In this document: in pieces, positions 1 through 64,000 of the stretch
Numbering within the stretch: position 1 is the first letter of the stretch
Layout of the letters: every line of letters begins with the position of its first letter
DNA from: Thalassavirus gary
Lineage: Duplodnaviria; Heunggongvirae; Uroviricota; Caudoviricetes; Demerecviridae
IMG/VR virus record: IMGVR_UViG_2974784677_000001
Direction: 5' to 3' (one strand)
DNA: 64,000 bases
The notes under the pieces: generated by a model
What the model saw: the letters and a program-made list of their open reading frames with translations, nothing else
Told to the model about the DNA's origin: nothing
Databases searched by the model: none
Position numbers and translations under genes: made by a program

Positions 1-1782
1 GAACGTGATAGCTTTAGCAGCTTGACGCATCGCAGGGAACTTCTTCTTAACCTCATTAGGCTCACAAGGTAGGTTAAATACCATGTGTGCAATAGTTGAG
101 TGGAAGTCGGCATATTTATCAGGCTCATTGGTCATGTTGATAAATACTTGCTGTAGGTTACGGTCGCCAGATAGTACAGCAGCGTAGTAAACCTCAGCGG
201 TTGTCAAGTCTTTTGCGACAATCTTGTAGCCTTCTGGAGCTACGATACAACCTTTGATAATCGGGTTATCACGAGGAAGTTGTTGCGCGTTAAATGTACC
301 AGACGAACTCAAACGACCAGAAGTTGTACTTGTACATAGGAAGTTAGTACGAATACGACCATCTGCATCAATGTTGTCTAGCAACTTAATGATGAATGAG
401 TTAATCAGTTTACTGGTCTGACGAATTTTAAGGATAAGCTTAGGAATCGCGTGTTGCTCACCTAGTTTCTCCAATACCTCTGCATCAGTTGAATCAGCAC
501 CAGTTTCTGTCATTTTACCTGTAGGAGTAAGACCCACTACGTCGAATAATAGAGTACGTAGTTGTTGAGTAGAGTTAGGGTTAAACTGTTTGTCAAGCAT
601 AGCCTCACATTGTTTAACTTCTGGGTACTCGTATAGTTTCTCCGTGTATTCACGAAGTTGTAGTTCTAGATGCTCATGCGCTCTGTGTAGGCGACTGCGA
701 GATAGTGGCAAACCACGGTTCTCCATACGGCCTAGGAATCGAGTAGCCGGCATTAGCAAGTTCTCATACAACCATTTAAGCTTGTATGACGTGTCGCGAC
801 ATAGAATGTTCCAGAACTTATGGTATAGACGGATAGTTGCGTCTGTATCACCTGCTGCATATTTCCACATAATATCAAAAGGAATAAGGTCATAGGTGAA
901 CTCTTCCTGCTTGATTTTATGCTCTTTACAGTAGTTTTTCTTGAACTCGTCAAGCTCAAAGTCGTAATCACCCATATCGGTGTACTTCATTGCTAGTGAT
1001 TTCAAGCCGTGAGTACCTTGACGTTCATCAAGTACGTAGTGCATTACCATAGTATCGTGAAGACGACCTTCTTGGTGTGCTTTCTCGAAATCAGTACCGA
1101 AGTGGAAAGTCATGATGTGATCATCAAACTTCGAGTTGTGTAGAACAACGTCACGTTTCGGTGTATCAATAATTTTCTGTAGTAGCTCTGCACACTCATC
1201 ATCGAAATAGTCTGCGTCGATGTACACACCTTGATGTGTCATGTGAGACATAGAGATACCTAGTGGTTGACATTTACGAGCTGCCAGACCAGTAGTCTCC
1301 GTATCGAGTGCAATTACAGGCACTTGAGTGATAGGAAGCATGTACACAAGGTTTAGATATTCTAGAATACCTTCTGTACTTTGAATAGGTTTGTAATCTA
1401 CCTTAGCTTTTGCTGCTTTTGTTCCGTCCATAATAGACTTGATTTCAGCTACAGTTGCTTCGAATGCTGGACGCATTTCTGGTTTAATGAACAACATTGC
1501 TGGATTGGTAGATACTAGGAAGTTCTTATACGAACCGTCTTTAGATTCTACTTGCTTACCTGAGTAGTCTGATATACGAGTATGACGAGTGTACTGTTTT
1601 AGAGCTTCTGCACCGATAAGAATAATCCAGTCATAATCCTGCGGATCAATATCTAGAGTAATATCGGCTTTCTTTAGACGCTGAACTTTCTTGTCAGCTA
1701 GGTGTAGGGTTTCGACTGGGAAACCAAATAGTTTTGAGTAGTTTACCTTGTTAGGGCATTTATCAATTACGGCTACTTTCAT
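1..1782 (-). CDS. DNA polymerase family A (PolA-like), N-terminal ~590 aa; gene continues beyond window start
   Basis: Manual minus-strand translation from ATG at 1782: MKVAVIDKC.. with exo motif ALDTETTGL and motifs RIRTNFLCTSTTSGRLSSS..QQLP and AKAITF typical of Pol I family. Confidence 0.7.
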   Translation of the reverse strand, partial: MKVAVIDKCPNKVNYSKLFGFPVETLHLADKKVQRLKKADITLDIDPQDYDWIILIGAEALKQYTRHTRISDYSGKQVESKDGSYKNFLVSTNPAMLFIKPEMRPAFEATVAEIKSIMDGTKAAKAKVDYKPIQSTEGILEYLNLVYMLPITQVPVIALDTETTGLAARKCQPLGISMSHMTHQGVYIDADYFDDECAELLQKIIDTPKRDVVLHNSKFDDHIMTFHFGTDFEKAHQEGRLHDTMVMHYVLDERQGTHGLKSLAMKYTDMGDYDFELDEFKKNYCKEHKIKQEEFTYDLIPFDIMWKYAAGDTDATIRLYHKFWNILCRDTSYKLKWLYENLLMPATRFLGRMENRGLPLSRSRLHRAHEHLELQLREYTEKLYEYPEVKQCEAMLDKQFNPNSTQQLRTLLFDVVGLTPTGKMTETGADSTDAEVLEKLGEQHAIPKLILKIRQTSKLINSFIIKLLDNIDADGRIRTNFLCTSTTSGRLSSSGTFNAQQLPRDNPIIKGCIVAPEGYKIVAKDLTTAEVYYAAVLSGDRNLQQVFINMTNEPDKYADFHSTIAHMVFNLPCEPNEVKKKFPAMRQAAKAITF

Positions 1783-1878
1783 ATAATTCCTTACAATTAC
1801 TATGGGATGTGTACAACCAAATAAAAAGAGGTAATCCAGACTTCTCCGAATTACCTCAGTATTATATCAAAATTAGAA

Positions 1879-2751
1879 TTACCTTGCAATTAGTTTTTCA
1901 ATTTGGTATGCTAGTTTGTCTACGTCTGCTTTAGATAGGCAACCTGGGTCATCACCAGGGTCTAGCATGTAACTAATATCAAGGGCTTCCATCTTAGTTT
2001 TCATACGGATAATATCTTCGATCTTCTTGGCGGCGTACCTGCCAGCCTTATCATTATCCATAAGTATCAAGAAGCGTCTAACCCCTGATATTAGATAAGG
2101 CAATAGTTTTTGGTAAGCATTGGAGAATGTTAAGTTGTGCGTACCGAATACACATACTGCATTAGTAATCCCTTTATCATGTAAGTTAATCATATCGAAT
2201 AAACCTTCGGTAATAATTAACGTGTCAACTCCTTTGACAAATGGGAACACAGGTATGGTTGCTCGTTCTGGATAGAACTTATACTTAGGCTTCACATCTG
2301 AATACATATGTCTGCCATTGAAGCACTGGATTTTACCAGTGGCATCGCTGATTGGAAAGATAATTCTGTTCTCGTAATCTTCATGTCCATAAGTAAACGC
2401 CCCAAACTTTTCATAGGTCTCTCCGGAAATGTCACGGAAATCCTCAGAATAGGGACAGGCGCCAGCTGGAATTTCCATTCCACGAGTTTCTCTTTGTATA
2501 TCTGCGATTTTATCACGTACACTGTAAACTAAGTCATAAACAGGGCTTTGATACTCACCAAAGTGGACGAAGATATTTCCGTGAAAGCCACAACTAAAAC
2601 AGTTAAACTTCCCTGTTTCACTGTCAATCCGCATGGAAGGATTGGAATCATCGTGTTCTGGATTTATACACTTGACAAGGAGATCTCTCCCCTTGTTGAT
2701 ATAGTGTATATCTCTGTCTTTTAATAGCTTTTCCACATTAGTCGAGTTCAT
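1879..2751 (-). CDS. DNA primase (CHC2-type zinc finger + TOPRIM). Start taken at MNSTNVEK because the track ORF extends upstream into the helicase gene.
   Basis: Zn motif C..H..C..C (KCINPEHDD..FNCFSCGFHG), TOPRIM LIITEGLFDMI and LMDNDKAGR; start overlaps helicase stop by a few codons. Confidence 0.65.
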   Translation of the reverse strand: MNSTNVEKLLKDRDIHYINKGRDLLVKCINPEHDDSNPSMRIDSETGKFNCFSCGFHGNIFVHFGEYQSPVYDLVYSVRDKIADIQRETRGMEIPAGACPYSEDFRDISGETYEKFGAFTYGHEDYENRIIFPISDATGKIQCFNGRHMYSDVKPKYKFYPERATIPVFPFVKGVDTLIITEGLFDMINLHDKGITNAVCVFGTHNLTFSNAYQKLLPYLISGVRRFLILMDNDKAGRYAAKKIEDIIRMKTKMEALDISYMLDPGDDPGCLSKADVDKLAYQIEKLIAR

Positions 2752-4138
2752 AACTTGTGTCCTGTACTGATGTTGCAACCTGTGACTCTGCTTTATTTTG
2801 TTCTGCTTCAACCAAAGTGACCTCTCTAGGGTCGGCTTTAAGGCTTGTCCAATCCATACCAATGTTAAATTGGCAGTTAGGCATTGAACGAACTTTGTCA
2901 GTAGTAAGTTGTATAATTCCAGCTTCATGGTCAGCGTCCAATCTGACAGCAATGTCTACTGGTACTAGAATCGCTTTGGAGAAGCGAGCCTGTCCATTTT
3001 CATTAAGCTGGTACGGTGAGAAGATAGCACAATCATGTTTACGTGCCAGGGATTTGAAACCGCGAGATAGCTCTAGCTGGTAAACCCAATCATATGGATC
3101 TCCCTGTGTATCTAGTCTTGTCTCGTTAATGTAGTCTACAATACCCATTGTTAACTTCTTACCGTATTGCGATCTAAACTTACTTAAACTAACATCAATA
3201 GTAGATAGACGCAAGTTAGAATCATCAATGATAATCATAGGATGAATTTCCTCATGATTACGCATTAGTTCTTGGTCTAGTTCTACAAAGTCATCGGTTA
3301 TAAGATGGTTTTTATTTCGTACAAAATTCTTATAGGCTTCTGCGCCTCCATGAAACATTTTTGCTCTAGTCAGTGCTAGTTTACGTAGCTCATCACCCTC
3401 AAGGCATCCTTGCTTGGTGTGCAGAGCATTTACACCTGCCATAATTGCTAGGTTTCTTAACAGAACCTCACGACCTGACATCTCGATTGAGTAGTAGGGT
3501 GCAATATTACCTGCATTCCACTGTGCTACTTGTAGGTTTGAACAAAATACTGACTTACCTGAACCAGTACCACCACCAAGAAGAATGAACTCCTGACGGG
3601 CAGCTCCACCAAACTCGGAATCCCATTTATTAGAGATACCTGTATAAATCATTTCCATTTCTTTATCATTTGAGTGTTGGAATACTGGGATTTGAGAAGC
3701 AGTTAGGATAGTACCACTATTCTCTACTTTCTCTTCTAGTTTTAGAGGTAATGAGTTTAATCTATCAATTAGATCTTCTGCTGTTAGCATTGTAATATCA
3801 TCCAAAATACTACGGCTAATCAGCGTCAATGTTTCTTGTTGTGCAAATTCGTTTCTTAGAGCTTCGATTGCCATGTCGAAGTCTATGTCTAGATCATCAA
3901 GGTGCTGTAAGGCGGATAACGACATTTGTATGTTGTTATTACGACTAAATTTAATGCTAAGCTCATCCATGCTTGGCAGTTTACCATGGTCTTGGTAGTA
4001 TTTAGCGATTGCCTTATGAATTGTACCGTATGAACTAGAGAAGAAATGAGGCTTGATCTTGTCGAAGCAAGCTAGTGCTAATTCTTTATCAGTACAAGAC
4101 AGAAGTAGTTTAAGTACGACTGCTTGAACGTTTATCAT
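2738..4138 (-). CDS. DnaB-like replicative helicase (RecA-fold)
   Basis: Walker A GGGTGSGKSVF, Walker B-like IIIDDSNL, DnaB C-terminal domain pattern; directly upstream of primase. Confidence 0.65.
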   Translation of the reverse strand: MINVQAVVLKLLLSCTDKELALACFDKIKPHFFSSSYGTIHKAIAKYYQDHGKLPSMDELSIKFSRNNNIQMSLSALQHLDDLDIDFDMAIEALRNEFAQQETLTLISRSILDDITMLTAEDLIDRLNSLPLKLEEKVENSGTILTASQIPVFQHSNDKEMEMIYTGISNKWDSEFGGAARQEFILLGGGTGSGKSVFCSNLQVAQWNAGNIAPYYSIEMSGREVLLRNLAIMAGVNALHTKQGCLEGDELRKLALTRAKMFHGGAEAYKNFVRNKNHLITDDFVELDQELMRNHEEIHPMIIIDDSNLRLSTIDVSLSKFRSQYGKKLTMGIVDYINETRLDTQGDPYDWVYQLELSRGFKSLARKHDCAIFSPYQLNENGQARFSKAILVPVDIAVRLDADHEAGIIQLTTDKVRSMPNCQFNIGMDWTSLKADPREVTLVEAEQNKAESQVATSVQDTSYELD

Positions 4139-4149
4139 TATTGCTCCGA

Positions 4150-4195
4150 TAATAAAAAAGGGAAGCTATGCAGCCTCCCTCTTTTTAACTTAATA
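4150..4195 (-). terminator. rho-independent terminator (minus strand) after 4200-4964 gene
   Basis: minus-strand hairpin GGGAGGCTGCATAGCTTCCC followed by TTTTTTATT. Confidence 0.5.
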
Positions 4196-4199
4196 AGAA

Positions 4200-4964
4200 T
4201 TACTCAGCTTTTTCAGCTTTAGCGTCTAGTTTTGCACGTTGTTTTTCACCGTTATGGTCAGCACAAGCAAGACCACGACGAGTTAGAGCGTTTTTAACAC
4301 CGCGTTCTGATTTACCAACTTTTTCAGCGATTTCCGCAACAGTTAGATCAGCCATAACGTCCATTACAGGTTCTAACCAGTCAGCGCGTACTGTAGCTTT
4401 GCTTTCTGCTTGATGAGGGATTTCGTTGATACGACCTTCACGATGTAGGCTTAGACCTTTACCGCGTACAGATTGTAGTGGACGACCCATAGCTTCTGCG
4501 ATTGCTTCTAGTGAATCACCAGCGTTAGCCATTTCGATGAAAGTAGCTTCTTCTGCTTCAGTGTAAGTACGTTTAGCAGCAACTTTTTCAGCTTTCTTCA
4601 CAGCATCAGTCATTTCTAGAGAAAGAACCTTACCTTGAATTTGTTTAGCACTGAACTTACCAGCTAGGAAAGTAGCAGCTACTTCGTTGTAAGTCATTTC
4701 ACCGTTGTGAGCGTTTAGGAAGTCTACTAGAGCAGCTTCTTCGTCTTCAGCCCATGCTGATTTGTTAGCATCAGATGCTTTTTGAACTTCTAGAGAAAGT
4801 TCACCAACTTTTACAAGTTGACGTAGTTTAGAACCGATACCGCGTGCTGTGTGACCTAGCTCATCAGCAATGTCTTTTAGCAAATCTTGTGATACTAGAG
4901 TAACACCTTCTACACGAGCTTTAAGTACAGATACGTTTTCTTCATTCCAAGCGAATTTAGCCAT
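4200..4964 (-). CDS. hypothetical protein with repeated HTH-like segments
   Basis: 254-aa ORF; repeated AEIAEKVGKSERGV / AIAEAMGRPLQSV motifs; terminator hairpin downstream at 4150-4195. Confidence 0.35.
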   Translation of the reverse strand: MAKFAWNEENVSVLKARVEGVTLVSQDLLKDIADELGHTARGIGSKLRQLVKVGELSLEVQKASDANKSAWAEDEEAALVDFLNAHNGEMTYNEVAATFLAGKFSAKQIQGKVLSLEMTDAVKKAEKVAAKRTYTEAEEATFIEMANAGDSLEAIAEAMGRPLQSVRGKGLSLHREGRINEIPHQAESKATVRADWLEPVMDVMADLTVAEIAEKVGKSERGVKNALTRRGLACADHNGEKQRAKLDAKAEKAE

Positions 4965-4968
4965 TATT

Positions 4969-5745
4969 TTATTCTCCGATAATATTAATTAATTCTTTGA
5001 TAGTTACAATTGGTAGGTCGTTTGCAAGAGCTTTCTTGTAAGACGAAGATCCTTTCTTCGTCTCGTCTTCACAAACGAGATATTTAACAGTTTTGGTAAC
5101 GCTGCCTTTGACAGTGATACCGAATTGTGATAAGTAGTCAGCAGCCTTAGTACGACTAGCGTAGTCGTTAAGCTTGCCTGTGATACATACATCGAATTTG
5201 TGCTCTGTATTTTGTGTCGGTTTTGTGCTTACTTCCGCAAAAGTAATAAAACCGTCTAGAGCTTCGATTGTATCTAAACCCTCTAGTGAATTACACCAGT
5301 CCATGAGGGATTCCGTAGCTTTCGCACCTAGACCTGCATCCGTACAGGCTTTAGCAGTGATTTCCTGAAAGCTATTGATTTTTGTAGCAAGCTTCTCAGC
5401 GGCTACTTTACCGATTAACTTAATACCAAGTGAGCCAAGAACTAAGGCAAATTCACTGGTTTTAGTTTTCTGTATTTCGGTAAAGAGTTTCGAACCTACT
5501 TTGTCTCCAAGAACTGATGTGAGCCGCTGCTCGGTCAGGTTATATAGTCCTGAAATAGTAGTTAGTTCTAGTTTGGAAACAGTTGCAGAGCCAAAACCCT
5601 TAATTTTCATTTTCTTACAGTAGTTCTCAACAAGTTTTGAACTCTGTGCGGGACAAGCAGTTTTATTTCGACAGAATAATTGACCGTTAACGTTTTCAAG
5701 CGTTGAGCCGCATGACGGACATTCTGTTGGAATTACTATTTGCAT
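4969..5745 (-). CDS. NAD-dependent DNA ligase, C-terminal part (Zn-finger + HhH domains) = ligase subunit B
   Basis: CPSCGSTLENVNGQLFCRNKTACPAQ aligns with LigA C4 zinc finger; KGFGSATVSKL HhH motifs follow. Confidence 0.7.
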   Translation of the reverse strand: MQIVIPTECPSCGSTLENVNGQLFCRNKTACPAQSSKLVENYCKKMKIKGFGSATVSKLELTTISGLYNLTEQRLTSVLGDKVGSKLFTEIQKTKTSEFALVLGSLGIKLIGKVAAEKLATKINSFQEITAKACTDAGLGAKATESLMDWCNSLEGLDTIEALDGFITFAEVSTKPTQNTEHKFDVCITGKLNDYASRTKAADYLSQFGITVKGSVTKTVKYLVCEDETKKGSSSYKKALANDLPIVTIKELINIIGE

Positions 5746-5901
5746 TTCATTATCTCCCTCAACTTTATGATAATATTATAGCAAGAAATTTAGCAGTTGA
5801 GCAATTAACTTTTTAATCTTTTTGGTAACTGCTAAATTAATTAATTTGCTTTCCCTCAATTCGTGATAGATAGTATATACCGATTATCCAAAATTGTCAA
5901 A

Positions 5902-6462
5902 TCAGTTTTCTAGCATCTCTTCGAGGATAGCTTTCAACTCTTCGAAATCCGAGGTGAAGCGCAAGTTGAAAGTAGGGATACCGTAACTACGTGATATTTC
6001 CACAGCAGTTCTAGTACCACCCTTGACTACTCGTGCTGGAGTCTCACTAGCAGTATAGATTGTCAAGTCTGCCATAGTCTCAGGACTTAGTGATGTACCT
6101 AATGCTTGGAATACATTTCTAGTATGCATAGCACGGCCACCACGTTTTAGGTGATCCCACGCAGGGTGATGCTCTTCAGCGATACGACGAGCTTCCATTA
6201 ACAGTGCTTCTGGGCATGTATCAATAGATAACATCTGGGCATCGTCTGTTTCGAAGCCATCATTATACCCATTCCAAGGTAGGAAGTGCTGGACAAAGAT
6301 ATAGTTATCCCATTCTTTGTCGCTACCTAGAGCGTTACCAGAAGCGCCAGCAACACCTAGCTTTGCCAGTAACTCACCGATAACCATAATTCGGTGTCTA
6401 TCTAGCTCATCAATATTACGAGAGCCTACAACACAGGCTCTATGATTCTTTAGTTTTACCAT
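5902..6462 (-). CDS. SLOG/DprA-like Rossmann-fold protein (inserted between the ligase halves)
   Basis: VVGSRN...GASGNALGSD resembles the DprA/LOG GxxGxD nucleotide-binding motif; weak. Confidence 0.3.
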   Translation of the reverse strand: MVKLKNHRACVVGSRNIDELDRHRIMVIGELLAKLGVAGASGNALGSDKEWDNYIFVQHFLPWNGYNDGFETDDAQMLSIDTCPEALLMEARRIAEEHHPAWDHLKRGGRAMHTRNVFQALGTSLSPETMADLTIYTASETPARVVKGGTRTAVEISRSYGIPTFNLRFTSDFEELKAILEEMLEN

Positions 6463-6860
6463 GATACGTGTACCTCATTCTTACTTCTTGAAATGGTAGT
6501 TTTAGCTTCGTATCCCAATACTCTTAGTGCTGTTTTTAGTCTACATGCTTGGGAATAATCTTCTTTATATATAATCACACTATTTTTGAACTTAGACTCA
6601 GCTTCAGCAATTTTCTCACGAGCACCAACTTCCTCTACATAGATAGCTGCACTCGCTTTCATACAACGACGAGAGTATGCTGCATCCTTTATAGGTACTG
6701 GTCGCATTGCAGCAGCACCTAGAGTCGGTTCTACACGGGGCATTTTAGAACCAGAGCTTGGTTTAGGTGGGTCTTCTTTGGGGCATAGTGCAGCCGCCCC
6801 CGTAAGTGTTGCCTTTGGTTTTAGACCAGGCAGTCGTATATCCCAAAGTCTAATTCCCAT
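6456..6860 (-). CDS. hypothetical protein (inserted between ligase halves)
   Basis: 134-aa ORF, stop/start coupled with flanking genes; no recognisable nuclease motif. Confidence 0.3.
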   Translation of the reverse strand: MGIRLWDIRLPGLKPKATLTGAAALCPKEDPPKPSSGSKMPRVEPTLGAAAMRPVPIKDAAYSRRCMKASAAIYVEEVGAREKIAEAESKFKNSVIIYKEDYSQACRLKTALRVLGYEAKTTISRSKNEVHVSW

Positions 6861-7828
6861 TAGAAAGCCTCCACAATCTTAGGAATGATACCACCTGCAC
6901 GAATAATACGAACTTCTTGACCGATATGCGTGATACCCATCGCTTTCATATATTCTACATTATTTAAAGTAACACGAGTTACCTTGGCATCTTCAAGAAC
7001 TACTTCTTTAACAATAGCAACCGGAGTTACTTTACCGGAAGCGCCTACCCCCCAGATAACGTTTTCGATGGTAGTGATCTCACCTTCATCGTCTTCCTTA
7101 ACAGCGAATGCGCCTTTAGGGTACTTAGAAGTGAAACCCGCTGCGAAGTAAGCACGGTTACGTTTTAGACGGTATACTAGACCATCAGTCATGATTAGAC
7201 CATGCTCTACAGCTTTCTTAACGTTGTCGCTAAGAATAGTATGGAATCCTAGATTCTCTAGTTCTTTCATATCGTTATCGTACATAGCGCCTAGGCAACC
7301 ATCAGCACAAGTCTGTACGTTGTAAGCGATGAAACGCAAGCCGCCTTCCATGAGACGAGTCATGAACTCCTGACCATTATCAAGGTTCATAGCACCTGAC
7401 GCATAGTTACGAGCATTTTCAATATCTTTAGTAGTTACTACTTCACCAGTTACCTGCATAATCGGAGCGTAGTAGTCTACATTTGCAGGTACTAGATGCT
7501 CTAGGTTCTGTGTAATATCACGACCTTTAACACCGTCACCACGAGTCAAACATTGAACCAGCTTACCATTAATATATAGACAATCAACAGCACAGCCATC
7601 AAGTTTTGGTGACTCGATGTACGGTTCTAGATTAGGTAGTTCGTCACCACGACAAGGGTATTTCTTCTCTAGCGACCACATACGAAACATGTGAGCTTCC
7701 TCACCCTTGTGACCAATAGTTACTTCTGCATCTGGGAAGCGACGAATAAGAGCATCATACTCTTCGTCAGAGATTAGTGGTTCACCATCGTAGTACGCAC
7801 GCTGAAGTTCTGCAATAAATTGTTTCAT
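6860..7828 (-). CDS. NAD-dependent DNA ligase, N-terminal part (Ia + adenylation + OB domains) = ligase subunit A
   Basis: N-terminal Ia motif YYDGEPLISDEEYDAL, adenylation lysine motif KLDG, ends after OB fold (EVRIIRAGGIIPKIV). Confidence 0.8.
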   Translation of the reverse strand: MKQFIAELQRAYYDGEPLISDEEYDALIRRFPDAEVTIGHKGEEAHMFRMWSLEKKYPCRGDELPNLEPYIESPKLDGCAVDCLYINGKLVQCLTRGDGVKGRDITQNLEHLVPANVDYYAPIMQVTGEVVTTKDIENARNYASGAMNLDNGQEFMTRLMEGGLRFIAYNVQTCADGCLGAMYDNDMKELENLGFHTILSDNVKKAVEHGLIMTDGLVYRLKRNRAYFAAGFTSKYPKGAFAVKEDDEGEITTIENVIWGVGASGKVTPVAIVKEVVLEDAKVTRVTLNNVEYMKAMGITHIGQEVRIIRAGGIIPKIVEAF

Positions 7829-7861
7829 TCAAATCTCCTTTAATTTATAAACATATTATAC

Positions 7862-8128
7862 TTACATTCTACCTGAAACGCAAGTTGAGATTTGCGGAAT
7901 TGAGACCTGTAAATGCTTCTCAATTAAATCCGCAGATTCGTTTGCAGAAAATTGGTGACAGGCGCAGATAAAAACTCGAACCTGGGCACAGAACGTTTCA
8001 TAGTTATCACCCTGATTAAGCATCAAGATATGAGACTTACCCTTAGCTAAGTCATCAGCAGCTGCCTTACAACGACGATGGAATGACTGCTGTAAGTCTT
8101 TTTGTGATAGTGGTTTGCCATATTTCAT
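7862..8128 (-). CDS. hypothetical protein
   Basis: 88-aa ORF in co-directional gene string. Confidence 0.3.
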   Translation of the reverse strand: MKYGKPLSQKDLQQSFHRRCKAAADDLAKGKSHILMLNQGDNYETFCAQVRVFICACHQFSANESADLIEKHLQVSIPQISTCVSGRM

Positions 8129-8493
8129 TTTAGTTCCTCTACTTTGGTTGCTAGTGGGTCTGCATGTTTAAGTACTAACCCATAAGCCATTGGGGCTAGG
8201 CTTCTTACTACAGTATCTTTGTTTTCATCTACGTAGCCATCTAGCATACGACAGGATGGTGCTACATACATTTCTTTGGCTTGTTTTTCAAACTGAGGCA
8301 GGATTGTTCCAGTTATACGTAGTTTATTGCCGTCTACTTTAGCTGTATGAACTGTACCAACTGGTGGCTTGGAGCTATCGTAGCTAGCAAAGATTCTACC
8401 CTTAATACCCTCGAACTGTTTTAAAGCTTCGGGTGAGAATTTCAGCCCATTTTTATCCACTTCAGTAGAGGACGCAATACATGAAAAGTACAT
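8125..8493 (-). CDS. hypothetical protein
   Basis: 122-aa ORF, overlapping start/stop with neighbours. Confidence 0.35.
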   Translation of the reverse strand: MYFSCIASSTEVDKNGLKFSPEALKQFEGIKGRIFASYDSSKPPVGTVHTAKVDGNKLRITGTILPQFEKQAKEMYVAPSCRMLDGYVDENKDTVVRSLAPMAYGLVLKHADPLATKVEELK

Positions 8494-8726
8494 TAGTTTA
8501 CCTCTATAATTACATTGTCAAAACGAATAGTCGCCATCTCAAATGGGATACATTCCACTTGTAGTTCATCATCAATAATAATAAAGTGACCTTTATTATC
8601 TTTTACGTAACATTCTACGTATTTGTCTTTTGTATTTAGGTTGGCTACACCAAAAACTTCAACCCCATCTAGGTATATTTTTACGCCACCTGTAGTAGCC
8701 CCAATTGTACTTGAATTAATTAACAT
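8493..8726 (-). CDS. hypothetical protein
   Basis: 77-aa ORF, coupled ATGA junction. Confidence 0.3.
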   Translation of the reverse strand: MLINSSTIGATTGGVKIYLDGVEVFGVANLNTKDKYVECYVKDNKGHFIIIDDELQVECIPFEMATIRFDNVIIEVN

Positions 8727-8756
8727 TTATATTCCTTATATATGAGAAAAGCCGAA

Positions 8757-9062
8757 TCATTTACGATTCGGCTCATAGTCTATGTGCTTTAGCACTTCAT
8801 GTAACACTTCACCCTTACTTAATATCTTAGTCAATGCTCCGAATAACGCACCTGTAGTATTTAAGTTGTAAGGGAAAGTAAATCCTTGTCTAGTTGGCAT
8901 CCATGAATCATCTATATCTATGACCCACTTTCTCATGCCTAGATACAGATTGCCTCGAAACTCTGAGACTGTTAGACGAATCTGAGTGTCTTTCTCAAAA
9001 CTCTCGTAGATTATTTCGTCTAACAGATCATCATGCCCGTTGTAATTATCGGTTACGTCCAT
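8757..9062 (-). CDS. hypothetical protein
   Basis: 101-aa ORF. Confidence 0.3.
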   Translation of the reverse strand: MDVTDNYNGHDDLLDEIIYESFEKDTQIRLTVSEFRGNLYLGMRKWVIDIDDSWMPTRQGFTFPYNLNTTGALFGALTKILSKGEVLHEVLKHIDYEPNRK

Positions 9063-9366
9063 TACGTAGCTCCGCTGCTAACGGAGACATACGACGTACA
9101 TCTTGAGCGTGAATTAAGCGGAACTTATCATTAGTCCAGCTAAATACTAAGATGCTGTTCTCACCCTTAGCATGGTCTTGTGCTTCATCCAAAGGTAGGT
9201 CTGCACGAACGCCAGCTTTACCAGAAGCATGTTTTGCTTGGATGTATTTGTTGTCGAAGTCAGTAGTACCAACTAGGTAAGTAGTACCTTTGCCAGTATG
9301 TTTACGGTAGTATAGATAGAAATCACCGTGTTTGTCAGCCTGTTCTAGAATATGATTTAATTTCAT
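9046..9366 (-). CDS. hypothetical protein
   Basis: 106-aa ORF. Confidence 0.3.
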   Translation of the reverse strand: MKLNHILEQADKHGDFYLYYRKHTGKGTTYLVGTTDFDNKYIQAKHASGKAGVRADLPLDEAQDHAKGENSILVFSWTNDKFRLIHAQDVRRMSPLAAELRNGRNR

Positions 9367-9405
9367 AGCAACTTTCCTATGTTAGTTGTAGAAGGGAGGT
9401 GACGA

Positions 9406-9816
9406 TTACTCGTCGTCACCCATTGTGCGGATTGCGCCAGCAAGAGCTTGAGCTGCTTTACCAGTAAGTTTTTCGATCACTTCCATAAGTTCGTCACTTA
9501 CTTCTGCACCACCGTCTTGAAGTGCTGATACAAGCTCTGCTTGAGCGTCAGCTTTAGACATTTTCTTGCCACCAGTTGAAGCTGCTTTAGCTTTTGGAGC
9601 TTTAGTTGCTTTGATGTAAACTGGATTGCCTTCATCGTCAGTTGCACGTTGTAGAATTGCGCGAACAGAGTTCACAGAGAAATCTAGCTCATCAGCGATG
9701 CCCTTACAAACTTCGGTAGAGTTTGTTGCACGATCAGCTTCTTCAAATTCACCGATACGTTCTAGGTACATTTCAACAGCTTCTGCGCGTAGTTCATCAG
9801 TCCAAGTATTAGCCAT
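9406..9816 (-). CDS. hypothetical acidic protein
   Basis: 136-aa ORF with RBS. Confidence 0.35.
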   Translation of the reverse strand: MANTWTDELRAEAVEMYLERIGEFEEADRATNSTEVCKGIADELDFSVNSVRAILQRATDDEGNPVYIKATKAPKAKAASTGGKKMSKADAQAELVSALQDGGAEVSDELMEVIEKLTGKAAQALAGAIRTMGDDE

Positions 9817-9895
9817 AATTATATTTTCCTTTGGTTTGTTGTTTAACTTTGAGATTATATTATACGAAAGTTTCAGTGTTTTAGCAATTCAAGTT

Positions 9896-10726
9896 TTATT
9901 TTGATTTACGTGCTGCTAGTAAAGCTTTGTTTAGCATTTCAGCACATGTAGTACCATTTAGGTATGTACCGCGACTCTTAATATCTACACCTAGTTTTTC
10001 AAGGTGACGTAGAGAGCCAATATCCCAGTATAGTACGTTCACATACTGGTGACGGTCTGCATCTAGCAGATATAGTTGGTAAGCTTTTCCCTGCTTACAA
10101 GGTACTTCTTTAATAACTTCTGCGAGACATTGGTAGCCAGGTAGCCACACAACTTCACCTTTGAAGTCAAGAGCACACTCAGGACGCCATTTACCTGCTT
10201 GAGAACGAACATCCACAACTTGTGATGGTTGCCAGCCTTTCTCAGCGATAATTTTCTTCTTCTGAGTATCGAACTCAGAGATAGAGCTACACTCAAAATC
10301 CACACGCTCACGACAAGCAAAGTCTGGTTCTAGAAGAACGCACTCTTCTGGTAGCATAGGTGGTTTTAGTGGGTTACGTTCACCACGAGAACGAATTAAT
10401 GCGCCTGCAAGCTCTAAGCGATGCTTTATGTATGCAGTAGAGCGGTAGTAACGGCTTGAAAGTTCTTCAAATGGAGCACCATCAAAGTAGTCTTCGATGA
10501 TATTTACAAGTTCTGCACCTGTACAAGGCTGACGACGTTTCTCTTTACGCATACGCGCAGAAACTTCTAGTTCAGTTTTGTACTCTTCAATACGAGATTC
10601 CATTGTCTTGTTATTCGACACACCTAGAATCTCACAAGCACCTTTCTTAGTGCCACCGTTTTCTAGCCATGCAATAGCTTTCTTGAATTGTTCTTCTGAA
10701 ATATCCGCACGTTGACGTCTAGCCAT
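9896..10726 (-). CDS. hypothetical protein with N-terminal HTH-like segment
   Basis: 276 aa; GACEILGVSNNKTMESRIEEY resembles an HTH. Confidence 0.35.
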   Translation of the reverse strand: MARRQRADISEEQFKKAIAWLENGGTKKGACEILGVSNNKTMESRIEEYKTELEVSARMRKEKRRQPCTGAELVNIIEDYFDGAPFEELSSRYYRSTAYIKHRLELAGALIRSRGERNPLKPPMLPEECVLLEPDFACRERVDFECSSISEFDTQKKKIIAEKGWQPSQVVDVRSQAGKWRPECALDFKGEVVWLPGYQCLAEVIKEVPCKQGKAYQLYLLDADRHQYVNVLYWDIGSLRHLEKLGVDIKSRGTYLNGTTCAEMLNKALLAARKSK

Positions 10727-10735
10727 GATTAGCTC

Positions 10736-10936
10736 CTACTTAAATTTAGCAAATAAATCCGCTAAAGGATTTGATTCTTTATTTTCGTTCATTTTAGCAA
10801 GGAATCGTAAGTTTTGCAATTCCTTTTTTAATTTTTCTTCACACTTAGCGCAACGAACAACACATCCTTTTGCAAGTCTACCATCTTCTATTTCCATAGC
10901 GATTTTATTGCAACCAGCACATTTAATCAAACGCAT
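10736..10936 (-). CDS. small zinc-ribbon protein
   Basis: CAGC..(x17)..CAKC four-cysteine motif. Confidence 0.35.
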   Translation of the reverse strand: MRLIKCAGCNKIAMEIEDGRLAKGCVVRCAKCEEKLKKELQNLRFLAKMNENKESNPLADLFAKFK

Positions 10937-10937
10937 G

Positions 10938-11204
10938 TTAGATCTCCGTTAGAGTTTCTAGGGTTTGTTCATATGTAGCGTCTTTAGGCATAACTACATC
11001 GCCAATATATTCCATATCACCTTCTAGTGTATCCCAAACATGCATTTGGCAATGTTCGGGCGGTACTTTTGGCAGATAGGGTTTATCGTCGAAAGCAAAT
11101 ACTTCACCGTCAGAGTCAGCAGCCAAGAAGTTAAACGCGTCTTTAACATCTTCTGCATACACGCCAGAACGTAGACTTACTAGTAAACCATTACTTAATT
11201 TCAT
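10938..11204 (-). CDS. hypothetical protein
   Basis: 88-aa ORF. Confidence 0.3.
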   Translation of the reverse strand: MKLSNGLLVSLRSGVYAEDVKDAFNFLAADSDGEVFAFDDKPYLPKVPPEHCQMHVWDTLEGDMEYIGDVVMPKDATYEQTLETLTEI

Positions 11205-11529
11205 TATATTCTCCTCTTTTTCAATTTATGAGATTATTATATTACATATCACACATGTCTGCAATTGAATTTTCAAATTGAGTTATCTCAGGCTCTATAA
11301 ATGACCAATCCAATCCGAAGTCACCTTTCTCTGAGTAATTATAGGCACATGCGCAGAGAAGTCCGACAGTAACGTTGAATATTAATATTTTCCACACAGC
11401 TTGTCCTCCACGAGAGATGAAATTCTTCTTTCTATCTTTTTATAATATATCGCAGGTCTTGTAGTGACTTTGACGGGTTTTGGGAAGTTGAGTATTTCCG
11501 GATGCCTAGCAACTATTGGTGGAACAACT

Positions 11530-11766
11530 CTACATAGCATAGTTTTCTTCCTCATGGTCAGGCACTACTGGATAGAACTTATTATATATAGTATTTCCTA
11601 CTAAGGGGCAGGTAAAGACTCTGTGCTTAAACTTTCGTTCAGTCTTATCATAGATTGTACCCCAAGTCTTGTTGGCTAAATCTATAATATGGTCACGCTC
11701 TTTTTCACTGTACTTTCTAGTTTTAAGTAGCCACTCGATAGTGCCCACTGATTCTTCTCTATCCAT
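11530..11766 (-). CDS. hypothetical protein
   Basis: 78-aa ORF. Confidence 0.3.
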   Translation of the reverse strand: MDREESVGTIEWLLKTRKYSEKERDHIIDLANKTWGTIYDKTERKFKHRVFTCPLVGNTIYNKFYPVVPDHEEENYAM

Positions 11767-11815
11767 AACTCACCTATTAGTTTGTTGGGGTGTAAAAAAG
11801 TAGGGCTTTCAATCC

Positions 11816-14683
11816 CTACAGTAGTAATACGTCTTTATCACCTAGCATTGACAGCTCAAACTCAGTCATAAACTCAGTTGGAATCTGAATGCCTTCGATT
11901 TTGCAGTAAGTACGATACCAGCCAACAATATTATCGAAATCACCAGGCTCGGTAATTCCCATCATTTTGAAGTAGCGTTTAATACGCCATGGCTCTGTAC
12001 GTACATCTAGACCAGTACATTGATACCATTCACTAGGGAATCTCTTCAAATGATTAATAAATGGGTCGTAACTAGCTTCGCAAGACTTAATAATCTTCCA
12101 AAACTTCTTATGTACTTTATGGAAGAAGGCTGCACGATCATGCGGTTTTTGTTTCAACCACAACTCAACCATCTCTTCGTTAACATCACCCAAGTCGTCT
12201 ACATCCTCGTAGTAACGAGTAATAAACTGCTTCACTTCCCAAGCATCGTTATGACGCTGTAGCTGGAAGCTAGGTGTTGCTGATAGAATCGCATTAACTC
12301 GTTCTTCGTGATACTCCGAGTTAGCCGATTCAATTGTACCCCACTTGCCTGGGTCTAGGGAGATAGAACAACCTTGGTCACGTAATAGCATACGGAAGGT
12401 TGACTTATATTTACTACATTCTTCTTCTCGTCGTTTAGCAAAAATCTTACGACAACGCTGTAACCATCCTAGCGATTCTTCATACTTATCAGCACCCGCT
12501 TTAAACCCTTCGGTAGCCGGAGCAGTGTAGTAATAAATAGTTCTCGCACCACGGTCACGTCGGAGTGCTTGGAATCGTAGGTTTGGAGCATGAATACCTG
12601 AATCTCGTGTAATTAGGAATACAGTATCAAAGTAACTGAAATCCACCCCACTAGTAACAGAAGGGCTACACAATAGGCCATCAACTCTTTGTTGTTGAAG
12701 TGACGGGTTTCCATATGTTAGAATCTCCTTAATATCCGCATCTTTCGTAGAGTTCTTATGAATCTCTTTGATATTAGCTGCGGTTACACTTCTGAGAGCG
12801 ATACCTTTCTCATTTAGTTCATCAGGTGAACAATCGGATACAAGCAAGCATTTCTCACCAATCTCTAGAGCACCTTGCATTGCAGCCCATACAGAGTTTT
12901 CATCAAACAGTTCGATAGCTTGGGCGTTAGCTAGCATCTTTCTGTCGTGCTGATAAATAACCACTTGTTTTACAGGGTCACATAGACGAGCATACGCTTC
13001 GATAGTTTCAGGTGAAATGTCACCATCCGACAATACTACGTACTTAGCCTCTTGCAAGATTAGTTTTAGGGTCTTAATACACTTATCCTTCTCCTTGATT
13101 AGATCACTGAAAAGAATATCGTTCATTACGGCATCGCATTCATCAATGAATACCATGTCAAGACCTTTCTGATTGATTGTGTCGTAGAAACGGTGTAGCG
13201 AGTGAATAGTAGTTGACATGCGGTCAATCTTACCATCACGAAACTCAGTGTAATCTTTCAGCTTATTATAACATCCAGATTCAAGTTTCTTAGCGTTACC
13301 TTCTACTAGAGAAACGGTGTTTGTAATAGACAGGAAACGTCCTTTGAACAAACCACTAGCCAACCAAGTCTGAACAGTTGTAGTTTTACCAGTACCAAGA
13401 CTAGCTTTTACAAACGTCAGAGAATCTTCTGGTGGAAGATGGTTAATCTTCAAGAATCTGTCATTATCCGCACTGTCGGTTGCTTCATCTTTAACTGGAA
13501 GCATAGTAGATACCGTTGGGTCAGATGATACATTGATATTACCATCAACCTTACGAAGGCTACGAGATAGAATAATCTTTAGCGCCGCTTCCTTAGCGTT
13601 GCCAATATATTCCTTAACAGAACGAGTTCTGTTCTCATACCCTTCTAGAATCTTCTCTACCTGAGCGTCTAGCCAGTTAATATCCACACCCTGCTCTACT
13701 GCTGCACAGTAAACAGAGATGGTATGTCGCATGAATACGTTATCTTTTGCTTCTTTCAGCGTTTCAATACGCTTTTCGAAGTCCTTGCTAGGAAAGTCGT
13801 GTAGACCTTCGATACCAGTAATATAGGAAAAATGTTCCTTTTTAAGGACATAGTTCGAAATACCTTGGTACTCTTGCAAGTTTTCTGGCAATGTAATACT
13901 ATCCCCAAGAATATGCACTGCTCTTTCCTTATCCTTGAATGGATTGATTTCTGGATTCTCAAATACTGGTTCAGCAGTGTACATCAAATGCACTTTATCA
14001 TAAACCGAAGTATCCAGTAGCTCAAAACCATATTCTTCCTGAGCTTTCTTATTCAACTGATACGACAGGTACTTTAGCTGACCGTTAGACACGGCTTTGC
14101 TAGTCTGCATGTACATATGCAAACGAATACCTGGCTTAATACCTGCACTACCACTAGCTTTAGCGATAAATGCAGGATTATCCGGAAAGATGTCAGGCTC
14201 TAGTTTACGTAGAAGATCAATACAGTATCTGCCTTGGTCTTCGATAGACATTCCCTCACGAGGGGCTGAAATACCATCAATATCCATATGGATAATACGA
14301 GAACGTACAGAGCAATTAAATGTTTCTGCATTACGTCTAATATTACGGATATTAGAAATAGGGGCAGCTCGAACTAGAGCCACCTCTGGATTCTTTTGGT
14401 ACTCTGAAATCAGCTTAAACGTCTGGTCTAGAGAGTTAGGGTTAGTTGACTCTATCACGTTAAAGAACTTCGGCATGATAGGGTCTACAGATTTGCCATT
14501 TTTGTCAAAAACTTTTGCTAAACGAACTTTGCTATCTGGAGCGGGTTCGATGTACTCGTTTCCAGAAAAGTAAGGCTTAAATACGCCTTCGATAAACGTT
14601 AGCATTAAAAAATCTCCCATGTTAGTTAAACATATACATTTAAAGTGTGTAATACCAAAACCATTACTGATACCGACTTTCAC
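11816..14683 (-). CDS. large P-loop ATPase / SF2-type helicase, candidate replication-origin-binding protein
   Basis: 955 aa; Walker A LGTGKTTT and DExD-like box VFIDECDAV about 100 aa downstream; ~400-aa N-terminal extra domain. Confidence 0.5.
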   Translation of the reverse strand: MKVGISNGFGITHFKCICLTNMGDFLMLTFIEGVFKPYFSGNEYIEPAPDSKVRLAKVFDKNGKSVDPIMPKFFNVIESTNPNSLDQTFKLISEYQKNPEVALVRAAPISNIRNIRRNAETFNCSVRSRIIHMDIDGISAPREGMSIEDQGRYCIDLLRKLEPDIFPDNPAFIAKASGSAGIKPGIRLHMYMQTSKAVSNGQLKYLSYQLNKKAQEEYGFELLDTSVYDKVHLMYTAEPVFENPEINPFKDKERAVHILGDSITLPENLQEYQGISNYVLKKEHFSYITGIEGLHDFPSKDFEKRIETLKEAKDNVFMRHTISVYCAAVEQGVDINWLDAQVEKILEGYENRTRSVKEYIGNAKEAALKIILSRSLRKVDGNINVSSDPTVSTMLPVKDEATDSADNDRFLKINHLPPEDSLTFVKASLGTGKTTTVQTWLASGLFKGRFLSITNTVSLVEGNAKKLESGCYNKLKDYTEFRDGKIDRMSTTIHSLHRFYDTINQKGLDMVFIDECDAVMNDILFSDLIKEKDKCIKTLKLILQEAKYVVLSDGDISPETIEAYARLCDPVKQVVIYQHDRKMLANAQAIELFDENSVWAAMQGALEIGEKCLLVSDCSPDELNEKGIALRSVTAANIKEIHKNSTKDADIKEILTYGNPSLQQQRVDGLLCSPSVTSGVDFSYFDTVFLITRDSGIHAPNLRFQALRRDRGARTIYYYTAPATEGFKAGADKYEESLGWLQRCRKIFAKRREEECSKYKSTFRMLLRDQGCSISLDPGKWGTIESANSEYHEERVNAILSATPSFQLQRHNDAWEVKQFITRYYEDVDDLGDVNEEMVELWLKQKPHDRAAFFHKVHKKFWKIIKSCEASYDPFINHLKRFPSEWYQCTGLDVRTEPWRIKRYFKMMGITEPGDFDNIVGWYRTYCKIEGIQIPTEFMTEFELSMLGDKDVLLL

Positions 14684-15185
14684 TAGCTATCCTGAACGCA
14701 CTCCCTCAGAGATCATCATGGACACAGACTTCACTAGCTTCATTCTCTACGTAACCCTTGCATATCCCTACTCCAATTGTAGGTCGGTTAGTCACTCAAT
14801 CCCGATTCGCGTACTACTTCCACTAGGTGGTGGGCGAGTCTTCCTCCGTTAGACAATATGTTACTACCATCGCTATCCTTGGCGATAGGTACGTTGTTCG
14901 TTGGCTTCTGGAACTCCCCCATTAACATCCAACCTGAACACTTAGTTTTTGTTACCATTCCACTCTTATACCAATCAAGAATATACCAAAATACGGAAGA
15001 CTCCCACAGAGATCACTGCCTTAAGTACCCCAATATACCTATCATACTCACATATTATGTGCCACATAACCTTGTACCTCCGGAGCATTTCCGAGTCATA
15101 CCAAAATCAGTTACCAGCGATGTGGACGCCATACAGTTAGCCAAACCATACGGGTAAGTTATTTTTATAGACACTCCTAGAATGC

Positions 15186-15218
15186 CCATAAAGATAACGG
15201 GGTAGAGGGCACTACCCC
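15186..15218 (-). terminator. hairpin terminator after 15318-15758 gene (minus strand)
   Basis: GGGGTAG-AGGGCA-CTACCCC 7-bp stem, U-rich tail on minus strand. Confidence 0.4.
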
Positions 15219-15317
15219 AGGAGAAGCGTAATATGGAAATCGACTCTTTCGAATCAATACATATATTTTATAACATCTGGTTAACAATGTCAAACTAAAA
15301 ACTTTAATTGTTAACTG

Positions 15318-15758
15318 TTAACTGATGCCAAGCATCTTGCAACCGAGTTCCATTTTCAACTCTTTAGCGATTTGTTTGCCTTGGCCTTCGACGAAGTGCT
15401 TATAATTGTTAGGACGAATTATGTGCTCTGAGTGATGGACTGAGGCATCGTAGTAAACTTCCGCGATAACTTTAAGTTCGGGATGCTCTGCTAATAGGTC
15501 TACTTTTTTCTGTAGGTTGCATGGACGGACATTGTGTGCACGTCCTTCGGGATCAACAACGGTGACGTTAACATTAGATACCAAATGTTTTAAAATCTCC
15601 GTCAAATAACGTACTTTATCTGTCATATTCATTAAAATTTTCCTATGTCTTCTGAAACTGCATATATTATACGATAAATTGGGGCATCCTGGCAAATACA
15701 TTTTTGCTCTACTGCCAAACTCGTTCGCCCATAATATAAGTATGATGTCAAGTACCAC
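15318..15758 (-). CDS. hypothetical protein
   Basis: 146-aa ORF divergent from nrdD. Confidence 0.35.
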   Translation of the reverse strand: MVLDIILILWANEFGSRAKMYLPGCPNLSYNICSFRRHRKILMNMTDKVRYLTEILKHLVSNVNVTVVDPEGRAHNVRPCNLQKKVDLLAEHPELKVIAEVYYDASVHHSEHIIRPNNYKHFVEGQGKQIAKELKMELGCKMLGIS

Positions 15759-15823
15759 ATTTTAGGGAAACTTGTCAACTTGATTTTTACGATAAAAGGC
15801 ATAGCAGAAACTTAAAAACTTTA

Positions 15824-15852
15824 TTTGATCTATATCAACTTTTTTGCTATAA
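15824..15852 (+). promoter_or_regulatory. sigma70-type early promoter (TTGATC-17-TATAAT) for nrdD operon
   Basis: -35/-10 hexamers with 17-nt spacer upstream of RBS GGAGGAG and ATG at 15907. Confidence 0.5.
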
Positions 15853-15906
15853 TATATGTCCAATTTGGGAATTTTATAAACCAACCACAGACGTTGGAGG
15901 AGAAGT

Positions 15907-18081
15907 ATGATTATAATCAAACGTGATAACACACGACAAGCATTTAACTTACATAAACCGTATGAAGCTGCTTTCATGGCTGCTAGTGACGCGGGTTATG
16001 ATTACTCTGACGCTAGCCAAATCGCTAATGATACAACTCAATTAGTAATCCATAGACTTCAAACAGAAGCTAGAGAAGAAGTAAGTGTATACGAGATCGA
16101 ACAATTAGTAGAAGACACACTTATGTCTAGTTGCTGGAAAGATGTAGCAAGAAAGTACATCGAGTATCGTCACGATCGCCAACAGGCGCGAGATTTGGAA
16201 AGTGATCTGCACAAAAACATTGTGGGATTAGTTGACCAGACTAACCCAGATATTCTGCATGAAAATGCAAACAAGGAATCAACAGTATTCCACGTACAAC
16301 GGGATTTACTAGCGGGTGAAATTTCTCGCCACTATGCACTAAACTACCTACTACCACGCGAAGTAGCTCGTGAGCATATCGCCGGTAATCTTCATTTTCA
16401 CGACCTAGACTACTTCCCAATGATGGGTATGACAAACTGCTGTCTAGTAGATCTTGAAGGTATGTTGAAGAACGGCTTTAAAATGGGTAACGCACAGATT
16501 GAGTCTCCAAACTCAATTCAAACTGCTGCTACCGTAGTATCACAAATTGCCGCGGCTGTTGCAAGCTCACAGTATGGTGGTACATCGTTTGACCGTCTAG
16601 ATGAAGTTCTAGCACCTTACGTGACTAAGACTTACCAGAAAGAATATAAGCGAGCTATGTCATTATTCCGTCGCTTTACTGGTACAGATGTTGTAACTGG
16701 CGACCTAGCCTTAAACTGTATAAAATCCGAAGCGCGTATCGCTACTGAAAAAGCAGTATTCGATGCTTGCCAAACACTAGAGTACCAAGTAAACACTATT
16801 TACTCAACTAACGGTCAGACTCCATTCTTGACCTTCGGTTTTGGTCTAGGCACGTCATGGGAAGCTAAGCTAGTTCAAAAAGGTATTCTACAGAACCGTA
16901 TTGCAGGTTTAGGTAAAGAAGCAGCTACGCCTGTGTTCCCTAAACTAGTATTTGGTCTGCGTGATGGTGTTAACCTAAAACCGGAAGATCCAAACTACGA
17001 TATTAAGCAACTAGCATTAGAGTGTGCTACTAAACGCATGTATCCAGATATTCTTAACTATGATAAGACAGTCGAGATAACTGGCGGGTACAAAGCACCT
17101 ATGGGTTGTCGTTCATTCCTGTCTCCTTGGCACGATGAAAACGGTAAAGAAACTTATTCTGGTCGTAACAACTTAGGAGTTGTTTCACTGAACATCCCTA
17201 AAATCGCTCTAGAAGCTCAACTAGATTACGATAAATTCTGGGATCTACTAGACAATTACTGTGAAGTAGCACATCGTGCGCTACAGTACCGTTTAGAACG
17301 TTTATCAACCGTAAAAGCTAAATCCGCGCCGATTATGTATATGGAAGGTGCGCTAGGTCTACACCTAGACGGCGAAGAGCTTGTCCTTCCACACCTGTTG
17401 AAGCGCGGTGCTAGCATCTCCTTAGGTTACATTGGCCTAGAAGAAGCAGCTAACGCAATGCTAGGAAGTATGATTCATACTTATGATGAGCCAGAAAAGC
17501 AACAATTCGCTCTAGATATTGTTAAGTTCCTTGACAAGAAAGCTACAGAGTGGAAAGAGGCAGAGGGTATTGGTTACTCAATTTATGCAACTCCAAGTGA
17601 GTCTCTATGTAACCGATTCTGTAAAGCAATCGTTAGAGAATACGGTGAGTTTGAAGGTGTAACGGATAAAGGCTACTTGACTAACTCATTCCACTTAGAC
17701 GTACTGAAGAAGGTTAATCCTTATGACAAAATCGACTTTGAAGCCCAGTTTATCCCATACAGCTCAGGCGGTCACATCTGTTATGGAGAGTTCCCGAACA
17801 TGCGCCATAACATCGAAGCACTTGAAAATGTGTGGGATTTTTCCTACACAAGAGTACCGTACTACGGTACAAACACGCCTATCGACGAATGCTACGAATG
17901 TGGCTTCAAAGGTGAGTTCAATTGTACCAGTAAAGGTTTCGAGTGCCCCAATTGTGGCAACCATGAACCTGATAAATGCTCCGTCACTCGTCGTGTCTGT
18001 GGCTATCTAGGTAATCCTGGTACTCGTCCATTCAATGCAGGTAAACAGTCAGAAATGACTAAACGTGTAAAACATCTTTAA
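15907..18081 (+). CDS. nrdD: anaerobic ribonucleoside-triphosphate reductase (class III RNR)
   Basis: 724 aa; C-terminal glycyl-radical motif RVCGYLG and Zn cysteines CYECG..CPNCG. Confidence 0.9.
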   Translation: MIIIKRDNTRQAFNLHKPYEAAFMAASDAGYDYSDASQIANDTTQLVIHRLQTEAREEVSVYEIEQLVEDTLMSSCWKDVARKYIEYRHDRQQARDLESDLHKNIVGLVDQTNPDILHENANKESTVFHVQRDLLAGEISRHYALNYLLPREVAREHIAGNLHFHDLDYFPMMGMTNCCLVDLEGMLKNGFKMGNAQIESPNSIQTAATVVSQIAAAVASSQYGGTSFDRLDEVLAPYVTKTYQKEYKRAMSLFRRFTGTDVVTGDLALNCIKSEARIATEKAVFDACQTLEYQVNTIYSTNGQTPFLTFGFGLGTSWEAKLVQKGILQNRIAGLGKEAATPVFPKLVFGLRDGVNLKPEDPNYDIKQLALECATKRMYPDILNYDKTVEITGGYKAPMGCRSFLSPWHDENGKETYSGRNNLGVVSLNIPKIALEAQLDYDKFWDLLDNYCEVAHRALQYRLERLSTVKAKSAPIMYMEGALGLHLDGEELVLPHLLKRGASISLGYIGLEEAANAMLGSMIHTYDEPEKQQFALDIVKFLDKKATEWKEAEGIGYSIYATPSESLCNRFCKAIVREYGEFEGVTDKGYLTNSFHLDVLKKVNPYDKIDFEAQFIPYSSGGHICYGEFPNMRHNIEALENVWDFSYTRVPYYGTNTPIDECYECGFKGEFNCTSKGFECPNCGNHEPDKCSVTRRVCGYLGNPGTRPFNAGKQSEMTKRVKHL

Positions 18082-18103
18082 GAGGGCAATTGCCCTCTTT
18101 TTA
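18081..18103 (+). terminator. rho-independent terminator after nrdD
   Basis: AGAGGGCAATTGCCCTCT + TTTTT. Confidence 0.6.
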
Positions 18104-18120
18104 ACCCTAGGAGAAAGTAT

Positions 18121-18333
18121 ATGAAATTATTTATGGCATCTTGGTGTACATACTGCCAACCAGTTAAAGAACTAATCAAAAATAAAGGACTGGATGTACA
18201 ACTATTGGATATTGACCACTCGTTTGAGCTAGCTAGTCAATACCGCATCAAACAAATCCCTGCACTAGTATTAGACGATGACACAGTAATGTTAGAATCA
18301 CTAGAAATTATGCGCTACTTGGAGACCCTATAA
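18121..18333 (+). CDS. glutaredoxin/NrdH-like redoxin
   Basis: 70 aa, CxxC active site WCTYC, thioredoxin-fold length. Confidence 0.6.
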   Translation: MKLFMASWCTYCQPVKELIKNKGLDVQLLDIDHSFELASQYRIKQIPALVLDDDTVMLESLEIMRYLETL

Positions 18334-19325
18334 TGCCAGTACGTTGTCAAACATATAAAGAAGCCTACACCTTCGATTACCCTGAGGCAGTTGCATTTGC
18401 AGACGCCCAAAACTCAGTAATATGGTTTCACCACGAAATTAACGTAGAAAAAGACATTCAAGATATTCGTGTTAACATGACACCAGCAGAAGCTCACGGT
18501 GTTATTACTACACTAAAGCTGTTCACACTATATGAGCTAGTTCTAGGTAATGAATATTGGGGTGGTAGATTTAAACGCATGTTCCCCCGCCATGACTTCC
18601 GTCAGATGGGTAACGCATTCGCATTTGCTGAAATCAACATGCACGCACCTTTCTACAATAAAATCAATGAAGCTCTAATGCTTAATACAGATGAGTTCTA
18701 CACCAGCTACGTAGACGACCCTATTCTTAAATCTCGCATGGAATTTGTAGAATCATTAGTCTGCGATCCTGATGATCTAGTATCTGTAGGGGCATTTAGT
18801 ATGATTGAAGGTGCTGTACTGTATAGTGCATTCGCTTACCTAAAGCACTTCCAAGCACAAGGTAAGAACAGGATTCTAAACGTAGTACGTGGTATTAACT
18901 TCTCTGTACGTGATGAAAACCTACACTGTGAGGGCGGGGCTTGGGCATTCAATACATTGCGTCGTGAAATGGAACAATCCGGAGAGTTAACAGCTTCCCA
19001 ATTTAACAAGGTATCAAAACGCCTACAAAGTGCAGGACGTCAAGTATATGAGCACGAGGCTCGTATTATTGATATGATGTTCGAGAAAGGTGAGATTGAA
19101 GGCTTCCATGCAGAAGACCTAAAAACCTTTGTTAAATCACGTATCAACCTATGTCTAGGGCATCTAAGAATTGCTCCAATTTTTGAAATTGGTGAAAACC
19201 CTATTGCAGAATGGTTCTATGATAATATCAATGCCCTGAAGTTCCATGACTTCTTTACAGGTACAGGTTCAGAATATAACCGTGATTGGGATGAATCACG
19301 ACTAAGATGGAAGGTGAAAGCATAA
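18333..19325 (+). CDS. nrdB: ribonucleotide reductase class Ia small subunit
   Basis: Iron ligands and radical Tyr: AFAEINMHAPFY (E..H...Y), MIEGAVLYSAF, RDENLH. Confidence 0.85.
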   Translation: MPVRCQTYKEAYTFDYPEAVAFADAQNSVIWFHHEINVEKDIQDIRVNMTPAEAHGVITTLKLFTLYELVLGNEYWGGRFKRMFPRHDFRQMGNAFAFAEINMHAPFYNKINEALMLNTDEFYTSYVDDPILKSRMEFVESLVCDPDDLVSVGAFSMIEGAVLYSAFAYLKHFQAQGKNRILNVVRGINFSVRDENLHCEGGAWAFNTLRREMEQSGELTASQFNKVSKRLQSAGRQVYEHEARIIDMMFEKGEIEGFHAEDLKTFVKSRINLCLGHLRIAPIFEIGENPIAEWFYDNINALKFHDFFTGTGSEYNRDWDESRLRWKVKA

Positions 19326-21022
19326 TGGCAAGTATTTACGATAAATTAGGTGCAGAACGAAAAGAAGGTCAAGCAAAGGGTCAAATTCCTCAATGGATGA
19401 CTACTGCTGGATACCAGTTACTAAAACAAAAGTATCTCTCAGAAGGCGAAACTGTATTAGGTAGATACATCGCTATCGCTAAGACAGCAGCTAAACATAT
19501 GCCTATGGATAGAGAACTATGGGAAGATAGATTCTTCCAGCTATTCTGGAAAGGTTGGCTTGCAGCATCAACACCTGTACTTGCAAATATGGGTACAAAT
19601 AAAGGTATGCCTGTTAGCTGTTCCGGCGGATATATTGACGACTCAATTCATGGTTTCTACGATACTCTACACGAAACAGCAATGCTAACTAAAAATGGGT
19701 TTGGTACATCAGGTTATCTTGGTGATATTCGTCCTCGTGGAGCTAGTATCTCTATTGGTGGCACAGCCGCAGGTGTTATGCCTGTAATCGAAGATTACGT
19801 ACAATGTATGCGAGATGTAGCTCAAGGTGCTACAAGACGTGGTGCTTGGGCAGGGTATCTTCCAATGGATCATGGTGACTTCTACGAAGTAGTTACATTC
19901 TTAAAGAACTACCCTGACGATTTAAATCTAGGTTGGAATATTTCAGATGAGTTCGTAAGAAAACTTGAAGCTGGTAATGAAGACGCTATTGATCGTCTAG
20001 CTAAGTCTTTACATACTAAACTGATTACAGGTAAAGGTTACTACTTCTTCCCAGATAAAGTTAACCGTCAGTCACCTCAAATGTACAAAGATTTAGGTCT
20101 AGATGTACGTGCAAGTAACTTGTGTACTGAAATCAACTTGTTTAGTGACCCAGACCATACGTTTACGTGTGTACTAAGCTCAATGAACTTAGCAAGATTC
20201 GATGAGTGGAAAGTCACCGAAGCCGTATTTCATGCAACAGTATTCTTAGACTGTGTTGCGCAGGAGTTTATTGAACAAGCATACGATATTCCTGGTCTTG
20301 AAAAGGCTATTCGCTTCACCGAGAAATCTCGTGCATTAGGTCTAGGCGGTCTAGGTTTCCATACGTACCTACAGGACAACATGATTGCATTCGAAACATT
20401 CGAAGCTCACATGAAGAACCTAGAAATCTTTACCCATATGTCCAATGAGTCACTAAGAGCTTCTAAGTGGATGGCAGAAGAACTAGGTGAACCTGAGTGG
20501 TGTAAAGGTTACGGAGTACGCAACACCCACCGTCTAGCAGTAGCCCCAAATACTTCAAGTGCATTAGTATGTGGTGGGGTATCTCAAGGTATCGAACCAA
20601 TCCCAGGCAACAGCTATGTACAACCAAGTGCTGCTGGTGAGTTGACTCGCCTGAACCCTTCTTTCTTGAAATTCTGTAGAGAAAAGGGTGTAGAAGTAGA
20701 TAGAGAACTCATCAAGTCAATCAATGATAAGTTAGGTTCGGTACAGCATCTAGATTGGTTATCAGACCACGAAAAGATGGTGTTTAAGACTGCCTACGAG
20801 ATTGATCAAATGGCACTGATTCGTTTAGCAGCAGCTAGGCAGCCACGAATTTGTCAAGGTCAATCATTGAACCTATTCTTTGATGCTGATGAGGACGAGG
20901 AATACATCCTAGAAGTACATCAAGCCGCATTTACAAATGAAAATATTAAACAACTATACTACATGCGTACTATGGCAGGTGTTCAAGCATCCAAAGGTGA
21001 ATGTGTAGCGTGTGAGGGCTAA
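19307..21022 (+). CDS. nrdA: ribonucleotide reductase class I large subunit, lacking N-terminal ATP-cone
   Basis: 571 aa; active-site SNLCTEI, C-terminal CVACEG redox cysteines; overlaps nrdB stop (coupled). Confidence 0.8.
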   Translation: MEGESIMASIYDKLGAERKEGQAKGQIPQWMTTAGYQLLKQKYLSEGETVLGRYIAIAKTAAKHMPMDRELWEDRFFQLFWKGWLAASTPVLANMGTNKGMPVSCSGGYIDDSIHGFYDTLHETAMLTKNGFGTSGYLGDIRPRGASISIGGTAAGVMPVIEDYVQCMRDVAQGATRRGAWAGYLPMDHGDFYEVVTFLKNYPDDLNLGWNISDEFVRKLEAGNEDAIDRLAKSLHTKLITGKGYYFFPDKVNRQSPQMYKDLGLDVRASNLCTEINLFSDPDHTFTCVLSSMNLARFDEWKVTEAVFHATVFLDCVAQEFIEQAYDIPGLEKAIRFTEKSRALGLGGLGFHTYLQDNMIAFETFEAHMKNLEIFTHMSNESLRASKWMAEELGEPEWCKGYGVRNTHRLAVAPNTSSALVCGGVSQGIEPIPGNSYVQPSAAGELTRLNPSFLKFCREKGVEVDRELIKSINDKLGSVQHLDWLSDHEKMVFKTAYEIDQMALIRLAAARQPRICQGQSLNLFFDADEDEEYILEVHQAAFTNENIKQLYYMRTMAGVQASKGECVACEG

Positions 21023-21024
21023 AT

Positions 21025-21507
21025 ATGAATTATATGAATTACTACCCAACAGATGTAGTTAATGGAGAGGGGACGCGATGCGTCCTCTTTGTTTCTGGAT
21101 GTTCACATGGATGTAAGGGCTGCTACAATGAGGTAGCTTGGAATCCAAATAATGGACACGAGTTCACCCAAGAACTAGAAGACCAGATTATCAAGGACTT
21201 ACAAGATACTCGTATCAAGCGTAAAGGTATCACGCTATCTGGCGGAGATCCTATGCATAAACGTAATGCGCAACAACTAGTTCAGTTATGTCATAGAATT
21301 AAGACAGAATGCCCAGGAAAGGACATTTGGTTGTACACAGGATACGCTCTAGAAGAACTCAAGGAAGACAAAAATCCATACCGTCAAGCACTGCTAGGAT
21401 ATACAGATGTTCTAGTAGACGGCAAATTCGAACAAGAACTATATGATCCAGGCTTACGCTTCCGTGGAAGTAGTAATCAACGTATCATTTATCTAGGGGA
21501 CGCATAG
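21025..21507 (+). CDS. nrdG: anaerobic RNR activating enzyme (radical SAM)
   Basis: CSHGCKGC radical-SAM cysteine motif, 160 aa. Confidence 0.85.
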   Translation: MNYMNYYPTDVVNGEGTRCVLFVSGCSHGCKGCYNEVAWNPNNGHEFTQELEDQIIKDLQDTRIKRKGITLSGGDPMHKRNAQQLVQLCHRIKTECPGKDIWLYTGYALEELKEDKNPYRQALLGYTDVLVDGKFEQELYDPGLRFRGSSNQRIIYLGDA

Positions 21508-21520
21508 TCCCCTTTCATGT
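21495..21520 (+). terminator. hairpin terminator after nrdG
   Basis: AGGGGACGCATAGTCCCCT followed by TTCATGTCTTT. Confidence 0.45.
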
Positions 21521-21558
21521 CTTTATAGATGTTAACGTCATGTTATATAAAAATCTTC

Positions 21559-21588
21559 TTGCTATTTCGAGAGAATTTTTATATAATA
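21559..21588 (+). promoter_or_regulatory. early promoter TTGCTA-18-TATAAT
   Basis: member of the conserved promoter family, followed by leader CCATAAATTGAAAAGGAGATT. Confidence 0.6.
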
Positions 21589-21617
21589 GTTCCATAAATT
21601 GAAAAGGAGATTGTATT

Positions 21618-22001
21618 ATGTTTTTAGATTATCAATTCTGCGAAGATAATGATGTACGTATCGAAAAGATGCACCATCTTTCTACGCTAATCTCTAGTGA
21701 TAGACGCAGCGATGTTGACGAGCTAATGCACGACCTAGATGGTTGCCAAACTCAGTTCCACATCACAGAAAGAACAAAAGAGTTAGCTGACTTCCTAGAC
21801 TCTGCTTATGAGCAAAAACTGCCTGACTACGCTATCAAAAACGAACTCTTTAATAAGGGTTTCCATAAAGGTATTGTGCTAGAAACCACGGTATTTAAGC
21901 AAGGACAGATTGGACGTCCTATATTATACATTTACGCCGAATCCGAATTGGAAGTTAAAGCTTTCATGGAAGAAGTATCTAATATTGTTTGGGGTGAGTA
22001 A
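21618..22001 (+). CDS. hypothetical protein
   Basis: 127-aa ORF with RBS AAGGAGA. Confidence 0.4.
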   Translation: MFLDYQFCEDNDVRIEKMHHLSTLISSDRRSDVDELMHDLDGCQTQFHITERTKELADFLDSAYEQKLPDYAIKNELFNKGFHKGIVLETTVFKQGQIGRPILYIYAESELEVKAFMEEVSNIVWGE

Positions 22002-22360
22002 TGAATATTCTATTAAGAGAGCGTTGGGAGCAAATCGTAAGTAATGTTCCAGCAACAAACGTATCGGCATCAGATATACAAGACTTCGAATGCGAGTTCG
22101 GAGAGTCTCTAATTGACTCTAATGAGTGGCATGAAAACAGTTGGACTCTACTTGGCTTCGCTTTTGGCAATCCAAAGTGGTATCCCTTCGCCATAGAACT
22201 AGATATGGAAAAAGACTACACATACTGCCACATGGTGCATGAGTTATTCGATGGTGATGCTGGCTTAGAAAACGAATTTTTCGCAGACCTAATGAATGCT
22301 ATCCCTGCGTACCGTAAACGCTTCTGTGATAATTTACTGGAGTTATTGAATGACGATTAA
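22001..22360 (+). CDS. hypothetical protein
   Basis: 119-aa ORF, coupled start. Confidence 0.35.
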   Translation: MNILLRERWEQIVSNVPATNVSASDIQDFECEFGESLIDSNEWHENSWTLLGFAFGNPKWYPFAIELDMEKDYTYCHMVHELFDGDAGLENEFFADLMNAIPAYRKRFCDNLLELLNDD

Positions 22361-22799
22361 CAGTTTCAGAGGAGAACATGCGTTCCTCTCTAATATGTTT
22401 GAAGTGGTAATTGAACATGACGGCATTACTTATCCTTCTAGCGAGAACATGTATCAAGCGTTCAAAACGCCGGAAAGACGAGAACGTAAGTTAATAGCTA
22501 AGTTACCACCAAACCAGTCTAAGAACTACTGGAAATTCAACGTAGTTAAAAATCTAGACTTCCATTATAATAAACTAGATTACATGGAAACATGTCTAAG
22601 AGCCAAGTTCGCAAACAAACACCTAGCACATCTATTGCTAGCAACTGGTGACGCAGAGCTTATTGAAGGCAATTGGTGGGGTGACGGTTTCTGGGGTGTA
22701 ATTGAAAAGACCGGTCACGGCCATAACCACCTTGGTAAACTATTGATGAAGATTAGGGAGGAACTACGTGAAAAACTTGAAGAAGAAACTAACGAATAA
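22350..22799 (+). CDS. NADAR-domain protein (YbiA-like ADP-ribose/N-glycoside processing)
   Basis: GEHAFLSNMFEV...YPSSENMYQAFK...WGDGFWG matches the DUF1768/NADAR signature. Confidence 0.65.
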   Translation: MTINSFRGEHAFLSNMFEVVIEHDGITYPSSENMYQAFKTPERRERKLIAKLPPNQSKNYWKFNVVKNLDFHYNKLDYMETCLRAKFANKHLAHLLLATGDAELIEGNWWGDGFWGVIEKTGHGHNHLGKLLMKIREELREKLEEETNE

Positions 22800-22998
22800 T
22801 CCTAAGCTAACTTGTGGTGTAGGATTAAGAGACGCTACCCCAGAAGAAATAGCTGATATTAAGCAGTGGTTAGATGTTCGCGGTATTAAATACGTGCATA
22901 AGACAAAACATCTAAAAACAGGTAAGCCATTACCGTATAATGGGTTGTTAATAATCAATTACGTAGGAACTAAGAAAAATGCTAAAAATTTACACTGA
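22768..22998 (+). CDS. hypothetical small basic protein
   Basis: 76-aa ORF overlapping NADAR 3' end. Confidence 0.25.
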   Translation: MKNLKKKLTNNPKLTCGVGLRDATPEEIADIKQWLDVRGIKYVHKTKHLKTGKPLPYNGLLIINYVGTKKNAKNLH

Positions 22999-23437
22999 TG
23001 GTGCTTGCCGTGGTAATCCTGGGGTAGGTGCTTGGGCTTTCGCGGTTTTTGAAGGCTGGGCTAAGAAAGGTACTAAAAGCGCAGCTATGCCCCACACTAC
23101 AAACAATGAGGCTGAACTTACAGCCATTGTAAAAGCGTTAGAGTGGGCTATTCGTGCTAACCTATCTCAAGTAGAGATTCTTACAGACTCTAACTACGCA
23201 TGTCAAGGTTATAAAACGTGGATGCACGGTTGGGTGAAGAAAGGCTGGGTGACTGCGGGAGGTACTCCAGTCAAGAACCTAGAACTTTGGAAGACATTAT
23301 ATAATATTTCTCAAAAAATCAATGTAACCATGACAAAAGTCAAAGGTCACTCTGATGATGAAGGTAACGAGCTAGCAGATACTATATGCAATTGCGCAAT
23401 TGATGAGTACGAGCTACAGACAGTGGTGATGAAATGA
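22979..23437 (+). CDS. rnh: ribonuclease H (RNase HI family)
   Basis: IYTDGACRGNPG..., TDSNYA, HGW..KGW motifs of RNase HI. Confidence 0.85.
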   Translation: MLKIYTDGACRGNPGVGAWAFAVFEGWAKKGTKSAAMPHTTNNEAELTAIVKALEWAIRANLSQVEILTDSNYACQGYKTWMHGWVKKGWVTAGGTPVKNLELWKTLYNISQKINVTMTKVKGHSDDEGNELADTICNCAIDEYELQTVVMK

Positions 23438-23614
23438 GTAATTTTATTTGGAACATCAACTTTCTTATATTCTGGCGTCTAGCTTGGCTAAGAAAGACCA
23501 GCGGTAAAGTATATATGGATAATTGGGGCAATATTGGTCGTCTATACTTTACTACACAACCTAAACCATTTTTGTTCGTTATTCAACCAAAGATCACAAA
23601 AATTAAAAATTGGT

Positions 23615-23644
23615 TTGCTAATTTGGATAATAACTTGCTATAAT
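23615..23644 (+). promoter_or_regulatory. early promoter TTGCTA-18-TATAAT
   Basis: promoter family member; leader CGCATAGTTTGAAAGAACGGAGATA. Confidence 0.55.
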
Positions 23645-23676
23645 ATTCGCATAGTTTGAAAGAACGGAGATAAAAA

Positions 23677-23871
23677 ATGATTTTAAAAGAAGAAACCCCT
23701 GACAACTTCATCGTAGCCAAATCAAAAATCGACTACGGTGATATTCGTAAAGGTGGAAACGTGTTCGTGTATAAGACCATCCCAGGTCTAAAAGACTTGT
23801 CGGTTCACAAAGCCGTACAAGGGGACGAAAACAAAGTACACTACTTCTTCAACCACGAATTGGAGTTTTAA
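23677..23871 (+). CDS. hypothetical protein
   Basis: 64-aa ORF after promoter. Confidence 0.35.
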   Translation: MILKEETPDNFIVAKSKIDYGDIRKGGNVFVYKTIPGLKDLSVHKAVQGDENKVHYFFNHELEF

Positions 23872-23872
23872 T

Positions 23873-24133
23873 ATGACAGAACGAGTTGTAGCAACCGGCT
23901 TTGAGAAATTCTTTGTAAAAGCATGGAAAGACTGGGACGGTGATCAATCTTTCCTAGCATTTTACGACTGCGAACTAGATCCTATTTTTGCGGTAATCGC
24001 AGGCATTAAAGAAGTTGACGTAGTTGAAATTAGTATGGAAGACTGTGAAGTACGTCTATACAATAGTGGTGACGACGGCGTTCCATTCTTTAAACAACCT
24101 TATAAAATCACGTTGGTAGAGCCAACTAATTAA
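23873..24133 (+). CDS. hypothetical protein
   Basis: 86-aa ORF. Confidence 0.35.
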   Translation: MTERVVATGFEKFFVKAWKDWDGDQSFLAFYDCELDPIFAVIAGIKEVDVVEISMEDCEVRLYNSGDDGVPFFKQPYKITLVEPTN

Positions 24134-24137
24134 GTTA

Positions 24138-24166
24138 AAACTTGAATTGCTAAAACATCAAAAACT
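24138..24166 (+). promoter_or_regulatory. early promoter TTGCTA-17-TATAAT
   Basis: AACTTGAATTGCTAAAACATCAAAAACTTTATATAAT. Confidence 0.6.
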
Positions 24167-24186
24167 TTATATAATATTCCCATAGT

Positions 24187-24489
24187 TTGAAAACAAAGAA
24201 AGGAAAAATCAATATGACTGAACAAAAAGTAACTCTAAAACCTGTAGCTGGTGACTCTCTTCTAATCGGTAAATACCAGTCTGGTGTAGACCGTAAGGGA
24301 AAACCTGTGTTCCGTTCAATGTCAAAAGGCAAAGAACCTTCTACTATCGTGGAAGTGGTCTATGAAGACGGTCGTGTTCGCTCTAAAGAAGGCGATGTGT
24401 ACGCAGTACGTCTGAACAAACGTCCAACGGTCATTAAGACCCGTCATGGCAAGAAAGCACTTCCTGCCCAATGGATTACCGTAGCGTAA
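24187..24489 (+). CDS. hypothetical protein
   Basis: 100-aa ORF. Confidence 0.35.
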   Translation: MKTKKGKINMTEQKVTLKPVAGDSLLIGKYQSGVDRKGKPVFRSMSKGKEPSTIVEVVYEDGRVRSKEGDVYAVRLNKRPTVIKTRHGKKALPAQWITVA

Positions 24490-24656
24490 TGGCTAAGGTA
24501 CTTGTTGATGAGTCCGTATTGTGGGGACTCATTAACTCCGACTTACTACTTCAACACCTAGAAAACGAAGGTGTTGATAACTGGTCTGGGTACTATCATC
24601 CTGAAGACCTAGACGAACAAACTAACAAATTATTGAAGGAAATTAAGCATGGCTAA
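24471..24656 (+). CDS. hypothetical protein
   Basis: 61-aa ORF. Confidence 0.25.
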   Translation: MDYRSVMAKVLVDESVLWGLINSDLLLQHLENEGVDNWSGYYHPEDLDEQTNKLLKEIKHG

Positions 24657-24891
24657 GAAATCATCTGTAATGGCAACTGTAACAGCTAAAAACAAAGCAC
24701 GTCGTCTAGCACGCCACGTTAAGGCTCATCCAAAAGACGCACAGTCTGCTGCACGTGTAGGTAAACCACGTTCAGTACGCAAAGCACCTTTTGTTAAAGG
24801 TAGCTTTCGCAAGGTTAACAAAGCATACCGCGATGAAGCGGGTCACGTATTGGAAGCACCTCGCTTTGCTCCGGTCGCTAAACAAGCTTAA
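24649..24891 (+). CDS. hypothetical highly basic protein
   Basis: 80 aa, K/R-rich. Confidence 0.35.
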   Translation: MAKKSSVMATVTAKNKARRLARHVKAHPKDAQSAARVGKPRSVRKAPFVKGSFRKVNKAYRDEAGHVLEAPRFAPVAKQA

Positions 24892-24898
24892 CAAAATG

Positions 24899-24925
24899 AA
24901 AGGGGTTGGGTAATCCAGCCCCTTA
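24899..24925 (+). terminator. hairpin (weak terminator)
   Basis: AAGGGGTTGGGTAATCCAGCCCCTT, poor U-tract. Confidence 0.35.
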
Positions 24926-24939
24926 TTAAGGAGAAAGAA

Positions 24940-25926
24940 ATGAATAACTTCGTAGCAAAACACTGCCGAACATTTAACAAGGCAACTGTCCAACGTGACA
25001 GAACTAAGTATCATCGTCCTAGCTCTCGTAGCCTAATGGATGAGTGGTTTGAAGACGAAAATGACGGGTTCGAGCACCCAGGAATGGTCGAGCCAAAGGA
25101 GCTTGAGACTCCTTCTATAAGCGATAACGTTTATAAAAGAAGTTTCACTAACAAACAGGAGATAAATATGCCAGAGAACGCAATTGGTATAGCTTGCCCA
25201 CATGCAGTAGGTGAGCCAGGTGTAGACGCTAAACAGTGTGTACTAAACCACCAACTCTATGGTAATGTAAATCAAGAGCTAATGGAGTTAAGTCCAGTAA
25301 CTCACTACCATCTAAACTGGGTATTTGACCTAGAAACATACGCAACTTGTCAAAACGCTATCGTGCCTGAAATTTCAGCAGTAGCATTCGACATTCTTTC
25401 TGGTGAAGTATTTCACGAGATTACGTTGCACATTGATGTAGATTCTCAAGTTGCTCTCGGGCGCGAAGTTTCAGCTTCTACGCTATCATTTTGGCTAATG
25501 CAGTCAGAAGAAGCACGCCGTAAGATGTTGCTTGCTGACCCAGATTACTGCCGTAAGCGTGGTATTGAACTACCGATGCCTATCTGCGGAGCGATGAGCA
25601 AACTTTACCAAGAAATTATTGATGTATCAGCTAAGTGGGCAGAACAAACTGGCTTCAGCAAAGAACCTCTAGTATGGGGTAATGGTATCACCTTCGATTT
25701 AGGTAAAACTATCTCGTTGTTTGAAACAGCTCAAGTCCCATTGCCTTGGCAATTCTGGGCAGAGCGCGATGCTCGTACAATCATGGACTTAGCTCCAGAG
25801 ATTAAGAAACAATTTAGCCTAGACTTCCGTGGTGTACCTCATTATGGTCTTGACGACTGTAAGCACGAGCTACGTTACTTGTCTGCTACATACATCAAAA
25901 TCTGGGAAATGAGCAAAGAAAAGTAA
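24940..25926 (+). CDS. DEDDh-family 3'-5' exonuclease with N-terminal extension
   Basis: Exo I FDLETYA, Exo II GNGITFDLG, Exo III HYGLDDCKHE. Confidence 0.6.
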   Translation: MNNFVAKHCRTFNKATVQRDRTKYHRPSSRSLMDEWFEDENDGFEHPGMVEPKELETPSISDNVYKRSFTNKQEINMPENAIGIACPHAVGEPGVDAKQCVLNHQLYGNVNQELMELSPVTHYHLNWVFDLETYATCQNAIVPEISAVAFDILSGEVFHEITLHIDVDSQVALGREVSASTLSFWLMQSEEARRKMLLADPDYCRKRGIELPMPICGAMSKLYQEIIDVSAKWAEQTGFSKEPLVWGNGITFDLGKTISLFETAQVPLPWQFWAERDARTIMDLAPEIKKQFSLDFRGVPHYGLDDCKHELRYLSATYIKIWEMSKEK

Positions 25927-25934
25927 AAACTTAA

Positions 25935-25962
25935 TTGCTTAAACATCAAAAACTTTATATAA
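25935..25962 (+). promoter_or_regulatory. early promoter TTGCTT-16-TATAAT
   Basis: promoter family member. Confidence 0.55.
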
Positions 25963-26001
25963 TATATTCCTAAACTGAGAAAACAAAAGAAGGAAATCAA
26001 A

Positions 26002-26196
26002 ATGGCTAAACGTTCTAAAATGATTGGTATTAAAATGTCTGACCGCACTCGTAAAATGGCAGGTGAATACGGCATTGAAATTCTTGAGCAACGTCGCTCT
26101 GGTCTGGCTAAAGTCCTAGGCTTACTTGCTCGTGGTACTCGCGTCTCCAATCATCCTCGCGCTGTTGAATACACTGCGGCTCAATTCGGTCTTTAA
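26002..26196 (+). CDS. hypothetical protein
   Basis: 64-aa ORF with RBS AAGGAAA. Confidence 0.35.
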   Translation: MAKRSKMIGIKMSDRTRKMAGEYGIEILEQRRSGLAKVLGLLARGTRVSNHPRAVEYTAAQFGL

Positions 26197-26245
26197 TTAG
26201 ACCGTCTTAAAACTTTCTCATTAACTAATTATAAGGATACCAAAT

Positions 26246-26482
26246 ATGAATGGTAAAATGGCAAAAAATCTTCGTCGTATTGCACGTGGTCTTACTACTG
26301 TGGATTCTAACGAACTTGTAGACGTAACAGGTACAACCCGTATTCGTACTGCATCAAACGGTACTAAAGTAGCTACACGAACTCAAGCTCACGCTAAAGG
26401 TAGCTTCCGAAACATGCTTAAAGCGTGTAAATCAAATCGAATCTTCTCGTTTAACCCAGAAGAAAACGCTCACGTAGCTTAA
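26246..26482 (+). CDS. hypothetical basic protein
   Basis: 78-aa ORF. Confidence 0.35.
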   Translation: MNGKMAKNLRRIARGLTTVDSNELVDVTGTTRIRTASNGTKVATRTQAHAKGSFRNMLKACKSNRIFSFNPEENAHVA

Positions 26483-26615
26483 TAATTATGCAGAGAGCAT
26501 AAAAATTAAAAATATAATTGCTCTCTGCTAAAACCTTTGTTATAATGGTTATCTAAATTAAAGAAAACCTCTTCATCAAATTTGAAAGCATTTGGTACTT
26601 AAATTAAAAAATGTC

Positions 26616-26644
26616 TTGCTAAGTGCTTTGAAACTTGATATAAT
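26616..26644 (+). promoter_or_regulatory. early promoter TTGCTA-17-TATAAT heading the tRNA cluster
   Basis: promoter family; followed by a 51-aa ORF (26675-26830) and then tRNAs. Confidence 0.55.
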
Positions 26645-26674
26645 AGTTCCATAAATTGATAAGGAATTGAAGAT

Positions 26675-26830
26675 ATGAAAAAACGTGGTAAAATTCAAAA
26701 GATTGCAATGTTCGCTCTTGGTTACGGTTCTAGTATTCCTCTAGCGAGTAAGAAATCTGGTTTAGGTTTACGTCGTACTAAGACTCTAGCTAAACATATT
26801 GCCGAAAACGGTTTTCGTATTCGAGACTAA
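26675..26830 (+). CDS. small hypothetical protein (51 aa)
   Basis: ATG at 26675 after leader with AAGGAAT; below ORF-track cutoff. Confidence 0.25.
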   Translation: MKKRGKIQKIAMFALGYGSSIPLASKKSGLGLRRTKTLAKHIAENGFRIRD

Positions 26831-26835
26831 ATAAT

Positions 26836-26912
26836 TGCGAGGATGGAGAAATGGCGTCTTGCGAGTTTCATAAGCTCGATAACGTGGGGTTCGAATCCTC
26901 ACCTCGCATCCA
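26836..26912 (+). tRNA. tRNA, anticodon CAT (Met/fMet or Ile2)
   Basis: acceptor TGCGAGG/CCTCGCA, T-loop GGTTCGAATCC, anticodon loop TTCATAA, 3' CCA encoded. Confidence 0.55.
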
Positions 26913-26918
26913 AATTAT

Positions 26919-26995
26919 GCGCGTGTAGCTCAGTTGGTTAGAGCATCTGACTTTTAATCAGGTGGTCGAAGGTTCGAGTCCTTCTACGCGCACCA
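26919..26995 (+). tRNA. tRNA-Lys (TTT)
   Basis: GCGCGTG.../TACGCGC acceptor, D-loop TAGCTCAGTTGGTTAGAGC, loop CTTTTAA, T-loop GGTTCGAGTCC, CCA. Confidence 0.75.
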
Positions 26996-27015
26996 AATTA
27001 CTCTAGGAGTGAAGA

Positions 27016-27186
27016 TATGTATTATCAAGGAGAGCGTATTGTTATAAAGAGATACGACCCTACTCAGGCACAAAAGCGAAAGCTATTTAAGCGTCTAGAG
27101 AAAAAGAAGTTAGTAGAAAAAGTGTCCACAGAGAAAGAATGGTTACGCTACAAAGTTCTACGAAACTTCGATGAAGTAAATTATTA
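27016..27186 (+). CDS. small hypothetical protein (56 aa) between tRNAs
   Basis: RBS AGGAGTGAAGAT then ATG; MYYQGERIVIKRYDPTQAQKRKLFKRLEKKK... Confidence 0.3.
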
Positions 27187-27192
27187 AACAAT

Positions 27193-27269
27193 TCTCGGGC
27201 AGACCATCTGGTTGAGTCACTACCCTTTCAAGGTAGGATTAGCGGGTTCAATTCCCGTCCCGAGAACCA
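27193..27269 (+). tRNA. tRNA-Glu (TTC)
   Basis: acceptor TCTCGGG/CCCGAGA, anticodon stem CTACC/GGTAG, loop CTTTCAA, CCA. Confidence 0.55.
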
Positions 27270-27275
27270 AATTAC

Positions 27276-27352
27276 GGGGAATTAGCTCTAATTGGGAGAG
27301 CACCTGCTTTGCACGCAGGGGGTTATCGGTTCGAATCCGTTATTCTCCACCA
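27276..27352 (+). tRNA. tRNA-Ala (TGC)
   Basis: anticodon arm CCTGC-TTTGCAC-GCAGG, T-loop GGTTCGAATCC, CCA. Confidence 0.7.
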
Positions 27353-27358
27353 AATTCT

Positions 27359-27435
27359 AGAGGCTTGGCTGAGTTGGTTATAGCGACTCCTTCATGCGGA
27401 GTAAGACGTGGGTTCGAGTCCCTCAGCCTCTACCA
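27359..27435 (+). tRNA. tRNA-Met (CAT), second CAT tRNA
   Basis: acceptor AGAGGCT/AGCCTCT, anticodon arm ACTCC-TTCATGC-GGAGT, T-loop GGTTCGAGTCC, CCA. Confidence 0.6.
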
Positions 27436-27443
27436 AGAATATT

Positions 27444-27451
27444 TATAAATA
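27444..27451 (+). promoter_or_regulatory. TATAAATA motif (T4-late-like / extended -10) upstream of the T5orf172-like ORF
   Basis: exact TATAAATA 13 nt before the ATG; no -35 because a tRNA lies upstream. Confidence 0.3.
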
Positions 27452-27463
27452 GGAATAACCTAT

Positions 27464-27997
27464 ATGCCAAAACTAGTTACAAACAATAGAAAACAAAACC
27501 TAGAGAAAATAGAAGAACTATTTCTCGAACGCCTAAAATCAGAAGGTATCACAGAAGCTCTAATGGGTAAGATGGTAAAAACCTTTTACGGTACAGCTCC
27601 TTGGTATTCTGCTAGAAGCAGAAAAGCACAGAAATCTCGTAGACAAATGTTCTACTACATGGGTCACTCTCTGCTACTACTATGCAAAAAACACAGTATA
27701 CCTACTAAAGCTGGTTTTGTGTACGCTGTAACTAATAAAACATTTCCAAACTGTGTAAAGTTGGGACACACAAAAGATTGTGAAGACCGACTAATGCAGT
27801 ACCAAACACATAGCCCACTAAAAGACTATGAAATGACTTGGCAGCAGTTCACCCTAGACTCTTATGCTGCAGAGCAGAAACTTCTTTCATTATTTGAGAG
27901 AATACGCCCTAACGGGGAGTGGGTAAGTCTACAAACTGAGGACACTTTAAAGTTGAAACAGTTACTAAATAAAAGTTTTAAAAGTTTGTCGTATTAA
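27464..27997 (+). CDS. T5orf172 / GIY-YIG-like domain protein embedded in the tRNA cluster
   Basis: GFVYAVTNKTFPNCVKLGHTKDCEDRLMQYQ matches the GIY..YIG..R pattern of GIY-YIG/T5orf172 domains. Confidence 0.5.
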   Translation: MPKLVTNNRKQNLEKIEELFLERLKSEGITEALMGKMVKTFYGTAPWYSARSRKAQKSRRQMFYYMGHSLLLLCKKHSIPTKAGFVYAVTNKTFPNCVKLGHTKDCEDRLMQYQTHSPLKDYEMTWQQFTLDSYAAEQKLLSLFERIRPNGEWVSLQTEDTLKLKQLLNKSFKSLSY

Positions 27998-28000
27998 ACG

Positions 28001-28078
28001 TCTATGGAGGGCGGCGGGATTGTAGACCCCGTGTTGCGAAAGCAGCTCCCTAGGTTCGATTCCTAGATGCGGCACCAT
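28001..28078 (+). tRNA. tRNA-like element (degenerate: T-arm and 3' CCA present, acceptor and anticodon arms do not fold canonically)
   Basis: T-arm CTAGG-TTCGATT-CCTAG then ATGCGGCACCA; central GTTGC-GAAA-GCAGC tetraloop hairpin instead of a 7-nt anticodon loop. Confidence 0.3.
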
Positions 28079-28083
28079 ATTTT

Positions 28084-28159
28084 GGGGGATTAACTCAGTG
28101 GTTAGAGTGGCATCCTGTTAAGTTGCTGGTCGGTGGTTCGAGTCCACCATCCCTCGCCA
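28084..28159 (+). tRNA. tRNA-Asn (GTT)
   Basis: acceptor GGGGGAT/ATCCCTC, D-loop TAACTCAGTGGTTAGAGT, loop CTGTTAA, T-arm GGTGG-TTCGAGT-CCACC, CCA. Confidence 0.6.
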
Positions 28160-28177
28160 TTTTAAGTTAAAAAGTAA

Positions 28178-28206
28178 TTGCTCAACTAGTTACTTTTCTG
28201 TATAAT
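28178..28206 (+). promoter_or_regulatory. early promoter TTGCTC-17-TATAAT with conserved leader
   Basis: leader AGTTACATAAAGTTGAGAAACGGAGATAACAAA. Confidence 0.6.
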
Positions 28207-28239
28207 AGTTACATAAAGTTGAGAAACGGAGATAACAAA

Positions 28240-28434
28240 TTGAATAAACTAGGGCGACTAAAAGAAGCTGTTAAAGAGATTCGTAACGATACTGTTCACA
28301 ATCTTCTAACCAAGCTTGTTAATGCTGGTGACATGAGACAAGCTCTCTACTTTACAGCAGGTTGTTTAATGTACATTGAGCACGACAAACGTGACCGTGT
28401 ACATCTAGAATACATTCGAGACATTTTGTTATAA
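28240..28434 (+). CDS. hypothetical protein (probable TTG start)
   Basis: ORF begins LNKLGRLKEAVKEI...; the track start at 28219 uses the TTG inside the conserved leader; TTG at 28240 follows the GGAG RBS. Confidence 0.35.
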   Translation: MNKLGRLKEAVKEIRNDTVHNLLTKLVNAGDMRQALYFTAGCLMYIEHDKRDRVHLEYIRDILL

Positions 28435-28443
28435 AAGAATTAT

Positions 28444-28521
28444 GCGGCTGTGTGCGAGATGGTTTAGGCAACCTCCCTGTCACGGAGGAGTACGTGGGTT
28501 CAAGTCCCATCGGTCGCGCCA
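28444..28521 (+). tRNA. tRNA-Asp (GTC)
   Basis: acceptor GCGGCTG/CGGTCGC (G-U pairs), anticodon arm CCTCC-CTGTCAC-GGAGG, T-loop GGTTCAAGTCC, CCA. Confidence 0.6.
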
Positions 28522-28530
28522 AATTTAAAG

Positions 28531-28827
28531 GTGAAGATAATGATTAAAGTAATTGCATGTGGTGAAGTTGTTGAGTTTGATAGCATTAATGACGCTTTCG
28601 ATGAAGTAGACTTCTGGGCAGAAGTAACAATGATTGATACTGAAACCAACACAGTATACTGCTACAACGAGCAAGGTGTTCTAGAACACACAGAAAAGCT
28701 AAGTGTACACAAGAATCTTTTCTCTAAAGAAGAAATGGAAATCGTTAAGTCAGCGCTAGAGTTCGCAAACAACAATTCAGAAGGCTTAACTAAGATGGTC
28801 ATTGAAAACATTATCAATAAGATTTAA
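28531..28827 (+). CDS. hypothetical acidic protein
   Basis: 98-aa ORF with RBS GGTGAAGAT. Confidence 0.4.
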   Translation: MKIMIKVIACGEVVEFDSINDAFDEVDFWAEVTMIDTETNTVYCYNEQGVLEHTEKLSVHKNLFSKEEMEIVKSALEFANNNSEGLTKMVIENIINKI

Positions 28828-28905
28828 CGGGGTGTAATGTCAGTCTGGTAGACGGCTCGCTTTGGATGCGAGAGGTCGCTGGTTCGAATCCAGCCTCCCC
28901 GACCA
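28828..28905 (+). tRNA. tRNA-Pro (TGG)
   Basis: anticodon arm CTCGC-TTTGGAT-GCGAG, T-arm GCTGG-TTCGAAT-CCAGC, CCA. Confidence 0.7.
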
Positions 28906-28909
28906 AATG

Positions 28910-29205
28910 AGGAAACAGTATCCTTGCTCAAATGGGTACTCACTGAGGGACGAGCAATCCCAATATGTGCGGGCTGTCTAGCATATGCAGCTTTCGGTTG
29001 AAGTCACATGTTTAGTAATGCAAACCCATTAGCTACGGCTTGGGAGCTTGCCACTTACTCGGTTAAGTCCAAGAACCGCTGTGGAATATGTAAAGTCGTG
29101 ATTCCTTCGGGATAGCGCCTTCGGAAGTTATCTTCTGACTGCTAGCAAGTCCATAGCTATAGACTGTTGCAAAAGGCCGCAACAGGGCAGTACAAAAGAT
29201 AATTT
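28910..29205 (+). ncRNA. candidate small stable RNA(s) inside the tRNA operon (about 300 nt, non-coding)
   Basis: No ORF with RBS; several short GC hairpins with UUCG loops (GATTCCTTCGGGATAGCGCCTTCGGAAGTTATC); flanked directly by tRNAs on the same strand. Confidence 0.35.
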
Positions 29206-29208
29206 AAT

Positions 29209-29293
29209 GCAGAAGTGGTGAAATTGGCAGCCACGCTAGATTTAGGTTCTAGTGCCTTCGGGCGTGAGGGTTCGAGTCCCTCCTTCTGTACCA
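29209..29293 (+). tRNA. tRNA-Leu (TAG), long variable arm
   Basis: acceptor GCAGAAG/CTTCTGT, anticodon arm CTAGA-TTTAGGT-TCTAG, variable arm TGCCTTCGGGCGT, T-loop GGTTCGAGTCC, CCA. Confidence 0.7.
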
Positions 29294-29299
29294 AACAAT

Positions 29300-29396
29300 G
29301 GAAGAGTAAGCCAACAGATTCTGGGTACTGGCAACTGTCTTGAAAACAGTCGATCCTTGAAAGGGTGTGTGGGTTCGAATCCCACTTCTTCCGCCA
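29300..29396 (+). tRNA. tRNA-Ser (TGA), long variable arm, unusually long D region
   Basis: acceptor GGAAGAG/TTCTTCC, anticodon arm ACTGT-CTTGAAA-ACAGT, variable arm CGATCCTTGAAAGGGTGTG, T-loop GGTTCGAATCC, CCA; 97 nt. Confidence 0.5.
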
Positions 29397-29403
29397 AATT
29401 AAT

Positions 29404-29490
29404 GCGTACTGAAGACTGAGTGGTCGGTCAGCAGCCTTCCAAGCTGTCGCTCCGAAAGGGGCTGGGGTTCGACTCCCCCTGTACGCTCCA
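29404..29490 (+). tRNA. type-II (long-arm) tRNA, anticodon ambiguous (loop CTTCCAA reads TCC)
   Basis: acceptor GCGTACT/TGTACGC, extra arm GCTCC-GAAA-GGGGC, T-loop GGTTCGACTCC, CCA. Confidence 0.45.
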
Positions 29491-29575
29491 ACTTTAGGAA
29501 CTAGACAAAGATACTGACATCTCTAGTTCGACGCTGAAAAATTGCCCGTCAGACGAATATAAATTAAAAACGTAA

Positions 29576-29604
29576 TTGCTAAACATCGCATTTTAACGTA
29601 TAAT
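29576..29604 (+). promoter_or_regulatory. early promoter TTGCTA-17-TATAAT with conserved leader
   Basis: leader AGTTACATAAAGTTGAGAAACGGAGATAATAA then ATG 29637. Confidence 0.6.
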
Positions 29605-29636
29605 AGTTACATAAAGTTGAGAAACGGAGATAATAA

Positions 29637-29873
29637 ATGGCAATTTCAAAAGTACCACAATCTGCACAGAAACAGCTTGAAACACTAATCCATGTGTTTG
29701 CAGCAGGTGACGGTGGCGTATCGTTATGTCACTTTAAGGCTAACTACGAAGCTATCGAACGCGATGCTTTAGCTGGTGATGAAAACTCAATCACTATTAT
29801 GGCAAAAGTGCAGGGCGTTATCAATCTAGTTCAACACCTAGCAGGTATTGACAACGATAATCTACAGTATTAA
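29637..29873 (+). CDS. hypothetical protein
   Basis: 78-aa ORF immediately after conserved leader. Confidence 0.45.
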   Translation: MAISKVPQSAQKQLETLIHVFAAGDGGVSLCHFKANYEAIERDALAGDENSITIMAKVQGVINLVQHLAGIDNDNLQY

Positions 29874-29950
29874 GCTTCCTTAGCTCCAATTGGCAGAGCA
29901 TCTGTTTTGTACTCAGAGGGTTGTCCGTTCGAATCGGACAGGGAGCACCA
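29874..29950 (+). tRNA. tRNA-Thr (TGT)
   Basis: acceptor GCTTCCT/AGGGAGC, D-arm GCTC-CAATTGGCA-GAGC, loop TTTGTAC, T-arm GTCCG-TTCGAAT-CGGAC, CCA. Confidence 0.6.
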
Positions 29951-29954
29951 TACA

Positions 29955-30105
29955 ACGTTATATAGTTACTACTCCATAGTGCCGCTCTACGATGCCAGAG
30001 AATAGGACTGTTGTACTGCGATAATGTTAAGCAGTTAAAAGAAGATGCATGAGTGACACCTACTGTGAGTGGTGTGACCTTCCCACTAGGAGAGTTGAAG
30101 TGGAT
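29955..30105 (+). ncRNA. candidate small RNA between tRNA-Thr and tRNA-Gln (about 150 nt, non-coding)
   Basis: no plausible plus-strand ORF; co-transcribed position inside the tRNA operon. Confidence 0.3.
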
Positions 30106-30108
30106 AAT

Positions 30109-30184
30109 AGCGAGGTAGTTTAATTGGTAAAACATCGGACTTTGACTCCGACGTCGGTGGGTTCAAATCCCCCTCTCGCCGCCA
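30109..30184 (+). tRNA. tRNA-Gln (TTG)
   Basis: D-arm GTTT-AATTGGTA-AAAC, anticodon arm TCGGA-CTTTGAC-TCCGA, T-loop GGTTCAAATCC, CCA. Confidence 0.6.
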
Positions 30185-30185
30185 T

Positions 30186-30261
30186 ACTCCCTTAGCTCAG
30201 TGTGTAGAGCACCTCCCTTACAAGGAGGGGGTCGTTGGTTCGAATCCAACAGGGAGTACCA
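30186..30261 (+). tRNA. tRNA-Val (TAC)
   Basis: acceptor ACTCCCT/AGGGAGT, anticodon arm CCTCC-CTTACAA-GGAGG, T-loop GGTTCGAATCC, CCA. Confidence 0.7.
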
Positions 30262-30347
30262 TCTCTAAATATCTTGTCCTAGCAACGCGAATCCAATGGA
30301 TGGGCAGGATGTTTACAAATGGTAACACAATAACAAAGGATGAAGAT

Positions 30348-30752
30348 ATGCAACTTGATGAAATGAAAGCAAAATTGCTAGAAGTACGTAAAGCTCGTAA
30401 CGCAGTAGGTAAAGCAGCAATGCAATCACTTATCGCTGATTTCGACAAACAAGCACGTACTGGTAAAGAAGTTGACGGTATGGCTCTTATCAAGAAATAT
30501 GTAGCTAATGCCAAAGGTAACATGCGTCTAGAAAAAGACCGTGGCAACACCGCAGGTTACGAAGCTTACCGCGCAGAAGTAGATTTCCTAGAAACTCTAT
30601 TGCCAAAGCAGCTAACCGAAGCAGAGCTTCGTGAAGTAATCGAAGGTGGCTGTTTCAATAACATTGGTCAAGTAATGAAGCACTTGCGTGAACATTACCA
30701 AGGTCAATACGATGGTGGTCTAGCGTCTAAAATCGCTCGTGAGGTTGTATGA
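30348..30752 (+). CDS. GatB/YqeY-domain protein (start taken at MQLDEMKAK after RBS AAGGATGAAGAT)
   Basis: C-terminal LTEAELREVIEGG...GQVMKHLREHYQGQYDGGLASKIAREVV resembles the YqeY/GatB C-terminal domain. Confidence 0.5.
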   Translation: MQLDEMKAKLLEVRKARNAVGKAAMQSLIADFDKQARTGKEVDGMALIKKYVANAKGNMRLEKDRGNTAGYEAYRAEVDFLETLLPKQLTEAELREVIEGGCFNNIGQVMKHLREHYQGQYDGGLASKIAREVV

Positions 30753-30979
30753 ACCCAGCAGAAGTAAAAGCTAAACTAGACATTCTTGATGGGGAGCTTA
30801 AAGACCTCACCATCAAAGCAAAAGTCCTAGCAGATAAGAAACGCGAGTGTGAGAACGAGAAAGCTCGCTTGCGAGTAATTCAACAATCTGCTTGCGACCA
30901 TCCAAGAGAAGCACGTAGTTCAGTTATGGTAAATAACGAACCCGAATACTTCTGTACATTGTGTGGAAAAGATTTTTAG
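30749..30979 (+). CDS. small zinc-ribbon protein
   Basis: 76 aa, C-terminal CDHP...CTLCG cysteine cluster; ATGA coupling to upstream gene. Confidence 0.35.
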   Translation: MNPAEVKAKLDILDGELKDLTIKAKVLADKKRECENEKARLRVIQQSACDHPREARSSVMVNNEPEYFCTLCGKDF

Positions 30980-31049
30980 GGCTGAGCCGGTGGCGGCAAA
31001 GAGGATTCCAAACCCTCCTACGTAGGTTCGACTCCTACCAGTTCTGCCA
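30978..31049 (+). tRNA. tRNA-Trp (CCA), compact D-arm
   Basis: acceptor AGGGCTG/CAGTTCT (G-U pairs), anticodon arm GAGGA-TTCCAAA-CCCTC, T-arm GTAGG-TTCGACT-CCTAC, CCA; 72 nt. Confidence 0.45.
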
Positions 31050-31067
31050 AATTTATTAAAAATGCGT

Positions 31068-31096
31068 TTGCAAAACACATATTAACTTGCTATAAT
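31068..31096 (+). promoter_or_regulatory. early promoter TTGCAA-17-TATAAT that reads directly into tRNA genes
   Basis: TTTGCAAAACACATATTAACTTGCTATAAT then leader CGCATAAATTAAGAAATA and tRNA-Ile. Confidence 0.55.
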
Positions 31097-31116
31097 ATAC
31101 GCATAAATTAAGAAAT

Positions 31117-31192
31117 ACTTCCGTAGCTCAGTTGGTAGAGCAAACGACCGATAATCGTTAGGTCACTGGTTCGACTCCAGTCGGGAGTACCA
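31117..31192 (+). tRNA. tRNA-Ile (GAT)
   Basis: acceptor ACTTCCG/CGGGAGT, anticodon arm AACGA-CCGATAA-TCGTT, T-arm CACTGG-TTCGACT-CCAGT, CCA. Confidence 0.7.
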
Positions 31193-31197
31193 ATTTT

Positions 31198-31290
31198 AGT
31201 TCCTTAGCTCAGTTGGTAGAGCAGCGGGTTTATACTCCGTAGCAACAGATAATTGGCTGGTCATGGGTTCGAGTCCCATAGGAACTACCA
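31198..31290 (+). tRNA. atypical 93-nt tRNA, anticodon loop TTTATAC (TAT), with a 22-nt extra region before the T-arm
   Basis: perfect acceptor AGTTCCT/AGGAACT, canonical D-arm TAGCTCAGTTGGTAGAGC, anticodon stem GCGGG/TCCGT, T-arm ATGGG-TTCGAGT-CCCAT, CCA. Confidence 0.5.
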
Positions 31291-31321
31291 TATTTTTAAC
31301 TAACAAAACAAGGACACTTAT

Positions 31322-32701
31322 ATGTCAACATTTATTATTGCAGGTGTATCAGCAGCAGTATTAGCGGTACTTTTTATCATTCTAGCACTAGTACGAACAG
31401 TAGTTCCTGCCAATGAGGTTCACATCCTCCAGACGGCACGAAAGACAACCTCGTATGGTAAAGGTCAAAAGAACGGTAACGTTTACTTTGATTGGCCAGC
31501 GTCTATCCCGTTACTAGGTAACGTGGTCACGACCTTACCGGTATCAGTGTTCAGTGTAGATCTTCATAGTTACGAAGCCTACGATGCTGACCGACTACCG
31601 TTTGTAGTTGATGTCACCGCGTTCTTCCGAATTGAAGACTCAAATACCGCAGCACAGCGTGTAAGTGACTTCCACGAGTTGCGAGAGCAATTAGAAGCAA
31701 TCTTACAAGGTGCTACCCGTACAATCCTAGCTGGTTCTACTATCGAAGAAATCATGCAAGGTCGTTCAGAATACGGTGATAAGTTTACAGCAGAAGTAAA
31801 TGGTCAACTAGCAGAATGGGGTGTACAAACAGTTAAGAATATCGAGCTAATGGATATTCGTGACGCAAATAGCTCTAACGTTATCAGCAACATCATGGCT
31901 AAGAAAAAGTCTGAAATCGAGAAAGACTCTCGTATCGAAGTAGCTAATAACAAACGTGCAGCTGAAATTGCAGAAACAGAAAACTCGCGCGAAGCAGAAC
32001 TAGCTGCTCAAGAGGCACAACAACAAGTAGGTATTCGTACTGCTGAGAAAAACCGTGAAATCGGTCTAGCCAAAGAAAAAGCAGAACAAGCGGTTCAGGA
32101 ATCAGCAAAAATCACTGCTGAACGTGAAATGGATGTTAAACGTGTTAACGATACACAAGCAGCTAACATCGCTAAACAGGTTACACAAACCCGTGCAGAA
32201 GAAAACAAAATTGAAGTAGAGCTAAACGCCCAAGCAGCTAAAGCTAAAATTATTCTAGAAGCTGACGCTAAGTTAGCACAAGATACCAAACTTGCAGAAG
32301 GTACTAAGATTAAAGCAGACGCAGACGCAGAACAGATTCGCCTAACTGGTGAAGCTAAAGCAGAAGCAGCTAAGAAACTAGAACTTGCAAGCGTTGAGCC
32401 TCAAATCGTCCTTGCTCAAGAAATCGGTGAGAACGAAGGCTACCAAAGATACCTAATCGAAATTCGTAAGGTAGAAGCAGATGAAAATGTTGGTCTAGAA
32501 CAGGCTAAAGCACTACAGACTGCTGAAATGAAAGTCATCGCTAACTCTGGTGACGTAAATGGTGGAGTTAACTCCCTTATGAACTTGCTAACACCTGATG
32601 GTGGTACTAAAATGGCAGGTTCTCTAGAAGCTCTAGCGCAATCTGATGTTGGTCAGGCGTTCTTAACCAAGATTGGCTTCGACATGGTTAACAAACAATA
32701 A
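31322..32701 (+). CDS. SPFH/band-7 (flotillin/YqiK-like) membrane protein
   Basis: N-terminal TM helix IIAGVSAAVLAVLFIILALV, SPFH-like core, long Ala/Glu/Lys-rich coiled coil. Confidence 0.55.
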   Translation: MSTFIIAGVSAAVLAVLFIILALVRTVVPANEVHILQTARKTTSYGKGQKNGNVYFDWPASIPLLGNVVTTLPVSVFSVDLHSYEAYDADRLPFVVDVTAFFRIEDSNTAAQRVSDFHELREQLEAILQGATRTILAGSTIEEIMQGRSEYGDKFTAEVNGQLAEWGVQTVKNIELMDIRDANSSNVISNIMAKKKSEIEKDSRIEVANNKRAAEIAETENSREAELAAQEAQQQVGIRTAEKNREIGLAKEKAEQAVQESAKITAEREMDVKRVNDTQAANIAKQVTQTRAEENKIEVELNAQAAKAKIILEADAKLAQDTKLAEGTKIKADADAEQIRLTGEAKAEAAKKLELASVEPQIVLAQEIGENEGYQRYLIEIRKVEADENVGLEQAKALQTAEMKVIANSGDVNGGVNSLMNLLTPDGGTKMAGSLEALAQSDVGQAFLTKIGFDMVNKQ

Positions 32702-32777
32702 GTAACACCAAAACCCGCAGGTAACACTGCGGGTATATAAAACAAAATTCTAATTATAAATATCATGGAGATACTAT

Positions 32778-32996
32778 ATGAAAACAGCTAACCTACTTAA
32801 ATTCGCATCAGAAAAAGCTTTCGTTGTTAACCGTCACAAGCGTTCTCAAGAAAAGTTGCGCTCTCAGTGCCAACGCTTGTTAAAGGCAGGTCGTTTAGTA
32901 GAAGTTGAGAAGACACATGATCAAGTCATGTATCGTACTCCAGAATCAGTAGAGCAAGACGCTATCGCAGCATCACATCTACGAGAAGAAGTTTAA
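32778..32996 (+). CDS. hypothetical protein
   Basis: 72-aa ORF with RBS GGAGATACTATATG. Confidence 0.4.
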   Translation: MKTANLLKFASEKAFVVNRHKRSQEKLRSQCQRLLKAGRLVEVEKTHDQVMYRTPESVEQDAIAASHLREEV

Positions 32997-32997
32997 A

Positions 32998-33073
32998 GCG
33001 GGAATAGCTCAGTAGGTAGAGCACTTGGTTGAAGACCTAGGTGTCGCTGGTTCAACTCCAGCTTCCCGCACCA
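32998..33073 (+). tRNA. tRNA-Phe (GAA)
   Basis: acceptor GCGGGAA/TTCCCGC, D-loop TAGCTCAGTAGGTAGAGC, loop TTGAAGA, T-loop GGTTCAACTCC, CCA. Confidence 0.7.
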
Positions 33074-33082
33074 CAATTTAAT

Positions 33083-33158
33083 GCAGCTATAGTTCAACTG
33101 GATAGAGCACCACCCTACGAAGGTGATAATCTAGGTTCGAGTCCTAGTAGCTGCGCCA
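33083..33158 (+). tRNA. tRNA-Arg (ACG)
   Basis: acceptor GCAGCTA/TAGCTGC, loop CTACGAA, T-arm CTAGG-TTCGAGT-CCTAG, CCA. Confidence 0.65.
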
Positions 33159-33181
33159 ATTTAATAAAATAGGAACAGAAG

Positions 33182-33469
33182 ATGATTACAGCAAAAGAAC
33201 TTCAAGCATTAAATGTAGCTAAACACATGCAAAACGAACAACGTGTTAGCGATGCCCTAGACAAAGCTCTTACAGGCGTTACACTTAACTATAATCAACG
33301 CACAGTTTCAGGTTTATATGTTCCTGGTCTTAAATCTACAGATAGACCTTATGTGGAGTCAATGATGCGTGACGCCGGATATGATCAAGTATCCTTTGTT
33401 GCACAGAATGATGGGCGTAACGGTACAGATGTTCATATCTCGTTTGTACTACCACCACAAGCAGAATAA
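33182..33469 (+). CDS. hypothetical protein
   Basis: 95-aa ORF with RBS GGAACAGAAGATG. Confidence 0.4.
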   Translation: MITAKELQALNVAKHMQNEQRVSDALDKALTGVTLNYNQRTVSGLYVPGLKSTDRPYVESMMRDAGYDQVSFVAQNDGRNGTDVHISFVLPPQAE

Positions 33470-33471
33470 TT

Positions 33472-33561
33472 GGAGAGATGCCTGAATTGGTTAAGGGAGC
33501 GGGTTGCTAACCCGTCGGCTGCTTCGGTGGTCTCTGGGTTCGAGTCCCAGTCTCTCCGCCA
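33472..33561 (+). tRNA. tRNA-Ser (GCT), long variable arm
   Basis: acceptor GGAGAGA/TCTCTCC, anticodon arm GCGGG-TTGCTAA-CCCGT, variable arm CGGCTGCTTCGGTGGTC, T-loop GGTTCGAGTCC, CCA. Confidence 0.7.
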
Positions 33562-33689
33562 AATTTAATATTGTTATAACCATAACAGAGTCCACGAGAA
33601 CTCCTAAGGATGCTCGAAGATGTTTTATTACTTTAATGACTTCTTTCCTGAAACTGTAACTCCCGTTACAGTCACAATAGGAGAGAAAC

Positions 33690-33893
33690 ATGTGGCGAAG
33701 ACACAAAGTAAGAGTAAATTGGCATCGCCGTCTAAAAGACGATGAAATTGCAAAAGAAAACGGTTTTAACCAACGCTTGTTCAAACAAACTGAAGTCTAT
33801 GAATATGACTTGTCTTGGTGGGACTACCCACATAGAACAGTACAGCGTAACTGGAAAAGCCAAACTAAGAACAGAAAACAATGGGAACGCTAG
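33690..33893 (+). CDS. hypothetical basic protein
   Basis: 67-aa ORF with RBS AGGAGAGAAACATG. Confidence 0.35.
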   Translation: MWRRHKVRVNWHRRLKDDEIAKENGFNQRLFKQTEVYEYDLSWWDYPHRTVQRNWKSQTKNRKQWER

Positions 33894-33918
33894 ACGTTCC
33901 CTTTCTTGTGGAGAATAT

Positions 33919-34464
33919 ATGAAGAATCAAATTTACCTAGCAGGCGATATGCTAAACCGTGGTGCTCAACTTCAACGAGCAGAAGAAAAACGTGATTTGC
34001 TTAATCTAGGGTACGAATTATACGTGCCACAGGATAATAAAGATATAAATGATAAAGAAAATCTTAACTCGAATGATGGTCTAGCAGAGAAAATTGTTCG
34101 TGCAGATACAGATGGTATCGTGAATTCTGATATCGTGGTCATGGAAGCTCGTGAAGCAGCTCTTGGTACTTGTATTGAACTTGGTCAGATTAAAGGCATG
34201 AAAGACGTCGCTAAAACAGTCTTGTCTATGCTAGAGTCTGGTTGCTCTCTTAAAGAAGTAATTCATAATATGGAGCAAATTCGTGATAAGCTTGTTCTAG
34301 TTCACAACTCAGATATTCGTCGTGCAGGTAATCCTACCGAAACAGGCGATCGTCGCAGCTATGCCCCTCACCAGTACATGTACGGTGTAGTGCTTGATGT
34401 AACCAACGGTCATGGTTACTACGATTGGAACGAAGTTACATACATCCTAGACCGAGGTGTATAA
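33919..34464 (+). CDS. nucleoside 2-deoxyribosyltransferase-like (NDT/Rcl fold) protein; start taken at MKNQIYLAGD after RBS GGAG
   Basis: IYLAGDM motif (NDT family YLAGP-like) and downstream acidic GTCIELG; track ORF starts further upstream at 33742. Confidence 0.45.
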   Translation: MKNQIYLAGDMLNRGAQLQRAEEKRDLLNLGYELYVPQDNKDINDKENLNSNDGLAEKIVRADTDGIVNSDIVVMEAREAALGTCIELGQIKGMKDVAKTVLSMLESGCSLKEVIHNMEQIRDKLVLVHNSDIRRAGNPTETGDRRSYAPHQYMYGVVLDVTNGHGYYDWNEVTYILDRGV

Positions 34465-35090
34465 TGTTAGAAAAGATTTGGTCAGTTATTGCGGTGCTCC
34501 TAGTAATCGGAGCATCAATCATCTCAGGGGCAGATTTGTTTGTGTCTGCCTTGAGTCTAGTAGGTATTCTGTTTGTACTAGGTGTCGCCTTTAAGCGACC
34601 AGAGTCACAGTTACTGGGTGCTGTATTCTGCGGGTTCTTGGCGTTTGCCTCGATGGGCGCAGGCTTTTATGCGAATGCAGTCGTTAATGGATTGATACTA
34701 ATCCCCGCCTCTATATATGGATATTTTCATTGGAAGCGAAGAAAAGGTTTTCAATTAGAGCAAAGTATGTCTAGTGGTGGACTCACTAATATGATTGTTT
34801 CATTAGTGGCCGTCACAGCATTAGTGTTCTTCTTTGGAACTATGGGAGCAGGTGGGGCTATGCCTCTACTAGATGCCCTAACTGGAGTCATGCCAGTATT
34901 TGCAACATTCTTAATGATTGGTGCATATCGAGAGCAATGGCTTCTATGGATACCCTTTAATGCAATACAAGCCTTTATGTGGTTTACCGCCGCGTCTTTG
35001 CAGCCTGCGGTACTGGCGGTGTTTGTGTTGAAACTGGTATTCTTGATTAATTCATTAATCGGATTTTATACTTGGAGAAAAGAGGCGTAA
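34464..35090 (+). CDS. pnuC: PnuC-like nicotinamide riboside/NMN transporter (multi-TM)
   Basis: 6-7 predicted TM helices, IYGYFHWKRRKG resembles the PnuC GW..W motif; TAATG coupling to upstream NDT-like gene. Confidence 0.5.
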   Translation: MLEKIWSVIAVLLVIGASIISGADLFVSALSLVGILFVLGVAFKRPESQLLGAVFCGFLAFASMGAGFYANAVVNGLILIPASIYGYFHWKRRKGFQLEQSMSSGGLTNMIVSLVAVTALVFFFGTMGAGGAMPLLDALTGVMPVFATFLMIGAYREQWLLWIPFNAIQAFMWFTAASLQPAVLAVFVLKLVFLINSLIGFYTWRKEA

Positions 35091-35101
35091 GCCTCTTTTT
35101 A
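35078..35101 (+). terminator. rho-independent terminator
   Basis: AGAGGCGTAAGCCTCT + TTTTT. Confidence 0.6.
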
Positions 35102-35111
35102 AAAAGTTTTA

Positions 35112-35140
35112 TTTGCTAACTTCTCTTATTTAACGTATAA
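35112..35140 (+). promoter_or_regulatory. early promoter TTGCTA-17-TATAAT
   Basis: promoter family; leader AGTTATATAAATTGATGAGAGAGG. Confidence 0.6.
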
Positions 35141-35172
35141 TAGTTATATAAATTGATGAGAGAGGTTATCAA

Positions 35173-35433
35173 ATGATTGAAGAATGGGGATGGGCAGAGG
35201 TTGCCGCTAAAATCTTAGGTCTTCCAGAAGAAACCGACGAAGAAGTTGTAGAACACCACCTACTACAGGAGTATGGTCTAGACTTGGAAGGTTTTGGTAA
35301 TGTAGCTGAGAAGCTACTAGGTATGACTGCACCTATGCGAACTGTACTTGGTAATGAGTTAGTACAAGCGTTCGTTGTAAATGATGAGCATGGTACTCGT
35401 GCTATCGTCAAACAGGAGTTCAAACGTGATTAA
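35173..35433 (+). CDS. hypothetical acidic protein
   Basis: 86-aa ORF after promoter. Confidence 0.4.
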   Translation: MIEEWGWAEVAAKILGLPEETDEEVVEHHLLQEYGLDLEGFGNVAEKLLGMTAPMRTVLGNELVQAFVVNDEHGTRAIVKQEFKRD

Positions 35434-35573
35434 TTTATCCCTAAAACAAGCAGAAGCTATGTTGGCTTTCCTTAATGACATTGAAGAAGAGAAAGGCAAT
35501 CTACTCCCACAAGAAGAAGAATTACAAGCCTATCTTGACGCAGCAATTGATGCTGAAAAAGATAAAAACTGAA

Positions 35574-35602
35574 TTGCTAACTAGCCTTAAAATCTGTATA
35601 AT
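35574..35602 (+). promoter_or_regulatory. early promoter TTGCTA-17-TATAAT with conserved leader
   Basis: AGTTACATAAAGTTGAGAAACGGAGATTGTTAATG. Confidence 0.6.
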
Positions 35603-35628
35603 AGTTACATAAAGTTGAGAAACGGAGA

Positions 35629-36123
35629 TTGTTAATGAGTAAAGCACTTTTTGATTTAGTAACTGAAATGCGTGAAAAAGACATGAAAGCGCATTCCCTA
35701 GCATTATCTTATTTGGAAGATTTTGATACCATGCTTCTGGTAGAGCCCACCAAGAAACTAGCCTCACCATCGCTAGAAAACAACTATCGTGGGCGTCTTG
35801 CACTGTACTTCGAGAAAGAATTTAGCCAGCATATGGCTATACCTGAATATCGTGGTACTTATATTAAAGAGTATAGTCTAGAAGGTATCGACTATGAAAA
35901 CCGGACTATTATGCTAGAAAGTTGGGTAGGTGATTCTTGTGAGACTCTACGAGTACCTGTATTTGACTTCGCCAAACTGCGTGAAATACAAGAAGTAGCA
36001 AACGAAATTGCAACCAAGCTTAATGTTTTCCATGAAAACAGAAAAGAAGAAAAAGAAGCCAAGGCTAAAGAAGAACGTCGTAACCAATATCTTGAACTTC
36101 AAAAGGAGTTTGGTGATGAGTAA
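35629..36123 (+). CDS. hypothetical protein
   Basis: 164-aa ORF right after the conserved leader. Confidence 0.45.
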   Translation: MLMSKALFDLVTEMREKDMKAHSLALSYLEDFDTMLLVEPTKKLASPSLENNYRGRLALYFEKEFSQHMAIPEYRGTYIKEYSLEGIDYENRTIMLESWVGDSCETLRVPVFDFAKLREIQEVANEIATKLNVFHENRKEEKEAKAKEERRNQYLELQKEFGDE

Positions 36124-36334
36124 AGTAGTTATCAGTGCAACAACCCTACAGAATCTTATCAATCTAGCCTATCTTGCGAAAGAATGGGCGGATAATGACG
36201 AAGATGGGCTAATTGCAGAAACAATTGCTTACGGTGAAGCAGCATTATCAGAAGCTTCGCCTTATGTCTTCACTAAAGAAGAATACGAGCAGCTAGAAAA
36301 ACATTTTGACTTGGAGGCATTCTTCAGTGAGTAG
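36116..36334 (+). CDS. hypothetical protein (start at MSKVVISAT)
   Basis: GTGATGAGT coupling with upstream gene; the track ORF extends upstream in another frame. Confidence 0.35.
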   Translation: MSKVVISATTLQNLINLAYLAKEWADNDEDGLIAETIAYGEAALSEASPYVFTKEEYEQLEKHFDLEAFFSE

Positions 36335-36479
36335 AAAAGAATTAGACTACTACTGGGAACAGATTCGTACCCTAGCAAATAAAATCGACTCTGGGGCTAT
36401 CCGACATGGTACTCAAGCAGAGCGTAACGATGCTCAAGAAATTAGACAGCTAGCAGAGGCTAGACTGAAAAGAAAATAA

Positions 36480-36556
36480 GGGTTGTATGCTGAAGTGGAC
36501 GAAGCGCGGGATTGCAAACCCCGTCTTACTCGGTTCGAGTCCGAGACTTCCCTCCA
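36480..36556 (+). tRNA. tRNA-Cys (GCA)
   Basis: anticodon arm CGGGA-TTGCAAA-CCCCG, T-arm CTCGG-TTCGAGT-CCGAG, CCA; acceptor stem has two U-U mismatches. Confidence 0.45.
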
Positions 36557-36574
36557 AATTAATTAAAAATGGAA

Positions 36575-36603
36575 TTGCTAAATAACTAAAAATTCCGTAT
36601 AAT
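36575..36603 (+). promoter_or_regulatory. early promoter TTGCTA-17-TATAAT with conserved leader, driving a non-coding transcript and tRNA-His
   Basis: TTGCTAAATAACTAAAAATTCCGTATAATAGTTACATAAAGTTGAGAGAG. Confidence 0.6.
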
Positions 36604-36604
36604 A

Positions 36605-36868
36605 GTTACATAAAGTTGAGAGAGTCAAGTAAGCGCGGTAACTGGCGTAATGTAGTCACTACTTCGTGGATTGTAATTCTTTCTCGACTTGTCACATTAA
36701 AACATTCTTGAATTGTCTGGTGGAGTAAGAGCCGTCAGAAAAAGACAGAAAGCCGTGCTACTCACACTAGACTCTTACAGTGTTGGGTACGAAAGCCTGA
36801 ATAAGAATACGGTCAGGTCATGCCGTGGGGATAGCTACCTCTAGAGCTAACTGTGTAGAGTGTTTTAA
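36605..36868 (+). ncRNA. candidate structured ncRNA (about 260 nt) between promoter and tRNA-His
   Basis: no ORF; long-range complementarity TGTCACATTAAAACATTC (about 36686) with GAGTGTTTTAATGTGACG (about 36856) closes a roughly 170-nt domain; internal hairpins. Confidence 0.4.
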
Positions 36869-36869
36869 T

Positions 36870-36946
36870 GTGACGTTGGCTGAAGTGGGAATGGCTCTGG
36901 GTTGTGATTCCAGAATATGCGGGTTCGATCCCCGTACGTCACCCCA
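36870..36946 (+). tRNA. tRNA-His (GTG)
   Basis: acceptor GTGACGT/ACGTCAC, anticodon arm CTGGG-TTGTGAT-TCCAG, T-loop GGTTCGATCCC, CCA. Confidence 0.65.
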
Positions 36947-36965
36947 AATTTAATAGGAGATAACA

Positions 36966-37160
36966 ATGATTAAGAAAATCATTCGTCGTAATAAACAAAA
37001 ATTTACTGCAATCTTCAAAGAAGGTCGCACAATGTTCCCTCGTTACGAGTTTAATAACGTAACTTATCTAGGCAAAGCAAACGGTATTAACCTGTTCCGT
37101 GCTGATGAAGGCTTTGCTTACAAAGGTATGACTTTCTGTAACGAAGCGACTTGGTCTTAA
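36966..37160 (+). CDS. hypothetical protein
   Basis: 64-aa ORF with RBS AGGAGATAACAATG. Confidence 0.4.
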   Translation: MIKKIIRRNKQKFTAIFKEGRTMFPRYEFNNVTYLGKANGINLFRADEGFAYKGMTFCNEATWS

Positions 37161-37170
37161 ACAAATTAAT

Positions 37171-37255
37171 GCTCCGTGTGCCGACATCGCTCTTCTAAAG
37201 CGATACGTAAAACGTTGGGTGGACGTGAGAGGTTCGACTCCTCCACGGAGTGCCA
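37171..37255 (+). tRNA. tRNA-Arg (TCT) with extended variable region
   Basis: acceptor GCTCCGT/ACGGAGT, anticodon arm TCGCT-CTTCTAA-AGCGA, T-loop GGTTCGACTCC, CCA; 85 nt. Confidence 0.5.
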
Positions 37256-37438
37256 TTTTTATCGGAGAAGATTATGTTCACACTAGGCGTAATATGGCTA
37301 ATATTTCAAGGGATAACTTGTATTGCACTAGCCGATTGTAAAAGTGAAGACATGTGCAATAAAATCATGTGGATGCCAACTGTACTACGTTGGATTATCT
37401 TTACAGTCCCGTCATTAATTGTATGGGCTACTAAATAG
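37250..37438 (+). CDS. small membrane protein
   Basis: 62 aa, two hydrophobic helices. Confidence 0.35.
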   Translation: MPFLSEKIMFTLGVIWLIFQGITCIALADCKSEDMCNKIMWMPTVLRWIIFTVPSLIVWATK

Positions 37439-37447
37439 GGAGAAGAT

Positions 37448-37783
37448 ATGTCTTTCAAACGACAAGTAAAGTATGGTGTCTTTAGTCACAAAGATGCTGC
37501 TGTGCATTTAAGTAATGAAGAATACTTGCAGTTAGTATCCCTGATGTCAAAGATAGAAGAAAAACGCATGCAAAGTGGCAAAGCTCCAATTTCTGCGGTT
37601 GTTATTGACCAGAATACTTTAGGCAAAGAAGCATATGAAGCGGGCTTTAAAATAGTTGAAACAGCAGTAACTGCAAAACTTCAACGTGCTTGCACCCATC
37701 CAGAGTGGAAAACAGACTATGCTATAATGGGTGGATTCGATGTCCATACTTGCACTAAGTGCGGATACACAGAAACAAATTAA
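37448..37783 (+). CDS. hypothetical protein with C-terminal zinc ribbon
   Basis: CTHPEW...CTKCGYTETN. Confidence 0.4.
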   Translation: MSFKRQVKYGVFSHKDAAVHLSNEEYLQLVSLMSKIEEKRMQSGKAPISAVVIDQNTLGKEAYEAGFKIVETAVTAKLQRACTHPEWKTDYAIMGGFDVHTCTKCGYTETN

Positions 37784-37784
37784 T

Positions 37785-37871
37785 GCTGGCGTGGTGGAAT
37801 TGGTAATACACGTGGGACTTAAAATCCCATGCCCTAGAGGATTGAGAGTTCGAGTCTCTCCGCCAGTACCA
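37785..37871 (+). tRNA. tRNA-Leu (TAA), long variable arm
   Basis: acceptor GCTGGCG/CGCCAGT, anticodon arm TGGGA-CTTAAAA-TCCCA, T-loop GAGTTCGAGTCTC, CCA. Confidence 0.7.
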
Positions 37872-37888
37872 AATTCCTAAAAACTTGA

Positions 37889-37918
37889 ATTGCGAAGTAG
37901 GTCAATCTCAAGTATAAT
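37889..37918 (+). promoter_or_regulatory. early promoter TTGCGA-18-TATAAT
   Basis: promoter family; leader ACATAAATTGAAGAAGGAAACAGAATATG. Confidence 0.55.
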
Positions 37919-37948
37919 ATATACATAAATTGAAGAAGGAAACAGAAT

Positions 37949-38575
37949 ATGCAAATTACAGTAACTAAAGCACTTACTGAAATCAAAAAACTAGACAAAC
38001 AAATTGCTAAACATACCCAACGTGGTCAGTTTATCCTGACGGCAACTCGCGGTCGTGTAGCGGGTTTCACTTCTGTTGAAGAAGCAGGCAAAGCTGTTAA
38101 AAGCAACTTTGATAAAATTCAAGCTCTGATGAAGCGTCGTGCTAACATCAAAGCAAAAGTTACAGCATCTAACGCTGCAACTAAGCTAACAATCGCTGGT
38201 AGCGAAATGACAGTAGCGGAAGCGATTGAACGCAAAGATTCAATCGAGATGGAAGAAAACCTTCTTCAAGTAATGAAGAACCAGTTCAACCAAGCTGTTA
38301 ATAAACAGGTTCGTCACGAATCTCAAGTTCAAGACGAAATCGACCGTAAGGTTGAGCAAGTCTTCGGTAACGCGAAGAAAATCGACACCAACGATGGTAC
38401 TTACAAGGCTATCCGTGAGCAAGTCGAAGCAGCTAACAAGTTTGAGCTTGTTGACACGAACAAGCTAGCGGATCAAATCGAGCAGTTGGAAGACCGCATC
38501 GACGACTTCCGTGCTAACGTTGACGTAGAGTTGTCCGTTTCTAACGCGACTACTAGCATCGAAATCGACGATTAA
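37949..38575 (+). CDS. hypothetical coiled-coil protein
   Basis: 208 aa, heptad-rich, acidic. Confidence 0.4.
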   Translation: MQITVTKALTEIKKLDKQIAKHTQRGQFILTATRGRVAGFTSVEEAGKAVKSNFDKIQALMKRRANIKAKVTASNAATKLTIAGSEMTVAEAIERKDSIEMEENLLQVMKNQFNQAVNKQVRHESQVQDEIDRKVEQVFGNAKKIDTNDGTYKAIREQVEAANKFELVDTNKLADQIEQLEDRIDDFRANVDVELSVSNATTSIEIDD

Positions 38576-38739
38576 TAAAATTTCTAGGGGTTGGTGAAAA
38601 GAAGTAACTAGCTCACTCTTCCAAAGCGGTAGGGAGTATAAACAATACCGCTTACCAAACTAACTAATCGACATAGTATGATAAATGTTTTCGGGCTTTG
38701 CCGCTCTAACTCATTTCCTTAGTAAAAGTTCAGCTTTTA

Positions 38740-38816
38740 GCGTTCAAGATTTAAGTGTTAGTTTTTAAGTTTTAAGTATTACGCCTTACACGCTTATGCT
38801 TTATACGCTTATCAAA
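38740..38816. repeat. short tandem direct repeats (TTAAGT x3; ACGCTTAT x2) in an untranslated region
   Basis: TTAAGTGTTAGTTTTTAAGTTTTAAGTATTACGCCTTACACGCTTATGCTTTATACGCTTATC. Confidence 0.4.
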
Positions 38817-38893
38817 TCCCTGAGTAGTTTAGTGAGTGTCGAGGCTATTGACTCCATTCTTTGTACAGGGCTGCCAATTCCTAGAACCCATTC

Positions 38894-38926
38894 AGCCCCT
38901 TAGCTATCAGCGAGGGGCTTTCTTGT
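38894..38926 (+). terminator. rho-independent terminator-like hairpin
   Basis: AGCCCCT-(12 nt)-AGGGGCT + TTCTTGT. Confidence 0.4.
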
Positions 38927-38939
38927 AGGTGTCAGATTT

Positions 38940-39206
38940 ATGACAAAAATTATTAATATAAAGAATGAAGATTGTGATGTGTATATCGGTAGAGGCTCTC
39001 CATTAGGTAATCCTTTTTCTCGTGCCACATTTGGGAGATTAAAAGCAATCGAACTGTATCATGAACATTACTTACCTGCCATGAGAAAGCAAGGAAGAAT
39101 TACGGACGATTACTTACGTTCTCTAAAAGGTAAAAGACTAGGATGCCATTGCAAGCCACAACCTTGTCATGGAGATAAGCTAGTAGAGATTATAAACAAT
39201 GTTTAA
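38940..39206 (+). CDS. hypothetical protein
   Basis: 88-aa ORF. Confidence 0.35.
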   Translation: MTKIINIKNEDCDVYIGRGSPLGNPFSRATFGRLKAIELYHEHYLPAMRKQGRITDDYLRSLKGKRLGCHCKPQPCHGDKLVEIINNV

Positions 39207-39570
39207 CCCATACGTAATCATTGGTGTACTTTCTGTATCGCTGGCAGGCGCAGGGTATTTTGGATACTACCAAACCAAACAGCTAGGTGCAGCCGAAGCA
39301 AAGCTAGAAGCTGCTAATTTAGAAATTAAAAATAAAGAAGCTACCATTACACAGCTTCAAATAGAAAATGGAAAAATTATCGAAAAAGCTCAACGGTATC
39401 AAGCTGATGTTCAGCGTGTACAGATTGAGAAAGATAGAATAAAAGAAAAAGCCATTAAAGACTTAGGTAGGGTCGAGAAGATCGCTAAAAGAAAGTCAAA
39501 ATTATATGAAAAATTAATAAATAAAGATTATAAGAATACACAACGTCAATTGGAGGAGCTAACTCAATGA
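39199..39570 (+). CDS. i-spanin-like (Rz-like): N-terminal TM helix + periplasmic coiled coil
   Basis: VIIGVLSVSLAGAGYFGYY TM helix, then a K/E-rich coiled coil; followed by a lipoprotein gene. Confidence 0.5.
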   Translation: MFNPYVIIGVLSVSLAGAGYFGYYQTKQLGAAEAKLEAANLEIKNKEATITQLQIENGKIIEKAQRYQADVQRVQIEKDRIKEKAIKDLGRVEKIAKRKSKLYEKLINKDYKNTQRQLEELTQ

Positions 39571-39857
39571 GATATTTAGCTACTCTTCTATTGCTAGTTG
39601 GCTGTGTGTCTGTAGAACCAAAACCTGATAGTGTTACACTACAAACATATAAACCTACCAAACCATCACCAGTACAAACCTATAATGTAGATTGGAAAGT
39701 AGATACTAATGGCAATGTGTATCTTTCTAGTGAAGACGGTGTTAAAGTAAATGCCGAAAGAAAAGATACTCTAAGATATATTAAAGACATGCAAAATCTT
39801 GTATGTTACTACGAAGACTCATACTCATTCTGTAAGGAGAATATTAATGAAAAATAA
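39567..39857 (+). CDS. o-spanin-like outer-membrane lipoprotein (Rz1-like)
   Basis: lipobox LLLVGC at residues 9-14; 96 aa; ATGA coupling to the i-spanin-like gene. Confidence 0.5.
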   Translation: MRYLATLLLLVGCVSVEPKPDSVTLQTYKPTKPSPVQTYNVDWKVDTNGNVYLSSEDGVKVNAERKDTLRYIKDMQNLVCYYEDSYSFCKENINEK

Positions 39858-40494
39858 ATGCACCGCTGGCTTTGCTCGTTCAGGAAAAGATACTTTTGCA
39901 GGATTTCTAGCAGATAAGCTAAATATGGATACATATGCTCTAGCACAACCTATTAAAGACATTATGTGCGCCCTATTTGGTTGGGGTGACGAGCATCGTG
40001 ATGGTTCTTATAAAGAAATAGAAATGTTGTACTCAATCTCACCTGAAACCCTTGATCAAGCGGGTATTCTATATAACCAATATGGACTAGACACCTATGA
40101 AGCATTTCATGATTGCTGGGATAAGCTTGTAATTCTATTCGGTATAGAAATCAAAGAAGATGATCTAGGTTACTGTGTAATTAGTCCTAGACGCGCATTC
40201 CAACTATTTGGTACAGAGTGGGGCAGAACCCTCCATGATGATATTTGGCTAGAGATTGCTCCTAAAGAAAATACAATAATTACTGATGTTCGTTTCGACA
40301 ATGAAGCTAAGTATTTCAGTGCGTTAGGTGCTGAAATAATTCACATTGAACGTCCTGGATTCAGACCAGTAACAAACGGACATGCTAGTGAAGCTGGTGT
40401 ATCCTACGAGCTTGTAGACTTCTTTATTGTTAATGATAAAGGATTAAAAAAGTTACAAGAAGCCGCCAACGAAATAGCTAAGTTAGTGAAATAA
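39847..40494 (+). CDS. dnk: deoxynucleoside monophosphate kinase (T4 gp1 / T5 Dnk-like)
   Basis: MKNKCTAGFARSGKDTFAGFLADKL matches the T4 gp1 N-terminus LSGVKRSGKDTTADFI P-loop; start at ATG 39847 overlapping o-spanin stop. Confidence 0.65.
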   Translation: MKNKCTAGFARSGKDTFAGFLADKLNMDTYALAQPIKDIMCALFGWGDEHRDGSYKEIEMLYSISPETLDQAGILYNQYGLDTYEAFHDCWDKLVILFGIEIKEDDLGYCVISPRRAFQLFGTEWGRTLHDDIWLEIAPKENTIITDVRFDNEAKYFSALGAEIIHIERPGFRPVTNGHASEAGVSYELVDFFIVNDKGLKKLQEAANEIAKLVK

Positions 40495-40503
40495 ATAAGT
40501 TTA

Positions 40504-40533
40504 AGCCCTTGCAGAGATGCAGGGGCTTTTTTG
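40504..40533 (+). terminator. rho-independent terminator
   Basis: AGCCCTTGCAGAGATGCAGGGGCT + TTTTTTG. Confidence 0.65.
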
Positions 40534-40577
40534 TATCTGAATAAAATGATCTTCATGTAACATCTATTAAACATTTC

Positions 40578-40606
40578 TTTACATTTTTGTAAAATTCTCC
40601 TATAAT
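40578..40606 (+). promoter_or_regulatory. sigma70-like promoter TTTACA-17-TATAAT before the tail-fibre genes
   Basis: hexamers with 17-nt spacer, AT-rich upstream. Confidence 0.4.
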
Positions 40607-40649
40607 ATTAACAAATGTTGAACAAATTTTTATAAGGAGAAAGAAATAA

Positions 40650-40985
40650 ATGGCATATCAAATTTTTACAAGTGACAAGAAAGGTATTGGTGAAATCATT
40701 GAACTACCTATATCCCCAGAGTACGCTCACTGTTTTGCAGGAGTTCGATACTTCGATTCTAACGATGATCAAATAGTTCCTACATCTGGCTCAGTAAATA
40801 TTAAAGCCAGACACCTAACTAATAACAACTACGATGACGTAGTTAATGCGGATCTAGATGCATCAGAAGCAGGTGCGGAAGCAGAATGGGGTGGTAATGT
40901 TACCTCAGTAAAAGCAACGCCTTCTAGTCTTGCCGGAACAGATCTTGCTACATATCAAGTAGTGGTTGTTCAAAACCTAAGTTAA
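40650..40985 (+). CDS. hypothetical structural protein
   Basis: 111-aa ORF with RBS AAGGAGAAAGAAATAAATG. Confidence 0.4.
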   Translation: MAYQIFTSDKKGIGEIIELPISPEYAHCFAGVRYFDSNDDQIVPTSGSVNIKARHLTNNNYDDVVNADLDASEAGAEAEWGGNVTSVKATPSSLAGTDLATYQVVVVQNLS

Positions 40986-40995
40986 GGAGAAAAAT

Positions 40996-43900
40996 ATGGG
41001 ATTTGGCCCAGCCTATGGTACTGGTAGGGGCGGTGGAGCAGTAGACATCTTTACTAAAAAAGATGGTAACCCTGCCATTTTCGCCAATACTGGTGCTAGA
41101 GACACATACTTTACAACAAACCCTGACGAACTAACAAAAGTTAAGTCTTCAGGTAATGCAGTAGCAATAGGTACTACTAACCAAATAACAGCCGCCTACG
41201 TATATAAAGGTAACACATGGCAAGCAATAGCAACTAACTTCAAAGGTGACAAAGGTGCGCCTGGAGCACCTGGTGATGGTATTGACTATAGCCACCTAGA
41301 AGATAACCAAGTGCCTAAGTGGGACTCGAAAACTAAGATGTTTATTAGTTCCGGTGTACGCTCCCTAGAAGATGGCTCTATCTCCCTAGAACCAGCGTCA
41401 ATGCACTTAGGCTCTCACACTATTTCTAGCAGTGCTGAGAACGTAACATTCACTAATATCGTTACAAGAAAAACATACTCACCTTTATGGCAAGAGGTAG
41501 CGCCAGGAGCTAAGACAGGATATATTAGAGCCCATGGTGAGTACCAAGATGTAATGCTAGAGGCTGATGGTTCTGTTGACTTACTGAATCCATCATTTAT
41601 ATACACAGCACCTACAGATGCATCTCTATTTGGTGCTACAATAGAATTATCAAGGGATGCTACAAATGTAGAGATACATGTAGAGTTCAATAATGAAGAA
41701 CTATGGTTAGCTAGGCTCGGTGATCTGTCGGCAGGTGAAAGAAAAATATTATTCAGTAATCCAGCTGATTTCAAGATGGGGAATAATTACAGGGTAATAA
41801 TTGATAGCTCTGATGGGTCTGAGGTTATTCTAAAAGGTAGTAACTTCAACACACCAAAAGCAACCCTCCATGCAGCGAAATGGGAAGATAGGGTAGTCAC
41901 TTCTATGAGAGAAGGGGCACTAGAAACCGGTGATGTCCCAGTATGGTCTGAGAAAGAAAATGAGTTTATAAAAAATAGTCTAAGCGTTACTCCTGCTGGA
42001 GGCTTGGAAGTTAGCGCAGATGGGGTAAAATTAGGTACTACAAAAGTAACTTCTTCATCATCTGGTCTAACATTTAACTCAGACCTAGACTTATACTCCT
42101 ATAAACCTATAGTACAGGCTGTAGAAGAAGACTCAACGGCTGTATACTCCAGAATCTATAAAGATTCTGAGGATTTCGAGGTAAATACTACAATAGGTAA
42201 GGAGATAGTATCTCCTATAGTATCGTATACTCCAACAGAAAATGTGACACTAACTGCACTAAAAATACATTTATCTAAAGATGCTTCAGTACTTAGAGTG
42301 AGCATTTTCCAAGGACTTAGAGAGGTATCAACACTTGTCGAAACTAATGTATCTGCAGGACAGCATATACTCCAGTTAGAGGACTATCCTGACTTAAAAG
42401 CAAATACAGAATATAGGTTAGCGTTTACAGGTACTAATAAAGATGGCACTACTGATTTTAAATTAGTGGGGGATTCATTACCTTATTTAGTAATAAGTAC
42501 AATACCTTGGTCTGGACATGAGTTAGCGAGTAGAAGTTGGGTTTCTGATCAAATCAAGGCTGTGGCTCATGGTACAGATAAGTTCTTGGTAGAAAGAACA
42601 GCATCACCAACATATTATGTACCGGCTGACAAGGCATTTGAGCAAAGAACCACATTTATCTATTCTGGAGTAGAGAATGGTCGTTTTATTCTACCAGATA
42701 TTAGTAATCCTGCGAATCACCCAGGTGGATCTCTTCTTTTACTAAAAAATGAGTCTAGTACTAGTAGCCCACTAACTGTAATAACGTCGGCTGGGGCAGG
42801 ACTAAATACTAGATCTGTAACATCAGCTTCAGTACCCTTTAGTCACGTGATGTTATTTATAGCAGATATAAGTAATAACATTTGGATAATGCTACCTCTA
42901 GTAGGTGGTGGAACTGGTGGGCAAACACTAGATACAGATAAAGTGGTAAAAAACGTTGGGACTAGTGTATCTGGTAATCAGTTGGTTGTAACTTATTATG
43001 ATGATTCTAGTGTTACATTGGACTTTGACCCTTGGGTTGATGATATAACCAAACTAAACACTGCTGTAGCTTCCTTTGAGAAACAACTGAAATCTAGAAC
43101 TAGGTTCTATATTTATAAAGGTGATAACTCTACACCACCTGATTTCCCAAGAGGTAATAGGGGTGGTTACTACTTAACTTTCTATGGGTTGAGTTCGACA
43201 GCAGACATTACCATACCTACAGGGGCTAGGGATGGTACTATATTATTCTTAGATAACGACTCTACCAGCTACTCTGTTAGCGCTACAGCAGGGCAGGGGG
43301 AGACTATAGCCACCCAAAGTAAAATTACAATAGTACCAGAGAGCACTGCTTGGTATGTGAAGAGCGGTACAAACTGGCAAGAATTATATTCTGGTTACTT
43401 ACCCGCCTCGCATAAGAAGCTGATAGATGAGATTAAAACTCTAATCTCAGCAAGTAATACATTCATGCGAGATGTTGGTGTACAGGGTGATGATCCTAAC
43501 GCTGGTAAAGTAGAATGTACAGAGCTAGAGTTTCATAAGTGTAAGGTAACTCAAGATACTACAGTACCTACTAAAGGTATTGTTAAGTTTGAAGGTACTA
43601 CGTTTGTAAACCCAGACGGTTCAGAAATAACTACTGATAAAATCAAGCTAGTAGGTATGGAATTAGTGGATCCATTAGACGGAACTCCACCTAAACTATT
43701 ACTACATGGCAGCGGTAACTTACCTACACCACACCCAACTAGTGGTTATGGTTTCTTTAGTGATTCTGCTACTGCTCCTGATACTATTAACTTAAATAGT
43801 CTTCCAGTGTTTAGGAATGGTAGAGTAAGCATCCATAAAGACACCGCGGATCCACAATATGCATATATCTTACTACCACCAGGTGAAGGTGCTGACGCTG

Positions 43901-44049
43901 ATCGAATTGGTGAGCTAGGTGGACTTCCTTCTTACTGGGCTAAGAGTGAGAAAATCTATAATATTGGTGGCGTATCAAGAACATATACAGTGTTCCGTTC
44001 TCCTTATCCATTTAAGGAGCAAGATGTAACACTAATAATTTACCATTAA
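40996..44049 (+). CDS. tail fibre protein with collagen-like Gly-X-Y segment
   Basis: 1017 aa; GDKGAPGAPGDG near the N-terminus, Ser/Thr/Gly/Asn-rich beta-type composition. Confidence 0.55.
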   Translation: MGFGPAYGTGRGGGAVDIFTKKDGNPAIFANTGARDTYFTTNPDELTKVKSSGNAVAIGTTNQITAAYVYKGNTWQAIATNFKGDKGAPGAPGDGIDYSHLEDNQVPKWDSKTKMFISSGVRSLEDGSISLEPASMHLGSHTISSSAENVTFTNIVTRKTYSPLWQEVAPGAKTGYIRAHGEYQDVMLEADGSVDLLNPSFIYTAPTDASLFGATIELSRDATNVEIHVEFNNEELWLARLGDLSAGERKILFSNPADFKMGNNYRVIIDSSDGSEVILKGSNFNTPKATLHAAKWEDRVVTSMREGALETGDVPVWSEKENEFIKNSLSVTPAGGLEVSADGVKLGTTKVTSSSSGLTFNSDLDLYSYKPIVQAVEEDSTAVYSRIYKDSEDFEVNTTIGKEIVSPIVSYTPTENVTLTALKIHLSKDASVLRVSIFQGLREVSTLVETNVSAGQHILQLEDYPDLKANTEYRLAFTGTNKDGTTDFKLVGDSLPYLVISTIPWSGHELASRSWVSDQIKAVAHGTDKFLVERTASPTYYVPADKAFEQRTTFIYSGVENGRFILPDISNPANHPGGSLLLLKNESSTSSPLTVITSAGAGLNTRSVTSASVPFSHVMLFIADISNNIWIMLPLVGGGTGGQTLDTDKVVKNVGTSVSGNQLVVTYYDDSSVTLDFDPWVDDITKLNTAVASFEKQLKSRTRFYIYKGDNSTPPDFPRGNRGGYYLTFYGLSSTADITIPTGARDGTILFLDNDSTSYSVSATAGQGETIATQSKITIVPESTAWYVKSGTNWQELYSGYLPASHKKLIDEIKTLISASNTFMRDVGVQGDDPNAGKVECTELEFHKCKVTQDTTVPTKGIVKFEGTTFVNPDGSEITTDKIKLVGMELVDPLDGTPPKLLLHGSGNLPTPHPTSGYGFFSDSATAPDTINLNSLPVFRNGRVSIHKDTADPQYAYILLPPGEGADADRIGELGGLPSYWAKSEKIYNIGGVSRTYTVFRSPYPFKEQDVTLIIYH

Positions 44050-44062
44050 GGAGTGAGTAAAT

Positions 44063-46627
44063 ATGACAAAAATAACAGTTGGTACTCCAGTTACAGCACC
44101 TCTTACACCAGGTCGTGATGACACCAATGTTTGGCCAACACATTTAGCCAAGTATGGTGCTGGTGGTTTAGAGGTAGTAGAGACTACCTCTGATAGAGAT
44201 GGTATTTCAGATGCTAGAAAAACAGATAAAGCTGTACTAGTACGTTCAGACGATGGAGGGCGAGCAGCCCTCTATGAATGGTCTTCAGGTGGTTGGAATA
44301 AAGTAGATATCGGCGATTTCTCTGGTATGACAATCTCAGATGGAACTAATGTCTTTAACGATATAGTAGAAATAAAATTAGCTAATATGACAGCTAATCA
44401 GTACCCTAACGACTCAATTGACTCTGTGACACTAACAGCAGAGGGATCTCTAGATTGGGCTACGATGGGTGATCCTTCCTCTGGTAGTAGGGCAACATCA
44501 GTATTAGTAGAGCCACCCCTACAAACATACCCAGACCCAGATAATACCGGGGTTACTCGTCTTAGAGTGAAGGAAGGTTCCTATGAGCCAATGAAAGCTC
44601 CAGGATACTTAGCTTACGTTGACTTCCCAGAAAAAGTCATCGGTAAGTTGGGCTACCATACTCTAGGTCACTACGATAGCGCTATTTGGCCTACTGATAC
44701 TGTAGTATCTGGTGGTGGGTTAATTCCTACTATTACGGACAAAAAGCACATTGGGCTACAAGAGTATGACGGTAAAGACCCTAATAAGACAGGTGGTACA
44801 GACTTTTTAGTAGCTTTCCGAGTCGCCTTTAAAGGGCATGCTGTAAACGCAGGTAAAATTAAAGCTTACCTAGCTAAACAACCTGCACCAGGTACATCTG
44901 ACTCTGCTGATTACCTAAGAGATGTAAACGGTGAGTTACTAGTTCGAGAAGTGAACTATAAAGCCGGAGATGAGTACGGTTATATAGAGGTACTTGGTAT
45001 TGTTAATGCCAAGGGTCTTACTAACATGTCTATGCATGTTGAGCACAACTTCAGTGATAGCTTACTTATTGAAGAGCGTGCTGTAGGACTGTCTGGTGTA
45101 ATGGTACAAGCACTAGAATCTAAGTCTAAAACCGGTGCTGCGTTAATGCAGTATGAAATAGATACTAAACAAAACATTGAGTTTAATAAGATCTATTACG
45201 GGGACAGTATTATGGATTTCAATTGGGAAGCTACTCATGGCCTACCAATGGAAGAAATCCAAGCCGGTATAGGGGCAAACCTGCCTGATGGTTTCCACTT
45301 TAAAAACCTGTCAAACATCCATATCGGTAGTAAAGATGACCACATCTATATACACGATGCTGGTACAGTGTGTGACTTCAGTCTAGGTAAGATCTTTAAT
45401 GCCTTCGATACTAGATCATTGCATGGTAAAGAAATCAACGTTAAAGCTACGATTATAGACAAAGATGCACCATTTACTATTGGTGTAGTTAAATGGACAG
45501 GAAAACCAGACCAATACACTAATAACATCTTCTCTAGCAGAAACAGTGCAACGGTTGTATTTGACGCTGGCTGGGAACTAGTAGGTTCGCTATTCTTCCC
45601 TTCAGAATCTGTAACAGGTGACCATACACTAACTAAGAAGTTTACAGTTCCTTCGGATGCTAATAACTTTGCAGTTATTATTTATCCTGGCGTGCCTAAC
45701 TCTCCGCTTACACTGAAGATTAAGGACTTTGATGTTGATGTAGTCAATCCTTTCTATGGCTACGAAATGTATGTAGCAGGAAAACTTAACGAGCTACACC
45801 TAGAAGAAGACACTGAGTTTGCACACTTCAGTCAAGCTAACGAGAACTATGTATCTCTACGCTATACAATAGGTAAGTCAGCAGATGGTGACCCAATGCC
45901 TGTTGGTGTTTTGAGAAAAGGTAAAGCTGATATTACTCTAGACCCATCAATCAATAAAATTGTTGGCTCAGCTGCTACTAGTGGTGAGGGTGGTCTTAAA
46001 TTCGGAAAAGATGGTAAAGCTATTGTTAATACCACTTTATGGATTCATTCAGAGCAACCTGAAAAGACTGCGTCAGACGTTACATTCTGGTATGAGTTAG
46101 TTAACTCTCACGGCATAGCTACTAAGATTATTCCATCAGAAACTACCTTTAAGGTTAGTGGTGACTCTTCAGGGGATTACTCAATGAAAGAGTTTTCACT
46201 TGATGTAATAACTGGCGATAGAATCGTTCTTAAAGCTTCTGCTGATAAGGATGATGGTGCATTTATTCAATCCAACTCACCAGCACACCCACTGGTTGAT
46301 ATTGAGATTAGAATTGATGAGTTAACCGCTTTTGCTAATGACGACCCATTTACAGGTGTAGAGCTAGATCAATTTGATAAAGTATACACCGGAGTACTTA
46401 CAGCTACTAAATATGTATCACATACTGACTCAGCTACCTTCCATATTGAGGTACCAGATGATATGAATGTGTCAGTGCTAGAAGCTATTAAGAAACTAGA
46501 TGATGGCACTGTAACAACAGTGAAAAGCCTAGACTGGTCTTACAACTTGAAATCACAAATGCTAACAGTATATTTTGGTGAAGTTGTAGAGGAATGTGCT
46601 ATTACTCTAGGTATTTATACAGCATAA
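44063..46627 (+). CDS. tail fibre / candidate receptor-binding protein
   Basis: 854 aa, Gly/Thr/Asp-rich, RBS AAGGAGTGAGTAAATATG; followed by small secreted proteins and a lipoprotein. Confidence 0.5.
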   Translation: MTKITVGTPVTAPLTPGRDDTNVWPTHLAKYGAGGLEVVETTSDRDGISDARKTDKAVLVRSDDGGRAALYEWSSGGWNKVDIGDFSGMTISDGTNVFNDIVEIKLANMTANQYPNDSIDSVTLTAEGSLDWATMGDPSSGSRATSVLVEPPLQTYPDPDNTGVTRLRVKEGSYEPMKAPGYLAYVDFPEKVIGKLGYHTLGHYDSAIWPTDTVVSGGGLIPTITDKKHIGLQEYDGKDPNKTGGTDFLVAFRVAFKGHAVNAGKIKAYLAKQPAPGTSDSADYLRDVNGELLVREVNYKAGDEYGYIEVLGIVNAKGLTNMSMHVEHNFSDSLLIEERAVGLSGVMVQALESKSKTGAALMQYEIDTKQNIEFNKIYYGDSIMDFNWEATHGLPMEEIQAGIGANLPDGFHFKNLSNIHIGSKDDHIYIHDAGTVCDFSLGKIFNAFDTRSLHGKEINVKATIIDKDAPFTIGVVKWTGKPDQYTNNIFSSRNSATVVFDAGWELVGSLFFPSESVTGDHTLTKKFTVPSDANNFAVIIYPGVPNSPLTLKIKDFDVDVVNPFYGYEMYVAGKLNELHLEEDTEFAHFSQANENYVSLRYTIGKSADGDPMPVGVLRKGKADITLDPSINKIVGSAATSGEGGLKFGKDGKAIVNTTLWIHSEQPEKTASDVTFWYELVNSHGIATKIIPSETTFKVSGDSSGDYSMKEFSLDVITGDRIVLKASADKDDGAFIQSNSPAHPLVDIEIRIDELTAFANDDPFTGVELDQFDKVYTGVLTATKYVSHTDSATFHIEVPDDMNVSVLEAIKKLDDGTVTTVKSLDWSYNLKSQMLTVYFGEVVEECAITLGIYTA

Positions 46628-46675
46628 TATAGGGGCGTGATAGCCCCTATAAAAGAGGGGTGAAAGCCCCTATTA
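46628..46675 (+). terminator. tandem hairpin terminators after the fibre gene
   Basis: TATAGGGGCGTGATAGCCCCTATA and AGGGGTGAAAGCCCCT. Confidence 0.5.
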
Positions 46676-46687
46676 TAGGTAAAAACT

Positions 46688-47158
46688 ATGAATAAACTAA
46701 AACTACTAACGTTAGCAGTACTAACATCAGTAGGTATGAGCGGAGCAGCTTTAGCAAATACAATTAATGCTGATTTCTCTACAAACCTACAAAGTTACTG
46801 TACTATTGGTCAAACCTCCCCAGGTATTATGCACCTAGATGGTACAGCCCTTACTACAGATACCCCTGCACAACTCGTTGTAAATAACAACGATGCTGGT
46901 ATTTATCAAGTAAGTATCAATGCTCCTGCTGACTTTACAAATAAACCAAATAGCTATGCAGGTACTACATCGTTTACGTCAGCATTTGGTCTACAGGGGC
47001 AAAACCCTACAGACAACCCTGTTGCTAATGGTGCAACTCATGCGCTAGCTAACAGTGGTACTGATAATATGAGTGTATCTCTATTTGGTACTTCTACAAC
47101 TGACTTTACGGCAGGTAACTACTCGGCGGTAGTTGTAGCATCATGCGTAGCTCAGTAA
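46688..47158 (+). CDS. secreted protein (signal peptide)
   Basis: MNKLKLLTLAVLTSVGMSGAALA signal, 156 aa. Confidence 0.45.
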   Translation: MNKLKLLTLAVLTSVGMSGAALANTINADFSTNLQSYCTIGQTSPGIMHLDGTALTTDTPAQLVVNNNDAGIYQVSINAPADFTNKPNSYAGTTSFTSAFGLQGQNPTDNPVANGATHALANSGTDNMSVSLFGTSTTDFTAGNYSAVVVASCVAQ

Positions 47159-47550
47159 TACTATTAAGCCTATTAATCTCAGGGTGGGCAAATGCGCTCA
47201 CCCTGTCACCAATGTATAAAGATGACTTGGTGTACCAGGATTTATATATGGCTAAGTTTAAACTAGAGAATAATGGAGCAGATCTACAAGAGTACGATGT
47301 ATCATTGCATAAAGAATCCCCAGAAGGTGAAATACTATATACTTCAGAGGATGTACTAGGTGGTGATGGGTATAAATCTTTAAGTGTTCCTATTTACGAT
47401 ATAAAACCAGATAAGTTACAAAAGTATTATATATGTGTAACGGAAAAGCCTAAGGAGAACCAAAAATGGGGTGTAGTTGGAAGAGCTTGTGCAAAAGTGC
47501 GATTATATTGGCCACAATCACAGCTACGTCAGTTAGCGCAGCAGGATTAA
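47143..47550 (+). CDS. secreted/periplasmic small protein
   Basis: N-terminal hydrophobic signal SVILLSLLISGWANA. Confidence 0.4.
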   Translation: MRSSVILLSLLISGWANALTLSPMYKDDLVYQDLYMAKFKLENNGADLQEYDVSLHKESPEGEILYTSEDVLGGDGYKSLSVPIYDIKPDKLQKYYICVTEKPKENQKWGVVGRACAKVRLYWPQSQLRQLAQQD

Positions 47551-47843
47551 TTCCTAGCCCAGAGCTACCTTACGGTAATGATTCAATACGTACACCGGAT
47601 GGTTTCCAATGTTCTAGTGCCATAGCTCCCTCTGCTTACATGGATGCTGGTGTGTACCAAGAAGATGATAATAGTAAGTATGGGGACCCTGATAGGGGTG
47701 TGTACGTACGAATAATGGTACCATTATACAGTGGTACTAAGAGGCTTGATTGTAGTCAGCTTTACAAACAAGCATTAAAGGAGAGGCAGCGTGAGCAAGC
47801 TCTCAGCAATATTAAAGACAACGTGTTTAAGTCTAATAATTAG
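47466..47843 (+). CDS. secreted small protein (overlaps upstream ORF; start may be internal)
   Basis: signal-like AIILATITATSVSAAG. Confidence 0.3.
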   Translation: MGCSWKSLCKSAIILATITATSVSAAGLIPSPELPYGNDSIRTPDGFQCSSAIAPSAYMDAGVYQEDDNSKYGDPDRGVYVRIMVPLYSGTKRLDCSQLYKQALKERQREQALSNIKDNVFKSNN

Positions 47844-47994
47844 TGGCTGTACATTTAACTTTACTATAGACACAGATTATGCATCACAAAGAGATCATGG
47901 TGGACCAATTGAAGAAGAAGTCACAACTCATAACAAAACTGAGACAGATCCTAATGTCGACGCGAACATAGAAGTTCCTGGAGCAGCCCTATGA
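47791..47994 (+). CDS. small lipoprotein, candidate receptor-blocking/superinfection-exclusion lipoprotein (T5 Llp-like by context)
   Basis: lipobox LIISGC at residues 14-19, 67 aa, downstream of the putative receptor-binding gene. Confidence 0.4.
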   Translation: MSKLSAILKTTCLSLIISGCTFNFTIDTDYASQRDHGGPIEEEVTTHNKTETDPNVDANIEVPGAAL

Positions 47995-48200
47995 GATTAT
48001 CCCCAGATGTGGAAAGAATCCTAGAGGCTATTAACACTATAAAAGGTGGAGCAAGTATTGTTCCGGAAGACATAGACTCTGCAGTTAGTCACGTACTATC
48101 AGGCTTACCTAAAAATGCTCGAATGGAGTGTATAGGCATGAGACCAGAACAGAAACGTGCATTTTTACTTGGGTATGCAGCATGTATGCGCTTTCAATAA
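47991..48200 (+). CDS. hypothetical protein
   Basis: 69-aa ORF, ATGA coupling. Confidence 0.3.
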   Translation: MRLSPDVERILEAINTIKGGASIVPEDIDSAVSHVLSGLPKNARMECIGMRPEQKRAFLLGYAACMRFQ

Positions 48201-48288
48201 TATCAGCTGCAGCATGTACTAGTTATATACTAGATTGGAGTATACCAAAATCATTAGCAGTATTATTTATTACTCTATTAATTATATA

Positions 48289-48318
48289 AGCCGAGGTTAA
48301 AAGCCTCGGCTTTTTATT
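48289..48318 (+). terminator. strong rho-independent terminator
   Basis: AAGCCGAGGTTAAAAGCCTCGGCTT + TTTATTTG. Confidence 0.7.
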
Positions 48319-48424
48319 TGTTACATGTCCATAACACTTCTCCCCACAAGTTCTTAACATCTCTATTAATTGTCTTGAAATTGAGACATTTATATTATAT
48401 ACTAACAATTGGAGGTGTTTATTT

Positions 48425-49096
48425 ATGAACAAAATGAATCTTTTAGCCTCTCTATATGCTTTATTGCAGGATATAAAAGATCCAAAAACTCTGTTAATGA
48501 GAGTAATTTCTATTTTTATTCTCTTGGTTAGCTATCTAATAGTAACCAATCAGAGCACCTTCTTTGACTTTGCAAAAAACTTTTCTAGGACTACCGTTGT
48601 AGAGCAAGTACAGGCTGAAAGAGTAGCGCAATATCCTAGGGTTGCCAAGGAGAAAGCTTCAATGCTATACGTGCAAGCTAACTCTGATGCTGTATTTATC
48701 GCAGAATATACACCTAAGTTTATTAATAACTATCAGGATATTATAGCTTGGGAAGGTAGAATAAACGTAGATCCGTCTAAACTAAGAAAAGCAGTTATTG
48801 ATAAATCAAGCACCACTTACCAAAATCATTTGGTTGGTCGCAATGAGGTAGTAACCTTTGAAAATAACTCACCAATACGTGGGGCATTTGTAACTAATGG
48901 ACTAGAGTATGAATCTCTAGGAATAAAATATATGTACACTTGTCCTATATTCAACCAGGCTAATAGCTACTCTGGTTATATTGGTATAGCATGGGCGGAT
49001 AAACCGTTTGAAGATAAAAACGAAAAGGCTCTATTGGAAGCATACCTAGAAAGAGTATGTAATCCACAAGCAAGGGCACTGGGGAGATCTAAGTAA
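48425..49096 (+). CDS. holin-like membrane protein (single N-terminal TM, about 220 aa, directly upstream of endolysin)
   Basis: TM helix VISIFILLVSYLIVT; gene order and size as for the T5-type holin-endolysin pair. Confidence 0.4.
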   Translation: MNKMNLLASLYALLQDIKDPKTLLMRVISIFILLVSYLIVTNQSTFFDFAKNFSRTTVVEQVQAERVAQYPRVAKEKASMLYVQANSDAVFIAEYTPKFINNYQDIIAWEGRINVDPSKLRKAVIDKSSTTYQNHLVGRNEVVTFENNSPIRGAFVTNGLEYESLGIKYMYTCPIFNQANSYSGYIGIAWADKPFEDKNEKALLEAYLERVCNPQARALGRSK

Positions 49097-49097
49097 T

Positions 49098-49487
49098 ATG
49101 GGTTGGTCATTACCTTTCGGAAAACTATGGACTGGATTCAGTCGTAAAGAGTTTGCATGTAAATGTGGTTGTGGTTACGATACTGTAGACGCTGAATTAC
49201 TAGCTGTACTCAAGAAGTTGAAAAAACACTTTAAGAATAAAGCGGTATTTATTGATAGTGGTTGCAGGTGTGTACAACATAACAAGAAAATCGGGGGTAC
49301 TCCTAAGTCTAGTCATTTATCTGGTAGGGCAGCAGATATTAGAGTAGCTGGGGTATTTCCAGATATGGTAGCGGAGTATTTATTGGAAACATATCCCGAT
49401 AAATATGGTATTGGACGATACCGATCATTTACGCATATTGATACTAGAAAAGGAAAAGCACGTTGGGATAACCGTGCTAAACTGTAA
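49098..49487 (+). CDS. endolysin, peptidase M15 (L-alanyl-D-glutamate peptidase family)
   Basis: Zn-ligand motifs H..(6)..D: SSHLSGRAADI and C-terminal FTHIDTR. Confidence 0.65.
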   Translation: MGWSLPFGKLWTGFSRKEFACKCGCGYDTVDAELLAVLKKLKKHFKNKAVFIDSGCRCVQHNKKIGGTPKSSHLSGRAADIRVAGVFPDMVAEYLLETYPDKYGIGRYRSFTHIDTRKGKARWDNRAKL

Positions 49488-49490
49488 TCT

Positions 49491-49522
49491 ATGGGAGCTT
49501 CGGCTCCCATTTTTTATTTTTT
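49491..49522 (+). terminator. rho-independent terminator
   Basis: ATGGGAGCTTCGGCTCCCAT + TTTTTATTTTTT. Confidence 0.7.
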
Positions 49523-49525
49523 GAA

Positions 49526-49554
49526 TTGTCAACTTACAAAAATTTTCATATAAT
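49526..49554 (+). promoter_or_regulatory. promoter TTGTCA-17-TATAAT
   Basis: hexamers and spacing; leader AAGAAATTAAGGAGAGCTTATG. Confidence 0.5.
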
Positions 49555-49578
49555 ATATAAAGAAATTAAGGAGAGCTT

Positions 49579-50040
49579 ATGAAGATTGAAAAATTAGAAC
49601 ATCTACTGGCAACAGCAGAACAATGGGCAAAAGACCTACATTACGGACAAACCTACGCTTTTGGTGATGATTACTTTGAGGCTCACATCAAAGAAGTAGA
49701 GAAGACGGTAATTGAACTTACTCGTAGCGATTCGTATACACGAACAGATCGTTACCTAGCACGAATTGTAGCACTCCTGCATGATGCTGTGGAAGATACA
49801 GATTGCACTATCGCAGAGATTCAACGCACATTTGGTACTCGTATTGCACAGTGTGTAATGAACCTAACCAAAGTAGATAAAGAGTCTTGGGAATCGCAAT
49901 GGTCTAGAGCTACACGTGACCCTATCTCTCTGGTAGGTAAGAAAGCAGACATAATGGTTAACCTTCGAGTTTCTTTAGCAAACAACCGTGTAAACCTAAT
50001 TGAAAAATACACAACAGGCTTACGTTATTTATCTCTTTAA
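49579..50040 (+). CDS. HD-domain hydrolase, SpoT/Mesh1-like small alarmone hydrolase candidate
   Basis: H..(about 30)..ALLHDAVEDT motif, 153 aa. Confidence 0.5.
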   Translation: MKIEKLEHLLATAEQWAKDLHYGQTYAFGDDYFEAHIKEVEKTVIELTRSDSYTRTDRYLARIVALLHDAVEDTDCTIAEIQRTFGTRIAQCVMNLTKVDKESWESQWSRATRDPISLVGKKADIMVNLRVSLANNRVNLIEKYTTGLRYLSL

Positions 50041-50069
50041 TTGCTAAACATCGTTAAATAACGTATAAT
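50041..50069 (+). promoter_or_regulatory. early promoter TTGCTA-17-TATAAT with conserved leader
   Basis: AGTTACATAAAGTTGAGAAATGGAGATTGTCTTG. Confidence 0.6.
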
Positions 50070-50088
50070 AGTTACATAAAGTTGAGAA

Positions 50089-51141
50089 ATGGAGATTGTC
50101 TTGAACATTTTCGTATTAGACCTAGACCCCAAGCTAGCAGCACAGTATCACTGTGATAAGCACATTATTTCTCAAATGAAAGAAAGTGTACAGATGTTAT
50201 GTACGGCTATGATTCATTGGGGCAATAAACCACCACTTAATAAATCTGGTGAGCCATATAAGAAAGCTCACGAAAACCATCCGTGTACTAAATGGGTACG
50301 CGACGGTATTGACAACTATCAATGGTTATGGGATTTGACTTATGCGCTTGTCGAAGAAGCTGAGTATCGTTTTGGTAATACATACCATATTGCAAGTATT
50401 ATACGTGATGGCTCACTACCTCGCTTACCAGAGCAGCACCCCACACCCCGTACTCGCACACCTTTCGCTAATGCTACAGCAGATTGGCTTAAGTCTAGTG
50501 ACAATTGGGAGAATAAGTCGTCTTTCGTGACGCTTAACGCTGTTGATATTTATCGTCTTTACTACATTGTAGATAAGATGCACATGACAGCAGTTGATAT
50601 GGGTGAGCAAAACCTACACTGGCAATCTAAGCATACTCTAGGTGAAGAGTTCACTGAGTATTCTATTTGGACTAAACGTGGAGCACCAGAATTTATGAGT
50701 GATCGTTTCTATGCACAGCAATGTGAATACTTTGGTATCAAACCAGCACAACTTATTCATATGGGTCGTTACCCAGACTCAGATGAAGCCAAAAAGCTTA
50801 AAGCTAAGATGTATCGTAAGCTTGGCAAAAAGTCTACAGGTACAGTGGCTAACGCTAAAGCTAAGAAAACAACCAAAGCAGATGTGCTAGTAGACGTTCG
50901 TGAGCTTATGGGTCACGAGGGTATGGATTGCCTACTTAAACTAACGCTACCTGACTTACAGAAACTTAAGTTAGCACTTGTTGCTATGCACGAGAACCAA
51001 GTAGAATGTCCAGATATGCCAACTGGTCGTACGAAAGCGCCATTTATTACAGCGTTAAATACGTTTTTCAATAGCGATATTGACTTCGCTAAAATGACTA
51101 TCGCAGGTCTTAAAGAAGTTCTTGAGCACTTCGGTGCTTAA
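50089..51141 (+). CDS. hypothetical protein; N-terminus weakly resembles pyrimidine-dimer DNA glycosylase (DenV family). The start may be the TTG at about 50101.
   Basis: NIFVLDLDPKLAAQYHCDKHI versus DenV [20 protein letters not shown] pattern; the ATG at 50089 lies inside the conserved leader (C to T change). Confidence 0.3.
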   Translation: MEIVLNIFVLDLDPKLAAQYHCDKHIISQMKESVQMLCTAMIHWGNKPPLNKSGEPYKKAHENHPCTKWVRDGIDNYQWLWDLTYALVEEAEYRFGNTYHIASIIRDGSLPRLPEQHPTPRTRTPFANATADWLKSSDNWENKSSFVTLNAVDIYRLYYIVDKMHMTAVDMGEQNLHWQSKHTLGEEFTEYSIWTKRGAPEFMSDRFYAQQCEYFGIKPAQLIHMGRYPDSDEAKKLKAKMYRKLGKKSTGTVANAKAKKTTKADVLVDVRELMGHEGMDCLLKLTLPDLQKLKLALVAMHENQVECPDMPTGRTKAPFITALNTFFNSDIDFAKMTIAGLKEVLEHFGA

Positions 51142-51156
51142 TAAACAAAACTTGAT

Positions 51157-51185
51157 TTGCTTAAACATCAAAATTTTTATATAAT
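51157..51185 (+). promoter_or_regulatory. early promoter TTGCTT-17-TATAAT
   Basis: AACTTGATTTGCTTAAACATCAAAATTTTTATATAAT. Confidence 0.6.
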
Positions 51186-51212
51186 ATACGCATAGTTTGA
51201 AAGGAGATTAGC

Positions 51213-51518
51213 ATGGCTAAAGAAGAATTTGAAAAACCAGCAAATGACTACGATAAACCTGAGCTTGTGTACGCAGTTACTTTACTGCTTAACCTACACG
51301 ACATGCCTCAAGAAGTAAACAAGCTTTCTAAAAAGGCTCTATGGCGTATTTATGATGCGTTCCAAGAACGTGGTAATGCATTTGCAAACATCGAAGACGA
51401 CCTTCGAAAAGCAGAACGAGAACGTAACGAATGGCAAACTCGTGCAGTAGTTGCAGAGCGTAAAGTTAAGAAAATGGAAGGAGCACGACATGGTAAGCGT
51501 ACCAAGCCACGTAAATAA
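51213..51518 (+). CDS. hypothetical protein
   Basis: 101-aa ORF with RBS AAGGAGATTAGCATG. Confidence 0.45.
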   Translation: MAKEEFEKPANDYDKPELVYAVTLLLNLHDMPQEVNKLSKKALWRIYDAFQERGNAFANIEDDLRKAERERNEWQTRAVVAERKVKKMEGARHGKRTKPRK

Positions 51519-51690
51519 CACTCTACCACCAGTAGACTTATTTATCTATGTTAAGGTAGAGGGCGAGTTCAAGCGTGTAAAACGTAAGACTTGGGCTACG
51601 TCTAATCATCCAAACCATATTGAAGTCTTCGATGAAGAAGACAACTCTTACCTAGTTAAGATGGAGAAAGTACAATGGTTCTATCCTTAG
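51451..51690 (+). CDS. hypothetical protein (start probably internal, about 51492)
   Basis: 79-aa ORF overlapping upstream gene. Confidence 0.3.
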   Translation: MQSVKLRKWKEHDMVSVPSHVNNTLPPVDLFIYVKVEGEFKRVKRKTWATSNHPNHIEVFDEEDNSYLVKMEKVQWFYP

Positions 51691-51868
51691 AGACAACTTT
51701 ACTAGTAGTTGGTACAGTAGCTACTGTAGCCAACACGCTAACTAACGGTTTTACAGCAGACTTATATAATAGTGTGTGTATCTTATTCGCTATCTGGGAT
51801 ATGAACAGATGGCTAGACGAAGGTTGGACTACTTCTAGCCTACGTAAATACTTCTTTGGAGACAAGTA

Positions 51869-52240
51869 GTGTCAACAGAATTAAAGGACTTTTTAGTAGA
51901 AAAGATTCTACCTCAATACTGCGAGGAGACTAATTCGTTCTCCCCGCAAATTCAAGAAGAATATCTAACCAAGGAAGGTTGGCTAGATAAAACTTACATA
52001 TGTAAAAGCTTAAAGCTGCATATGTCAACTGCTACTTTTCGTAAGGTAGTAAAACATGTATTTGATGAAGCACAATTCATCCAGATGCCGACGGAAACCG
52101 AACTAACAAAAGAAGAGTTCCTAGAACATTATGAGTTCGAGAAATTCCCATTCGGTCGTGGTTGGATTGGCTACATGTACGGACTAACTGGTAAGGTGGT
52201 TAAACGTGAAGATGTATTTAAGTGGGTTTGCAGTATTTAG
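51869..52240 (+). CDS. hypothetical protein
   Basis: 123-aa ORF. Confidence 0.35.
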   Translation: MSTELKDFLVEKILPQYCEETNSFSPQIQEEYLTKEGWLDKTYICKSLKLHMSTATFRKVVKHVFDEAQFIQMPTETELTKEEFLEHYEFEKFPFGRGWIGYMYGLTGKVVKREDVFKWVCSI

Positions 52241-52457
52241 CCTATGTGTATCTAGTTTCTTTGCAGGAGCTTATGTACAACGCTTACGACTAGAGGCGGA
52301 GAAGCCCACATTCCCATTACGGGCAATTCAAGCGACGTGTACAAAAACAAACGACTGCACAATTTTTCTATACCAGAACAAACCAGAGATTCAATCCGTA
52401 GCTTCGGGTAAAGATCAAACGCCTATAAAGGCAAAAACGGTAATAGTGAGAAACTAA
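52206..52457 (+). CDS. small secreted/membrane protein
   Basis: N-terminal hydrophobic segment LSGFAVFSLCVSSFFAGA. Confidence 0.3.
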   Translation: MKMYLSGFAVFSLCVSSFFAGAYVQRLRLEAEKPTFPLRAIQATCTKTNDCTIFLYQNKPEIQSVASGKDQTPIKAKTVIVRN

Positions 52458-52458
52458 T

Positions 52459-52782
52459 ATGAAGATGATAGTACCGCAAGACCAAATTGATACTCTAATG
52501 ACTAGAGAAGATTTCATCAAGCGAGTAGAAGAGTGTGTTAACTCTGAAAACCTCCGCCTAGTTGGAATCACTCTATTCAACATCACCAATATCAATGCAA
52601 AAGCAGGTTCACATATCTTGCAAGCACTAGCGTTGCTAAAACCTATTGCACTCGAAAATCCTGAGCTTGCTGCAAAAATCAACAGAGAGCTAGTAGCTGC
52701 TTCCGATACTTTGAAACAGCTTACTCAGCATTTCGAAATCGAAAAAGCAATGGGGGAGAAGCTCCATGAAACACAACATTAA
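52459..52782 (+). CDS. hypothetical protein
   Basis: 107-aa ORF. Confidence 0.35.
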   Translation: MKMIVPQDQIDTLMTREDFIKRVEECVNSENLRLVGITLFNITNINAKAGSHILQALALLKPIALENPELAAKINRELVAASDTLKQLTQHFEIEKAMGEKLHETQH

Positions 52783-52981
52783 CCTAGTTGAAATTAATAA
52801 GTTTCTGGACACTACCCATGAAAAGAACCTAGAAAGGCTACGTGCTAAGTTAGCTAAAGGTGAGTGGCATTGGTTATTCCCAGATAATTGGGTTAACGAT
52901 GCCACCAATCGTAACGTACTATTCCACGCTATCAACGCTAAACTAATGCCCAAGCCTAAGTTCTTCGGGAGCGCCAGTTAA
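52766..52981 (+). CDS. hypothetical protein
   Basis: 71-aa ORF. Confidence 0.3.
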   Translation: MKHNINLVEINKFLDTTHEKNLERLRAKLAKGEWHWLFPDNWVNDATNRNVLFHAINAKLMPKPKFFGSAS

Positions 52982-53144
52982 AAATGAGTTGGATAGGCAT
53001 AACAGCCCTGGTGTCGCTATTTGTAGTCTTTGCGGCACTTATTAGCGCGTATAGCAGAGGGTATGCGGTAGGCTACAAGGATGGTGAGGAATCAGGGCAA
53101 GTATTAAGTTCACTGGAGTCTCTCAAGCCAGTGGAGGAGAAAAA

Positions 53145-53459
53145 ATGAAAGGCTCAATGAAACTTAAATTCGACCTAGGTTGGGTTTTCTCGGTAACACT
53201 TGCAGTAGGTGTGGTTATGTTTGGTGCTGCTAGAATTAGTCTGGCAATGGAAGCGCAGGAACGTCTAGCCACCTCGTGTCAATTGTTCGAAGAAAGTTTG
53301 TATGATGCTCTAGAGAAAGATCCAGGTGAGAAGCGTGGTATAATAACCGCACGTTGTATTAATGAGTATAAAAAGCCTACTTTGGCAATAGCTCTAGATA
53401 CAGATAAGTGGTCTTACCAAGAAATTTACGCTAAAGCGGTAAGAACTTTAAAGATGTAA
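53145..53459 (+). CDS. small membrane-anchored protein
   Basis: TM helix LGWVFSVTLAVGVVMFGAA. Confidence 0.35.
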   Translation: MKGSMKLKFDLGWVFSVTLAVGVVMFGAARISLAMEAQERLATSCQLFEESLYDALEKDPGEKRGIITARCINEYKKPTLAIALDTDKWSYQEIYAKAVRTLKM

Positions 53460-53488
53460 TTGCTAAACAACCTGAAATTCTCTATAAT
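53460..53488 (+). promoter_or_regulatory. early promoter TTGCTA-17-TATAAT
   Basis: leader ACATAAATTAAAGAGAAGGAAGATTAAAATG. Confidence 0.6.
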
Positions 53489-53520
53489 ATATACATAAAT
53501 TAAAGAGAAGGAAGATTAAA

Positions 53521-54759
53521 ATGTTAAATAAAGATATGAATGGCAAGATGCTCTCTAAGGAGATGGCAGTTGCCCTAGGCAAAGCCAAACCTCTTCTTGA
53601 GCCTATCCGCCATCTATTACGTGCTAACCGCGCGGCCATCTTTGAAGCATCTCGTGCAATTATCAGTGTACCACGCAGTTACGGTACATACTGTGATTGG
53701 GCAGTACAAAAGCCTAGTAAGCATGGTTTCAAGTTCGATGCTAGATTCGACTTCTGGGCTGAGACTAAGAAAGGTATGGAAGGCGTGGCTTTCATCAACA
53801 ACTATGGTGAAGTGTTTATGCCTATATATCGAGATGGCTATGTAGTATATGCAGTACACCTAGCATCAGGTAGAAAACATGCACTGGACATAGAGCACCT
53901 AATGCCTCTGTTCCCACGCGCAGTGTGCCAAACACTAAACAAAGAACAGAAGCGTATGTTCAATGACTTCCAAGACCAAATCTCGAATGTCTGTGATGCT
54001 CGTACAGACTGGTTAAACGGAAAAGGTACTTATACTCAGGGTCAACTAGACCAAGATTACACAGGCAGCCTAACTCATTGTGAGCAGGAAGCAATTTCAG
54101 AATTGGATGATGATATGGGATATACAACTTGTGACTACGACAACTCTTGGGCAACTGTGGGTCGTCGCGGAATGGGTGGGGGTATTAAAGATAAGAAACC
54201 AAACCCTTGGGCAACTCGCACTCCGGAAGGTAAGCAGTTCATCACAAAAGAAATGCTTGAAAAAGCAATGGTAAAAGAATCAGTTCTAAACGCACAAACT
54301 ATTAAATCAGAAAAAGGTACAGAAGATATGACTAAAGCAACTCAAGTAAAAACTGGCATGATCAACGTAAACAAAGAAGCTCTTAAACAAGTAGGTTACT
54401 TAAATGCAGGTCGTGCTTCAAACAAACTAATCAAAGAATCGGTTCGTCCACTATTGAACGTAATGTTCAAACCAACCTTCATGCAAAAAATCGCTATGAA
54501 GCTATTCAAAATGGAAAACCCAGTGGACGTAGCACTAAAATCAGGTCTATCTGACTTGCTATGTGCTCAAATGGTTCAAGCAATCGTGGAAATCAAGGGC
54601 GTAGAAAACGAATACGTTCGTGAAGTAACTCAAGCAGGTATCACTCAAGCGGGTTACGAACTATCTAAGTCTATCCCATTCGAAGATGCTATCGACAAAG
54701 TGGTTGCAAACCTAGAGAAAGGTGCTGAAGGCATCGTGGCAAAAATCTCTAAAAAATAA
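53521..54759 (+). CDS. hypothetical protein (412 aa)
   Basis: long ORF after promoter; no recognisable motif. Confidence 0.45.
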   Translation: MLNKDMNGKMLSKEMAVALGKAKPLLEPIRHLLRANRAAIFEASRAIISVPRSYGTYCDWAVQKPSKHGFKFDARFDFWAETKKGMEGVAFINNYGEVFMPIYRDGYVVYAVHLASGRKHALDIEHLMPLFPRAVCQTLNKEQKRMFNDFQDQISNVCDARTDWLNGKGTYTQGQLDQDYTGSLTHCEQEAISELDDDMGYTTCDYDNSWATVGRRGMGGGIKDKKPNPWATRTPEGKQFITKEMLEKAMVKESVLNAQTIKSEKGTEDMTKATQVKTGMINVNKEALKQVGYLNAGRASNKLIKESVRPLLNVMFKPTFMQKIAMKLFKMENPVDVALKSGLSDLLCAQMVQAIVEIKGVENEYVREVTQAGITQAGYELSKSIPFEDAIDKVVANLEKGAEGIVAKISKK

Positions 54760-54823
54760 TTGCTAAAGCGGGTTAAAACCCGCTGTAATAACCTCATAAA
54801 TTGATAAACAAAGAGAGAAAATT

Positions 54824-55153
54824 ATGTTTAATAAACAAGAACGCAAAGAAATTCGTGGTGGTATTTTTCAGACTTTTGGCTTCTGGGTACTAATTGTCTG
54901 TCTATTCGGTGGCTTTGGCTTTATCGCTAACTCGGTAGGTCTTATTGGACAAACAGCAGTAGAACATGCCGTTATCAAAAACTCCTTCCAGTACAAAGAA
55001 GGTATGGAACAACAAGCAGCTATATGGGAATCAACTCTAGTAGAGCTAGAAGAACAGCGTATGCAATGCCAAGACGAAGCAGCATGTGCTAATATTGATG
55101 GTCAAATCCGTATGGTCAACGCTCGACTACGTGCAGTAACAATCAATAAATAA
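54824..55153 (+). CDS. small membrane protein
   Basis: TM helix IFQTFGFWVLIVCLFGGFGFI. Confidence 0.4.
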   Translation: MFNKQERKEIRGGIFQTFGFWVLIVCLFGGFGFIANSVGLIGQTAVEHAVIKNSFQYKEGMEQQAAIWESTLVELEEQRMQCQDEAACANIDGQIRMVNARLRAVTINK

Positions 55154-55157
55154 TTAA

Positions 55158-55186
55158 TTGCCAAATCACTGAAATTTCCGTATAAT
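55158..55186 (+). promoter_or_regulatory. early promoter TTGCCA-17-TATAAT
   Basis: leader AGTTATATAAATTGAGAAAAGAGAAGATTATG. Confidence 0.55.
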
Positions 55187-55197
55187 AGTTATATAAA

Positions 55198-55785
55198 TTG
55201 AGAAAAGAGAAGATTATGAATAAATTCGTACTAACAGCAATCACAGCGTCATTACTTTCAGCTCAAGCTTTTGCAGGTTGGGGTACTGATACCGCAGCAA
55301 CTATTGAGGCAAATGGTGTTAACCGCCAACAAAAACAATATGCTAAAGTTCAGCCAGTACCGTTCTACCAATGGTCACTAGAACGTGACTTAGTTATCCA
55401 GCTGTATAATACACGTAACCTAAAAGCAGCCACTCACGTAGTATGGCGTGGAGATACTTCTGTTATCGAAGGTGATTGTCCTGCAATTGGCTACGGTATT
55501 CCTTACGACACCAGCTTGACTAACCCACAAACAGCTACAGACGAAGATAACTACGGTGGCCGTAACAATGCGCTGTCAAGTATTGGTCAAGCAGAACCTA
55601 ATGGTGTTTACGCTTCAACCAATACATCAGCTACTTGGGTGATGTGTGTAAATGAACAAGGCTTGATTGAGCCAGTGTACGTTGAAGCAAAAGTTACTGG
55701 TTATCCTTACCCAGTTAACGTTGATTACAACACTAACCGTGTTACTAAAGCAGGTAGAGCATCAGTAACACTACGAGTTAAGTAA
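55198..55785 (+). CDS. secreted protein (signal peptide)
   Basis: signal FVLTAITASLLSAQAFA, 195 aa. Confidence 0.45.
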   Translation: MRKEKIMNKFVLTAITASLLSAQAFAGWGTDTAATIEANGVNRQQKQYAKVQPVPFYQWSLERDLVIQLYNTRNLKAATHVVWRGDTSVIEGDCPAIGYGIPYDTSLTNPQTATDEDNYGGRNNALSSIGQAEPNGVYASTNTSATWVMCVNEQGLIEPVYVEAKVTGYPYPVNVDYNTNRVTKAGRASVTLRVK

Positions 55786-55799
55786 TAACTGCATAATTG

Positions 55800-55820
55800 G
55801 CTACCTTCGGGTGGCTTTTT
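55800..55820 (+). terminator. rho-independent terminator
   Basis: GCTACC-TTCG-GGTGGC + TTTTT. Confidence 0.55.
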
Positions 55821-55841
55821 GCGTATATGTACACGTAACAC

Positions 55842-56264
55842 TTGGAGGATTTCATGAATTGGCGGAAAGACGCGGGTAAAATCTGTCGTGGTATTTGTTA
55901 TTTAGGTATATGTTTTTATTTTATGCTGGTAGGCACATATATACACGCAGTTACAGGTTCTGCTTTCTTAATGGGGGCCGCTATCTTCATTATAAACCTA
56001 CTATTCTGGCAAGCGATGGGCTATATCCAGAATAAAACAGATAAATTAAAAGAAGAACGCATAGAAGCCGAAACAGAAGCTATGCGGAAGCAAAATATTG
56101 CTGACCAACGGGCTTGGAATCACGTATCTTTAGTAATTTATATGATACTTGTAAGTAATATGTCTGAAAAACCTATTAACACATTTGAAACACTATCATT
56201 TAAGATGGGTTACAGAGACTTGCTAAAAGCTATAGCTAGAGGAGAAAGAGTATGGCGAATATAG
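55842..56264 (+). CDS. membrane protein
   Basis: two TM helices (ICYLGICFYFMLVGTYI; MGAAIFIINLLFWQAMGYI). Confidence 0.4.
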   Translation: MEDFMNWRKDAGKICRGICYLGICFYFMLVGTYIHAVTGSAFLMGAAIFIINLLFWQAMGYIQNKTDKLKEERIEAETEAMRKQNIADQRAWNHVSLVIYMILVSNMSEKPINTFETLSFKMGYRDLLKAIARGERVWRI

Positions 56265-56653
56265 ATAATTTTGCTAAAAAGTTCAGTCTATTGACAGAAG
56301 AAGAAAGAAAACAATTGCTTGATATAGTAAAACTTGATAAAATTAAGTCTGAATTTGAAAATCACAAAAACTCACTTTCAGAGAAAGGTTATCACCTTAG
56401 TTCACATTGTACGTCATACGAACAGTCACATTTTTCAAAGAATGTACTGAATGACGAGCCAATGTTACACGTTAAACTCGTTCGAAACGACTTAGGTGAG
56501 TGGAAGTGTGAAATCTCGCATATGATAGGGCTGATTAAAGTCACATCAGGAGAATTTTGCTATCCTCATGATGGATTTTCAAGAGTCTTTGAGAAACAGG
56601 TCTTAAATGTTGCTATGGCAACAGAGCACCTTCAGCCAGAGAGGTTACGATGA
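56252..56653 (+). CDS. hypothetical protein
   Basis: 133-aa ORF. Confidence 0.35.
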   Translation: MANIDNFAKKFSLLTEEERKQLLDIVKLDKIKSEFENHKNSLSEKGYHLSSHCTSYEQSHFSKNVLNDEPMLHVKLVRNDLGEWKCEISHMIGLIKVTSGEFCYPHDGFSRVFEKQVLNVAMATEHLQPERLR

Positions 56654-56756
56654 AGACACGAGCTATTTGGGCAACTATTCTAGGGCTGTTAGGCTTCGCA
56701 TTAACGGGAAGCCTGCTAGCAGGTATTATTAGTTCAATTATAGGAGCATTACTAGT

Positions 56757-57506
56757 ATGAGCGTAATTGATATTACAGATCGTCGCCATATTTACTTCGT
56801 TGGCGACCTTCATGGTGACTGGAAAGCACTAAAGTTTTTCCTAGACCAAGTAGAATTCAACTACAGAGACATTATTGTCTCTGTAGGGGACTTATTCGAC
56901 CGTGGTGAGAAGCCACTAGAAGTAATTAACTTCTTCCTATACACTGAGAACGCTTTAGCAGTTCTTGGCAACCACGAAGATATGGCAATCCAAGGTCTAG
57001 TGCATGGCGATAACCGTTGGGCTATGACTTGGATACAAAATGGCGGGGATTGGTTCTTAGACTATCCTGAAGGTATGATTAAAGGGATTCTCAAGCAGAT
57101 TGAGAAGGAGTTCCCGTACCAGCTAACATTGCGATACGAAAATACAAAATTTGGAGTAACACATGCAGAAGCACCAACAGAGCACTGGGATGACTATGTT
57201 CAAAGAGCAGGCAAATACCATCCTGACGACAATCGAGCAATCTGGGGACGCAGCGCCATCAAAGGTAATAGATTTACTAACATTCGTGGGGTGGACTTCA
57301 CTATTCACGGGCACAGTGTTCGTGACTCTGTTACTAACATCGGTAATCAAATGTGGATTGATACTGGCTCAGTATTTGATGGGGGCGACCGTAAATACGG
57401 ACTCACAGTAATGGAGTGGGACAAATCTGGTAAAGGTGGTTGGGTAAATCACCGTATAATCAGAAATCATTTTGAACGTGGTGGTCTAGAACATCTAATT
57501 ATCTAA
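56757..57506 (+). CDS. Ser/Thr protein phosphatase (PPP-family metallophosphatase)
   Basis: GDLHGD, GDLFDRG, GNHE signature motifs. Confidence 0.8.
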   Translation: MSVIDITDRRHIYFVGDLHGDWKALKFFLDQVEFNYRDIIVSVGDLFDRGEKPLEVINFFLYTENALAVLGNHEDMAIQGLVHGDNRWAMTWIQNGGDWFLDYPEGMIKGILKQIEKEFPYQLTLRYENTKFGVTHAEAPTEHWDDYVQRAGKYHPDDNRAIWGRSAIKGNRFTNIRGVDFTIHGHSVRDSVTNIGNQMWIDTGSVFDGGDRKYGLTVMEWDKSGKGGWVNHRIIRNHFERGGLEHLII

Positions 57507-57535
57507 TTGCTAAAACACGTTAAAAAGCGTATAAT
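57507..57535 (+). promoter_or_regulatory. early promoter TTGCTA-17-TATAAT with conserved leader
   Basis: AGTTACATAAAGTTGAGAATCGGAGATAGTCATTATG. Confidence 0.6.
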
Positions 57536-57569
57536 AGTTACATAAAGTTGAGAATCGGAGATAGTCATT

Positions 57570-57833
57570 ATGGTAGATTTTTGGGACAAACACCTTAACA
57601 AAGTGCAACAATTCGAAATCGTAGATTCAGTAGCAGGTACTTGTGAAACAGGTTGTGATGCTGAATACTGGCAAAAAGAATTTGGATTCAGCGATGAAGT
57701 ACGTGACGAGCTAGATTGGGACTTCCCTAGTCTAGCTGCTAAATTCGAGCTATTCCGCTGTGAAGACTGCATGTGGTGGGGCGACATGGGTGAAGTTGGC
57801 GAATGTAATGAATGTGGGGGAGATTTAGTATGA
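57570..57833 (+). CDS. small cysteine-rich protein (zinc-binding candidate)
   Basis: CETGCDAEYW ... CEDCMWWGD..CNECGG. Confidence 0.4.
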   Translation: MVDFWDKHLNKVQQFEIVDSVAGTCETGCDAEYWQKEFGFSDEVRDELDWDFPSLAAKFELFRCEDCMWWGDMGEVGECNECGGDLV

Positions 57834-58078
57834 ACGTAATTATTTTTAACGGAAACGTACTACCAGCAGATAGAGCCGCTCTGTTTGGTGACGAAGAGGT
57901 AGTGTTCGTAGCTCCTAGTGATGCCCGAGATCTACCTAGCCTGTTAGCTTTCCTAGGCATCTACAAGTCTACCTCTCAGGCTCGTCAGGCAGGTCGTAAA
58001 GGCAAAATCCCTACTGGCTGGACAGTGATGAAGGCTAGTAAGAAAGTTGAACTATTTATTTGGAATCCTACGGAGTAG
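57812..58078 (+). CDS. hypothetical protein
   Basis: 88-aa ORF. Confidence 0.35.
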   Translation: MWGRFSMNVIIFNGNVLPADRAALFGDEEVVFVAPSDARDLPSLLAFLGIYKSTSQARQAGRKGKIPTGWTVMKASKKVELFIWNPTE

Positions 58079-59010
58079 AAGATATGAAATTTAACGTACA
58101 AGATTTGATCGACCGTGGCTTGGTTAAAGCTAAAGAATACGACAATGGACTAAAAGTATTGAAGTACGACCGTAAGGTATTCTTCAAGAACTTGTGGCAT
58201 CTAGACGAACGCTTGCTTGAGTGTCGTGGTCGTGTGGTAGACGCTGACTGGAATGTGATTGTTAATCCATTCAAGAAAGTATTCAACTATGGTGAAAACG
58301 GTACTGGTAACGAACTACGTACTGACTGCCTGTACCGTGAAGTACACAAGCTTAATGGCTTCTTGGGCTGCGTGACTAACTCGTCTGAATATGGTATGTT
58401 GTACTCTACTACTGGTACACTGGATTCTACGTATGCACAGATGGTTAAAGATATGTTCGTACACCATACTCACCATGCAGATCTGCTTCACAAAGACTTT
58501 ACTATGATGTTTGAGGTGTGTCACCCAGATGACCCACACATTGTAGAAGAGCAAGTGGGTCTATATCTAATTGGTATCAGACACACTGGTGAAGGCGACG
58601 AGTGTGAAGAAGACCAGTTTACAGAAGCAGAGCTAGATAAAATGGCACGCTGGTTCGGTTGGAGTCGTCCAGAGCATCGTCTAGATACACTCGACAATAT
58701 CCTAGCACGAGCTAAAATGTCTAAAACAGAAGGTGTTATGGTGTGTTCAGCATTAAATGACGAGCACTTGTTTAAATACAAGACTCCACACTATCTGTCT
58801 AAAAAGCTGCTGATGCGTCTAGGTAAAGCTCGTGTGGAGCAGTTGTTTGACAACCCAGAGCAGTTTAAGAAGAACTTAAAGGATGAAGAGTTCTTTGGTT
58901 TTGTGGAATATGTTTCTTCTAATATCCCCCGCGATGTGTGGAAGACCATGAAAGATCAAGAACGACGTAACCTTATTGAGTGTTGGTTCGATAAAAACAA
59001 CGCTTTTTAA
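58060..59010 (+). CDS. ATP-dependent RNA/polynucleotide ligase (covalent nucleotidyltransferase superfamily, Rnl-like)
   Basis: motif I HKLNGF (KxNG), motif III FEVCH, motif IV TEGVMV, motif V LFKYKTP. Confidence 0.5.
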   Translation: MESYGVEDMKFNVQDLIDRGLVKAKEYDNGLKVLKYDRKVFFKNLWHLDERLLECRGRVVDADWNVIVNPFKKVFNYGENGTGNELRTDCLYREVHKLNGFLGCVTNSSEYGMLYSTTGTLDSTYAQMVKDMFVHHTHHADLLHKDFTMMFEVCHPDDPHIVEEQVGLYLIGIRHTGEGDECEEDQFTEAELDKMARWFGWSRPEHRLDTLDNILARAKMSKTEGVMVCSALNDEHLFKYKTPHYLSKKLLMRLGKARVEQLFDNPEQFKKNLKDEEFFGFVEYVSSNIPRDVWKTMKDQERRNLIECWFDKNNAF

Positions 59011-59030
59011 ATTGCCAAAGCAGGGATGCT
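59002..59030 (+). promoter_or_regulatory. early promoter TTGCCA-17-TATAAT
   Basis: inside the 3' end of the ligase gene; leader TAGAAATTGAGGAGATTGTTATG. Confidence 0.5.
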
Positions 59031-59065
59031 TTGATATAATATCTGTAGAAATTGAGGAGATTGTT

Positions 59066-59470
59066 ATGAAAAAACTATATTTGATTCGCGGTGTATCTGG
59101 TTCTGGCAAAACTACTCTAGCTAAAACAATGGAACAAGGTATGCTATACTCTCGTGCTGTTGCTGCTGATGACTACTTTATGGTAGAAGGCAAATATCTG
59201 TTTGATGTAAACAAGCTACATGCAGCACATCAATGGTGTCAAGACCAAGTTGATGGTCTTATGGTTTGCGAAATGCACCACATTATTGTGCATAACACCT
59301 TCACTACAGAAAAAGAAATGAAACCATACCTTAACCTAGCAGAAAAGTATGGTTATGAAGTAACAACTCTAGTGGTTGAAAATCGTCACGAATCGGAATC
59401 GGTACACGATGTACCAGAAGAAACTCTAACACGTCAGCATCAACGCCTACGTGCGAACATCCGTCTATAA
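59066..59470 (+). CDS. polynucleotide 5'-kinase (T4 Pnk kinase-domain-like P-loop protein)
   Basis: LIRGVSGSGKTTLAK Walker A; C-terminal VHDVPEETLTRQHQRLR resembles T4 Pnk VFDVPWTELVKRNSKR; start at MKKLYLIRG after RBS GAGGAG. Confidence 0.5.
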   Translation: MKKLYLIRGVSGSGKTTLAKTMEQGMLYSRAVAADDYFMVEGKYLFDVNKLHAAHQWCQDQVDGLMVCEMHHIIVHNTFTTEKEMKPYLNLAEKYGYEVTTLVVENRHESESVHDVPEETLTRQHQRLRANIRL

Positions 59471-59479
59471 GGAGATAAT

Positions 59480-60043
59480 ATGCGTCTACAGTTCGGAGCA
59501 AAACTAAATCCAGATGTGAATTATTTTATCACGTCTGACTTACACTTCTTTCATACTAACATTATGAAGTTCTGCCCAGAGACGCGTCCTTGGGCTGACC
59601 ATAATGAAATGACGGAAGCACTTATTGCACATTGGAACTCTATTGTGGGTGAAGATGATGTAGTGTTCCACCTTGGAGATTTTTCATTCGCAGGAATGGA
59701 GAAAACTCAGGCTGTCCTAGACCGATTGAATGGTACAATTGTATTTGTAATGGGCAACCACGACAAAACTGTTCGAAATCAGTTGAAGTCACCAAACAAG
59801 TTCGAATATCTCGAAGTTACTTATAATAAAATCAAAATCTGTATGTTCCACTATGCAATGCGTGTATGGAATATGCAACATCATGGTAGCATCCATTTCT
59901 ATGGTCACTCTCATGGGTCACTAGAAGGTACTGGACGCTCTATGGACGTGGGCTATGATGCTCATGGTCGAATCCTGCCGCTAGATTGGGCAGTAAAACG
60001 AATGCAGAAAATTCAAGACATCGAAACAGAGGATCATCACTAA
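59480..60043 (+). CDS. calcineurin-like metallophosphoesterase (candidate 2',3'/3'-phosphatase partner)
   Basis: DLHFFH, GDFSF, GNHD, GHSHG motifs. Confidence 0.6.
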   Translation: MRLQFGAKLNPDVNYFITSDLHFFHTNIMKFCPETRPWADHNEMTEALIAHWNSIVGEDDVVFHLGDFSFAGMEKTQAVLDRLNGTIVFVMGNHDKTVRNQLKSPNKFEYLEVTYNKIKICMFHYAMRVWNMQHHGSIHFYGHSHGSLEGTGRSMDVGYDAHGRILPLDWAVKRMQKIQDIETEDHH

Positions 60044-60627
60044 TGAAAAAGTTTCTAGTATTAATGGCGGCAGTACTATCTTTCAACGCATCTGCTGGTA
60101 GCTGTGCGCAGCAGGTAGGAAATATTAGTGGTCTAGATAAGGCTACTAAACAAACAATGATAATTCAGTGTGAGCAAGCAAAGCTAACAAGCATTAAAAA
60201 TGCTCCACAAGAAGTTGGTGAGATTTCGGATGCAACCGTCGAAAAGATGGATAAATGGTCAGAAATTTCCTTGAAGTTCGCGAAAGCGATTGGTGTGGCA
60301 GCTAAGGAAGTTGGTGTAGCCACTAACGAGTTCCTAGGGACTCCGGCTGGTAAGTTTACAGCAACTATTATAGCATGGAAGATATTTAATGGTACATCAT
60401 GGCTTGCTTTCTTTTTGATGCTAGCTATTACTACCATTATAATCCGAAGTTTCATTCGATTCGTACGCCATAGCGGGTACGAGGAAGTATCTGGTAAGCT
60501 CTTTAATTATAAGAGACCAACCAAGTATACATGGAAAGAAATGGGTGAGAACCAAGTTGGTATGTGCGTTCTAGCATATATTGTCTATATAGTAGTCGTA
60601 TTCTTTACAGCAGTTAATTTATTCTAA
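59986..60627 (+). CDS. membrane protein with signal peptide and C-terminal TM helices
   Basis: signal FLVLMAAVLSFNASA; TM WLAFFLMLAITTIII and LAYIVYIVVVFFTAV. Confidence 0.4.
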   Translation: MGSKTNAENSRHRNRGSSLMKKFLVLMAAVLSFNASAGSCAQQVGNISGLDKATKQTMIIQCEQAKLTSIKNAPQEVGEISDATVEKMDKWSEISLKFAKAIGVAAKEVGVATNEFLGTPAGKFTATIIAWKIFNGTSWLAFFLMLAITTIIIRSFIRFVRHSGYEEVSGKLFNYKRPTKYTWKEMGENQVGMCVLAYIVYIVVVFFTAVNLF

Positions 60628-61088
60628 TGATTAAATATATTGCAATACTATCAAGCCTAGTGCTAATGCTAGGCTTTGCTCACGATGCCCTTGCAACTGA
60701 AAAAGTTGAAGACCCCACTAAGATTGAAGTCTATGGCGGGGCTCTGTCGTATCACTTCGATACTGATAAAGACCTTAACAATGTAAACCCACTAGTCATT
60801 GCTACATATGACGATTGGGCTACAGGCTACTTCTATAATAGCTATAAAGAGAACTCCTTTATGGTAGGTAGAAACTTCTACCTAGAAAGACCTGATCGTT
60901 CTCCTGTAGTTATAGGGGTAATACTCGGAGCTGTAACGGGCTATAATAAAAATCAAGTACCTATGTGCTTTACAGATGGATTCTGTCCTATGGTAATGCC
61001 TTATATTCAATGGCATTATGGAAACTGGAAGCCAACCATAATCTTCGGCGGAGCATTTGTGTCTGCTGCTGTTGGGTACGAATTTTAA
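60627..61088 (+). CDS. outer-membrane beta-barrel protein candidate (PagL/OmpW-size)
   Basis: signal peptide ILSSLVLMLGFAHDALA, alternating amphipathic strands, C-terminal GYEF ending in Phe. Confidence 0.4.
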   Translation: MIKYIAILSSLVLMLGFAHDALATEKVEDPTKIEVYGGALSYHFDTDKDLNNVNPLVIATYDDWATGYFYNSYKENSFMVGRNFYLERPDRSPVVIGVILGAVTGYNKNQVPMCFTDGFCPMVMPYIQWHYGNWKPTIIFGGAFVSAAVGYEF

Positions 61089-61093
61089 ATCTT

Positions 61094-61117
61094 AGGTTGC
61101 TTCGGCAACCTTTTTTA
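61094..61117 (+). terminator. rho-independent terminator
   Basis: AGGTTGC-TTCG-GCAACCT + TTTTTT. Confidence 0.65.
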
Positions 61118-61125
61118 CGTATAAT
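61097..61125 (+). promoter_or_regulatory. early promoter TTGCTT-17-TATAAT overlapping the upstream terminator
   Basis: leader ATGTATAAATTAAAGAGAAGGAAACAATATG. Confidence 0.55.
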
Positions 61126-61155
61126 ATATGTATAAATTAAAGAGAAGGAAACAAT

Positions 61156-62028
61156 ATGTCAAATATTAGCATTATGTGTAACGGCGACAACCACCATTAC
61201 GAACTACAAGTAGACTTCACTAAATTCTCAGATGGAGCAGAAACTTGTACTATTCGCAAACCAAATGTAGACCTTACTAAGTCTAACTTCGTGGTCGTTA
61301 CTATTAACTTCCAAGACGTTACTCGTGATATTGTACGTCTACTCCTAGTGAAAGATGCGCTAGACAATATGCGTGCTGAAAACTGTATCAATTGGGGACG
61401 TATCTCACTAAACATGCCATATATCCCTAACGCCCGTGCTGACCGTAAGTTTGGTTTCGGTATGCCGCTACCTGTTAAGGTATTTGCTAACCTTATCAAT
61501 GCAATGAACTTCGATGAAGTAATGGTAGAAGACCCTCATTCAGATGTTAGTGTGGCACTTATCAACAACGCCACTGTGCTAGACCAATCAGCATTGGTTA
61601 GTATGATGGAACATCATATCGAAAGATACATGCCAGACTTCACTCTGTGTGCACCAGACCTAGGTGCTGCAAAGAAAATCTTTGATGTAGCGTTTGCTAT
61701 GGATAAGCGTGACTGGATTCAAGGTCTTAAAATCCGTGACGTACTTACAGGTGATATTGTTAAGTGTGACCTAGTGCAAGATGAAGTGCCTGAAAATGTT
61801 CTTATTGTAGACGACATTTCAGACGGTGGAGCATCATTCAAGTTCTTGGCTAAGAAACTAAAAGAGCGCGGAGCTAAGAAAGTAGGTCTATATGTTACTC
61901 ATGGTATCTTCTCTAAGGGTCTAGACCCAATCCGCGAAGATATTGATTATGTATTCGTACACAACTTCATTGGTGGCTACATCAATGCAGCAAACGTTCT
62001 AGCATTCAACGAAGGTAAGGATCAATAA
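61156..62028 (+). CDS. ribose-phosphate pyrophosphokinase (PRPP synthetase) family protein; candidate ADP-ribose pyrophosphokinase (Adps-like)
   Basis: VLIVDDISDGGASFKFLAKKLKERGAKKVGLYVTHGIFS closely parallels Prs [38 protein letters not shown]. Confidence 0.7.
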   Translation: MSNISIMCNGDNHHYELQVDFTKFSDGAETCTIRKPNVDLTKSNFVVVTINFQDVTRDIVRLLLVKDALDNMRAENCINWGRISLNMPYIPNARADRKFGFGMPLPVKVFANLINAMNFDEVMVEDPHSDVSVALINNATVLDQSALVSMMEHHIERYMPDFTLCAPDLGAAKKIFDVAFAMDKRDWIQGLKIRDVLTGDIVKCDLVQDEVPENVLIVDDISDGGASFKFLAKKLKERGAKKVGLYVTHGIFSKGLDPIREDIDYVFVHNFIGGYINAANVLAFNEGKDQ

Positions 62029-62504
62029 TGATTAAAGTAGTTCATGGTGATATGGTCAAACATCTACAATCAAAAGACCACCTAGATGCATATGCTCACC
62101 AATGTAACTGTTTCTGTAGAATGGGGAGAGGCATTGCGCCTCTTCTAGCTAAGGCAGTTCCTGGCCTTAGAAAAGCAGATGATATGACTGTTCCTGGTGA
62201 TAAGTCTAAGTTAGGTAGTGTATCTTTATCTGCACATCCTAACGGAGCAGTAGTATTTAATGTCTATGGTCAATATCATTGGCACGCACATAAAGTAGCA
62301 CCAGGCAGAAATACTGACTATGGTGCGCTTAGAAATGGACTAATTACAGTTATTGATCTAATGCAAGAGCATGATTTTAAGACTCTAGGTCTACCTTTGA
62401 TTGGCTGTGGGCTAGCAGGTGGCGATTGGGATAATGTTGTACTCCCAATGATTCACGAATTATTTAATGGATCGGGTGTTGACGTTACTATTTTTAAATT
62501 GTAA
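62028..62504 (+). CDS. macro-domain protein (ADP-ribose binding/processing)
   Basis: 158 aa; HQCNCFCRMGRGIA and GLPLIGCGLAGGDW resemble macro-domain Gly-rich loops; ATGA coupling to the Prs-like gene. Confidence 0.55.
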   Translation: MIKVVHGDMVKHLQSKDHLDAYAHQCNCFCRMGRGIAPLLAKAVPGLRKADDMTVPGDKSKLGSVSLSAHPNGAVVFNVYGQYHWHAHKVAPGRNTDYGALRNGLITVIDLMQEHDFKTLGLPLIGCGLAGGDWDNVVLPMIHELFNGSGVDVTIFKL

Positions 62505-62533
62505 TTGCTTAACTAACTAAAATCTCGTATAAT
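62505..62533 (+). promoter_or_regulatory. early promoter TTGCTT-17-TATAAT
   Basis: leader ACACATAAATTAAAGAAGACAACAAAGGAAATAATCTATG. Confidence 0.55.
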
Positions 62534-62572
62534 ATACACATAAATTAAAGAAGACAACAAAGGAAATAATCT

Positions 62573-64000
62573 ATGTCATACAATATCCCTTACCTAGCAG
62601 CACTTATCACTGACGGTTACAAAGTATTCCACCCGTTTGCTTACCGCCCAGGCACTACTCACGTGTACAGTAACGGTACTGCTCGATTTAATAAACACTC
62701 GAACGTACCAAACAACGCTGAAATTGTTCACTTTGGTATCCAAATGGCTCTACAGAAGCTAAACACATTGTGGAACGAAAACTTCTTCAAGCACCCTAAA
62801 GAAGCAGTTCTAGCAGAATACCAACGTGTTATCTCTGGCTACCTTGGCAAGAAAATCAGCGTAGACCATATCGATAAACTACACGATGTTGGTTATCTGC
62901 CAATCGAAGTTAAGTCGCTACCAGAAGGTTCTCTTGTACCTTATGGTGTGCCACCATACACTATTCATAACACTGTGGAAGGTCTAGGTTGGGTAACTAA
63001 CTTGCTAGAAACTCCGTTCAGTGCTGAATACTGGCCTGCTGTAACATCTGCAACTACTGCGTTTGCTTACCGCTCTCGCTTCGAACAAGTACCTGCACTA
63101 CGTGCTGGTGGCATGATTAAGTTCATGGGTCACGACTTCTCTGCTCGTGGTCTATGGGGTATGTTTGCACCCGAACAGAATGGTCACTTGACTTCATTCG
63201 TTGGTACAGACTCTATGGTATCTGGTCTGGCAATGGAGCAATACTACGATGCTCGAATCGACAAAGAGCTAGTAATGGCTTCTGTTGATGCTACTGAGCA
63301 CTCAGTAATGTGTTCATACGAAACAGAGAACGAGCTAGAGTCATTGATTCACTTGATCAGTAATGTTACCCCAAACGGTATCATCTCTATCGTTTCTGAT
63401 ACATGGGACTTCTGGCAGTTGGTAACTCAGTACCTACCAGAAATCAAAGACCTAATCATGTCTCGTGATGGTACAGTGGTTATTCGTCCAGACTCAGGCG
63501 ACCCAGTTAAGATTCTTACTGGTTACACTATCGGCGAACAAGAGTTCGTAAGCGTAGATGACTACTACGAATACTATGACTACCGAATCGCTCCTAAACC
63601 AGAAGCGGTTAAAATCGGTGGAGTCTACCATGAAATGGGTGGTATTTCACAAGATGGTCGAGTTGGTCTAGGTAAAACGCTAGAAGAACACGAAGTAAAA
63701 GGTCTAATCGAGTGCCTATGGGATACATTCGGTGGTACAGAAGTTGATGGTCTACGTCTACTAGACTCACACATTGGAGCTATCTATGGTGACTCTATTA
63801 CCCTAGAACGTCAAGACCAAATTATCAAGCGTTTGCTTGCTAAAGGTTTCGTTCCTAGCGTAGTTCTTGGTATTGGTTCATTCACATACCAGTACGTTAC
63901 TCGTGATACTCACGGCTTTGCTATTAAAGCTACTGACATTCAAGTTGGTGAAGGCAATCACATTGCTATTAGCAAAGACCCTAAAACTGACCAAAGCAAA
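62573..64000 (+). CDS. nicotinamide phosphoribosyltransferase family protein (NadV/Nampt or Namat-like), 5' partial; continues beyond window end
   Basis: ITDGYKVFH..., LPIEVKSLPEGSLVPYG..., EYWPAVTSATTA closely parallel human NAMPT LATDSYKVTH, LPIEIKAVPEGFVIPRG, SWYPITVATNS. Confidence 0.75.
   Translation, partial: MSYNIPYLAALITDGYKVFHPFAYRPGTTHVYSNGTARFNKHSNVPNNAEIVHFGIQMALQKLNTLWNENFFKHPKEAVLAEYQRVISGYLGKKISVDHIDKLHDVGYLPIEVKSLPEGSLVPYGVPPYTIHNTVEGLGWVTNLLETPFSAEYWPAVTSATTAFAYRSRFEQVPALRAGGMIKFMGHDFSARGLWGMFAPEQNGHLTSFVGTDSMVSGLAMEQYYDARIDKELVMASVDATEHSVMCSYETENELESLIHLISNVTPNGIISIVSDTWDFWQLVTQYLPEIKDLIMSRDGTVVIRPDSGDPVKILTGYTIGEQEFVSVDDYYEYYDYRIAPKPEAVKIGGVYHEMGGISQDGRVGLGKTLEEHEVKGLIECLWDTFGGTEVDGLRLLDSHIGAIYGDSITLERQDQIIKRLLAKGFVPSVVLGIGSFTYQYVTRDTHGFAIKATDIQVGEGNHIAISKDPKTDQSK

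Follow-up and report, generated by a model that had tools for sequence, protein, structure and literature searches.

A translationally coupled gene pair of Vibrio phage Gary, with an NDT-like and a PnuC-like product: a possible cassette for deoxynucleoside salvage

Proteins of the Pnu family work by facilitated diffusion with metabolic trapping, carry the motif WxxW(x)3D/N in TM6 and have gate tryptophans at the ends of TM3 and TM7 (PMC5749112). Phage members of the family have recently been shown to be anti-defence tools, which import nicotinamide riboside (NR) for the rebuilding of NAD+. In NARP3, a cassette of enterobacterial T5-like phages, the PnuC-like Bas30_87 is paired with the NadR-like Bas30_86 (PMC13464706). 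NR import by this phage system is proven, the NadR-like enzyme cannot be dispensed with even in E. coli, although this host has a NadR itself, and the substitution Q94A in Bas30_87 abolishes NR binding (PMC13464706). As a consequence of the NARP3 finding, annotation pipelines label every phage PnuC-like gene a nicotinamide transporter. Other Pnu homologues, which occur in nrd/NrdR contexts, have been proposed to be deoxynucleoside carriers and are called PnuN (Rodionov and Gelfand 2005, as cited in PMC7749635).

Several enzymes of the nucleoside 2-deoxyribosyltransferase (NDT) superfamily have been described. The residue D82 of CtNDT contacts the 5'-OH of the sugar. The ribose-specific MilB has a Phe where the phage protein described below has Tyr6, and its mutant F17Y reverts to deoxyribose (PMC10603095). 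One of the four phage-derived NDTs in a 2025 preprint was active, and the other three were without transglycosylation on dA, dG or dZ. Phage Gary itself is the source of an experimentally characterised operon, NARP1-AP; the papers on that operon do not mention the gene pair that is the subject of this study.

The gene pair and its two proteins

The window, that is, the whole stretch of 64,000 nucleotides analysed here, is 100% identical to Vibrio phage Gary (NC_055913.1), a T5-like Thalassavirus; a window position equals the record position minus 46312. Both open reading frames of the TAATG-coupled pair lie where the original prediction had placed them (Table 1), the stop codon TAA (34462-34464) and the start codon ATG (34464-34466) having one base in common. 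Shine-Dalgarno-like sequences, GGAG (33910-33913) for the first gene and GAGG (34454-34457), internal to the first gene, for the second, are situated 5-6 nt ahead of the respective ATG. Names have already been given to the products in RefSeq: nucleoside 2-deoxyribosyltransferase (gp128) and PnuC-like transporter (gp129). The hairpin at the end of the second gene (-14.5 kcal/mol, z = -4.65, with none of 200 shuffled sequences equally stable) is likely to be the intrinsic terminator that ends the transcription unit of the pair; a consensus terminator scan passes over it, there being no more than four T in the tail. A promoter-like site (35113-35141) is found 3' of the hairpin. The two genes are kept in about 50 Thalassavirus genomes, and their dN/dS values of 0.08-0.15 show that both are under purifying selection. 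Neither gp128 nor gp129 is matched by the PADLOC defence models.

Table 1. Features of the gene pair (window positions)
Feature	Position	Strand	Description
Gene 1	33919-34464	+	181 aa, starts MKNQIYLAGD; Gary gp128, KNV71_gp188; NDT-superfamily N-glycosyl enzyme
Tyr6 codon	33934-33936	+	First-strand Tyr, orients the nucleophile and marks deoxyribose preference; aligns with EfPDT Tyr5
Asp63 codon	34105-34107	+	Catalytic Asp; aligns with EfPDT Asp60, CtNDT D62
Ala81 codon	34159-34161	+	Position of the 5'-OH-binding Asp in classical NDTs (EfPDT Asp80, CtNDT D82)
Glu87 codon	34177-34179	+	Predicted covalent nucleophile, motif GTCIELG; aligns with EfPDT Glu86, CtNDT E88
TAATG stop/start overlap	34462-34466	+	Read from the sequence; translational coupling of both genes
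Gene 2	34464-35090	+	208 aa; Gary gp129, KNV71_gp187; Pnu-family (PnuC-fold) membrane facilitator
Ser83 codon	34710-34712	+	TM3; position of the NR-binding Gln (Bas30_87 Gln94; N. mucosa and H. influenzae PnuC)
IYGYFHWKRRKG	34713-34748	+	Residues 84-95; cytoplasmic end of TM3 with gate Trp90
WxxW(x)3N signature, W159-L-L-W162-I-P-F-N166	34938-34961	+	Aligns with REQWALWIVVN of PnuC 4QTN
Terminator-like hairpin	35077-35100	+	10 bp, then U-run; over the gp129 stop codon; RNA fold

The first protein, gp128, is a member of the NDT/DNPH1 superfamily with the flavodoxin-like NDT fold. It matches Pfam Nuc_deoxyrib_tr (PF05014; E=4e-9, score 37 bits with the cut-off at 28.8) and phrog_1817 (E=5e-63). 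The HMM match, the fold and the catalytic residues Tyr6, Asp63 and Glu87 all agree that the 181-residue protein with the IYLAGD motif is an NDT/Rcl-fold enzyme, as had been proposed. Glu87 is invariant in every alignment made, and Asp63 in three alignments of relatives, both including 48 distant ones, all of which have Tyr6 as well (48/48). Judged from the sequence, Tyr6 argues for deoxyribose over ribose as the probable sugar of gp128. The position of Ala81 is occupied by Ala or Gly in all 46 close relatives; among the distant relatives, Ala is found in 18, Asp in 12 and Ser in 8. The phage family also has a motif (N/H)151-Q-Y153, with His in Gary and Asn in 26 of the 46 relatives, which is likened to Asn130/Tyr132 of EfPDT (NLM motif, donors from the neighbouring subunit) by motif similarity only.

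Four arginines of gp128 (R134, R135, R145 and R146) were considered as a phosphate-binding site. They were dropped as evidence for phosphate binding because D-x-R-R is common to the nucleoside transferases CtNDT and EfPDT and is structural in both; conservation of R145 and R146 does not extend beyond close relatives. The family of gp128 forms a small separate cluster of 306 representatives out of 1.84 billion. When the ten longest relatives were scanned for domains, an extra domain was identifiable in one of them (P0197, guanylate-kinase-like).

The second protein, gp129, matches Pfam NMN_transporter (PF04973; E=7e-29, 101.4 bits against a cut-off of 27.3), TIGR01528 (E=1e-22, score 80.8 bits with the cut-off at 42.45), phrog_1880 (E=7e-55) and PDB entry 4QTN (E=4e-14). 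Its AF2 model (pLDDT 91.6) has 8 helices, agrees with the seven-TM core of the family, in which a linker TM joins two 3-TM repeats, and is matched by Foldseek to 4QTN (E=1e-9, query-normalised TM-score 0.86), with no other significant fold match. Thus the Pnu HMMs, the WxxW(x)3N motif and the predicted fold concur that the membrane protein is PnuC-like, and the structure prediction that had been suggested as a check gives for gp129 the fold of PnuC. The GW..W-like motif named in the original prediction is present (IYGYFHWKRRKG), but it is not the WxxW signature of the family. W90, W159, W162 and W204 are invariant in gp129 alignments. The polar residues by which Bas30_87 contacts NR, known from mutagenesis, are kept in part: its N180 corresponds to N166 of gp129, its Q94 to Ser83 and its N45 to Gly34, the last also a Gly in PnuC of N. 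mucosa. At the TM3 Gln position, 6 of the 9 clade sequences compared have Ser or Cys and 2 have Gln. In a neighbour-joining tree (no bootstrap), the clade of gp129 is separate from H. influenzae PnuC and N. mucosa PnuC, both proven NR transporters, and it also stands apart from the NadR-associated phage PnuCs.

Partner genes and genomic neighbourhoods

The partners of Pnu genes were surveyed in 27 IMG/VR viral loci, 5 of them belonging to the clade of the Gary transporter (37-76% identity) and 22 to other clades. In all five loci of the Gary clade an NDT-like gene lies directly upstream and no NadR-like gene is present. Among the 22 loci of other clades, a NadR-like gene is found within 5 kb in 20 and an NDT-like gene in none. 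The partner gene therefore splits cleanly by transporter clade among these 27 viral loci. The NDT-to-Pnu adjacency occurs in unrelated phages (Thalassavirus, the Grimontviridae Proteus phage J3S, the metagenomic phages L016, L017 and L021, and the Gram-positive PolIII-alpha phage L104), and the TAATG-type overlap or abutment of the two genes recurs in related phages. Since the transporter of L104 belongs to a different Pnu lineage, its pairing with an NDT-like gene arose independently.

The neighbours of these genes are concerned mostly with deoxynucleotides. The pair of phage L016 is situated between nrdD and nrdG, and that of L017 lies in the order MazG-like gene, pair, NrdD and PF01712 deoxynucleoside kinase (E=3e-21). 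NrdD comes after the pair in Proteus phage J3S, NrdD and NrdG are downstream in L115, and ThyA adjoins in L021 and L103. The NDT-like gene of Aeromonas phage LAh_8 is followed by a dNMP kinase gene. In Staphylococcus siphoviruses, to which the 40-50 kb contigs in which the NDT-like gene is common apparently belong, a dUTPase gene is near. Nudix-like or MazG-like genes adjoin the NDT-like gene in other phages. Among the loci examined, none has an NAD enzyme beside the NDT-like gene. The pair of Gary lies within the tRNA region, about 12 kb from the ribonucleotide reductase (RNR) genes, at the site where enterobacterial T5-like phages carry NadR-PnuC.

The 192-residue membrane protein encoded after the NDT-like gene of Kayvirus was considered as a Pnu/SWEET homologue on a sub-threshold PQ-loop match. 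It was not counted as such because its profile-profile comparison with PnuC is not significant (0.6% probability). A scan of bacterial genomes captured no Lactobacillus PnuN and gave one close relative only, from Endozoicomonas (53% identity), whose context, an aminotransferase and an OvoA-like gene, is uninformative.

The Nampt-like/Prs-like module noted in the original prediction 27 kb away from the pair is real. It extends from 61156 to beyond 64000 and is the NARP1-AP operon. The accompanying claim that the phage invests in several routes from NAD precursors holds as far as investment in NAD+ through NARP1-AP is concerned, but finds no support for the route from NR, as Gary has no NR kinase or NMNAT and the context of the pair is one of deoxynucleotides. 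No homologue of NadR, NMNAT or NR kinase is found in the Gary genome, and a tblastn search of the whole genome with two phage NadR-like proteins returned nothing better than E ~1. Similar searches with dNK, ThyA, dNMP kinase, SLOG and Nudix-like queries gave nothing below E ~1. The only P-loop candidate of the phage, gp177 (AAA_33), lies between RNA-ligase and phosphoesterase genes and looks like RNA repair. Gary also carries NAD-dependent ligase genes and, in its terminal repeats, encodes the 5'-deoxyribonucleotidase Dmp. The co-occurrence of Namat with the NDT-like gene does not discriminate because Namat/Nampt homologues are too common (1976 phage records).

A possible route for deoxynucleosides and its alternatives

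The partner genes, the deoxynucleotide neighbours, Tyr6 and Ser83 together favour deoxynucleosides over NR, and among the candidate substrates of the pair a 2'-deoxynucleoside is the likeliest, ahead of NR. The pair can be read tentatively, with a confidence slightly short of even, as a conserved, translationally coupled phage cassette for deoxynucleoside salvage rather than for NR uptake. It is possible, if a little less probable, that this is the first recognised virus-encoded system for uptake and rebasing of deoxynucleosides, consisting of a PnuN-type facilitator, which would bring in deoxynucleosides of environmental or host origin, and an NDT-type enzyme.

By combining these observations, it is possible to outline how such a cassette might operate. 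The two proteins would act on the same kind of molecule, gp128 attacking its N-glycosidic bond. Deoxynucleosides would cross the inner membrane through gp129 by facilitated diffusion, a mechanism that other Pnu proteins have been shown to use. In gp128, a covalent deoxyribosyl-Glu87 intermediate would form, and the deoxyribosyl group would then be moved from Glu87 to another base or to water. This transfer of the sugar would maintain the inward gradient and would turn the available deoxynucleoside into one that is open to phosphorylation in the infected cell. If the host is Gram-negative, this would be thymidine or deoxyuridine, phosphorylated via Tdk, and the product would feed phage DNA synthesis. 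Like the identity of the substrate, we infer the direction of transport, the choice between transferase and hydrolase activity, and the part played by Tdk of the host. The product of a transglycosylase is not charge-trapped, and trapping would hinge on the host kinase, which counts against salvage, as do the three phage-derived NDTs of the 2025 preprint that were without transglycosylation.

The original prediction saw in the pair a unit for uptake and processing of NR. Here gp129 would import NR or a related pyridine nucleoside, and gp128 would cleave it or exchange its base, for example converting NR into nicotinamide and ribose; the nicotinamide would supply the phage Namat of NARP1-AP, or NR would go to the host NadR. 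The transporter offers several arguments for such a function, and most of these speak at the same time against salvage: gp129 exceeds the cut-off of the NCBIfam 'equivalog' model TIGR01528 for the NR transporter PnuC, has the PnuC fold, is about 30% identical to PnuC of H. influenzae and carries WxxW(x)3N in the same YREQW context, its YREQWxxWxxxN being nearly identical to that of the NR-bound PnuC 4QTN. The NR-binding Gln, however, is Ser83 in gp129, although two members of the Gary clade, J3S and GAP52, retain it. The tRNA-region site, which like the distance from the RNR genes counts against salvage, also favours NR, the PnuC-like genes at the syntenic site in T5-like coliphages being proven NR importers; but NARP3 needs its NadR-like enzyme even in a NadR-positive host, whereas Gary has no NadR, NMNAT or NR kinase, and across the 27 viral loci the Gary clade is never found with a NadR-like gene, nor the NadR-paired clades with an NDT-like one. 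Gary clearly invests in NAD+, a further point against salvage. For NR there are also its functional NARP1-AP, which consumes nicotinamide, its NAD-dependent ligase genes, and the PncA of Vibrio hosts, by which nicotinamide would be drained. Against this stand the silence of the NARP1-AP papers about the pair and the Staphylococcus records, in which the Namat search gives about half as many as the NDT-like search (198 vs 393, counted as records and not as co-occurrence per contig). With respect to the enzyme, NR has a good leaving group, the relatives of the NDT fold include TIR-domain NADases, and a retron has an NDT-like effector that depletes adenine derivatives; yet Tyr6 argues for deoxyribose, and in other loci the NDT-like genes are accompanied by nrd, thyA, dNK, dNMP kinase and dUTPase, never by genes of NAD enzymes. 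None of the contexts found supports an NR unit, the partners, neighbours, Tyr6 and Ser83 all pointing elsewhere, and this route appears unlikely.

The chemistry of gp128 might instead be directed at nucleotides, and the original prediction had allowed for this in its fallback idea of an action on dNMPs. As a DNPH1/MilB-like N-glycosidase or base-exchange enzyme it would sanitise, degrade or re-base dNMPs ahead of an NMP kinase, while the Pnu protein would import or export the matching nucleoside or base and might be the exit for deoxynucleosides made by Dmp. The acidic 5'-OH ligand, whose loss (Ala81) counts against salvage, is missing also from DNPH1 and MilB, but the phosphate-binding Ser of these enzymes (S98 and S97, respectively) is likewise replaced by Ala. 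The fusion of P0197 to a guanylate-kinase-like domain and the dNMP kinase gene next in LAh_8 would suit a nucleotide better than a nucleoside substrate, and the adjoining Nudix-like/MazG-like genes, the Dmp of Gary and the bidirectional nature of Pnu facilitators are consistent with this. Other motifs of gp128 are those of nucleoside transferases: D132-x-R134-R135 has counterparts in CtNDT (DDFRR) and EfPDT (D103-R104-R105, described as structural), while PQ(D/E)N..INDK and N/H-x-Y match EfPDT. Nor is there an obvious reason why a nucleotide enzyme should be strictly coupled to a nucleoside-type transporter, and this function is considered quite doubtful. An exchange of bases by gp128 at the dNMP level, a more radical variant of salvage, has a still smaller probability. 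Finally, the adjacency might reflect only the modular organisation of phage genomes, the substrates of gp128 and gp129 being unrelated. Auxiliary metabolic genes of phages do cluster for regulatory reasons, many NDT-like genes occur without a Pnu gene beside them, the two genes of Cronobacter phage GAP52 are separated by 1.1 kb with an endonuclease VII gene among those in between, and the genes of the pair have diverged unequally between Gary and its Thalassavirus relative L105/L184 (128,241 bp), with 95% vs 73% amino-acid identity. Such an absence of a shared function is very improbable in view of the one-base start/stop overlap with its internal Shine-Dalgarno sequence, the recurrence of this order and abutment in no fewer than five unrelated phage lineages, the independent recruitment of another Pnu lineage by L104, and the presence of the NDT-like partner in 5/5 loci of the Gary clade vs 0/22 of the others.

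The clade of gp129, which is represented in about 50 Thalassavirus genomes and in several other phage groups, differs from the phage transporters that import NR both in its partner enzyme and in its metabolic neighbourhood. If deoxynucleosides are what it carries, phages would be able to take up DNA precursors from the surroundings of the cell, and this would matter for burst size in nutrient-poor seawater. Phages of at least five lineages would thereby obtain DNA precursors without recourse to ribonucleotide reduction. The current annotation would then be misleading, and the PnuN prediction would become testable with a small, well-behaved gene pair, giving a first experimental handle on a long-predicted specificity. 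If, on the other hand, gp129 carries NR after all, the NDT-like enzyme would represent a novel type of NR processing that supplies NARP1. A full-text search of the literature for papers in which PnuC, phage and deoxyribosyltransferase all occur gave none.

Comparison with described systems

NARP3 is likewise a two-gene cassette of Demerecviridae in the tRNA region. Its enzyme gene also lies directly upstream of the Pnu gene and overlaps it, and the transporter has the same fold and the same WxxW(x)3N motif. The partner, however, is a kinase/adenylyltransferase in NARP3 and a glycosyl enzyme of the NDT superfamily in Gary. The transporters are only about 28% identical and belong to different clades, Gln94 of Bas30_87 being Ser83 in gp129, and Gary encodes no route from NR to NAD. 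The NR facilitators of N. mucosa (4QTN) and H. influenzae are 24-30% identical to gp129 and have the gate Trp and YREQWxxWxxxN in common with it. They differ from gp129 in that the Gln of TM3 is replaced in the latter by Ser and Gln171 of TM5 by Thr, in the clade-specific motif W-I-P-x-N-x-L-(E/Q) of gp129, and in the genomic partner, which is NDT-like and not NadR.

On the side of the enzyme, the best PDB sequence match of gp128 is EfPDT (7M5H; profile E=8.5e-7), a characterised purine 2'-deoxyribosyltransferase. The motifs Y-x-A-G, PQ(D/E)N..INDK, ADT, E-(L/I)-G, D-x-R-R and N/H-x-Y are common to gp128 and EfPDT/CtNDT. As in the 'group 2' NDT enzymes, an insert follows strand 4, although the helical insert of gp128 is longer. 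Only the first ~95 residues superpose, and the 5'-OH-binding Asp is Ala81 in gp128. DNPH1/Rcl and MilB resemble gp128 in the Tyr/Asp/Glu triad and in having no Asp six residues before the nucleophile. Their phosphate-binding Ser is Ala81 in gp128, the alignment of DNPH1 at this position being based on the spacing xLGxxxELG, which we take to follow from the numbering S98 and E104. The C-terminal half is unrelated, and the comparison with DNPH1 and MilB gave no evidence of a phosphate pocket in gp128.

The relatives of gp129 in L016, L017 and J3S resemble PnuN in that a Pnu protein is tied to ribonucleotide reductase and deoxynucleotide genes, a likeness of gene context and not of sequence; in Gary the RNR genes are about 12 kb from the pair. 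PnuN remains a prediction made for bacteria, whereas the Gary element is viral and has a predicted transglycosylase as its partner instead of a kinase. By analogy, the cassette of Gary would be a functional match to the predicted deoxynucleoside transporter PnuN, with a transglycosylase taking the place of the kinase.

Gene layout and protein families

The window is 100% identical to the genome of Vibrio phage Gary (NC_055913.1; window position = record position - 46312), a T5-like phage (Demerecviridae, Ermolyevavirinae, Thalassavirus) whose host is Vibrio harveyi/campbellii BAA-1116. The two genes of the cassette lie exactly where the original prediction had placed them (33919-35090), in the tRNA-rich early region with a tRNA-Ser gene 350 bp upstream. 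Their TAATG coupling is also confirmed: the TAA stop of gene 1 and the ATG start of gene 2 share one A, and a GAGG is found within gene 1, 6 nt before the start of gene 2. As the hairpin with its U-run at the end of gene 2 is followed by a promoter-like site, the transcription unit probably ends with the pair. The hairpin upstream of gene 1, the stability of which is modestly above that of shuffled sequences (z = -2.2), could be a terminator or attenuator, but is a weak candidate.

Positions of the gene pair, its signals and other Gary genes in the window
Feature	Position	Strand	Remarks
NAD-dependent DNA ligase ORF	4969-5745	-	
NAD-dependent DNA ligase ORF	6860-7828	-	
Hairpin	33883-33901		GC-rich, 7 bp; overlaps the stop of the small upstream ORF gp127, 18 nt 5' of gene 1
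Gene 1 (gp128), NDT-like	33919-34464	+	181 aa, N-terminus MKNQIYLAGD; RefSeq: nucleoside 2-deoxyribosyltransferase
Gene 2 (gp129), Pnu-family transporter	34464-35090	+	208 aa; RefSeq: PnuC-like nicotinamide mononucleotide transport
Hairpin	35077-35100		10 bp and U-run, over gene 2 end; -14.5 kcal/mol, z = -4.65
Promoter-like site	35113-35141		3' of the hairpin
gp176-gp178	58084-60043	+	in a row: RNA ligase, 134-aa AAA_33 P-loop kinase, Metallophos phosphoesterase
Prs-like (Adps)	61156-62028	+	RefSeq: ribose-phosphate pyrophosphokinase
Macro-domain (Adpp)	62028-62504	+	RefSeq: phosphatase
Nampt-like (Namat)	62573->64000	+	cut by window end; RefSeq: nicotinamide phosphoribosyl transferase

Both genes are kept across about 50 Thalassavirus genomes and are under purifying selection (dN/dS 0.08-0.15). 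The two genes have different histories within the genus: Gary and one Thalassavirus relative, a 128,241-bp IMG/VR contig, share 95% identity in the NDT-like protein but only 73% in the Pnu protein, and synonymous differences are 0.35 and 0.80, respectively. A recombination breakpoint at the gene junction is suggested by this.

The placement of the gene 1 product in the nucleoside 2'-deoxyribosyltransferase (NDT) superfamily is borne out by a PF05014 match (residues 5-95 only, E=4e-9) and by the alignment of Tyr6, Asp63 and Glu87 with the catalytic Tyr5, Asp60 and Glu86 of EfPDT (7M5H), a characterized purine 2'-deoxyribosyltransferase and the nearest solved sequence. The three residues are invariant, even in relatives at 23-50% identity. 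The phage family phrog_1817 covers the protein end to end (E=5e-63), and its C-terminal half is predicted to carry a helical insert longer than in any solved relative. The motifs PQ(D/E)N..INDK, D-x-R-R and (N/H)-x-Y are common to the Gary enzyme, EfPDT and CtNDT, another characterized NDT. However, the aspartate that touches the sugar 5'-OH in these enzymes (D82 in CtNDT, D80 in EfPDT) is replaced by Ala81, a position occupied by Ala or Gly in 46/46 close relatives. The subfamily is small, with 306 clusters in a set of 1.84 billion representative proteins, and the contigs and records examined are phage or prophage-like.

Membership of the gene 2 product in the Pnu family is secure: it matches PF04973 (E=7e-29), TIGR01528 (80.8 bits; cut-off 42.45), phrog_1880 (E=7e-55) and, over residues 5-206, the sequence of PnuC 4QTN (E=4e-14). 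The AlphaFold2 model (pLDDT 91.6, eight helices) superimposes on 4QTN with a TM-score of 0.86, in agreement with a PnuC-type fold, and a search with the predicted monomer gave no other significant fold match. The family signature WxxW(x)3D/N (PMC5749112) is present as W159-LL-W162-IPF-N166; IYGYFHWKRRKG, the stretch originally taken for a PnuC-like motif, in fact forms the end of TM3, where the gate Trp90 lies. The Gary-clade transporters have their own version of the TM6 motif, W-I-P-x-N-x-L-(E/Q). Gln94 of Bas30_87, required for NR binding, aligns with Gln99 of N. mucosa PnuC and with Ser83 of Gary; this position is Ser or Cys in 6/9 clade sequences compared, and Gln in J3S and GAP52. In a neighbor-joining tree, built without support values, the transporters that accompany an NDT-like gene in Gram-negative phages group into one clade, which excludes the PnuCs of H. 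influenzae and N. mucosa as well as the NadR-associated PnuCs of phages.

Partners and neighbors in related phages

Which partner gene a phage Pnu gene has depends on its clade. IMG/VR yielded 27 viral Pnu loci, which are not phylogenetically independent. The five that belong to the Gary clade (37-76% identity) come from three independent phage groups; all have an NDT-like gene directly upstream and none has a NadR-like gene. In the other clades (23-32% identity), a NadR-like gene lies within 5 kb in 20 of 22 loci and an NDT-like gene in none.

The NDT-like and Pnu genes also stand together in phages unrelated to Gary. Their order in Proteus phage J3S (Grimontviridae) is that of Gary, the two genes adjoin in the metagenomic phages L016, L017 and L021, and in Cronobacter phage GAP52 they are 1.1 kb apart. 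They also adjoin in L104, which encodes PolIII-alpha and is of a type known from Bacillus-type prophages. The L104 Pnu protein shares up to 39% identity with Firmicutes PnuCs but only 24.5% with the Gary protein, implying independent recruitment. In Kayvirus (Staphylococcus phage phiIPLA-RODI, L009 6566-7144; also L178-L180) a 192-aa polytopic membrane protein (phrog_2642) overlaps the 3' end of the NDT-like gene. Its PQ-loop match is sub-threshold (E=4e-4) and its profile comparison with PnuC not significant; it is a possible transporter partner.

The genes around the NDT-like gene or the cassette in the relatives are deoxynucleotide genes, and in none of the loci examined does an NAD enzyme adjoin the NDT-like gene. 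The pair lies between nrdD and nrdG in L016, and the order in L017 is MazG-like, NDT, Pnu, NrdD and a PF01712 deoxynucleoside kinase. NrdD is downstream in J3S, NrdD and NrdG in the contig L115, ThyA adjoins in L021 and L103, and a dUTPase is close by in Staphylococcus siphoviruses. A dNMP-kinase gene follows and overlaps the NDT-like gene in Aeromonas phage LAh_8, and in P0197, a 380-aa metagenomic protein, a guanylate-kinase-like domain (phrog_1815, E=4e-21) is fused to the NDT-like domain; these two cases hint at a nucleoside monophosphate as what the enzyme may make, or what its product may become.

In SPbeta-like prophages the NDT-like gene is followed by that of a Nudix-like protein (phrog_8902; L013 4627-5286, L015 4594-5304 and L109-L113, all PolIII-alpha-encoding Bacillus prophage or phage contigs) of about 220 aa, which is soluble and has a Nudix-box-like sequence; in L103 these two genes flank the ThyA gene. 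In J3S the Pnu gene is separated from nrdD by the gene of a YAcAr/SLOG-family protein (PF10686, E=7e-10; L007 6192-6596), annotated 'GTP-binding domain'; SLOG ligands are nucleotides or nucleotide-derived.

Possible substrates and NAD+ metabolism

The clade-dependent partner, the recurrent adjacency and the deoxynucleotide neighbors lead to the tentative proposal, held with a little less than even confidence, that the cassette handles 2'-deoxynucleosides. It is very unlikely that the two genes are merely co-located without a shared function. The Pnu protein would equilibrate 2'-deoxynucleosides across the inner membrane by facilitated diffusion, as demonstrated for PnuT and PnuC (PMC5749112). 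The enzyme would form a deoxyribosyl-Glu87 intermediate, with a different base or water as the acceptor of the sugar, thus pulling in further substrate. The resulting forms could be trapped by a kinase of the host or the phage. Thymidine kinase would be available in the Vibrio host, as in Gram-negative salvage generally, and the deoxynucleoside kinase of L017 is a possible trapping kinase on the phage side. Because the terminal repeats of Gary carry the gene for Dmp, the 5'-deoxyribonucleotidase of T5 type, it is also possible that the facilitator, being bidirectional, helps to release deoxynucleosides.

Uptake and processing of nicotinamide riboside (NR), the function originally predicted for the pair, now appears unlikely, given the deoxynucleotide neighbors elsewhere, Ser83, Tyr6 and the lack of a NadR-like gene in Gary. 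The first-strand Tyr is associated with deoxyribose in the superfamily; the ribose-specific MilB has Phe, and F17Y switches it to deoxyribose (PMC10603095). With Tyr6 invariant, NR, NMN and other ribosyl substrates are thus less likely, although not absolutely so, because the Tyr-bearing CtNDT takes ribonucleosides, if poorly. The Gary RefSeq annotation lists no NadR-like or other NMN adenylyltransferase, and tblastn of two phage NadR-like proteins against the genome found none. NARP3, a phage NadR-like enzyme and PnuC-like NR transporter (Bas30_86 and Bas30_87; PMC13464706), requires both components in E. coli despite the host NadR and PnuC, and so the Gary transporter alone would probably not rebuild NAD+. 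A nucleotide N-glycosidase resembling DNPH1 or MilB is a rather improbable alternative: Ala81, a top match to MilB and the kinase associations of P0197 and LAh_8 speak for it, but the phosphate-binding Ser is missing and the motifs are of the EfPDT type.

The suggestion that Gary invests in several NAD precursor routes holds for one of them. The predicted Nampt-like/Prs-like module, about 27 kb away, is present as the Adps-Adpp-Namat operon 'NARP1-AP', which was cloned from Gary, rebuilds NAD+ and overcomes the aRES and Nezha defences (bioRxiv 10.64898/2026.01.28.702374, where the Pnu pair goes unmentioned); the NR route lacks its NadR-like enzyme. A conversion of NR to nicotinamide that feeds Namat is conceivable, as the Vibrio PncA drains nicotinamide, but none of the data examined gave direct support for it.

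Slightly upstream of NARP1-AP, with gp179 and gp180 in between, gp176-gp178 have the look of a set for RNA (tRNA) repair, as would suit a phage with about 25 tRNA genes. The two ORFs annotated as NAD-dependent DNA ligase, which make Gary replication directly NAD-dependent, may be one split ligase; a small ORF and a gene of DprA-like/SLOG type separate them.

Comparison with known systems

Annotations already exist for the Gary genes, and phage genes of the PnuC-like kind are known (NARP3, August 2026); the RefSeq label 'nicotinamide mononucleotide transport' should be taken as a family name rather than a substrate call. A full-text literature search found no paper combining PnuC, phage and deoxyribosyltransferase. 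No description was found of one Pnu clade being wired to an NDT-superfamily enzyme rather than NadR, or of its deoxynucleotide context. NARP3, for which NR import and NAD+ rebuilding were shown experimentally in T5-like coliphages, has the same position in the tRNA region and the same enzyme-then-transporter overlap as the Gary pair. The function proposed here for the cassette would correspond to that of PnuN, a proposed deoxynucleoside transporter.

Follow-up and report, generated by a model that had tools for sequence, protein, structure and literature searches.

What does a T5-like phage encode between two neighbouring tRNA genes when the space between them opens with a promoter and holds no credible reading frame? 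The question arises for the gap between tRNA-Cys (36480-36556) and tRNA-His (Table 1) in the tRNA cluster of the Vibrio phages Gary and Luma (Thalassavirus, Demerecviridae, T5-like), to which the stretch 36557-36869 of the window is 100% identical; by the window we mean the whole 64,000-nt stretch of DNA that was analysed, which comprises the Gary/Luma tRNA cluster with at least 21 tRNA genes. Stable RNAs in phage tRNA clusters, such as RNA I and RNA III of T5 and RNAC and RNAD of T4, have gone unexplained for about forty years. We report that the gap encodes a non-coding RNA with an intricate fold, about 185 bases long, which has its own promoter and a closing helix that runs into the start of tRNA-His. 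New here are the core of this RNA in the Vibrio phages and its fold, a tRNA-overlapping leader helix that occurs family-wide, and a processing hypothesis tied to nucleotide -1 of tRNA-His.

Results

A promoter without a reading frame

A reading made earlier from the sequence alone had placed a canonical family promoter and a conserved leader at the start of the element, and both are present. The promoter is of the sigma-70-type early class of the T5 family (TTGCTA, 17 nt, TATAAT) and belongs to a promoter-plus-leader family of which the window has 13 same-strand copies, where 0 are expected by chance. Transcription presumably starts at A36610, a position that we take over from the layout of the T5 N25 promoter. 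Most of the other family copies lead to a GGAG-type ribosome site and a start codon about 25 nt past +1; both signals follow all five exact-pattern copies, and the start codon is ATG or, in one case, apparently TTG. The copy next to tRNA-His departs from the family after ATAAAGTTGAGAG and has neither ribosome site nor start codon. Over the 260 nt from the presumed +1 to tRNA-His the only ORFs are of 43 aa or less and start with TTG or GTG, and no conserved ORF was found in the homologous regions of JSF12 and PG07, where stops occur in every frame. The element thus does not look like a small-protein gene, for which an ORF shared by relatives, together with a start codon and a ribosome site, would be expected, in agreement with the claim of the sequence-only reading that the region holds no credible ORF.

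Table 1. Features of the tRNA-His locus, in window coordinates
Feature	Start	End	Strand	Description
Early promoter, sigma-70-type, T5 family	36575	36603	+	-35 TTGCTA (36575-36580), 17-nt spacer, -10 TATAAT (36598-36603)
P0, 5'-terminal hairpin	36613	36690	+	leader AAGUUGAGAGAG (36613-36624) pairs with CUUUCUCGACUU (36679-36690); dG -25.3 kcal/mol, z -3.5
P1, 5' arm	36691	36708	+	GUCACAUUAAAACAUUCU; long-range complement, covariation
Predicted excised stable RNA	36699	36868	+	170 nt; would follow by analogy with the T5 RNA III ends
J1/2	36709	36715	+	UGAA invariant across three genera
P2 hairpin	36716	36739	+	UCUGG (36716-36720) pairs with UCAGA (36735-36739); loop carries the kissing 5' strand GUAAGAG (36725-36731)
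P3, 5' strand	36745	36748	+	ACAG, pairs with CUGU (36851-36854)
Pseudoknot, 5' strand	36753	36757	+	CCGUG, pairs with UACGG (36808-36812) in the P5 loop; helix 5
P4 hairpin	36760	36788	+	ACUCACACU pairs with AGUG-U-UGGGU; loop carries the kissing 3' strand CUCUUAC (36772-36778)
P5 hairpin	36795	36818	+	GCCUGA pairs with UCAGGU; loop holds the pseudoknot 3' strand; helix 7
P6 hairpin	36822	36847	+	GCC..GGGG pairs with CCUC..G-GC; self-complementary UAGCUA (36832-36837) in the loop; helices 8 and 9
P3, 3' strand	36851	36854	+	CUGU, pairs with ACAG (36745-36748)
P1, 3' arm	36857	36874	+	AGAGUGUUUUAAU followed by GUGAC; tRNA-His leader (-13 to -1) plus tRNA +1 to +5
tRNA-His (GUG)	36870	36946	+	U at -1, C73, encoded CCA

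A closing helix that enters tRNA-His

The two arms of the closing helix, P1, are each 18 nt long and enclose 148 nt. They form 18 standard pairs, two of them G-U, or 19 when U36690-G36875 is included. In 200 shuffles of 36557-36946 the longest stem averaged 11 bp and reached at most 16. The sequence-only reading had already proposed an 18-nt long-range complement, at about 36686 and 36856; the pairing holds, and it is longer than the shuffle maximum, but the strings themselves lie at 36690-36707 and 36858-36875, so that the positions were off by 4 and 2 nt. It also had the 3' strand abutting the 5' end of the tRNA. Instead, the strand overlaps tRNA-His from +1 to +5 and takes in its first five nucleotides (GUGAC, 36870-36874). 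Among the window's 21 tRNAs, tRNA-His alone has a leader helix of this type, the helices of the others measuring 6-11 bp.

The proposed fold comprises six helices (P1-P6), a kissing interaction between the loops of P2 and P4, and a pseudoknot in which the strand joining P3 and P4 pairs with the loop of P5 (Table 1). P3 is a 4-bp helix that opens onto the second of two junctions, and the invariant junction nucleotides are UGAA, ACAGAAAGCC and CUGUGU. On its 5' side the fold is preceded by a terminal hairpin, P0, which meets P1 flush, with no linker. JSF12 has the same 12-bp base of P0 with a G-U changed to A-U, and unrelated hairpins stand at this position in PG07 and VspSw1. The loop of P6 contains a 6-nt palindrome, which reads UAGCUA in Thalassavirus and Pogseptimavirus and UGGCCG in Jesfedecavirus. 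This loop could mediate dimerisation, a suggestion that rests on a single independent change.

Covariation across three genera

When MAFFT and RNAalifold were used alone, P1, P5 and P6 were recovered, while P2, P4 and both tertiary pairings were missed and the variable middle was misaligned. We therefore replaced this alignment by one in which the three lineages were segmented by hand and padded with N to keep columns. On ten distinct sequences from three genera of Vibrio Demerecviridae, the 62 pairs in nine helices were 97.5% paired as against 84.1% in shuffles, a percentage that is inflated since the three-genus hand alignment was fitted to the structure. Pairs changed on both sides numbered 30, compared with 15.3 in shuffles and 1-4 in slid controls, and the covariation score was 0.444 versus 0.187. 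Compensatory pairs made up 5 of 6 in helix 2 and 5 of 7 in helix 3 (those of the P2 hairpin with its kissing strand) and 7 of 9 in P4 (helix 6). P3 (helix 4) is nearly invariant, so that covariation speaks neither for nor against it and P3 is unsupported.

Free of the hand-alignment bias are a comparison within Thalassavirus, where there are no indels, one of the kissing loops, lineage by lineage, and one in which P1 is anchored on the tRNA (see below). Within Thalassavirus all seven variable pairs still pair, four other variable columns being unpaired, and the pseudoknot changes from CCGUG/UACGG to CCAUG/CAUGG. The kissing loops of the three genera read GUAAGAG/CUCUUAC, CUAGC/GCUAG and UGAGAC/GUCUCA, that is 7, 5 and 6 contiguous Watson-Crick pairs, for which Monte Carlo shuffling gave frequencies of 0.0024, 0.067 and 0.0067 in the same order of lineages. 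The window copy contains six G-U pairs, and a covariance model scores it at 167.9 bits on the + strand versus 22 bits on the - strand; both observations argue that selection acts on the + strand RNA. Fold and covariance analysis in homologous phages, which the sequence-only reading had recommended, thus supports the domain by compensatory changes and extends it, to six helices and two tertiary pairings, beyond what had been proposed; the long-range complement itself is conserved in relatives, again with compensatory changes. With the exception of P3, the core is selected in its own right, as covariation across the three genera attests.

Distribution among phages

In 27 Thalassavirus records the 245-nt non-promoter part of the element recurs with an identity of at least 96%. 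Two other genera, Jesfedecavirus (JSF10, JSF12, phi 3) and Pogseptimavirus (PG07, VspSw_1 and relatives), have more diverged copies next to tRNA-His on its upstream side, which align over part of the query only, with about 77-85% identity. All of the roughly 40 phage records that carry the element leave it without annotation. Upstream of it are tRNA-Cys and the promoter in Thalassavirus, an ORF and the same promoter type in JSF12, and an ORF with no promoter in PG07. Between PG07 and VspSw1 homology sets in no earlier than the CAC paired with +1 to +3, and for that reason we downgraded an initial candidate observation, namely that the outermost P1 pairs (+4, +5) covary with the tRNA.

The element is patchy among close relatives. 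VPT02, Ceto and KIT04 lack it and have only 6-13 nt between tRNA-Cys and tRNA-His, and sixteen Thalassavirus records have an unrelated, stem-closed spacer of 86 nt together with another tRNA-His allele, in which G-1 is encoded. The alleles with encoded G-1 in Ceto and KIT04 form no helix. VPT02 has the same U-1 allele of tRNA-His as the window without P1, its leader being complementary instead to the CCA and trailer. Outside the Demerecviridae, Aeromonas phage LAh_6 has a similar leader sequence and no helix.

The covariance model found one copy in the window. Pattern scans of metagenomes, IMG/VR and bacterial genomes, which are samples and not whole collections, yielded no further copy among about 300 loci fetched: in IMG/VR there were only isolate genomes and chance matches, a loose metagenome pattern gave only matches that the covariance model scored as chance among the matches listed (120 loci), and two patterns run on bacterial genomes gave no real match in the sampled loci. 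The domain has no match in Rfam 15, whose families include riboswitches, ribozymes, ROOL, GOLLD, 6S, Y RNA-like RNAs, tmRNA and RNase P RNA, even at E<=10, for the copies of the window, JSF12 and PG07; at the gathering threshold and at E<=10 only tRNAs were found, also when the copies of AG74 and T5 were included, and T5 RNA III is not in Rfam. Comparison by eye gave no convincing likeness to hammerhead, twister, hairpin, glmS, T-box or Y RNA, nor to lysine and cobalamin riboswitches, 6S, CsrB-like RNAs or the conserved regions of RNase P. Finally, our literature searches returned nothing on this RNA, on Thalassavirus non-coding RNAs or on U-1 in phage tRNA-His.

The closing helix is shared with T5 RNA III

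When eight lineages from seven genera are aligned on tRNA +1, which requires no indels, P1 is 95% paired and 10 of its 18 pairs are compensatory; none of the eight lacks the pairs to tRNA +1, +2 and +3. With the model built on Vibrio phages only, P1 is recovered at the junction with tRNA-His in T5 (25.7 bits), Stubb (18.4), UTK0009 (18.2) and PSTCR5 (13.5). The best T5 match (E about 2e-7) falls exactly at the boundary of RNA III and tRNA-His, with P1 alone aligned. There the helix is formed by GCCACAAUUGAAAAUUCG and CGAGUUUUCAAUUGUGGC; as in the window, the 3' arm reaches five nucleotides into tRNA-His, and 80 nt are enclosed. The helix is 12 bp, one mismatch and 7 more bp around about 110 nt in Epseptimavirus UTK0009, 12 bp with a 14-nt loop in Providencia phage PSTCR5, and 17 bp with a 3-nt loop in Proteus phage Stubb. 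A homologous helix covering tRNA-His +1 to +3 or more is present in T5, Epseptimavirus, Priunavirus and Novosibvirus. Depending on the lineage, P1 encloses 3, 14, 80, about 110 or about 145 nt, and in five lineages it is 16-20 bp long and spans both sides of the -2/-1 bond. Because of the family-wide alignment, and because no other tRNA of the window has a helix longer than 11 bp, P1 is an old and tRNA-His-specific feature of the family, older than the Vibrio core, with an apex that bears either no RNA at all, T5 RNA III, an Epseptimavirus core or the Vibrio core.

T5 provides the clearest parallel. In the tRNA region of its RefSeq record (NC_005859) several genes are entered as "stable RNA with unknown functions", and one of these, rnaIII (T5s01, 30284-30389), is the direct 5' neighbour of tRNA-His. 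Transcription passes RNA 1, RNA I and RNA III before it reaches tRNA-His, and RNA III abuts the tRNA. The window element occupies the same position, next to tRNA-His on its 5' side in the tRNA cluster of a member of the Demerecviridae. The T5 helix is likewise long (18-20 bp), its 3' strand is likewise made of the leader plus the first tRNA nucleotides (GUGGC), and the helix arms of the two phages can be aligned, with compensatory changes. The enclosed cores differ: that of T5 has 80 nt as against 148 nt in the window, with no detectable likeness in sequence or structure. The model treats the 80-nt core as an insertion and BLAST gives no similarity; more generally, the cores of T5, Epseptimavirus and Vibrio phages have no detectable relation to one another. 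RNA III also follows RNA I and RNA 1 with no promoter of its own directly upstream, whereas in the window the unit opens with a promoter of its own and a 5' hairpin. On these comparisons P1 is what supports homology between the window element and RNA III; we class the element as a counterpart of RNA III at the level of P1 and do not assign it to an RNA III sequence family.

A proposal for tRNA-His processing

The tRNA-His genes that carry the element have C73, an encoded CCA and, at -1, U instead of G; in the precursor U-1 pairs with an A of the upstream arm. In bacterial tRNA-His an encoded G-1, paired with C73, moves the RNase P cut to -1. Since -1 is U, this route is closed to the tRNA-His genes considered here. 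They resemble canonical bacterial tRNA-His in needing an extra 5' nucleotide and in keeping C73, and differ from it in that the U at -1 in the window is unable to pair with C73. A link between the encoded -1 nucleotide and the element as such was considered and rejected, since U-1 is also common where a phage tRNA-His gene has no such element.

The annotation of T5 bears on how the extra nucleotide might be obtained. T5 tRNA-His is annotated one nucleotide longer at its 5' end than ARAGORN predicts, whereas for the 21 other T5 tRNAs that ARAGORN found in the stretch scanned the annotation matches exactly. As tRNA-His alone differs, the annotators deliberately counted U-1 within the tRNA. By the annotation, RNA III begins at the nucleotide paired with -4 and ends at -2, and tRNA-His begins at -1; such ends leave 2-nt 3' overhangs on both products and place the cut 12 bp below the top of P1. 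This geometry is the hallmark of RNase III and suggests processing of that type, although it rests on annotated coordinates and the stagger could be a coincidence. P1 is uninterrupted double-stranded RNA of about two helical turns across the -2/-1 bond, as a substrate of RNase III would be. In the RNase III stalks of rRNA operons and T7 early mRNAs, too, the flanks of a structured RNA form a duplex of about two turns, and the Demerecviridae helix is a candidate for the same role. Pragai and Apirion reportedly linked RNase III in 1981 to the T4 precursor of tRNA-Gln and species 1.

We propose that the locus would form one transcription unit, in which a strong early promoter of the T5 type is followed by P0, a core of about 150 nt closed by the 18-19 bp of P1, and tRNA-His. 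P1 would be the local form of the Demerecviridae tRNA-His leader helix, with a 3' strand made of the leader and the first 3-5 nucleotides of the tRNA, and would serve as a double-stranded processing stalk that receives a staggered cut with the geometry of RNase III. One product would be tRNA-His with the extra 5' nucleotide U-1 needed for recognition, beginning at U36869 in the window. The other would be the core RNA (Table 1), stable with both of its ends held in a helix; once released, it would act in trans. We put the probability of the overall account, a promoter-driven unit with a P1 stalk and a separately selected core, at roughly 0.55. An RNase III-type cut at -2/-1, taken by itself and argued from analogy, is a serious candidate to which we would give somewhat less than even odds; it would explain both why the helix continues into the tRNA and why it occurs at tRNA-His only.

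Discussion

Alternative explanations

The simplest alternative needs no second enzyme. RNase P, which processes all bacterial pre-tRNAs according to the textbooks, would cut at G+1 and thereby make the 3' end of the non-coding RNA; P1 would protect against exonucleases, its overlap with +1 to +5 would be transient, and the U-1 of the T5 annotation would be a convention. Both predicted RNA ends do lie in helices, and a U at -1, which RNase P prefers, is present without P1 in KVP40, pv27 and VPT02. This explanation gives no reason, however, why a helix should reach 3-5 bp into the tRNA in all eight lineages or why it should be specific to tRNA-His, and a convention does not explain why T5 RNA III ends at -2 and tRNA-His starts at -1 when the 21 other tRNAs match ARAGORN. 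A fully paired leader is also a poor substrate for RNase P. We regard processing by RNase P alone as unlikely.

The element might also be a purely cis-acting leader that gates or times the maturation of tRNA-His, with a core that serves as a clamp or as a riboswitch-like sensor and is idle after release. It is always fused to tRNA-His, and P1 does compete with the acceptor stem: in four lineages nearest-neighbour energies, a model that leaves the tertiary structure of the tRNA outside, put extended P1 1.3-9.8 kcal/mol ahead of the acceptor stem. In such a model the preference could equally mean that P1 delays folding of the tRNA. The competing pairs nevertheless lie 13 bp away from the core junction, too far for control by a ligand. 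A bare hairpin is enough in Proteus and Providencia phages, which makes a 150-nt core with two tertiary contacts needless as a clamp, VPT02 matures the same tRNA without the element, and in two genera the element has a strong promoter of its own. A role in cis only is therefore quite improbable in our view. We think a stable RNA that acts in trans likelier than a mere clamp because the core covaries, its ends would be held in a helix, the promoter is dedicated in two genera, and the bare hairpin suffices in the Proteus and Providencia phages.

A further idea makes the core a new catalytic RNA, self-cleaving or of another kind, or an RNA that self-assembles, and has it use the apex of the leader helix. 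The compact fold lends this some appeal, as it combines two junctions with a kissing loop and a pseudoknot and keeps its junction nucleotides invariant. The P6 palindrome stays self-complementary when UAGCUA becomes UGGCCG, and ROOL and GOLLD RNAs, which occur near tRNA islands, form homo-oligomers (PMC12286853). Yet the palindrome offers one independent change only, and even at E<=10 there is no match to a ribozyme or ornate-RNA family. We consider such a function very unlikely.

A DNA-level feature, a MITE-like remnant with terminal inverted repeats or a small-protein gene is largely refuted and hardly credible: the two arms do look like inverted repeats and the occurrence is patchy (27 Thalassavirus records with the element, 16 with the other spacer), but the window has a single copy and the loci sampled by pattern scans have none, the position relative to tRNA-His is fixed, G-U pairs and internal compensatory changes point to selection on + strand RNA, and no ORF is conserved.

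The sequence-only reading had left open whether the region is a dedicated non-coding RNA or a large structured tRNA leader, and had held that it is not a mere spacer. The latter is borne out, given the lack of a conserved small ORF, the covarying fold, and a P1 that is family-wide and in T5 encloses an annotated RNA, RNA III. The two outcomes named in that reading as refuting it did not arise: no small ORF is conserved, and relatives keep the long-range complement. Between "non-coding RNA" and "leader" the choice is probably a false one, as the helix looks like a processing element of tRNA-His and the core like a separately selected RNA at its apex. A wider form of our proposal is that Demerecviridae tRNA-His may gain its extra nucleotide through a cut in double-stranded RNA that leaves a 5'-phosphate U-1, that the apex may have been colonised repeatedly by independent RNAs, and that the present occupant in Vibrio phages may be a new class of compact RNA whose loop possibly dimerises. 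We offer this extension tentatively, and doubt that all of it will hold.

Relation to other phage RNAs and implications

RNA2H, RNAX, RNAI and RNAIV of T5 and RNAC and RNAD of T4 are likewise non-coding RNAs of unknown function that are co-transcribed with tRNAs from early promoters. In T5, P13b-RNA2H-tRNA-Ala and P16-17-RNAX-tRNA-Arg have the same order of promoter, RNA and tRNA as the window. No sequence relation was found between the window element and the stable RNAs of the T5 and T4 tRNA clusters, and we know of no published covariation-supported fold for any of these. In T4, RNAC and RNAD still lack an assigned role (PMC3014915). ROOL and GOLLD resemble the element in being encoded by phages or prophages, often beside tRNA islands, and in having complex, pseudoknotted folds, and some GOLLDs carry covalently linked tRNAs (PMC12286853). 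They differ from it in being three to five times larger, and the element has no Rfam match.

The structure described here would be the first covariation-backed, three-dimensional-style fold for a stable RNA of a phage tRNA cluster. The helix that joins the RNA to tRNA-His is conserved family-wide and the RNA that it carries is replaceable; an idea for why the partner is tRNA-His is that this tRNA needs a -1 nucleotide for which these genes lack the usual encoding. If the structural part alone is true, the element would be a new RNA family worthy of Rfam, and about 40 phage genomes would gain an annotation in a gap that is now empty. If the processing model is true as well, these phages would have a new solution to tRNA-His identity, in place of the universal bacterial G-1:C73 rule, and this would bear on how phage tRNAs function in hosts whose own tRNAs are attacked.

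Other sequences at the tRNA-His locus

The structured RNA element (P1 to P6) that lies between a promoter and tRNA-His in the window is not the only sequence found at this locus. Sixteen Thalassavirus records, that of Vibrio phage AG74 among them, share an identical 86-nt spacer at the same place. It adjoins tRNA-His directly, is closed by CCAATAAGCCC/GGGCTTATTGG and is strongly folded by prediction (z -5.1). It is paired with a different tRNA-His allele, one in which G-1 is encoded. Vibrio phage VPT02 carries the tRNA-His allele of the window and has no upstream element. As read by eye, the VPT02 leader GACUUAUUGG is complementary to CCA plus the trailer CCAAUAAGUC; judged from sequence, this pairing would lengthen the acceptor stem to a duplex of ~18 bp, with U-1 and C73 (the discriminator) mismatched. 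The combination of T at -1 and C73 is common in phage tRNA-His genes, being present at the loci of T5 (L331), KVP40 (L153), pv27 (L154) and VPT02 (L144) and at L334 (UTK0009), L152 and L332. In the RefSeq annotation of T5, tRNA-His begins at U-1; for each of the 21 other T5 tRNAs compared, the annotation and the ARAGORN prediction are identical.

Within the element, the loop of hairpin P6 contains the 6-nt self-complementary UAGCUA (window 36832-36837), which is also present in PG07. The JSF12 equivalent is UGGCCG, self-complementary with G-U at its ends. The P6 loop may serve in dimerisation.

Features in the window and in relatives
Feature	Record	Position	Basis or remark
Alternative 86-nt spacer	AG74 (L147)	723-808	
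tRNA-His region without upstream element	VPT02 (L144)	688-800	by eye
tRNA-His leader helix and core	Salmonella phage UTK0009, Epseptimavirus (L334)	290-431	
Promoter-stable RNA-tRNA units	T5 (L331), NC_005859	31808-32075; 40773-41628	record annotation
Gap without annotated ORF, 206 nt	Vibrio phage PG07 (L006)	930-1135	directly downstream of tRNA-His
Unannotated tRNA	Vibrio phage JSF12 (L004)	121-194	Rfam, 46 bits
AT-rich hairpin	window	21542-21594 (-)	covariance model, 25.6 bits
tRNA	window	29300-29393	Rfam, 40 bits; tRNA-Ser(UGA) by eye
tRNA-like gene, anticodon UCU	window	37170-37252	missed by ARAGORN; Rfam (weak), comparison with relatives

Unusual tRNA genes and other matches

The tRNA-like gene has the acceptor stem GCUCCGU/ACGGAGU, discriminator G followed by CCA, the anticodon loop CUUCUAA and a long variable arm, and it lacks a D arm. 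ARAGORN made no call for it, Rfam gave only a weak tRNA-Sec match (29.5 bits), and in Hades, AG74, VPT02 and Ceto its place is taken by a canonical tRNA-Arg(UCU). The apparent tRNA-Ser(UGA), read as having a long variable arm, was likewise uncalled by ARAGORN; two adjoining genes, for tRNA-Gly and tRNA-Ile(tat), are unusually long as well, at 87 and 93 nt respectively. The JSF12 tRNA is left out of its record's annotation, which has no tRNA feature, not even tRNA-His, in the stretch examined. The PG07 gap contains a T-arm-like GGGTTCCACC. The covariance model, built from Vibrio phage copies of the element, matched the AT-rich hairpin through the closing helix P1 alone. That hairpin overlaps the copy of the window's T5-type promoter family at 21559.

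Comparison with T5 and Epseptimavirus

In UTK0009 the tRNA-His leader helix surrounds a third core of ~110 nt, with no detectable relation to the other cores. Upstream of it lies ...GAGAGCCGCCA, the same as the 3' end of RNA I, an annotated stable RNA of T5. T5 itself has two units, P13b-RNA2H (172 nt)-tRNA-Ala and P16-17-RNAX (719 nt)-tRNA-Arg, whose RNAs are annotated as of unknown function, and in both the order of promoter, stable RNA and tRNA is that of the window.
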